This document shows, one piece after another, positions 1-64,000 of a DNA stretch of 64,000 nucleotides (positions are counted from its first letter, which is position 1; each line of letters begins with the position of its first letter). The notes under the pieces were generated by a model. That model did not search any database. It had not been told where the DNA came from and was given only the letters and a program-made list of their open reading frames with translations. A program made the translations under genes and the position numbers. The stretch is from Amoebidium appalachense. Taxonomy: Eukaryota > Protista > Ichthyosporea. The stretch covers positions 3,267,375-3,331,374 of the forward strand of contig CAVNZM010000017.1 of the NCBI GenBank assembly GCA_963693365.1. The letters are read 5' to 3'.

Positions 1-200
1 TCCTAAAAGCGCTCTTGTTTGCTTCGGTTTGCATAAACGTATCATCAACCCTTCTCCCTATCACCTTTCCCCACACTCTACAAGGCTAACCTATGCCCCC
101 CCCCCGCCCCCCCCCCCCCCCTCCCCCCCCCCCCCCCCCCCCGCTCCTCCTCCCTCCACCCCCCCCCATCCTCTCCCCCCTCCCCCCTCCCCTCCCCCCC

Positions 201-244
<44 letters not shown>

Positions 245-401
245 TGCACACGCACACGCGCACACACACACATACACCACCATGTGCAGGTATCGGTATG
301 TGGCACCCCTACACCTCCTAGCCGGACATCCCCCACTCATCGGACGGCAGAGTTTTGCTTCATCACTACAGACATCACTCCCAGCGGTTCAGAATTGTGC
401 T

Positions 402-437
<36 letters not shown>

Positions 438-540
438 TGCCTCTTCCGCCCCTCACCTCCCCGCCCAAACACACACCTCTAACACAACACATACACACAT
501 GCCCGCATCCACACACACGCGTGCGCGCACACTCACACAC

Positions 541-1140
541 ACACACAAATACACACGCACACGGGAGCGTGGGTGGGCGCATTAACACACACACACAAAT
601 ACACACGCACACGGGAGCGTGGGTGGGCGCATAAACACACACACACAAATACACACGCACACGGGAGCGTGGGTGGGCGCATTAACATACACACACAAAT
701 GCACACGCACACGGGAGCGTGGGTGGGCGCATTGACACACACACACAAATGCACACGCACACGGGAGCGTGGGTGGGCGCATTGACACACACACACAGAT
801 GCACACGCACACGGGAGGGTGGGTGGGCGCATAAACACACACACACAAATACACACGCACCACGGGAGCGTGGGTGGGCGCATAAACACACACACACAAA
901 TACACACGCACACGGGAGCGTGGGTGGGCGCATTAACACACACACACAAATGCACACGCACACGGGAGGGAGGGTGGGCACATTAACACACACACACAAA
1001 TGCACACGCACACGGGAGCGTGGGTGGGCGCATTAACATACACACACAAATGCACACGCACACGGGAGCATGGGTGGGCACATTAACACACACACACAAA
1101 TACACGCACACGGGAGCGTGGGTGGGCGCATTAACACACA
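541..1140. repeat. 50-bp minisatellite, ~12 copies
   Basis: Unit ACACACAAATACACACGCACACGGGAGCGTGGGTGGGCGCATTAACACAC repeated with few substitutions. Confidence 0.92.
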
Positions 1141-1420
1141 CACACACACAGACACACACAGACAGACGCAGGTACACACGCGTGCACACGTACACACATA
1201 CTGCCATCACCAATCTCATCTTTTTGTTGTGCCCTGGCGTCGCAAATCTTGCGGGTTTGGATAGCACACAAAAACGCCTCTCGTGTCATCTTCAGATGGA
1301 TCGGGTAGAAGCAGTCATTAAGAACTGGGTGTCTGTGTTTCAAAGTTTTGAATTTTTTTTCTTTCTTTTTTTATTCTTTTTTCCTTCTTTAAGAACTGGG
1401 TGTTTGTTTGTTTTTTGCAT

Positions 1421-1456
<36 letters not shown>

Positions 1457-1604
1457 CAAAAAAAAAAAAAAAAAAAAAAGAAGAAGAAACAAAAAAAAAA
1501 AAAAAAAAAAAGAAGAAGAAGAAGGAAAAAAAAAAAAGGGGGGGGGGGGGGGGGGGGGGGGGGAAGGGGGTAGGATAGTCATGACACTAACAACCAAATA
1601 TCAG

Positions 1605-6033
<4,429 letters not shown>

Positions 6034-6608
6034 GATGGGGGTTTTTAATATATTATTCTTCGGATGATCCGCCATGAATTTTACCGGAAACATATTATGA
6101 TGACGAGGAATATAGATCCCCCAGCGCCAACCAATACCGCTGTGGGTGATTTACGTGAACGGAGATATACCTATTTTTTCTTCTTTTTACGTGAAGGGAG
6201 ATATACCGGTTTTTCCTGTTTCTTTTTCCTTTTCCTTTTTTCTTTTTCCTTTTTTCTTTTTCTTATTTTCTTTCTTTTTTTTTTCCCTCCCTGGTTTTTA
6301 AACGATCCATGGCTACCACAAATTTCACCGGACATGTGTTTCGGTGGTGAGGAACATGGGCCTCTTACGACAGGACAATACCTCTGTGGGAGATATTCGT
6401 GAGGGGAGATATAACGGAATGGAAGCAAACAGTGGGAAGGGTCTGCACCATGGCGACAGGATTATTTGGCCACGACGCCTATTTGTTTTTGATCCCTTTA
6501 CGGGAATATTACGAGATTTTCTATTGGTAACCTAGATTTTGGTGAATAATCAGCAAATTGACCCCGCCAAAACTCAGTCACACACATCCATGCACGCACA
6601 CACACACG

Positions 6609-6687
<79 letters not shown>

Positions 6688-7337
6688 CCACCACCACCAC
6701 CACCACCACCACACAATACATCCCTTCTCACCTCTTGCCGGTGGCTGGTGCCATGTCTTAAATGCAATTATCTTCCGGTGATACCGTGAAAAATGCAAAT
6801 GTAGAATGATTACGTCTTTTTAACAGCAGTTTAATTCATAAAAGGTGATGAATATTAGCCTAATGTTCACCAGTACTGCAAGTTTTTGCATGTGCTCAAA
6901 GCCTATTGTCTTTTTGAACTTAGAGATGCGAATGAACAGTTGGTTTTTACATACACTGTATGCAAACATGTTAAGATTTGGTTGCCAGCAAGTAGGATTA
7001 TACTTTAAAAACGATTTTAAATTTCATGTGAAGTGAAGTTGGCGGTGTGGCGACACACATGCAGTATATACGTAAGAGATAGTGCGTTGGAATTTTGTAA
7101 TTAGCCTGACACTGTTTTCAGGCAGAAAATCCTCCCACACGGTGGGAGGTTGAACTTAATGAATAATAATAGATTACAAATTAATGGACAAATGACCATC
7201 TCTACCGTCCCATATTATAGGTCCCTTATTAACCAAACCGTTCACAACACCCTGATCCCAAAGAAATGGGTGACATCAGAAACATCCATTACATATAATA
7301 ATAGATACTCTGACCCTACCCTCCCCCCCCCCCCCCC

Positions 7338-7382
<45 letters not shown>

Positions 7383-7399
7383 ACAAACAAACACGTACA

Positions 7400-7434
<35 letters not shown>

Positions 7435-7656
7435 AAAAAAACACCCGAAACAAAGGTAGTAAGAGGCTTAAAGCAAGATGGAGATTTTACGGCCAAAAAC
7501 ATGCTTTTATGCAGCCACACGTTGTGCAACCACACGTTGTGCACACATGCACAACGCCTATACATGACCATGCTCAGTACTTGGATAATGGCACCACCAT
7601 CGGTGCTATCAATCTATTGGGCAAACCCTGCAGAGTTTGGGCTCACCATTTTGACC

Positions 7657-11487
<3,831 letters not shown>

Positions 11488-11699
11488 GTTCGGTGTCGTG
11501 CTCAGCCTGAGGTGACAGTGACTCTAACTATTCTGACTGAGTCTCTGACGGAGAAAGTTGCGGAGAGGCTTTTCCCGCCAAATTTATAACCATATCTGGT
11601 AATGAATAAGCCCAATATGGTAGTTTCGCCAAATATTTCCCTCGGTTCCAAACCTCGGGAGTCGGCAGTCCGGTTCAGTGTTAGTAAGAGGTTGGTGTC
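11488..11699. promoter_or_regulatory. Probable bidirectional promoter between head-to-head GNAT and LRR genes
   Basis: The two predicted start codons (11487 on -, 11700 on +) are separated by only 212 bp of repeat-free sequence. Confidence 0.55.
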
Positions 11700-19780
<8,081 letters not shown>

Positions 19781-21194
19781 GCAGTGCAAATTCCTATGTA
19801 AAGAAAGATAGATCGTGTGATAATTGGTAGATCTGAGTGTTATTTTCTTAATCGAGTTTTGGGTGAGTGCCATGTACATGTTATCGAAGGCCCTTGGTCC
19901 GCCATGCATGTGCACCATCGAGCCAGTGAAGTACTCTTTTTACGGTGTACTGCACCAACATAAATTGATATTTGCGAATTTTCCGCACAAAAATACAATT
20001 AATGAATGAAGTGATTGTGTGGTGCTAAAAAAAAGTAAGTATATTATTACCCGAGTAAACTTATCGAATGAGAGCATGTACAGATACACACAAATTGTAA
20101 TTGTATTAACCGAGCGCCGCCATGGTACGTTCATGCATGCAGCAGTGGGCCGGGGAGTCCAATCACATGCTGCATCTCGAACCCCGCGCATGCAACGAAT
20201 ATGTGAGTATATAGCTGAACGAGAATAAAGCAAGGCAGAGTGATGTACATATGATGATATGTACCTGGCAGTCCTTCCCTTGTATAACTATCCGGTAAAA
20301 ACGAAATATCCCAATATGATTGAGCAGCATGCTTAAGCTCGCATATAATAAAAAAAAAGGTAAATGTATCCGGTTCGGCTAGGTAAATACCAGATCATAT
20401 GCATCTGTTTTGAAACACCTGTGAAGTGCATGCCATGAATACAGCATGGGGTTTGTACTTTGATAATGCGAGATTTCGGTTTAACTTACCATAAATGAAC
20501 TGTGTAGTATACTGTGCACACATTTCCTATTTAGCTCACATTGGGCCGCCATAAATATTAGATGTTGTTTAACTCGAATCCAGGCAGTGTTTGCATACTG
20601 TTTGGTGTTTTGTTTTACTCATGCAACTGTGTTCATTCGGTTCTCCCGTGACAACCAGTGCCACTAACATAATCCCTCTTGTAGGCGCCCTACTAGTTCA
20701 TGATCAAGATATCAACTAGCCAGTAAACTAGAATTTGCAACGAAATCAGAATGCGAAAACATATGTGGGGCTATAAATAAATCTGACCGTACGGACATTG
20801 AAGTTGCCATGGGACCAGCCACACGGCCTGAGAGATCCCACGTGCACACACCCACTGCACGTGGGATCTCTCACAGTTATTTGGGTTTGGAATGGAGGGG
20901 ATGGAATGAAGGCACACTAACATGTTAGTTTGTGGATGTGCGTGGGTGGGCATGCCTGCGTGAGCAGACGGGTGTGGGTGCGTGTATGCGTACGTGTGTG
21001 TGTGTGTTATGGTGGTGGTGTGTGTGTGTTCTTCTTTGGGGGCGGGGCGGGGCAGGGCGGGGCGGGGCGGGGGGGGGGAGGGGGGGGGGCACATTGGCAA
21101 ATCTAAAACTTGTGTTTCACCTCCACTGCGTTGCCCCAAAACATAATGTGCCTTCATTCCATCCCCTCCCCCCTCTCCCTCCCCCCCCCCCTTC

Positions 21195-21225
<31 letters not shown>

Positions 21226-21230
21226 ACCCA

Positions 21231-21293
<63 letters not shown>

Positions 21294-21411
21294 CTTGACA
21301 ACAACCACCCCCAAAAAAGGCAAGGAGGAAGAAGAAATCTCCAATCCTAAAGAGAAAACTTACAAATCAAGCTTAGCGGCAGTATTGTTTGGGCACAGGG
21401 TTCGAAAACCA

Positions 21412-27524
<6,113 letters not shown>

Positions 27525-27610
27525 GGTGCCTTTTCCTTGTGAGCTACCTCAACACACACTTCACTGCTGATGCATCAGTACAAAGAGCAGAGGACCCGTG
27601 CAGCCTCGTA

Positions 27611-28515
27611 CAGTAAACTCCCTAATTCGGAACACCCCCTAATTCGGAACACCCCCAATCGGGGCGTCTCGATGGACATAAAAACCTATAAAAATGACAG
27701 TATTTTTACATGGTTGGGTAGGGGAGTACTAGCCCTACACGCAGGTACCAAGAACAGGTGGTTTTACATATAAAAGTGGCTCCTGGCAGCGCCGATGCCG
27801 GCGGATTCTGTTGGATTCAGCAAGCGACATTAATAAAAACACAAGGCTTGCAATGGAAGAAAATCTTTGTAGCACTTAACATCTACTGGTATGAATGCAT
27901 AACTAAGAAATATACATTATGAAGAACGTTTGGTATTATAAAACATGGGTAGAGCTCTACTTCTTTGAGTACCTGACAAAGTGCTGAAAGTTGAGAGTAC
28001 TGGACCGGTAGGTGGCCGGGCGGGGGCACGATCAAATTTTCAGGCGGGAGCCGCCGCCGCCAGGCTGCCGTAGGTTTAGTGATCTTCAAGTTCAACACCT
28101 TGTTAGGTACTCGAAAAAGTAGAGCTACCACATATGGTAAATAATAAAAAAACATTCTTAGTTACAATGATTTTTCAATTGTGCAGTTATATTAGAATAT
28201 ATGAAGTGCTACAACGCATTTCTTTCATTGCAAACGTTGTTCGCTTTTTGAAGATCCCCCAACATGGAACACTGATTTGCATCGATAAGGGTGATTTTAT
28301 TGTTATACGAATTCCAATGTAATGGGGTCCATCGGAATGGAAGGTGTTCCGAATTAGGTGCGCAGCGGCGATGAGGCATAACTGGGTCGACCACAATTGT
28401 TACTAATAGAAAAAATGTAAAACATAATTTTTGCATGTTTCATATCAAAAATAGTGTTTTTTGATCACGCAAAAGTAGGTACTTCTTAGGTGTTCCGAAT
28501 TAGGGGAGTTTACTG
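27611..28515. mobile_element. Non-autonomous Tc1/mariner (pogo/Tigger-type) DNA transposon, 905 bp
   Basis: TIRs CAGTAAACTCCCTAATTCGGAACACC (27611-27636) and GGTGTTCCGAATTAGGGGAGTTTACTG (28489-28515); TA on both sides; CCTAATTCGGAACACC motif repeated at ~27638 and inverted at ~28343; no intact transposase ORF. Confidence 0.88.
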
Positions 28516-29119
28516 TACAGCCCACTTGTTGCGATTGATGAAAGCATTGATGAAACACAGGCTTCAAAGTTCAAACCCTGGGGAAACCTCGGGAGACGAC
28601 CTAAAAATAGGTTTTGGCGGGAAAATCGTGGTTTTTGATTGCAGTTTCTAAAAGTCTCGGGGGCCATGAGGCCATCATGGTGGTATGTTACATGTGCACC
28701 CGGGTTTACTGTACAGTGACGCCACCTCATTATGTAATGGAGCTTATTATTAGAGAGATAACATAGAAGTAATAAACGGGCAAAGTGCAATGAACTCTGC
28801 CGTCTAGTCTTTTCAGGGGCCACGTGGACGGGGTCACGCAAACAAGATGTTCAACACCTGCACAAGTGTGTCAGGCTGTTGATCCGATCTGCCCTGTATA
28901 CTTACGAGACGCGACCAGGCACCAGAGCGCGCAGGCGAAGAAATGATAATGCAACACCGATTTATTGTAGCAGTAAGACAGTCTGTAATACAGTGTACAC
29001 GTAGCCTACAAAAGATATATGTGTTGTAACGTAAATCGTTGTCTACTGTACACCAACTACTGAGGGGGCATGTGTAGGCACGATCGTCTGTACGTGCATC
29101 TGCCACGGAATCCCCAGGC

Positions 29120-30110
29120 TGGCCAATCAAATGTAGCCGATGCTATAGAATAAAATCGGTTATTGAAATAGTTACGTCATTCCAATACAAATACATGACT
29201 TACAGCGACTTAAATAACAGGTGAGGCAGTGAGGCGGCCGGCGGCGCTCCGGCTCAGAGGCGCTGCTGGAGCTATTGCAATACTTGGTGGTGGGCCGGAT
29301 TCATGATACAAGCAGCCTGTAGTATAAAAAAGTTATAGAAAAACAGGTATAAAAGCGCTTAGAAAACAATTAGATGTTTATATATTTTGGAGGGTGGGGG
29401 TGACGAAAATTTATCGCCCCTTTCATCCCCGCGCCACTTCAATCTTGCAAGACTACGTCATACTGTGATCAAGAAACCAATCTGAATTTGTGCCGCAAAA
29501 CACAAGTGCCTATCAGTATTTACCCAATGAGAAGCTCCAATAAAATTCTAAGCCAATCGTAGCATAGGTACCACTTCCGACCAATAACAATCTAAATAGC
29601 TCGGAACGAGTGCATACCAGCGACGATAAACATGCATGCATAATGCACTGAAGGGTTTGTGCTCTAAAAAGTAATTTCATTCTAAAAAGGAGTAACTTTC
29701 ATTGCACCTCCTTTTTTAAGAGAATTTTTCACAACATATGAAGGTGAGAAAGACAACAAAAAAAATAGATTGAGTTGTTGGGGTTTGTTTGTCACAAAAT
29801 GTCCGCCAAGTGAGCACCCGTACGTACGCGTAGCACGCCACCATCAGCACGCGCGCAGCGATCAGCGCTAGCGCGGCTACATCTGAATCAATATATATAT
29901 ATATATATATAAGTTAAAATATTGTTCATTTAATACACGATTGGTTACGTTGGAAATTTTTTATGTTAAGTCTTTTCGTCGCCTATTATCGAAAGCAGAC
30001 GTCTAATGGCAAATACATATGATACATCCCGGTGCCAACGGTTGCACATGTTTTGTCAATAACTTGATCTGTGTTTATTGCCTTTGCTTCGCTCCAAAAC
30101 GTAACCAATC
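29120..30110. promoter_or_regulatory. CCAAT-box-rich upstream region of the zinc-finger gene
   Basis: CCAAT/ATTGG at about 29124, 29478, 29524, 29537, 29553, 29581, 29940 and 30105 in repeat-free DNA; (TA)n at 29890-29911. Confidence 0.35.
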
Positions 30111-30984
30111 GCAATGTTTATTGCGGTTATGTTTACAAAAAACCCAGATCACCAAGATCTAAAGCCAAGCGCCTATTTCTTCATGCAAGTCGTGTCGTCA
30201 GGCATTTTTGTGTGATACCCTCCTGTGCACAATCACTGTGGCACCGTACGCCCATGCAGCACCGCACATATTAGATGCCCTTCAAATTAGTTTTAGGTTC
30301 CTACCGCTAAGCATGACATGGTAGTACTAGTCACTTCTCTCGACAGTACTAGTGAAGGTCTCTGTCCCGAGTCGTAGAATATGCTATTCTGAAAGTGTCA
30401 AGGTTCCTATTTTCATTCACGGTGACTGCGGTGTCGCGTATGAGCAAATAGTGTTAAGTGGTTGTCCTTGGTACCGTTTCCTGCGGGTGTGGCGCACAAA
30501 AAACACTTTTCACACGTTGATAAATTCCCAGGGAAAAGCTTCCCGTGCAGTAATGGTTGCAGCCACAGAGTGCATGCCACCCACTAGAATGTAAAAAACA
30601 AACAAAAACAAAAACAAAACTCTGCTATATACGTACTCCTACTTATATGGCTCTAACCCAATCTATCGAGTCTGTTGCTGTCATTGAGCCCATTATTACA
30701 GCGGTGCCCACCAACTCGTTGTATCTAGTTGTATGCAGCACATGCATCGATAAGGCAGGCTTCCTTTGACTCCCACGGTGCACATATTATCAATGCCGCA
30801 GTGAAGCACCAGACATTCTCTTTACTAGTTTTTTGTAACCTTACACGTTAGCCACACCTCGCATACGTAACGGTTGCACGTGCACACACATACACCACAG
30901 GGCATCTAGGTTTACAAACTTGCACATACACAAAGGACAAAACACTTCCATATATACTATCTCTTCATTTAACCAGCAACCACA

Positions 30985-32106
30985 ATGGCACACGAAGTAG
31001 ACCCCGCGGGTTCGTTTTCTGATACCGATGTGGAATCGCCACCACCCGTCAGAAACTCGGCCATGAAACGGGCGCATCAGGCAGGCGGTACACCCTCAGG
31101 AAACGAGAGCGAGCAACTCGGACGACCGGAGAGCCAGATTAGAGAGAACAGGTGTGTGCGTGTGCGACGGCGGTTAGCCGAGCTCCCAAACCGTGTGGCA
31201 TGTCTTCTGTGCCCAAAGTCGTACGGGTCCGACACGGCCATGCTTCACCACATGCGCCTGAAGCATTCTCTGTCTGCAGCGGCAGCGCGCCAGTCGTTTC
31301 TCGCACGGAAGATCAAAGAAAATTATGGAAAACCACACAGTGTCGCCGGGACACCTATAGTTGTGGATGATAAGCACTTGGTGGCACAGCACATCTCGAT
31401 GCAGCCAATTACATCCTCGGGTACGCTGGAGCCGCCCAATGAACGTGGGGCAGGGTGGGCAAGAGCCAATCAGCTCTCTCCGCCGGCCCACCACCACCCA
31501 TACGCAACCCCCACGCACCCGTTTGCGGTCCCCTCAGTTCGCACATCGAGCAACGGTCACTCCCCAGACAGCACGTGGACACCACGTGTTCCCTATTCAC
31601 ACTCACCGCACCACAACGAGCCCTCGGCCGTGTATCGCAGCGTGAGCGGTGATTCCATTGGCTATGTTCCGCGAACACCGGATGACTATGGTGGATATTC
31701 GTCTTTTGCGTTTGCCACCGGTCCGGCCATACCATATCCGGAAAACAGCTCGAGTTCGGGCCAAACCATCTCATGGCCGGCACACCAGCAGACAGATGCA
31801 TCCCCATATGCCCAGGGTGGGAAATTTGCCCCGTGCGAGCAGACTCCTCCACCCCATGTGGCACATATTGCATCATTTCCGAACGAGCGGAAAGATACGC
31901 ACGTGGAAGTGAAAAGGACGGGTAGTGAGACGACAGGTGGGAGGGAGGATCGGGCAGGGAGTGCCACTCCGGAGAGTGGTCATGGGAACAGTGTGGAGAC
32001 CACTAGTACCCATACGGCTAAATCGGTGGTGGATGAAGGTAAAAAGGCGCGGGTTTTTACGTCTCGGTTTTCGATTGCGTCACTTTTGGCCTGCGAAGGT
32101 CCGTAA
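30985..32106 (+). CDS. Intronless single C2H2 zinc-finger protein (373 aa) with C-terminal eh1 (Groucho/TLE-binding) motif; putative repressor
   Basis: Long non-repetitive ORF; CLLCPKSYGSDTAMLHHMRLKH = C-x2-C-x12-H-x4-H preceded by basic RVRRR; S/P/H-rich middle; C-terminus SRFSIASLLACEGP*. Confidence 0.85.
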   Translation: MAHEVDPAGSFSDTDVESPPPVRNSAMKRAHQAGGTPSGNESEQLGRPESQIRENRCVRVRRRLAELPNRVACLLCPKSYGSDTAMLHHMRLKHSLSAAAARQSFLARKIKENYGKPHSVAGTPIVVDDKHLVAQHISMQPITSSGTLEPPNERGAGWARANQLSPPAHHHPYATPTHPFAVPSVRTSSNGHSPDSTWTPRVPYSHSPHHNEPSAVYRSVSGDSIGYVPRTPDDYGGYSSFAFATGPAIPYPENSSSSGQTISWPAHQQTDASPYAQGGKFAPCEQTPPPHVAHIASFPNERKDTHVEVKRTGSETTGGREDRAGSATPESGHGNSVETTSTHTAKSVVDEGKKARVFTSRFSIASLLACEGP

Positions 32107-33013
32107 GTTTTACCGCGGAATGTAATATTGCTCACGTATGATAGGATTGTGTATATATATATATTTTTTTTTGTATTTCTCTGAGGTGATGAGTGGTCAT
32201 ATGTACACATGTACACAGTGTTACCGTTCAGTAAGTGAAGGTGTCGGGTATTTTGCTTCCGACCCTCGTACATACCAACTTGTGTCGATTTAAATCGTCA
32301 TTCCGACCTTTTTGTCTTTCATGAGTGTAGTTGGTTTACCAATAACACTAGGTTTTTCGTAGGATATATGAAAGCGGGCTGTATGGTTTAATCTTTCAAT
32401 TAACGGCCATAATTCTCCTTCCGTACCGTGCGGCAGTTAGGCCACACATAATGGGTCATCAGAAACGGATATGTAGTCGTTTAGTTTTGGACCCGATGTT
32501 AGCGGTTGTGATTATCGATTAATGTACACGGCTGCTTACTAGTGGGTCCTCTTTGTATATTAGACTGCTGTGCGGTTATCTTTTTTTAGAGAACCCGCTA
32601 TTATTTTCCCAAAATCTCCTGATCCCACGAGTGTAGACAAAAAATGGCGTACAACAGTGGGCGTACAACAGTGTACACTATTCTTTTGCTATGTTTCCAT
32701 TTTGAAATTTTATGCATGAATAGGTTAATATATGAACCTGTGGCTGTGTGGACAAATCTTCACACACTCGGCCCGGGGCTGTGCTCCACCAGACATCACG
32801 AAGACTGTGTTGCTTATTGGAAGACTTGCTGGGTCCAATTAACTTATCCATTATCATATGGTCTTCACCGGCTTCAGAGTTGGCTCTGTCCCTACCCACC
32901 CACCCCCGCCGCCCCCCTCTTTCCCCCTTCCTCTGAGTTCCCCTGTTCCCTTCCCCAACCTTCTTTCCCCCTCACCCCTCTCTTCCACCCATCCCCCCCC
33001 TCCTCCTTCCCCC

Positions 33014-33044
<31 letters not shown>

Positions 33045-33696
33045 ACTCCCACCCCCACCCCTCCTCCTCCCCCAAACCACACCGGCAAGGCCCTTGCATC
33101 GCACCAACTTGCATTTTCGTCCCCCGATACATGTGAGCTGGTTCGCAACCATCAGTTAGAAGGCCATTAGAATGGAGCCCCACTCCATGCCCATGGACCA
33201 TTACAAAGTATCCCACAATCAAGCACTCAAGAGCGCTGAACAGACCTGATGGGTTTTGTTGCATGTAACTTGGGTGACCTGCCGGGCCCTCGCTGCAGAT
33301 GCAGTGAATCCTTCGTCATTTTTCGTCTAGATGATGGCACGCCTGGCAATGGCCTTTTCCTAAATTGAGAGTTCACCCCATGTTGCTCAATGATCCGCAA
33401 CTTTTGCATTCATAACCAACAATTCATTGAGCACTACCGTACTCTGCAGCACACCAACCCCCTTCAATCCGGCCATCCCCGGCCCCTCCTCTCCCCTGAG
33501 GCTCCCCCCGGCTCCCCCCTCCCCTCCCCCTCCCCCCCAGCTGGCTTCCCTCTACTTACACAAGCACAAATGCACGCACAAGCTTGCGGCACCCACACAC
33601 GTGCGTACACGTGCACGTTGTGTACGTACACGCATTCACCCACCCACACACTTACACAGCTAGGTGCCCGCAATATAGAGTACAGGTGCACACACA

Positions 33697-33731
<35 letters not shown>

Positions 33732-33799
33732 CACAAACACACACACAGTGTCACACACACACACACACACACGCACACACACAACACACACACACACGT

Positions 33800-33839
<40 letters not shown>

Positions 33840-34153
33840 CAATACAACCATGATATTCGTCCCCCCCTTATCCCCCCGCCCCCTCCCCCCTCCCCCCTTT
33901 CCTTTTGCATGTTCAGGCCTGGATGAATAGTTTTCAGACTGAACACTGACATCACTGCATTCCACATCGCAGTTAATGTGATTGTCATATCCTTAAGGCA
34001 CGGGGATGTTTGAACAAAGCAAGCACGTGCAGGTATCGAAAAAGAGATAATGCGATTCACCTGAGGTCATGAGCAACCCCCCTCCCCCCCCTTCCCTTCC
34101 CCTTACCCTCCGGCTCTCTTCCCCTACACACCACACGCACACACGTGTTTGAG

Positions 34154-34206
<53 letters not shown>

Positions 34207-34755
34207 AAAAAAAAACACCTACATTTAGCTTATTGACCAGATTGAATATAGGGCTACTCACTAAGTGGTTCGAGTTATTGGCCTACGGGTGACGGTTACG
34301 CTTTTCTTGACGTGTCACGCATCATTTTCAAAAAGAATCATCGCTCGGTCTCAATTGTTACTGAAATTCTTTTCCCTCCCCTTCCTTCCCCCTCTCCCCC
34401 CACCCCCCCCCCCCCCATAATGGGTACCACCTCCATGATTATTGTGAATCATTGCAAGAGTTAGAGAAATGCCTATGTGGTGTGATGTTTTGGGCTGCAG
34501 CCTACCAAGCGCCATGCATTATTATAACGTTTTTTTGTTGTTTTTTTCATTCTTTTTTCTTTTTTTTTGGGGGGGGGGGGAGGGGGTGGGGGGAGGTGGT
34601 GGACGGCGAGGAGGGGGAGGAGGAGGGGGGGGGGGGAGGGGGGGGAGGGGGGGGACCCCAAAGGGGGGGGGGGGGGGGGGGGGGGGAGGGGGAGGGGGGC
34701 GGAACAGAAACACCTTGCCCTCTCCCCCCTCCCCTCTCCCACATCCCCTCCCCCG

Positions 34756-34797
<42 letters not shown>

Positions 34798-35138
34798 GAT
34801 TTTCAATAAAGCCTGTAGCAACTAAGTCCCGAGCTGTTTTTGGAACTTTATTTCAATTGAAATATAGTGCAACACGTTTCCCTTGAAATCCATTGCACAA
34901 ATACAAAGAACCAAACAAACTAACAAACAGACCCCGTGCACGGGTCACTGCAAGTACCTGGCCAATAGATTCGCACCAACAGCTCGGCAATTGGGTGTGA
35001 GCCGGTTTGCCAGTATTGGTAAAAGGAATCATACAAAGCAGGGCCCACCCATTCCCGTGCCCGTGGTCCAGTTGAATCTCGCCCCACAAGCAAGCACCAA
35101 AAAAAAGAGTGCTAGAAAAGGGAAGCCAGGGGCTGGTG

Positions 35139-35570
35139 TCAGAAGTCTTGGGTGACCTTCCGAGCCTCAATCGCACTGCTGGTGCAAATGCTGGCGTGAA
35201 GTTGCTCAACGAACGCTACCTTGTGAATGCCAAACAACGTTGTACGAAACACTACCGACCCAGAGGCACTTACACCCATTCCCTCCCTCCAACACCCCCC
35301 TCCTCCCTCCCCCCTCCCCCTCCCCCTTCCCCCCAGCTCAGCTCAGCCCCTCTTTCTCCTCCGCTCAGTGAATAACAAATAAAGTGGTGAAGAAAAGAAC
35401 CATGACACATGTGCAGGCACGTACGCACATCGTGGTACGTCCACACTTTTACACACAAACACACGCACGAAGGCACGCACAAGTGCACCCACTCGCACAA
35501 AACAGGGGTACATGCACGCTCGCACACTTGCACACACACACACACAGATGTGCACATACACACACGTGCG

Positions 35571-35609
<39 letters not shown>

Positions 35610-35821
35610 TCGAACAGCGTCACCATTGTTCTACCATCAGCTCCCCCCCCCCCCCCCCCCCCCCCCCCTCCCCTCCCCTCCCTCCCAAATACTGCAGTCG
35701 AGTAATAAGTAGGGCCTGCTTGAAGATCACTTACCAATTTATTGTGTTTCAGTGATGCTACAAGCCGCTGGTTTAGCATTCTTGAGAGCCTCCAAAGCGC
35801 AATGGTTCCCATATCTTGTCG
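35139..35821 (-). other. Possible exons of an unidentified or decayed minus-strand gene
   Basis: Blocks 35821-35735 (strong GTAAGT donor) and 35219-35139 splice to RQDMGTIALWRLSRMLNQRLVASLKHNKL|VAFVEQLHASICTSSAIEARKVTQDF*; flanked by intron-type repeats; no recognised domain. Confidence 0.22.
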
Positions 35822-35862
35822 CTAAATCTCTGAGACATTAATTTGGCCTTGCCCTGTGATAC

Positions 35863-35905
<43 letters not shown>

Positions 35906-36004
35906 AAAAAAAAAAAAAACAGAAAAGAAAAGAAGAAAAAAAAAAACCCTCCCACCCCCCTTCCCGTTGCCAAAGGAAGCCTCAAGCTGCTCATTCGGAT
36001 CAAA

Positions 36005-36425
36005 AGGGCCCAACCACATCGGCTGAGTCAACTTGCTCCGAGCAGAATTATTCTGCAAAAAGAAGAATCATTCAGTAAAAAGCAGAATTATTCTGCAGAA
36101 TCATTCAGCAAACGCAAAATTATTCTGCAAAAGCAGAATCAATCTGCTAAAGGCAGAATTATTCCGCTAAAAGCAGAAATATCCTGCAAAAAGCAGAATT
36201 AATCCGCTAAAAGCAGAATTAATTTCCTGTCGAAAGCAGAATAATTCTGCCTTTTGCGGAATAATTCTGCTAGAAGCAGAATGATTCTGCTAAAAGCAGG
36301 ATGATTCTGCTAAAACCAGAGTGATTCTGCTTTTGCAGAATAATTCTGCTAAACACAGAGTGATTCTGCTTTTGCAGAATAATACTGCTGTTTGCAAGTT
36401 GACTCTGCCGATGTGGTTGGGCCCT
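36005..36425. mobile_element. Foldback/MITE-like palindromic element, ~420 bp
   Basis: TIRs AGGGCCCAACCACATCGGCTGAGTCAACTTGC (36005-36036) and GCAAGTTGACTCTGCCGATGTGGTTGGGCCCT (36394-36425), 1 mismatch; interior made of ~20-bp subrepeats of the near-palindrome GCAGAATTATTCTGC. No clear TSD. Confidence 0.8.
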
Positions 36426-38014
36426 GTCAAGCTCCCGAAAGAAAAGCAGTTATGCCCTAAGTGTCTGATGATTCGGAATCCCCCCCACCCCCCACCCCCT
36501 CCCCTCCCCCCCCTTCCCCACGCCCCGTTTCCACTCCCTCAAAAGTCCTCCATTCGAACTCACGATTACACAGCCAACAATGACTACATAGCCTCAGTAC
36601 CACAAGTGAAGGACATGTTGGAAGTTCCTTCGTGCATTACCCTTATGAATATTGACACAGTGCAAATCCTCAAGATCATAGCGCGCCCACATGCAGAACT
36701 TCTTTCACATACTACATCTCTTTTCCCAGGCTGTATGGCTGCCTGTAAACTTTGGAAATCTTATTCTGTAACAGTAAATGACTTAACACATGCGGCACAC
36801 ACAGGCAAGTCAGTGCACACCGACTGGGAGGCACGGTAGGTTCCCACACACAAACGAGCACGTGCCAGCTTAATAGCGGTGGTGGCTGTGAGGATCTAGT
36901 TGAACCAATTCAAACCCTTGTGTAGACATGGTTGTGTACATTCACGTGCACACCGTGCTGTTCCTCCACAACCAGTCTACGTGCCTTTGTGTCTTCTCGG
37001 CAGAGGCCGGAATAGAGCCTCGGTAGCAGCTACCAATCGGCTGCATCACTTTTAGCTGTATTCCTTATTAGGGCAGTTGCTCTGCACCTTAAGTATGCAG
37101 TTAGGAACGATGCAAAGAACGTGAACACTTTGCCAGCATGTATCTTAGGTGTACGGCACACACTGTGTGCCCTAGACACTTTATTGGGCACTAGACATAC
37201 ACATGTAGCACTGTAGTATAACGTGAAGCTATATTATGATCACCCAGGAGAAGCTCATGTACTCATGCATATGTCATGTACTTTATTATAAGTAGGGCCA
37301 CATGCCTATTGGCTGTCGCCTTACAAAAGTATGCGAGCAGTGCTCTCCGGACCGGCGGAAACCAAGGGACTATAAAAGGCCGGTACATTCCAGACTTGGG
37401 TCACTTGGGCAGGGCTGTGTGTCCGAGTAAACGTTACACTAGTCGTGCGGTGTCAGACTAGCTGTAGCACCCGCTTTCTTGTCTCTATACTCACGTGCTT
37501 CTCCTAGCCTGCATATGTTAACAAGGGCATAGTATTAGGGTATACACACCCTGGTTTTCACTGGTCACGACTCCATGGCCGGGGCCTTGCCTAGCTATAC
37601 GCACCTATAAATGTTTCATGCACTTTTGGCGATAATTAGGTCCCCATTAGGTCACCTACATCCTATGATGTAGTCCATCATCCCACAACCAAACTTCGAC
37701 ATGTGATCTCTCACGACAAAGATGCACAAAGTGTTTGTTATTTGGGCATCCTTACACCTTGCGGCAGACCCCAAGCAGGCTCTGTAACCATGCATGTGCT
37801 CAGGCGTGCATCGAAGAAGACAATAAATACTTAGGATGGCCAGGGTTGGAGGGCTGACAAATAGCCTACCCAGGCCGCCCCTTTACTGTCGCTAAAGTAC
37901 ATCAAATTAGAACTTTGGAGCCCAACTCTGCACAGCAGGTGTGCCTGCAGGAGTCACGGAATAAATTAATCAGTGCTCTTTTTTTTTTTCCCTTTTTTTT
38001 TGGTGGTGGTGGTG

Positions 38015-38073
<59 letters not shown>

Positions 38074-38210
38074 GGGGGCAGGGAAAAGGGGGAGAATGGT
38101 ATTGTGCGTTTGTGTCATGCACACACATGCTTCACCTAAGATTAGTGTTCCTTCTGCAACTGAGCAGCTGCAGTGGTACATGCCGACATCCCCCTTCTCC
38201 CCCCCTCCCC

Positions 38211-39020
<810 letters not shown>

Positions 39021-39703
39021 AAGCGCGCGCACGCGCGTGCACGCGCACCGAAGCGAGCACACACACATCTCACCGCCAGCGAAACTTTTTTCGCCTACCA
39101 GAGTGACACTGTTCCCCAGGCTCTACTACTTTCATTCAGTCCCCGTTTTCTTTAACACTCCACTGGGTTTGCATTCCCCTCGGTATACTAATTGCAGTTG
39201 TGGCTGTGGGAGGGTGACCTAAATACTGTTAATTAGGTATCCCCGTGTGTTTTACTCCCACAATCAAACGTCGTGACATATAATTTTACATCTTAGATGC
39301 ACCAAGTGTGTCTGAGTTGGGCAACCGGATCTTGGGCGTCATGTTCTTAGTGACATGACTGTGCATGTGCCCGCACATGCAGCCTTGGGAGACTCTGCTT
39401 TATCTGTCGAGTGATACAGCTCCTTCTGAGGTTGCCCCATCAGCGTTGCTAAAGCCATTGCGTATTAAACGTATGAAAAAGTACGAGCCATCATATTGGA
39501 GCCGCACAGGAACCGAGACACAATCGTCGGAACCTACATAGGTATCGAGTGGATGAGCGGGTGGTGGGGGGTGGGAGTATTGGTGTATGGGGGGTGGGTG
39601 TGTGTGTGGGGGTGGGGGGGGGAAGGGGAGGGGGGGAGGGGGGGGGGGGGAGGGAGGGGGGGGGGGTGGGGGGAAGGAGACAAGGGGGAAGCTGGAGGCG
39701 CAC

Positions 39704-40084
39704 ATGGTGTTGCATAAGCTGGGCGGGGGCCGTGTGTTGTCGCTGCTGCAGGAAAAAGCACCCATAGGGCACGACACGGAGGTGTTTCTACATGTGCTCA
39801 CCACTTCGCCGTGGCATCTTGGCGACCTGGCCCTGGTCCTGCGGCTGTATGCACCCTGCACGGTGTCGCCACAGCAGGCCCTCAGGGTCATCAAGAACAT
39901 GGGGCCCAGTAGCAACGGACCTTTCGGTGTGGACCGCCTGCGTCTTCTGCTTGCCGACAGCAGGTTTGTGCAGGCCCAGCCCTACAAGGCATTTGGCGAG
40001 TTGGCTGCACGACTCACACAGCCACAGCACAATGATGTGCGCAGCGCCCTGCTGGCCATGTGCACCGTGCCGGGTGCCCCATAA
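39704..40084 (+). CDS. Hypothetical protein or terminal exon of an unknown (possibly decayed) gene
   Basis: Non-repetitive, GC3-rich ORF MVLHKLGGGRVLSLLQEKAP...PWHLGDLALVLRLY...DRLRLLLADSRF...DVRSALLAMCTVPGAP*; codon style resembles the real exons; no domain recognised. Confidence 0.4.
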   Translation: MVLHKLGGGRVLSLLQEKAPIGHDTEVFLHVLTTSPWHLGDLALVLRLYAPCTVSPQQALRVIKNMGPSSNGPFGVDRLRLLLADSRFVQAQPYKAFGELAARLTQPQHNDVRSALLAMCTVPGAP

Positions 40085-40417
40085 TGCCTGAAGGTATGCC
40101 CCCCCCCCCCCCCCCCCCCCCCCCCTTTCCACTCGGCCTCCGCCCTACTGAACGGTTTGCAGAGAAAATTTTGCGTGTGGAAGGGTAGGGTAATGGGGTT
40201 GCCTGTGTGGTGTGAGGGGGTGTGTTGTCAAGGATACCTGTGAAGTGGTAGCTACTGGCTTCTGTGTTGAACTCTGTGTGCGGGCGTACATCTTGGGTCA
40301 GTGGATACGAGGAAAGGGCGATGCATGAATTAAGGGCCTGTTTCCGGTGTGAGTCAGTCTGAGACTGACCCCTAGGAAATCTTTTGCTTTTGCTTTTGCC
40401 AAAGTAGAGCTTTTTTT

Positions 40418-40504
<87 letters not shown>

Positions 40505-41594
40505 GGGGGCAGACATGGTGTGCCTGTCTGTGTGTGTGTGTGTGTGCGTGTTTGTGGTGGTGGTCGCGGTTGTTGTTGTGGTGGTGGGGTGTGTGTGTGT
40601 GTTTGTGTAGGGGTGGGGTGTTTGGGGGGCATTGGGGGGTTGGTTTACCAATATATGGGAGTGGTATGGGTTGGATACTTTAAGGGGATATGAAGAGGAA
40701 AAGAAAGACCTAGGGGGCGCTGGCGCTCACAACTGGAACTCACACAAAGCTCTCTGTGTCCCATGCCGACTAGCCCCCTTGCCCCCCCCCCCTCCCCCCC
40801 CCCCAGCTCCCCTTCCCCATCCTACCCACTCCCGTTTGCACACAGCTGTCACACACAGGTCTGTGCCAAGCCTTGTCGGCAGAAGAATGAAGAATGAAGG
40901 CTGTCAATGTGATATTTCGAATGACAGGCCAGTGTGCCAGAAGCCTTATAGACAGACCAGGGCACCCGTAACATGCATATGCGTGCCTTCGTGTGTTTCC
41001 TCATGCCTGTGTCCCTTGACTGACCAAATATTAGAACTCAAGGAGTTGTGTTGTGCCTCCACCTTTACTGGAACTTTTTTTTAAGGTAATATTAGTAAGC
41101 CAGGTAGGCAGTACGTAGGCCATGTAGCCATGTACATACATAACATGAGGAGCAGTGCTCCCACTTAGTAATATTAATATTAGTTGCCAATAAATAAACC
41201 GTGTAGACTGTTTTCCTCAACTGTTGCATTTTTGCTTTGTGTTGGAGATCTTTGTTTCCTAGAATGACATACCCGTTGACCATATGGAGTTCCTCATGCG
41301 TGCACGTGCACCGCGCAAGCAACAATTGCAATTGCAAGGGAGCTCGGGGTTCATGTGTATTTTGGTACGTATCAGTGCGTGTTCACACCGACACAATATA
41401 AAGGGTGTTCATTTACTGCGGCTGGGGCACAACCTGTATGCCAGCTGCTTGCCTCCTGCATGATATATGAGCTGTGCAGTGAGTGAGGTGCCCCCCTAGC
41501 TGCATGCCAAGAAAGGAATGAACTGACCCGCCACATGACAAGAGCGGGATGAGGTATCTCGGGGTGACCGGTCTTTCTGCTTTTTAAGAGGTGA

Positions 41595-41990
41595 ATGAGA
41601 TGCCCGGCCCAGCTGTGCATGCATTATACAAGCAATGAGATGTCCCGGCCCAGCTGCATTATACAAGCAATTAGATGTCCTGGCCCAGCTGCATTATACA
41701 AGCAATGAGATGTCCCGGCCCAGCTGCATTAATACTAGGGAGCATTGAGGTGCCAACCAACTGCATTAAACGAGCTTACCCCAGCTGCATTTTAGGAGCA
41801 ATGCACGTGCTACCCATCTGCATTAAACGAGTAAACGTCCCAGCTTTATTAAGTTAATTGATCATGGAGCAATGAGGTGCCACTCATCTGTTCAATAAGA
41901 GTAACCCAGCTGCATTATGGGAGCGATGAGGTGCCACCCACCTGCTTTAAACAAGAAAACCCAGCAGCAATATAGGAGCGATGGGGTGGC
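41595..41990. repeat. Degenerate ~36-bp tandem array
   Basis: GAGATGTCCCGGCCCAGCTGCATTATACAAGCAAT x4, decaying rightward into related GAGCAATGAGGTGCCAC..CTGCATTAAACGAG units. Confidence 0.75.
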
Positions 41991-43362
41991 GGGGCCCCTG
42001 CATAAGGGGTCAAACTTTTGCCTTCCTGAACACGAACCACCTAAGTTAGTGAACACAGTCGGCGCCTGGAAGCCTCATGAGCCCTTCAACGAGTCTGTCC
42101 GCTTGCGGCTGCTGCAGGGCCCGGCGCCCTGCCGCAGCCTTGGCAGGGCCGCCGCAGCCCCTGGCAGCCAGGAAACGGGGCGCACATCTTCTTTGCATCG
42201 GGGCGAAATCCGGGAAATGACAACCTTTTCGGTCATAGTTGCTACTTGGCTTGAGTGAGGGCCTACGAGGCGTAGGTTCAAATGGGGGACAATTACGGTA
42301 ATTTTGCAAACCCTGTGTCCAAACAACCAATCTCGCGCGCAACAAGATGATTGGGTTATCAATAGATAGTGCAACCAATCAAAAGTGCTCTTACAGAGTC
42401 GTGCAGCAAGACTTATGCTGCCGTCACATGTAGGTACAGCAAATACGTGCTAAAATGACTAATAGCTTTAGCTTTTAAACACATGTCTAAGTAAATAAAA
42501 CAATAATTCAGGTTTCAAAAAAAGCGCATTTGCAAAAAAACGATACAAATTCCAATGCAATAGCCTTGTGGTCTCGTAATAGAAGCTTGGCAGCAGCACA
42601 GCTGCGCTGAGTTTGTTTGTATGTATTGATATTTGCCCTCCTCCTTAGGATCTTGGAATATGTTTGAGATTGAGAACTCAGAGCCGGCACTTGTGCTGCC
42701 AGGCCAACAGAACCGTTCTACAACGTACATAGCTGTTTAGAGTCATACCTAAACACTACCGACAAAAAGCATACGTCTATTGCATGCAGCTTACACTTTC
42801 CAGAGCGAATTAAACAAATATCAGGTTCTTTCTTCCACGGTGTGCCTCATGGCACCCCCAGGCTGCGTTTCTTTCCAGGCCGCTTGCCACATCATTTTCA
42901 CCACCCAAAGTAACCACCTGTAGAACTGCATACCAATCCTCTTGAGGTGGTGTGAAGATCCTTGCACACGCTGCATGAAGGAAGGGCCTATCAGAGCCAG
43001 TTTCAGTTCATCACCGCTGCCTTCTTTTTCCTGCATAGAGGCGCACTTTCCCGACGTAGCTCCAGTTACTGCCTTTAAAGCCAAACCCCTAAGCAGCCTG
43101 GTGCCGCTTCCCCTAGGACCTTGCTGCTAGTATGAGCGCAGAGCCGCCTGGGTCGCCGGGCTCAGACCCCGGCTCGCCGTCGACCACACGCGGGCAATTT
43201 GTGCTGGAGTCTACTATACCTGGGTAGGCGGGGGGCGGGGGGTGGGGGGTGGGGGGGTAGGGCTGGGTAGGGCGGGGAGGTGGGGAGGGAGGGGGGAAGG
43301 GAGGCGGGGGAGGGGGGAGCAAGTTGGCCTGTATTCGGAGGAAATCTAGACAGATGTGCAAC

Positions 43363-44014
43363 ATGGACTACTCAGTCCTGCCAGGTCATTCCATAGCCAA
43401 GCAAAGTGCTTGTGACGTTCAGCCGGTGGCGTTCTGTGTGAGCTTGTCAAGAAAGGTGCGGTCGGAGACAGGCAGAGGGTTGATGTTAGGGCAGGGTAAA
43501 AAGGGTGAATGTGTGTGCTCCATTATCCGGGTGTAAGATGTTGTTTGTGAAACGTGCATTGACGTTTGCATTTGTCACACATCTTGTGACAGGTGAGCCT
43601 AAGGCATACCTGCACGTGCGTGCCACTATGCCTGCTTTATGCTGACAGGATCACAGGGCCGGACGGCTGGATATCGACGTGAATGCGCTGCAGGGCATAA
43701 GCAACGACCCAGACAAGGCCGCAGTCACCACTGCACAGACGGCTGAGTGGTGCGTCTACCTCACATATCCAGCACCCCGACCTCATCATAACACAGAAAA
43801 ACCACCTATCTGGTCGCCCATACCTAGCCTCCCCCCTCCCCTGCCTTGTCCCCCTCTTGCTTAGAGACCTTTCCCAGGATCTCACCCCTCGACATTCGAC
43901 ATCTACCGCGGTCAGGTTGTGGTATGTTAATATTAGAGAGTAAGACATGTAGGCATTCTTCAAGCGCTTGGGGCACATACACATCAATATGTATGCCCGT
44001 GGGCATGCGTGCAT

Positions 44015-44083
<69 letters not shown>

Positions 44084-44330
44084 CGCGCGCACACACACAC
44101 ACGCACACAGGCGCACACATGCACACACACACAGACAGACAGACAGACACACATGCACACACACACACACAAACACACATACCACTCTTGCACACGCCTG
44201 CACACACACACACACTCACATACACTCACATACAATTACACTCATACTCTTGCACACGCGTGCGTTCGCGCTCAAGTATGCGTGCACACACATGCGTTCG
44301 TGTGCTCTCACGCACACAACCTTAAACACA

Positions 44331-44380
<50 letters not shown>

Positions 44381-45134
44381 ACACACACATACACACACAC
44401 ACGCACGCACGCACATGCACACATGCACACGAACACACACACAAGCTTGCACGCATCCCTACACACAACTCCCCCCCCTCCCCCCTCCCCCCTCCTCCTC
44501 CCCCTCCCCAAAGTCCCCCTTGCCCACCACATACAGGCCTGTAAACACCCACTATATGCTCTAGACAGCATAATAGCTCCAACTCCTACCCCCCTTTTTC
44601 TGTTATCTCACGCCCGGTGTGCAGGCTGCAAGGCAACTACCACACCAACGAGGATGCCGGGCTGCCCCGCAACCTCCTGCACCACCACTACTACTGCTAT
44701 TGTGTGGCGAAGGTGCAGGGACACCCCGGGGGGGGTCTGGAATGGATTCTCTTTTTGTTTTAGAGAGGCTCTAGGGAGTACTTCAGCTTTGAAGGACACA
44801 ACATGCAGAGTTATATGGGCCCGGCGGCGGGCCGGGGGGGGGGGGGGGGGGGGAGGGAGGGGGGAAGGAAGAGGGGAGGGGGGGGGGGAGGAGGGGGAAG
44901 GAAGGGGGGGGGGGGGGGGGGAGGGGTATAAAGATCCGAGGTGAGTGGTTTCAGTCAGGGAGGGAAGAGCTTCTTCTTTTTTTGGGGGGGGGGGGGTGGG
45001 GGGGGGTTGATTAGGCAGAGGAACGTTACGTTCTAAAGCGTTTGCCTTGATGGAGATGCGGTTGTTTTAACCCTCCCCTCATCCCTCCTTCATCCCCCTC
45101 ACCCTTACTCCCAACGTACAGCATTAGAAAGCCT

Positions 45135-45168
<34 letters not shown>

Positions 45169-45335
45169 ACCACCACCACCACCACCACCACCACCACCAC
45201 CACCAAAAATAAAATAAGATGAGATAAATAACTAAAAAAAATAAAGATAAAAAGAAAGAGAGAAATAAAGAAGGAAAAAAAAAAGGACTTATTGGGGGGG
45301 GGGGATTTTGAACGTAGAGGTAGGGATGAGGGGGA

Positions 45336-45383
<48 letters not shown>

Positions 45384-45815
45384 GGGGGGGAGAGAGAGAG
45401 AGAGAGACAAATTTTCAACATCAATAGCGCGAAGAAAAGGGAAAGAAAAGCAGGAAAGAGGCAGAAGGAGAAAACATGCCCTGACTTTACAGGCCACCCC
45501 CCCTAATACTCCCCCATTGTCAGCGCCTCACCCCCGTCAACGGAGCCACATTTGGGAAGATTCTGCGATCGGTGTTCCCTGACATGAGGGTTAGAAGGTT
45601 GGGCAACAGGGGGCAGTCAAGGTGGGCACACACACGCAGAGAAAGAGAGAGAGGCATGCACACACACATACACTCACACATGCTCACACACATACACACG
45701 GACACACACAAACATGTGACCACACACACATGCAAATACATACATACACACACACTCTCTCTTGCAGACACGCGCACACACACACACATGCACATAAAAA
45801 AAACACACCCCTGCT

Positions 45816-45870
<55 letters not shown>

Positions 45871-45962
45871 GCACACGAAATGCACACATACTGCACTGAC
45901 CGACATATACACACTCTCTTCCTCCCTTCCTCCCCATATTTCCAACCCTCTAACACATACAT

Positions 45963-45994
<32 letters not shown>

Positions 45995-46305
45995 CCTGTC
46001 CTCCTCTCTCCCTCCCTGTCTGTCTCTCTCTCGTCCCTTTCTCCCCTCCCCCCCCCCCCCCCCCCCCCCCTCTCTGTCCTCACCCCCCCGCCCATTCTAA
46101 TCCCTGTTGTGGTGCATTGATCCCGATGGTGCTTGAGCAGAGGGGTTGCTGCCTCCGTCAATAATGGGATTGTGGGGGGGGGGGGGGGGGGGGGGGGGGA
46201 GGGGAGGGGAGGGGGGGGGAGGGGGGGGGGGGGGAGAGAGAGAGAGAGAGGGGGGGGGGGGGGGGGGGGAGGGGAGGTTGGCCCTCTCGATTGGAGCCCG
46301 TGTGA

Positions 46306-46372
<67 letters not shown>

Positions 46373-48279
46373 CGGGGGAAGGGTGGGGGAGGTATGGGTA
46401 CTTACGTGGGGAATGCAGGTACCACTATTGTGGGATAGCGCCAAAGGAGACATCACCGTACTATCCAGACTACATGAGCTACGAAGCAGAGAGGTGGGTG
46501 GGCACACACACACACACACACACGCACACACACATTCACCCGTATTCATGTGTGCGCGCACACACACACACACACACACATGCACACGTACACACACACA
46601 CACACAAACACACATGCACACGTACACACACACACACACAAACACACACATGCACACGTACACACACACACACAAACACACACTTGCACACGTACACACA
46701 CACACAGGTACACGTATGCATGTGCGCACAAGCGCACACGCCCACCACATGCTCGTGCACACACAGGGAGTTAGGAGATGGTTGGTGACATTCCAGTGCG
46801 CAACTATAGCGAGAGGGGCCCTGGGGCCTGAGAAAGGGGGTAGCTATTTAACGAGCCTTGACTCATGCACACATGATGCACTTACAGGCATGTACACGTG
46901 CACACACACACACACACTGCGCGCGCGATAAAAAGCATGTACGGGCCTTGGTAATCAGTGGCTTCACACATGCACACACACACAATCACACTGTGTGCCC
47001 AGCACACCTTCGGCTGCCCAGCACATTGCTGCTGCATGTGTGTGCGTTTCAGTCTCTTCTCATTTCTACATGTGCATCCCCCCCCAAACACCCACCCCCT
47101 CCCCTCCTCCCCATCCGCCTCTCTCTACCTTTCTTCGTCCCCAGCTGCCATTCTTTTCTGCCGACCACTTCTCCCTTTTTTCCGGGCTTGTTTTTTTACG
47201 CACACAGCCCTGCCCAACCTTTTTCTTGCATGTGTGTCCGTCTATGTATCATTCTCACCAGAACCCCTTTCAAACCCTGTGTGCCTGTGTGTGTGCGCTT
47301 ACCAGTAACCCCTGTAGTGCTACACCTCTGTCTCTGCCTGTGTGTGTATACCGCCTTCCCCCCCCCCCCCCCCCCCCGTCCTCCTTCCCCCCTCTCCCCT
47401 TCTCCCCCTCAAGCCCACCTTCCCACACAACCTGCCACCCTCCCCCTTCTTGGGCCTCTCCTCTCACCCCCTCCCTCCCCCCCAATCCCCCCTCCCCGCC
47501 TCCCCTCCCCACAACCACCACCACCCACCCACCCACCCCACCCCACCTCCACCCTCACCTCCACCCCCCTTGCACCCCCTCTGTCTGTGGCTGTGTTCTA
47601 ACCACACACACAGGATCAAGCGCAAGTGTGCCAGCACAGGGCTGATGCCTGGAGAGCAGGAGCTAGCTACCCTCCAAGCAGCCGCAAATGTCACAGCAGC
47701 AAGGCAAGACCACACAGACACACAGCAGGTGGGGGTTATGTCTTTCTCTGTGTGTGGGTGGGTGTGTTTGCGTGTGTGGGTGTGTGGGTGGGTGGGTGGG
47801 TGTGTTGTGTGTGTGTGAGGGGTTCATGTGTGTGTGCATGTCTGTGTGCATGCACGTGTGTAGGAGCACATGCACCACGGTTCAGCACGAGTGCATTCCT
47901 ATCCTACCGAGAGAACATCAGCTGCAATCCAAGACCTAGGCACACGCAAATTACCTTATAAGTTGCCCCGTTCTGTCAGTCATCCGTAGCCTACCCTACT
48001 CTTCTGCACGATACCGTACCCCCCTGACTGTGGTTGGTTGCATGCTTGAACGTTTACTTTTTCATGCGCCCTGTACCATATTTCTCATCGCTTAGTTGTA
48101 CCTCGCGCCGTGTTCCTCATCTCCTACTAACCCCCCCTGTCTGTATTTTCAGAGCGCAGGGATGCTTGGTGACCAGGGAGACCTGCTAGTGGATGTGACT
48201 AAGCCCCGGGGCAGAGACCAGGTCATGGCCGACAGGGCCAGAATACAGCTGCAGGTACGAAATTTCTTCTTTGAACCCC

Positions 48280-48318
<39 letters not shown>

Positions 48319-49857
48319 ACACACACACGCACACCTTCATGGTTTTTCTCACGAAGAGCTTTTGGAGTCCCGGGGGGGGGGGGGGGGGGGGGGGCTGGGG
48401 GGGATGTCGCAGAAGTCATGTGCCCCCTCAACCCCACCCTCCTCCCTCCCTCCCACACACCGAAAAGAAGAAGAAAGCCTTGTTCGGCGTTGAGGACGGT
48501 AGAGATTTGAAAGACATTGCATGAGGCGGCATGTCACCCTCCTTATGATGCATCATGCCTCATTCTAGTTTGTTTCTCTCTGCCAAACTGCGGCGTGTCT
48601 CCATTTGATCCGCCAGCGGTCCTCTGTTTTCAAACACCGTAATCCACCCTATTCCATCCTCCGTCTATGCTCACACAACACACACACATACACATACATA
48701 CACACACACACACAACTCCCCCCCCCACACACACACACAACTCCCGCACACACACACACACACACCGTGACGTACACACATACACAACGTGCGCGCGCAC
48801 GCACACATATACACATACACACACACACACACACACACGTTCACACATACACACACGCGCGCCGTCCGCAGTTCCCCACACGGCAATTTGTGTCCCTACC
48901 TGCACAGGTTACCGCAGATGAAGCCAACAGCCTGTTGGCCCGTTACCGTGTGCATGTCAGTGAGGTGCTGGACTGGGTTGCACGCACGGACTTTGCTGAG
49001 GCATGTGCACGCGCCCCCCCCCCCCCTCCGCCCCTCCCCCCACACACACACAAACACCCGCCCCGTCCCCACTCTCCTTTCTTTCTCTCTCAGCTCCTTC
49101 CTTTTTCAGCTTCAACCACCCCTTCCCCCTCCCCCCTCCCCCCCCCCCCCCCCCCCCCCCCCCCCCTGCCCATGACGTGGGCCCCCCCTGAGGATGGGCT
49201 CTGCTTATTATGCATACTCCTTATGTATGGTTTGCATTCTGCATCGTGTTATCCGTTGTTCTTATGTACTTCGTACTTTATGACGCATTCAAACCCCCCC
49301 CCCCCCCCCAGCCCCATGCATACTGTTTTATGTGTTGAAACAGTTTGTATTTCGTTGTTACTCGTGAATGTGTACCACGTTTACTGTAACACAATTAAAC
49401 CCCCCCCCCCCCCCCCCCCCCCCCCTTTCCCTTTCGCCCTAAGTGCATGCTCCTGGTTACATGGTTGAGCGAGCACCTGGTGATGTAGAGACCTCTTTAT
49501 GACTTAACTATGTGTATGTGAGCATGTGTATTCGGGGTGGGGCCTCTCTCTCTCTCTGTCTCTCTCTCTCTCTCCCCCCCCCCCCCCTCCCCCCCCCCCC
49601 CCTTCTCCCCTTTCTTCTTGTCTCTCTCCAACATTGCGCCCCCTCCCCCCACACCTCCACAGGCGCACACACACACACACACTTCCCTTAGATTGCTTCA
49701 CATTTCCATTTGGCCCTAACCCCCCGTGCAGGTTGAGAGTGCATGGTTCAAGTTCTGGCAGGGGCTGCCTGAGGGCAGTGATCGGGTGCTGGAGTGTGCC
49801 GAGGTCATAGATGTCATCGCTATGTGGGACGACATCTTCTGCAACGTACGGGCACAC

Positions 49858-49893
<36 letters not shown>

Positions 49894-50250
49894 ATGTGCA
49901 TGTGCATGTGCCTGCGTGTGTGCATGTGTGTGTTTCATGTTGGTCACGTGGTGTGCATGGTTGGGGTTGTGTGTTCACTATATTGACACATTGTACACTC
50001 TTTGCTCCTAACTTGTCTGGGTTGTTGTTTCGTGCCTGTGTGTGTGTGCGTGTGAGGGATTTGGGGGGGAGGGTGTACGTGTGTGTGTGTTTGTGGGGGG
50101 GGGGAGAGGGGGTGGTGACGGCAATGAGTCAGTGTGCTGCAAAGGGTAAAGCAATGACGTGGAAGTTGGGGGGGGGGGGGGGGGGAGAGCGGAAAGGGTG
50201 GTGGCAGGGTGGGACAGGTGGGGATACGGGGGGAAGAGGCGAAAGTATGT

Positions 50251-50281
<31 letters not shown>

Positions 50282-52351
50282 GTGTGATGTGTGTGTGTGT
50301 GGGCATGTGTGTGGTGTGGTGTGTGTGTAGGTGTGGTGTGATTTGCACCTGGGTGCTTGCACCACACCATGGGTTCGTGTGCCATGCCCTGTGGGTTGGT
50401 CCACACGCATCAGTAGCACGTGACCACACGCAGCAACAGCACGTGACCACACGCATCAGTAGCACGTGACCACACGCAGCAACAGCACGTGACCACACGC
50501 ATCAGTAGCACGTGACCACACGCATCAGTAGCACGTGACCACACGCAGCAACAGCACGTGACCACACACAGCAAAAGCAGGTGGCCACACACAGCAATAG
50601 CACGTGGCCACACATACCACTAGCACGTGACCACTGACATGCAGCCAATCCCCTCAGGCCATGCTGGACCTCCTCCTCCCCTGTGTGACCATGCCTGTGC
50701 AGGGCAGCCTCACGGTGGCCATCAGAGACTTTGCTAAGGCCATGGAGAGGGGCCTGGCCCATGCAATGGCCGGCAGGCCTAATGCACTGCTGGCTAGAAG
50801 GCTGGAAGGTGCGTGGAAAGTGTGTTGTGTCTGTGTGTGTGGGTGTGTGGGTGTGTGGGCGCATCCGTCTGTTTTCGTGTGCCTGTGCATGTGCGTGTTT
50901 GTTCGTGTGTGTGTCCCTGCAAGTGTGTAGGCATGTGTGTGCCTATGCGTAGTGTCCGTGTGTTCCTTGTGTGCACTTGTGGATTTGTGTGTGTGCACCT
51001 GTACATCGTTATTTTCTTGCACGTGCGCATCCGGGTGCACTCTAGCTTGGGGTGCATGTGCCTGTGGTGTTTGTGTGTGTGCCTTGGACGGCATTGTGTG
51101 TGTGTGCACGTTCTGGCTCTGCCTTTGTCACCTGCACGTGTTTTTCTGTGTTGGCATGTGCTGCCCGTGTCCCGGCAAGCACTTTGAGCCTTCCCCCCCC
51201 CCCCCCTCCCCCCCCCATCTCCCCCGAATAACCATGCATGCTCTCTCCCCCCATGTTGAGGGAAATCTGTGTCTAACCCCGCCCATCATCCCTCTCTACC
51301 CTACCCTTCCCCCCCCCCCCCCCCCCCAACATACACACTCCCTAGTTACTTGCGGTTTTTTTCACTTTCAGGCTCCTAGGCATTTGGGGCCCTCGCTTAG
51401 TTTCTCACATGCCATCCCCCCTCCCACCCCCTCTCCATCCCCCCCCCCCCCCCCCCCCCCCCGTGTCGTATATACGCGGGCTAAGGGGTCGAAACTCAGA
51501 CGCAATTGATGACTTGGGTCCTCCCTGAGGATGGGCTCTGCTTATGACGCATACTGTGCACATGGCTGATGTTGCATACTTGAATGTTTGCCTTTGCATG
51601 TGTCCTGCACCATGCTTCTCGTCGTGTATGCGTACTTTGTACCGTGTTCCGCATTCAAAACCCCCCCAGTCTTCTTTCAGAGGTGTCCTTTCAGGACAGA
51701 CCACTGTGTGGAGACCGCTTTACTTCCATGCAACCGGGCATGGTTGCTCTGTGTCGTGCATCTGTAAGCACATACACATTTTTCGCTGCACTGCATTAGT
51801 TTGCACACACATCTTCACCGTTTTGCTCACCTTGCTTGCATAAGCAACCCTGCTCGTCTTTGATCAAGACGGGTTGACCCGCCCAAGCTCAGTTGATGCT
51901 GCTGTCTGAGTTGGAGTGTCGTATATACGCGGGCTAAGGGGTCGAAACTCAGACGCAATTGATGACTTGGGTCCTCCCTGAGGATGGGCTCTGCTTATGA
52001 CGCATACTGTGCACATGGCTGATGTTGCATACTTGAATGTTTGCCTTTGCATGTGTCCTGCACCATGCTTCTCGTCGTGTATGCGTACTTTGTACCGTGT
52101 TCCGCATTCAAACCCCCCCCCCCCCCGGCGCCCCCTTCCCCCCAGTTGCCAGTGTCTACTCATCGTGCCTGCGAGGACAGACCTCCCTCAACCATTTGGC
52201 CCAGGCTGCACGTGCAGTCATGCAGAACGAGGTGGGTGGGTGTTTGGGCAGGATAGGAGACGGTGGGAGGGAACTTGGAGAGCAAATGACTATGTTTGGG
52301 CAGTTTGGAAAAATGGAGATGGAGCAGGAGGGAGAGAGGAATCGGCCCGGG

Positions 52352-52389
<38 letters not shown>

Positions 52390-52639
52390 AGGGGAGGGGG
52401 GGGGGAGGGGGGGAGGGGGAGAGGGGGGGGGGGGGGGGGGGGGGGGGAGGGGGCGCTGGTTGTGGAGCGATTTGATGGTTGTGGGGTTCTGGTAAGTGAA
52501 GGTGAGACAAAAAGAGATTTTTTATTGGTGAAGTTTTTTGTTTCGTTGACACACGTACACATGCAGTCTTGCCACATACACTTACATTGAAACGAGTTGG
52601 ATAAATGGAAGGATGGCCCCATACTTAGCGGGTGCATTG

Positions 52640-52673
<34 letters not shown>

Positions 52674-55600
52674 TGCAGGATGCTGTTGCACAGATGGTGT
52701 CTGACTGGGGGCATGTGGACTTTGGGGATGTGGAGGCACAGGCACGGTGGGCCTTTGACGATGCAGGCATGGACCTGCTGAAGAACCGTACGTGCTGTAC
52801 AGGCATGCACGTGCACACAGGCATGCACGTGCACACAGGCATGCACGTGCACATGAACACATACACGTACGCTGAGGCACGCATGTGTTTGTTGGCACAT
52901 GCACGTGAACACTCACGCGCCTTAACACAGGAACGTGCACACACCACGTCCAGGGCATGCACGTGCAAACACATGAAATGCACACATGTCATGTGCACAC
53001 CCATGCATGTACGCATATAAGGTGTGTGCAATGTGCACCCCATCTCGCACATGGGCGTCTAGACGCATACAGGCAGAGTAAGATGTGCCTGCGTGCACGA
53101 GAGACCCACGTGCACGGGCACACACGAAGCAATCTATGATCTACCCCCTTTACTTTGTTGTCTGTTCTGTGTAATATCCTGCCCCCTTCCCCCGCCCTCC
53201 TCCCTCCTCTCCCTCCCTCCAAACAAGAAAAAAAGAAACGAGGAAAGAAAGACAGAAAGAAATAAAAGAAATCGGGCGCTCTGGTTGTATCGTGCCTACT
53301 CAAGTGTATGCATTTGATTTGCATTTTCTCTTTTTGTCAGGAGCGTGTGCTTTGTACTCTGCAGCGCGCTAACCTCCTCCCCTACCCCCCCTCCTCTCCT
53401 CCTCCCCCTCCCCCCCTCCCCCCCTCTTCCCCCCAGTGTACACTGGGCTCAGTGAGCTACTAGAGGAGGGGCCATGCCTTGAGGACTATGTGGATTGGCT
53501 GGAGGGGTTGGTGGAAGACACCATCACAGATAGGGTGGGTGGGTGTGGTGGGGGGGGGGGGGGGGGGGGGGGATGTGCTAGTGTGTGGTGTGTGTACGTG
53601 GTTGTGTGGGTGGGTGTGGGTGGGTGGGTGGGTGGGGTGGTTGGTGGGTGTTGGCGTGGTGGCGAACTTTGTGACTTGGGTGGGTTTTGTGTGCATGTTT
53701 GCATGTACGTGTCTGTGGTGTGTGTGTTAGTGGTGCATGCATGCACATGCGCCAACGTGTGGGTGGATGGATGGGCAGGTAGTCGGGCATATGTGTGCAA
53801 ACATCTGCCTGGCTGCTAGGGTATGTGTGCAAACATCTGCCTGGCTGCTAGGGTATGTGTGCAAACATCTGCCTGACTGCTAGGGTATGTGTGCAAACAT
53901 CTGCCTGGCTGCTAGGGTATGTGCGCACGTGCATGTGCCCATACCCGGAGGGAGGGGGGAGGGGGGGGAAGTACATGCTCTCTATAAAACGCTGTGCATA
54001 TCTGTATATCGACGTTGAATGCATTATCCAAGCAGACACGACGTGCATGCGTTCATATACCCGTATAAGAATGTTCACATGTAGAATGCACACATGTGCA
54101 CAACATCCACAATCGGTAATTTCATTCGCGCTCTCTGCTTTTCACATGTGCTTTTATCTGTCATCCACTCACCCCCACACTCCCCAAAGTACCCTCCCTT
54201 TCTTATACATGCCAGCTGTGCCCACCACCCATACACCTACTATAACCCCTCTGTGTGTGGCGTATGCCCTAACTGGCATTAACTCATTCGCCTACTAACT
54301 AATATTAACCCATACACCTACTAACTAGTATTAACTCATACACCTACTATAACCCCTCTGTGTGTGGCGTATGCCCTAACTGGTATTGACTCATGCGCCT
54401 ACTAACTAATATTAACCCATACACCTACTAACTAATATTAACTCATACACCTAACTATTAACCCATACGCCTACTAACTAATATTAATCCATACACCTAA
54501 CTAATATTAACCCATACGCCTACTAACTAATATTTATCCATACACCTAACTAATATTAACCCATACACCTACTATAACGTCTCTGTGTGTGGTGTATGCC
54601 CTAACTGGTATTAACTCATGCGCCTACTAAAAAATATTTACCCATACACCTACTAACTAGTATTAACTCATACACCTACTAACTAATATTAACCCATACA
54701 CCTACTAACTAATATTAGCCCATACACCTACTATAACCTCTTTGTGTGTGGTGTATGCCCTAACTAGTATTAACTCATACACCTAACTAATATTAACCCA
54801 TACACCTACTATAACCCGTCTGTGTGTGGTGTATGCCCTAACTAGCATTAACCCATCTCCAGAATGACCTGCACCTGTGTGTTGCCGAGCTAGGCACCTT
54901 CATGCTGCGCTGGTCCTTCCTCACCGCTCTCATCATCAGAGACCTCACCCTGCGCTCGGCTGCTAGCTTCGGTAATAAAAAAAAACCCCCCTTGTCATTA
55001 GCCTCAAAAAGCCACACCCCCTAAAAACACAGACATATGCACACGTACAAGCACACAGGCACGCATGCTTGCACACAGGCAAATGTCCGCGCAGACACAA
55101 GCGCATGTGCGCACGTGCACACACACCCCACGACTGGCCCACCAACGCCATACAGGTCATATATGTCGCCACATGGAGACACCCGTACCCTGTCCTTTGC
55201 CTTTTTTCCCTCTCCCACCATGTCCACCGTTCATTTCCAGTATCCCTATATTCGCTCTCCCCCCCCCCCCCCCCCCCCCGAACAGTATCTGAGTTGGGTT
55301 TCGTTAGCGAGGTGAGTAGGTCGAAACTCGGATACTGTGGATGACGTGGGCCCCCCTGAGGATGGGCTCTGCTTATTATGCATACTCTTTATGTATAGCT
55401 TGCATTCTGCATCGTGTTATCCGTTTGCTCTTGTGTACTACTGTATGTGCATGTCCCCCCCCCCCCCCCCAATTTCTTCTCACCCCAATTGAACGTCCCA
55501 TGCACGGTGGTGCACCCTCACTGCCTGAATTTCTTGCTACCGCCCGATCACAACCTGCGCCTGGTGCCATGCCATATTTTGATTGGACCTGGCTGGCGGC

Positions 55601-56864
55601 TAGCTGGATGCATGTTAGGTTCGGTGGTGGTGCTGTGTGTTTGCTGTACGGACACGTGTGCGTCTGTGTGTGTGTGCACGTGTGTATACGGGTGTGCGCA
55701 CCTCCGGTGCACGGTGACTGTGTATGTGTGTATGTGCACGTGTGTGTGCACTTGTGTGTGTGTGTGCACGTGTGTGTGTGTGTGTGTGTGCACTTGTGTG
55801 TGTGTGTGTGCACGTGTGTGTCTGACGGGGGTGTGCAGGGCACTTCCACCTGCTGCGGCTGGTGTTTGACGAATACATCCTCTACATGGTCGACAAGTAC
55901 AAGCGCAAGTGTGTGCATGCACGTGCACACACAGGGCCACAATTGCACGTGCACACACACAGCCACAATTGCACGTGCACACACGGTTACACAATGTCAT
56001 GTACGACTGTATGCCAAGCACACACCACACAGTCCATGAATGCATGTGCTTTGGCGTCTTGGCTGCTGGTGTGTGTGCATGGGGCACATGGGGGGGTTGG
56101 GACGACTGGGTGGGCGTGAAGGTGTGTGTGGTGTGTGTGTGTCTTTGTGGCGCGCATGTGTGTCTGCGTGCACGTGTGCATCTGTTTGCACGTGCATAGG
56201 TTCATTGGTGTATGTGCATTTGCGTCCATGTGCATGTGGGTATCTTCATGTGCCTGCACAAGGGTGCATGTGGCATGTGTGCACGTGTCATGCATGTTCT
56301 TACCCCCCTTTTCAGGCTGCTGACACACGAGCTACGGCAAAAGGCGCTGGGCAGCCACCACGACACCATGCTGCCTGCACAGCAACAGGGCCTCTCCCCA
56401 AATGTATGTGCTCAGCCAACAACATCCCTCCTCCCCCCCCTCCACCCCCCACCCCCCACCCACCCACCCCCTCAAAGTTAAAAAAAGAAAAGACGTTAAA
56501 AAGATGAAAAAGAGGGGCAAACCCCCCCCCCCCCCCCCCCTCCCCCCCCCCCCTCTCACCGACCCACCCGCCCACCACCACCACCACCACCAACACCACC
56601 CACCCACACACCCAAATACAAATACACACGGGCCTGCACACACACACGCACACACGCACACGTGCACACGTGCACACGTCTAGTGATTATCCTGTTATAC
56701 TGGGACGGTGAAAAGGAAGGTTGTGTGGGGACGGTGGCTCTTGTTGTGTAATGGGTAGGTGGTAGGTCTTTTACGTGTATTCGTGAACCCCGCCATCCCC
56801 TCAATATGACTGTCGCCTCATCCCCTCCCAACACCCACCTCCTCCTCCTTCTCCTCCACCACCA

Positions 56865-56913
<49 letters not shown>

Positions 56914-56947
56914 GATACAGCCTGGCCTATTCCAGATGCTCGGGTGA
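43363..56947 (+). CDS. RFX: RFX winged-helix transcription factor with B, C and dimerisation domains, 18 exons
   Basis: Exons 43363-43455 (start uncertain), 43649-43749, 44625-44712, 45524-45621, 46419-46493, 47614-47728, 48153-48254, 48908-49000, 49732-49845, 50658-50808, 52146-52231, 52679-52787, 53437-53534, 54863-54971, 55839-55908, 56316-56403, 56915-56947 (17 listed; the count may be 17 or 18 depending on the 5' end). DBD TAEWLQGNY...[11 protein letters not shown]...[36 protein letters not shown]; [14 protein letters not shown]; RWSF...[26 protein letters not shown]. Confidence 0.96.
49172..49293 (+). mobile_element. Poly-C-associated element, subfamily B, 5'-truncated
   Basis: ATGACGTGGGCCCCCCCTGAGGATGGG...GACGCATTCAAA between two C runs; RFX intron. 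Confidence 0.88.
50400..50634. repeat. 23-bp minisatellite carrying CACGTG E-boxes
   Basis: Unit GCACGTGACCACACGCA(TCAGTA/GCAACA), ~10 copies, ending ~23 nt before an RFX 3' splice site. Confidence 0.9.
51463..52112 (+). mobile_element. Poly-C-associated element, subfamily A, partial tandem (truncated copy 51463-51660, C7, longer copy 51668-52112)
   Basis: 51463-51659 appears identical to 51916-52112; both end CATTCAAA(A) + C run; RFX intron. Confidence 0.9.
53790..53925. repeat. 32-bp tandem repeat x4
   Basis: TATGTGTGCAAACATCTGCCTGGCTGCTAGGG repeated. Confidence 0.9.
54228..54856. repeat. Higher-order AT-rich minisatellite
   Basis: ~22-26-bp units AACTAATATTAACCCATACACCT(ACT) interleaved with a longer ATAACCCCTCTGTGTGTGGYGTATGCCCT unit (5 copies); runs up to the acceptor at 54862. 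Confidence 0.9.
55280..55440 (+). mobile_element. Poly-C-associated element, subfamily B, 5'-truncated with altered 3' end
   Basis: AACAGTATCTGAGTTGG...GGTCGAAACTCGGATACTG...CTGAGGATGGGCTCTGCTTATTATGC; C runs at 55259-55279 and 55455-55470; RFX intron. Confidence 0.85.
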
Positions 56948-57217
56948 TATGAGCTCAGCCAAGCACAGACAGGCCCAGACCCCTACCACCACCAAGGTGT
57001 TTTTTGCTATATGTGCACTGAATGATGTTGGGAATAGGGATGGGACAGCAAGCAAGTAATGAATGGCATGTAGGTCGCAGGCTGTGTGTGTGTGTGGGGG
57101 GGGGGGGGGGGGGGGGGGGGGGAGGGGGGGGGGGGGGGGGGGTTACGGCGAGTTAGAGGCGACGGTGGTTGTAAGGAGTAATGTATTGAACAATCAGGAA
57201 GTGAGGTTGGTGGTTGG

Positions 57218-57380
57218 ATGTTCATTTGGTGGCATATCCATTTGGTTGTATATCCATGTGGTTGTATATCCATTTGGTTACATATCCATGGTTGCAGGTC
57301 TATTTGGCGGCATATCCATGTGGTTGAATATCCATATGGTTGCATATCCATTTGGTGGCATATCCATATGGTGGCATATT
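57218..57380. repeat. 17-bp minisatellite, ~9 copies
   Basis: GCATATCCATTTGGTKG and variants in tandem. Confidence 0.85.
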
Positions 57381-58195
57381 CTGAAGTGCTCAATCGGGTT
57401 TTGAGTAGTGTACAGTATTCAGATGAGATACACAGCGATTGTGGTCTACGTATACGCTGCCAGACATAGAAAAACAATGTATGGTTGCTGGCTGTAAACC
57501 ATGTACAAGCACGTATGAACGTTAGGGTAGTGTAAGTCTGCTGTTTGTGCCCGAACAGATTATTAGGAGCAGTCTGTCACCTTGAAGCAAAGGGCCAGCA
57601 CAGGCCTACCATGAAGATACACAGGAAACAATAAATTCCTCAGCTTAAATCTGTTTTACAATTTTAGTGTTCTCACACTTCTGAACCGTTAGCATGTACA
57701 TGCATTGCTCATACTCGTTGAGTCATGAACACAGCTTGCAAAGTTGCAATATGCTAGTTCGGCTATAACCCTATCGCATGTTTAATTCTGGATACATGCT
57801 AAGTGTGTGAATGTAATTGCATGCAGAATTGCATATTATTAGGAAGGGGTGTGAATGGATGCGGGGCGTCTGTACAGAGCATGCCCATGGCCATTTGGCA
57901 TAAGCAATGTGCAGCCTACAATTAACTATGTGTGTTTGTAGAGTGGTCCGTCGTCAGAAGGGAAAAAACACGGTTAAGAAAGCTGATGTTATGTGTAAGT
58001 AGACATCAAATTGAATGCATGTATGCTTTTACCCTTGCAATTGCAAGGCAGTCCAAACATTTCAATATCTCAGGAACGACCAAAAAACCCGGGATAGATA
58101 TTTATGTCTGCACCAGGTGACCGGCTTGGTATGTCGCTGGAGTGACTCTGCGCATGCTGCTTAAAATTCAATTGGAGTATGAGTACACGTGTGTG

Positions 58196-58238
<43 letters not shown>

Positions 58239-58422
58239 TGTGTGATTTTTTGTCGGAAGGGGAGGGGGGGGGGGGGGGGGGGGGGCTTTGTGTCTGTGTG
58301 CGTGTCTCTGTGTGTGTCTGTGTGTGTGTGTGTGTGTGTGCGTGTGTGTGTGCGCGCGCACATATGCATGTGCGTGTTTTTTTTTTTTTTTTTTTTTTTT
58401 TTTGGGGGGGGGGGGAGGGGCC

Positions 58423-58481
<59 letters not shown>

Positions 58482-58654
58482 TCGGAAGGGGGGGGGGGGG
58501 GGGGGCTTTGTGTCTGTGTGTGTGTGTGTGTGCGTGTCTCTGTGTGTGTCTCTCTCTCTCTCTGTGTGTGTGTGTGCGTGTCTCTCTCTGTGTGTGTGTG
58601 CGTGTGTGTGCGTGCGCGCGTGCATGTGCGTGTTTTTTCTTTTCTTTTTTTTTT

Positions 58655-58705
<51 letters not shown>

Positions 58706-59091
58706 GGGAAGCTGCCTCAAGGATTTTTCTTTCCAAGTTTTTCGGGCACGCGTGCACATTGGTACCACTTCAATGGGCCACTGTAGTAATTTTAAAGGTG
58801 TGACACTAGGGACTAGATGGTATGTAAGAGCCACGTCACTCCTGCGTGCAGTCTGACATCCCATGAACCGTAAATTTAATTGCAAGAATAAAACACAGGC
58901 AAAACAGATGTACATGTTCACAAATGTCACACCCCAGGAGCTACTATTAGACACAGGAGTCTGGCATCGTCCATCCATAAAAGGCAAGTATGACTAAAAG
59001 ATTGTGTGTGCTCGTTCACATGCACCCCTCATGCATGCTGCTACACGTACACCCGTACGAACACAGGCACAGCTCCTTTAATAATGCTGCA

Positions 59092-59155
59092 GGTGTTGCC
59101 TCCTTTAATAATGCTGCAGTTGTTGCCTCCTTTAATAATGCTGCAGGTGTTGCCC
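59092..59155. repeat. 27-bp tandem repeat
   Basis: CTCCTTTAATAATGCTGCAG(G/T)TGTTGC x3, first copy starting at ~59073. Confidence 0.8.
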
Positions 59156-59493
59156 TCTTTCTGCGGTGTCTCTCCTAAAGTAATGTACGTTTCTGATTCA
59201 CATCGTGTGTGTGTATGCTTGCATTTGTCAGAAATGATGTTACATAACTCACATGTTAATCTATGTCCATCCTTGTTGCAGTACATATGAAACTATCCAA
59301 GTTGGTGATTAGAACTCCTCAACAAAACGTCAAATGTGCAGGTGGATAAACTCATGTAAATTAACCGTCGAGACGACAATACATCAGCCAACTAAACAAG
59401 TCTTCATCAAAACAACAAGAAGAAACAAGTCACGATAGCGAAAACAGAAAAATGCACGCGTGTCCACATATACCCAGCACACCTATTCACCCG

Positions 59494-60789
59494 CTACCTC
59501 TTCCTATCAGTCAGCAGCACATACTGTGTGCCAATCACTATGCGTGGCTTGCTCCCCTTAGGCAGTGGTGGCTCAGGGTAGACATCAGGTATCTCCCTGG
59601 GGGCCCTCTTTGGCCTCTCACCCTCCATATAACTCCCCCCATCCACGAGCGCAGCCGTGCTAGCCTCCGGGTAATGTGCCACGTCGGCCTGCGACACAAA
59701 ATCCGCACGCGTACTGTTAAAATTATCTTTTTCCTTATCGCTTCCCCCGTCAAGAGATGACTTTCGCATTTTGTCGCTTACATCATCCACGGATGTGTCT
59801 GTGTTTGTGCATAGCGGGTAGCTGCTTGTGTCTGTGCTGCCGTTTGCTTTGTCTTGTGTTTTGTCCTCTGCCTCTCCCATTGCAGGTACGTAGCGCACGT
59901 GCACAACACTGCGACAGTCGTCGGATAGGTGGAACACCACCCACTCAACCATGGACCGGATAATGCCCTGTGATCAAAAACACGAACAGAAAGAGCAAAG
60001 CAAAACACGGTTAGATGGCTGTAATAATGTATGAGTAGATAGTAACTGGTGCATGTTTATCTTTTGGGCATACATACATGGGCAGAAAACAGGAAAGAAT
60101 CAACCATGATTTCTTTAAGGATCAACCATGATTCTTTTAGGATCAACCATGATTTCTTCTCTTAGCACCACCAACTCAGCTGGTGCGATGAGTAATTCGC
60201 GATCGATGTATCTGTGGAGGGAGAGGGCTTAAAGCCACTTAAAGCATATAGAGACAGAAAATCAAACGGTGTGTGAAAATGGGCACCGCCAACACAAAAA
60301 GAGATAAGAGTGCCCGACCAGAAAGAGCGCGTGGGTGCACATTGTGGTTTTGTGGAGATATGGAAGAGAGGTGTTTTTATGGAACAGGGTGTTCTTATGA
60401 CCGCACACACAAATCAGGAGAAACCACACAGCCACATGTTGTTCTCATGCCACGTGCACACAACTGCAGGTAGAGAAGTCCAATCGCCAACTATGATTGG
60501 TTCGATCTGGCCAATGAGCAAGGGCTATGCTGGTATTAATAATTAGTGTGCACCGTGCACGTGACTGTGAACCATTATTGCTAATTGACCGCAATGAACA
60601 GATTGACGTCATTATGGTACCATGTCGACCAATCAATTAACGGCTACCATCTACCCACCGTGTTTCTAGTGTGGGTAGGTGGTGGTTTCTAAGAACAAAA
60701 AACATCTTATGACCAGAAATATGCATTGGAAGAACTTATTCAATCATCCCCCTCAGTTGGAAGGTGCAGGGGGGTTCGAGGAAGGTCGA

Positions 60790-60827
<38 letters not shown>

Positions 60828-61309
60828 AGGATGGGGGGGAAGGCCAAGAGGGAGGGGGGAGGGGGGGGGGAGAGAGGTATATGGTTGTTTTCTGTACCTG
60901 GCCGATGTCAGGCTCGTGGTACAGCTCGTGCATTGGATTTTCATACAGGTGGATGGTCTTGTCTGTGGATGACGCCCGATCATGAAGCTCCATGGCTCCC
61001 TCGGGCACCACCATGTCATCGTGTAGCCTAAAAACATAGGGTTAGAGCAAATTCGGGGTGCTTGCATGGGGTAGAACAAGTAATCGATGTGGAAGACAGG
61101 TGGGTGATGGATGTTGTCTGTGCGACAGACACTGTTTGGGTGCACCTAGGATGCATGAAGGAGGGGTAAGAAGGAGTGATCGGAGGAAAGGATGAGCAGC
61201 CAGCACCGCCCAGAAAGGGGGAGAAAATAGTTAAATTCGAGCTCAATGTGATGTGCCTGTGTATGTGTGTGTGTGTATGTACCTGTATGCCTGTGTACGT
61301 GTGTGTGTG

Positions 61310-61368
<59 letters not shown>

Positions 61369-62831
61369 TACATCTGTGCAGGTGTACGAGTGCGTGTGTG
61401 TGAGGGCGAAGCCGATACCACAGGGAGGTGAGAGACGGGGAGGGAGGGAGGGAGGGAGGGGGGGGGGGGTTGTCACCCTTGTACGACGATGAAGGGCGAT
61501 GCGACCTGGGCCAGGTGCCTGTAGTTGTCTGTGGAGGCCTGGGTGATGGCCTGCACCCAGCGGGTCTTGGTCTGTCCCTGATAGGTTAAGGGGTCCTCGT
61601 ACCAGGCCTTGACTGGGGGTGGGTTGATGGGGTTAAAAGGAGAATGGGGGTATATGGGAATTAAGGTGTGCATTACAAAACGTTATATATGGGTTAAAAA
61701 GTGCTAAACAGTAGGGTGGATTCTCTTAGCAAGCAAACACCCATTAACCGAACACCAGATCTAATGATATCATTGGCTCTGGCCAGGTCCAGTCCTGACG
61801 TAAGTAAGTGCGGAAACTGAAGTCGATTGGTTCCCGCCATGTCGACATCGAAATTCCGAATTCGGTTCGTGTACATTTGATGCCTGCCCGAGCGGAGCAC
61901 GTGGACAAGGTCTTCAAAAATGTTCTACTCCATCAGAAACCTTTTTAGCACGGTTGAAGTAGTAACTTGATAAGATTGACTATTTTTCTAGATGAAGGTG
62001 ATAGATTTCACAAACCGGCAAGTAAACATATGATTCGCAACCAATAGTTGTGAAGATCGAGGTATTCGGTTAATGGGTGAGATCTTGACAGCATTTGCTT
62101 TTCATGTTTCTGTTAATAAATTAGACCAGAAGCGCTATTTTTATTTTAATAACTGAAGATTTACATTAAACTCTTACTCCGACAAAAAGAAAAGTATCCG
62201 TTAATCTCTATTGGGAGCTGAGATATTGCACAGATCGGGTGCGAAAACGGTTAATGGATAAGGTACCCTACATGGGTCATGTACAGGTTAAACAGCTTAT
62301 GGGTCAAAGAAAGGTTGAGCGGTGCATGGCTCACATGGCTCACATAGGGGTTAAACCTGCTGGCTGGGTGCGACATAAATAAAGACAAGGCACTCTGTTT
62401 GCTTCTGCCTCACTATCTGCTTCAACCATGACCAGTTTCTTGAGGCTTTAACCCCCCCCCCCCTGGCACCTCTTGGGGGATTTTGTTGCCCAAGTATATC
62501 TACCGACGATATGTGGATGTTGGAGGTGTTTGCTCATGCCATTCAGTGTAGACGATTTGGGGTGGGCTGTATGTTCTATGGGTGTGTGTGATCATGGTTG
62601 TGTGGGTACGGGGTGTGGCCAGCTGCCAGGCATCATTATGAGGTTGTGAACTTGTTCATACTTGCTGCATCGAAATATTCCTATTTAGTTGTTTACATCT
62701 AGGCACGTACCGATTCTGAAGTCGCTCGACAGATACTCTGCATCTATGGTGCCCATTGTGAACAGGGGGCTGGCCCCGTTCATGTGGTTGTTAAGCAAGA
62801 TCTTGCTGGCTGCTGACTCCCCGGGGTCCGG

Positions 62832-62921
<90 letters not shown>

Positions 62922-63640
62922 TCATGTGTGTGTGTGTGTGTGTGCGTGTGTGTGTGTATATTCATGTGTGTGTGTGTGTGTGTGTGCGTGTGTGTGCGTG
63001 CGCGTGTATATACATGTGTGCGCACATACATGTATGTGTGTGTGTGTGTGTGTACGTGTGATTGCACCAACATGTAGTATGTGTGGGTGCACGTGTGTGT
63101 GTGTACATATGTGTGCGTGAATGTCGTGTGAATGTATGTTAGCTGGTGTCAGTCTGCGTGACCGTGTACGTGCTTGAGTTTGGGTTTAAGTGCATATGTG
63201 AGTGTGTGTGCCTGTTTCCGGGAGAGGGAAGGGCAGGAAGGGGGAGGGTGGGGGGGGGGGGGGGGGGGGGGGGGGGGCTGCGAGTATACGTTGCCGAACT
63301 CAAAAGTGTTTGAATGTGGTGTTTGCTAAGGAGGGGAATGTGTGCCACACATCTGGTATGAACCCATGTGCATGTGTGGAGGTAGTGATGTGCTCTTGCA
63401 GTGCTGTGCTCTCACATAGAGAATGTGTGTATGAATGCAGTGGTGGTGTGTGTTGATGACTGGCTGGGTGTGTGTGTGTGTCCATTTGGCTGTGGTTAGG
63501 AAGAGAGGGGGGGGGAGAAGGGGAGGTGGCAACTGGGTGTAGAGCTACGAGTACGGTCATGAGGTATATGGTACAGGTGGCCGTGTGTGTAATTTGTATG
63601 CTTTTCTGCCATATGTTAAGGGCTTTTTTTTTTTTTTTTT

Positions 63641-63671
<31 letters not shown>

Positions 63672-63881
63672 GGGAATTGATCAAAACGTATGTGTGTGGG
63701 TGTGCGTATACATATGCCTGTGTGTGTGTATGTGTGCGTGTATGCGTGCCACGGTGTGTGCGTGTATGTGTGCTTGTATGTGTGTCCCTAAGGGCTCCCA
63801 TGTGCAACCAACATGTCACCACAACCCGTACACATCTACATAACCCCCCCCCCACACACACACACACACGCACACATACAT

Positions 63882-63920
<39 letters not shown>

Positions 63921-64000
63921 CATACAGCAGTAGTGGTGACGTCAGCACGAACCCCCTAAACAGCTCCCTGTGTTTCCTTGCCATGGTCAGGGCAATGCAC
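59494..64000 (-). CDS. MGLL: Monoglyceride lipase / lysophospholipase (alpha/beta hydrolase), 3' part; 5' end beyond the window
   Basis: Exons >64000-63926, 62832-62711, 61612-61477, 61027-60898, 59967-59494: [28 protein letters not shown]...[23 protein letters not shown]...[18 protein letters not shown]...[21 protein letters not shown]...IIRSMVEWV (catalytic Asp and His motifs), then a long acidic tail. The true 3' end may use a further intron. Confidence 0.88.
61738..62079. mobile_element. Possible MITE / inverted-repeat element in an MGLL intron
   Basis: CACCCATTAACCGAACACCAGATCT (61738-61762) is inverted at 62054-62079 (AGATCGAGGTATTCGGTTAATGGGTG); surrounding 61680-62355 is AT-rich and free of microsatellites, with related CGGTTAATGG and GGGTTAA motifs. 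Confidence 0.5.

Follow-up and report, generated by a model that had tools for sequence, protein, structure and literature searches.

A probable split-core hammerhead of scrambled strand order in a non-autonomous, likely Penelope-like retroposon of Amoebidium appalachense

The window analysed here is a stretch of 64,000 nucleotides of the Amoebidium appalachense contig CAVNZM010000017.1. The DNA is eukaryotic: its exons are short, its introns of the GT-AG type, and it contains CA repeats and long runs of C/G. A repeat element sits in sense orientation in the intron between 50688-50831 and 52145. Four exon pieces around it align with successive stretches of the RFX BCD domain, all of them scoring under the Pfam cut-off. 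A search with a PI-PLC exon gave no hits at first and then ten distant ones, among fungi, ciliates, and unnamed records. Self-comparison of the window resolves the repeat into two subfamilies, A and B, plus one decayed piece:

51463-52119, plus strand: partial-tandem insertion of subfamily A, with C runs on both sides, in the host intron
51463-51667, plus strand: 5'-truncated A copy, the upstream part of this tandem
51668-52119, plus strand: whole unit of about 452 nt (A1), the downstream part of this tandem
52085-52119, plus strand: common 3' end, consisting of the GTAC hairpin, CATTCAAA, and a C run
24606-24903, minus strand: copy A2 with complete core (G10.1 at 24827, U16.1 at 24792, G12 at 24759, C3 at 24725; stem II of 7 bp)
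17540-17811, plus strand: copy B1 with whole core and private letters at 17645 (stem I), 17698 (P3), and 17710 (G8)
55281-55439, plus strand: 5'-truncated copy B2 with cleavage site, GAAA, and CUGAGGA intact (U16.1 at 55294, G12 at 55323, C3 at 55356; stem I of 3 bp, stem III of 12 bp)
49172-49293, plus strand: 5'-truncated copy B3
22213-22299, minus strand: copy B4, of which only the 3' end is present
48037-48154, plus strand: decayed A-like piece of 72-75% identity, lying across a unit junction

The 5' ends of the repeat unit vary, while its 3' end is fixed. Its length of about 452 nt and its head-to-tail arrangement follow from contigs that join 52112 back to 51668 over a short C run; the joint is present in contigs of all four runs (15, 4, 1, and 2 contigs per run), with 6 to 8 letters between the ends, nearly all of them C. 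The two adjacent A copies share 197 bp at 100% identity. C runs lie upstream of all six insertions, against a background in which 12-mers with at least eight C make up 6.6% of the window, and five of the six copies end in CATTCAA(A) followed by a C run, B2 being without such an end. The region 52085-52119 is likely the priming region for reverse transcription. In run X1, 14,284 contigs fall on the A stretch and 7,429 on the B stretch; these counts, which are not copy numbers, point to many copies of the element. Among the runs listed as containing the element, none is recorded as RNA, although X12 may be an RNA run. Pfam searches of 136 ORF pieces of the window (of 143 picked) revealed no reverse transcriptase, and the 82-aa reverse-strand frame across the element has no Pfam match. 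A covariance model built from five rows of the window recovered the six pieces already known to bear the core (E < 1e-5), along with 18 matches that were weak. Apart from one chance match in viral_contigs, no relatives were found in viral, metagenome, and prokaryote contig collections. The lone viral_contigs match falls in coding DNA as judged by eye.

The sequence-only reading had described a conserved three-way junction of about 160 nt within the element. The conserved fold stands, while a three-way junction containing the P3 proposed there is unsupported. The revised parts, all on the plus strand and given for A1, are:

51840-51850: P1 5' arm (51840-46) with its CCC extension (51848-50), pair probabilities 0.81-1.0
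51852-51874: P2 hairpin, which with P1 fills the gap from A9 to G10.1; its loop has the palindrome TGATCA in both subfamilies
51876-51881: putative stem II 5' strand, G10.1 at 51876 with a U before it, pairing with 51938-43
51882-51891: P3 5' strand, from the fold and a two-sided change
51892-51897: predicted bulged strand of a kink-turn, with a GUU bulge followed by G, A, U (in B1 AGU, G, A, A at 17624-29)
51903-51912: stem III 3' strand, U16.1 at 51911 and U17 at 51912; predicted cut 51912/51913
51913-51916: putative stem I 5' strand, 4 bp in A and 3 bp in B, pairing with 51974-77
51917-51937: variable linker joining stems I and II; its hairpin at 51920-29 is palindromic (another palindrome in B1)
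51938-51955: stem II 3' strand (51938-43), G12-A13-A14-A15.1 (51944-47), and stem III 5' strand (51947-55)
51960-51971: non-bulged kink-turn strand U, G, A (51960-62) and P3 3' strand (51963-71)
51974-51985: stem I 3' strand (51974-77), C3-U4-G5-A6-G7-G8-A9 (51978-84), and an unpaired U (51985)
51986-51998: GGG of the P1 extension (51986-88) and P1 3' arm (51992-98)

P1 (51840-46/51992-98), said to be an invariant closing stem, is present, invariant in the three copies that have both arms, and paired with probabilities of 0.95-1.0 in A1. The P2 hairpin is likewise real, with its register shifted to a best pairing of 51852-60/51866-74; CCC 51848-50 pairs with GGG 51986-88 (p 0.82) and does not close P2. 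The P3 of the sequence-only reading has a pair probability of 0.0 in A1, and folds keeping its helices are worse than the revised nested fold by 8.1 (A1), 14.2 (A2), and 6.4 (B1) kcal/mol. Its supposed 3'-arm change in B is seen in copy B1 alone, at 17710, where G makes up 99% of run X1 depth on a stretch that A-type contigs cover too; B2 and B3 also have G. The true P3 is 51882-91/51963-71 (p 0.44-0.99), with a change from A-U to U.G between the subfamilies. P4 is borne out, including its two-sided changes, and corresponds to hammerhead stem III. The conserved words and the terminal GTAC-TTY-GTAC hairpin are present as described, and selection on an RNA structure of about 160 nt is supported.

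In the computed nested fold, the apical loop holds the cut site and GAAA, and the basal junction holds CUGAGGA and the stem II 5' strand. Positions 51876-81 are left free in A1 and B1, but not in A2, whose minimum-energy fold is another structure (-61.1 vs -55.1). In subfamily A, a local hairpin covers the stem I 3' strand and G7-G8. Folding z-scores are modest (A1 -2.2, B1 -1.0, reverse strand of A1 -2.3). Comparison with Rfam, which the sequence-only reading had recommended, gave no match at gathering score across the 64 kb. With matches admitted up to E 10, the best weak cmscan match of B1 is Hammerhead_1 (E=2.1), with the same stem II strands paired; those of A1 are two lncRNAs on the C run only (E 1.1 and 9.7). 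A short word on the reverse strand resembles large-subunit rRNA, presumably by chance.

Two pseudoknot helices overlooked by the earlier reading would provide hammerhead stems I and II. Judged by its letters, the RNA has all hammerhead core nucleotides present and in register, with the strand order scrambled and CUGAnGA split: CUGAGGA at 51978-84, GAAA at 51944-47, and GUU at 51910-12. CUGANGA follows the stem I strand in A1, A1p, and A2, and likewise in B2 and B3, whereas B1 departs by its private G8 change and is likely inactive. G12, A13, A14, and A15.1 are accompanied by the R10.1-Y11.1 pair, as G51876-C51943, and U16.1-H17 lies between stem III and stem I within GUU 51910-12. U17 is able to pair with A14. 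From this register, cleavage is predicted after U51912. Complementarity and two-sided changes together suggest stems I and II: two of the six stem II pairs are changed on both sides between A and B, and the third pair of stem I, A-U in subfamily A, is replaced by G-C in B2, as read from the sequence where MAFFT placed a gap. Unphased variants at 17612 and 17666 (3-5% each), possibly from A-type contigs, would keep a stem II pair. Alternative G-starting strands for the stem II 3' strand are found at 51970, 51987, and 55349. The resulting order, II5'-S-G-I3'/CUGAGGA, corresponds to none of the circular orders of types I, II, and III. Among the candidates listed by the sequence-only reading, the ribozyme would be the right branch, although as a rearranged hammerhead and not as new chemistry. 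A further candidate pseudoknot, GCTC/GAGY, was discarded, its need being removed by the majority letters of B and by P2 pairing. Splicing to join A9 to G10.1 was also rejected, as GT or AG is absent at the split.

In A1 and A2, a descriptor scan recovered all three stems (I, II, and III) in register with the core. When strand order was left free, the descriptor matched only A1, A2, and B2 on both strands of the 64 kb. With the descriptor and thresholds set after the sequence had been seen, dinucleotide shuffles of the 176-nt core gave 19 loose matches and none as observed in 20,000, and those of the whole unit 13 loose and none as observed in 8,000. All 16 core letters are the same in A and B, compared with 29 of 51 other unpaired positions; for the unpaired core letters (10/10 vs 29/51) Fisher's test gives p 0.007, a contrast inflated by misalignment of the linker. 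Two-sided changes comprise two pairs in stem II, one in P3, and one in stem III, and four such changes were reached in 26 of 500 shuffles. Across 47 pairs, 97.4% of 152 cells are paired, as opposed to 30-45% when slid. Since there are only two lineages, this covariation is support and not a significance test. Read variation affects 23 of 445 positions and none of the core positions, which is uninformative because so few positions vary.

Between P3 and P4, both subfamilies contain a 3-nt bulge followed by G.A and A.G, flanked by a C-stem and an NC-stem (register read from the sequence). All four G/A letters are kept between A and B, while the bulge letters change. This pattern of a kink-turn would link the I-II interaction helix to stem III. 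The sequence-only reading had noticed a kink-turn-like pair of words; TGA 51960-62 does take part, although its partner is GA 51895-96, and CTGA belongs to the hammerhead core. A C/D snoRNA was rejected. A SECIS element, whose core pattern fits a kink-turn, was rejected because the apical AA is absent and Rfam gives no match. In A, the 3n position is U.U, which we take to indicate a box C/D-like kink-turn. We know of no kink-turn in a natural hammerhead, and none was found in a search of mainly open-access literature. The motif consists of a 3-nt bulge with G.A and A.G pairs, and B, with G at 3n, would be ion-foldable by the published rule (PMC5061560, PMC4382518, PMC5689011).

The closest known counterparts in strand order are the non-circular hammerheads. 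Eckert et al. (2023, PMC10085705) report that the SGC order from metatranscriptomes and the CSG order from metagenomes cleave, with stems II and III coaxial. There, the blocks C, G, and S are assumed to be uninterruptible apart from one or two inserted nucleotides, and no non-circular hammerheads were found in genomes of known organisms, save for one weak bacterial GCS case. The element resembles type SGC in having S at 51903-16, G at 51938-55, and C at 51974-84, with P3 as the joining helix. It differs in block C, which is uninterrupted in SGC but opened here at A9/G10.1 by P1 and P2; the 5' strand of stem II that covaries is located 102 nt upstream of C3. The split falls at the U found between A9 and G10.1 in most of the SGC rows seen, and here a U stands on either side. 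These rows also share with the element GAC..GUC in stem II and an interaction helix flanking block C, and several have U at position 17 as well. Three near-identical rows have a 7-bp interaction helix and CUGAGGA-U-GACC identical to subfamily A, which hints at kinship. An unpaired base between A9 and G10.1 is also reported in hammerheads of Penelope-like elements (PLEs) and in a viroid, and U17 likewise occurs in PLE hammerheads. In contrast to the SGC rows, with 5-7 bp, stem I has 4 bp in A and 3 bp in B. Both strands of the interaction helix run into stem III via the kink-turn pattern, a feature lacking in the SGC and CSG examples seen; the linker is a hairpin of about 20 nt instead of about 3 nt, and the overall length about 160 instead of about 80 nt. 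Furthermore, the element is a eukaryotic genomic repeat, whereas the SGC and CSG forms stem from metatranscriptomes and metagenomes. Other HRIMA motifs in the supplement of that study could resemble the split form. The term 'type-SGC' was found only in Eckert et al. (2023) in the literature searched. No split-core hammerhead and no non-circular hammerhead in retroelements was found in the mainly open-access literature covered.

The element itself is likely a non-autonomous Penelope-like retroposon of Naiad/Chlamys type. Chlamys PLEs and their non-autonomous forms show 5' truncation, partial tandems, and (C)n targets, and are without a canonical hammerhead (Craig et al. 2021, PMC8557442). Naiad/Chlamys elements including MRC1 share with the element the 5' truncation, the partial tandem pLTR, the head-to-tail units, and the (C)n target. 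The element combines 5' truncation, a fixed 3' end, a partial tandem pLTR, and a microsatellite target, but, unlike Naiad/Chlamys PLEs, has no ORF. Five of the six Chlamys ends shown finish with AACCCC, as does the element (PMC8557442). A search with five motifs found no sequence relative among the published Chlamys/Naiad consensi. The last 500-600 letters of ten Naiad consensi labelled HHR_core or HHR_half_core were then read by eye, unscored. By this reading, a complete CSG hammerhead with intact block can be traced in Naiad-3_Nbra, Naiad_Hpol, and Naiad_Smim (3/10), and the split form appears in two of the ten. Naiad_Bfor has the same split layout in unrelated letters, with a 10-bp P1, a 7-bp P2 with palindromic loop, U before G10.1, a 6-bp stem II, a 16-bp P3, a 7-bp stem III, and a stem I of 2-3 bp; in Naiad_Ovul, whose layout is also split, stem I has 6 bp and P1 is weak. 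The displayed stretches of the other five (Parc, 3_Dst, 1_Chem, Esco, and Tama) gave no clear fit, no core was seen in the seven Chlamys ends viewed, and no kink-turn was seen by eye in the Naiad examples.

Retrozymes and PLE hammerheads offer a further comparison. As described by Cervera and de la Pena (2014, PMC4209133) and in a 2026 retrozyme preprint (bioRxiv 10.64898/2026.07.22.740005), which names Naiad five times, they form small non-coding tandem units with one hammerhead each, like the element. For non-LTR retrozymes and PLEs, cleavage of multimers, circle formation, more-than-unit copying, and a possible need for two copies are proposed, all of which would suit the element. Their hammerheads belong to type I and have a stem III that is short and palindromic, whereas the element has a long stem III and a pseudoknotted order.

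A rough rod geometry, with 2.8 Å per layer and stems II and III coaxial, was used to consider how the parts could meet. The arm measures 70-73 Å and P3 25 Å, leaving a gap of 30-48 Å when the helix radius is allowed for; by this estimate, closure of a monomer is impossible while the kink-turn is folded. If the loop is opened, A could close (gap 25 Å, linker up to 52 Å), while closure of B is doubtful (36 vs 26 Å). Two copies docked base to apex close as a parallelogram. Since the 9-bp P3 is too short, when the kink-turn is folded, for a molecule's base to reach its own apex, two-copy docking is favoured; if the RNA is active, docking in a tandem transcript would be the somewhat likelier arrangement, closely followed by a monomer with open loop. 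In Naiad_Bfor, 16 layers face 16, lengths that would fit a monomer. For PLE hammerheads of type I, the accepted model is one of action as dimers (PMC4209133; bioRxiv 10.64898/2026.07.22.740005).

Taken together, the element probably contains a split-core hammerhead of scrambled order in a likely non-autonomous Penelope-like retroposon, predicted to self-cleave after U51912 and most likely to act as two docked copies; we assign this reading a probability of about 0.7. The RNA would run through P1, P2, the stem II 5' strand, P3, the kink-turn, stem III-GUU-stem I, and the linker hairpin, and return through stem II-GAAA-stem III, the kink-turn, P3, stem I-CUGAGGA, and P1. Stems I and II would dock the basal junction onto the apical loop, and tandem transcripts would be cut into 452-nt units. 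P1, P3, and stem III may keep the ends of a unit together, so that it can be ligated into a circle. C/G runs would be nicked by the reverse transcriptase/endonuclease of a PLE, encoded elsewhere, which would prime near the C run of the unit; copying for more than one turn would yield partial tandems, and for less than one turn 5'-truncated copies. Transcript cutting, ligation, and more-than-unit copying have been proposed for PLEs (Cervera and de la Pena 2014, PMC4209133; bioRxiv 10.64898/2026.07.22.740005), and internal initiation of reverse transcription is shown for a Poseidon PLE.

A structure derived from a hammerhead might instead be kept without cutting, as a binding or dimerisation site for the reverse transcriptase or a host kink-turn protein. 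The short stem I, the hairpin over the core, the alternative fold of A2, and the geometry hindering a monomer are in line with this, as are reports that PLE hammerheads are weak in vitro. Most copies run beyond the cut site, where read depth shows no step; the upstream partial A copy starts 3 nt past it, which, for one of six 5' ends, may be chance. We regard a non-cutting role as unlikely, because the unpaired catalytic letters are fixed while their neighbours change and the full-core layout recurs, by eye, in Naiad_Bfor and Naiad_Ovul. An ordinary type-SGC hammerhead is quite improbable. It would have an intact block C with UG inserted after A9, 51987-92 as the stem II 5' strand, and P1 and P2 merely flanking; six pairs are possible in A, and the 2023 scheme allows an insert of one or two nucleotides. 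Three of these six pairs are G.U, however, and only four wobble-rich pairs are left in B, whose changes break the 51987-92 pairing yet keep the distal stem II. Moreover, GGG 51986-88 is used by the P1 extension (p 0.82), and the interaction strand comes after 51876-81, not after 51987-92.

Readings without a hammerhead account for less of the evidence. A Pol III SINE or a captured ncRNA with A/B boxes or a C/D snoRNA piece and no ribozyme role would explain the box-like words and the short, abundant, 5'-truncated copies. The A/B boxes proposed by the sequence-only reading nevertheless fall on two strands of the ribozyme, the one with the cleavage site and the one running stem II-GAAA-stem III, so that the hammerhead register explains these words; their spacing is short and variable (26 vs 22 nt between subfamilies, counted by hand from the A-box GG to the first B-box G), compared with about 34 in tRNA. 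The boxes are internal and no SINE head is present, conservation reaches 60 nt upstream of them, units lie head to tail with a C-run joint, and neither Rfam nor ARAGORN gives a match, which makes this origin very improbable. Common descent or recombination of recent date, with no selected structure, might also underlie the similarity of A and B, given just two lineages and modest folding z-scores. That the spacers up- and downstream align poorly while the core is about 75% identical, that changes keep pairing, and the shuffle test leave this equally little likelihood. An HDV-like ribozyme, in which GGCUAA ahead of the pseudoknot strand would be J4/2, is hardly credible. The succession of GG, hairpin, GCUAA, and pseudoknot strand in A has what we take to be an HDV-like look, and one low-agreement loose-end contig line reads GGCGAA, but the would-be catalytic C is T or G in B (at 17661, G in 55% of X1 and no C), P3/L3 and P1 are not in the order required for HDV, and Rfam gives no match.

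If the preferred reading of a split-core hammerhead is true, it extends the known ways of building this ribozyme, adding a topology outside the current six-order scheme, and gives hammerheads of non-circular order a home in cellular genomes, along with a plausible function there. In RNA engineering, a two-copy ribozyme braced by a kink-turn would also make a useful switch part, and the order-free descriptor is applicable to any genome. It is possible, though rather doubtful at present, that non-circular and split-core hammerheads are the overlooked ribozymes of Naiad and Chlamys elements, that in the retroposon described here the kink-turn parts the catalytic halves and cutting proceeds only by domain swapping between two copies of a tandem transcript, perhaps gated by the 15.5K protein of the host, and that genomic circles of this kind are one source of the SGC ribozymes in viroid-like RNAs. 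This would answer why Naiad/Chlamys PLEs, with their HHR_core and HHR_half_core labels, appeared to be free of hammerheads.

Palindromes lie inside the element, in the loop of the hairpin P2 and in the linker hairpin between the predicted hammerhead stems I and II:

51860-51867, palindrome in the P2 loop, common to subfamilies A and B
51920-51929, palindrome in the linker hairpin of subfamily A
17650-17657, palindrome in the linker hairpin of B1, a copy of subfamily B, the letters of A and B1 being unlike each other

The P2-loop and linker palindromes could aid dimerisation or template switching. In two runs, a single contig apiece shows the core of subfamily B with a short TAGGG-type repeat inserted at 17672-17682.

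Directly 3' of the 5'-truncated copy B3 lies a unique piece of 90 nt (49308-49398), which begins with a resemblance to the 3' part of the element and ends in TTAAA and a C run. A second copy was not found within the window, and the piece is possibly the 3' end of a third subfamily. A decayed A-like piece crosses a unit junction at 48037-48154 and appears to provide the pyrimidine tract and AG for a host 3' splice site. The intron after about 48992, near the RFX-domain gene, appears to start with GC. Host exons and minisatellite arrays, the latter bearing no relation to the element, are located as follows:

49726-52813, exons of the RFX-domain gene
2798-3010, exon piece of PI-PLC
8251-8448, exon piece of a GNAT acetyltransferase
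31159-31332, exon piece of a C2H2 finger protein
60871-61041, exon piece of a hydrolase
548-1136, minisatellite array
41594-41988, minisatellite array
50401-50634, minisatellite array
54227-54856, minisatellite array

The remaining observations lie outside the window, in Penelope-like elements of the Naiad and Chlamys groups. Among ten Naiad 3' ends labelled HHR_core or half_core in File S5 (Craig 2021, PMC8557442), inspection by eye identified complete type-CSG hammerheads, with the non-circular order and an intact CUGAnGA block, in three, and the split-core form, interrupted between A9 and G10.1, in two. In the same supplement, the consensus preceding Chlamys-1_dArm has GACC and GGUC forming a hairpin close to its 3' end, with GAAAC coming next, and CUGAnGA is absent from the displayed stretch. 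The hairpin and GAAAC perhaps constitute a half hammerhead.
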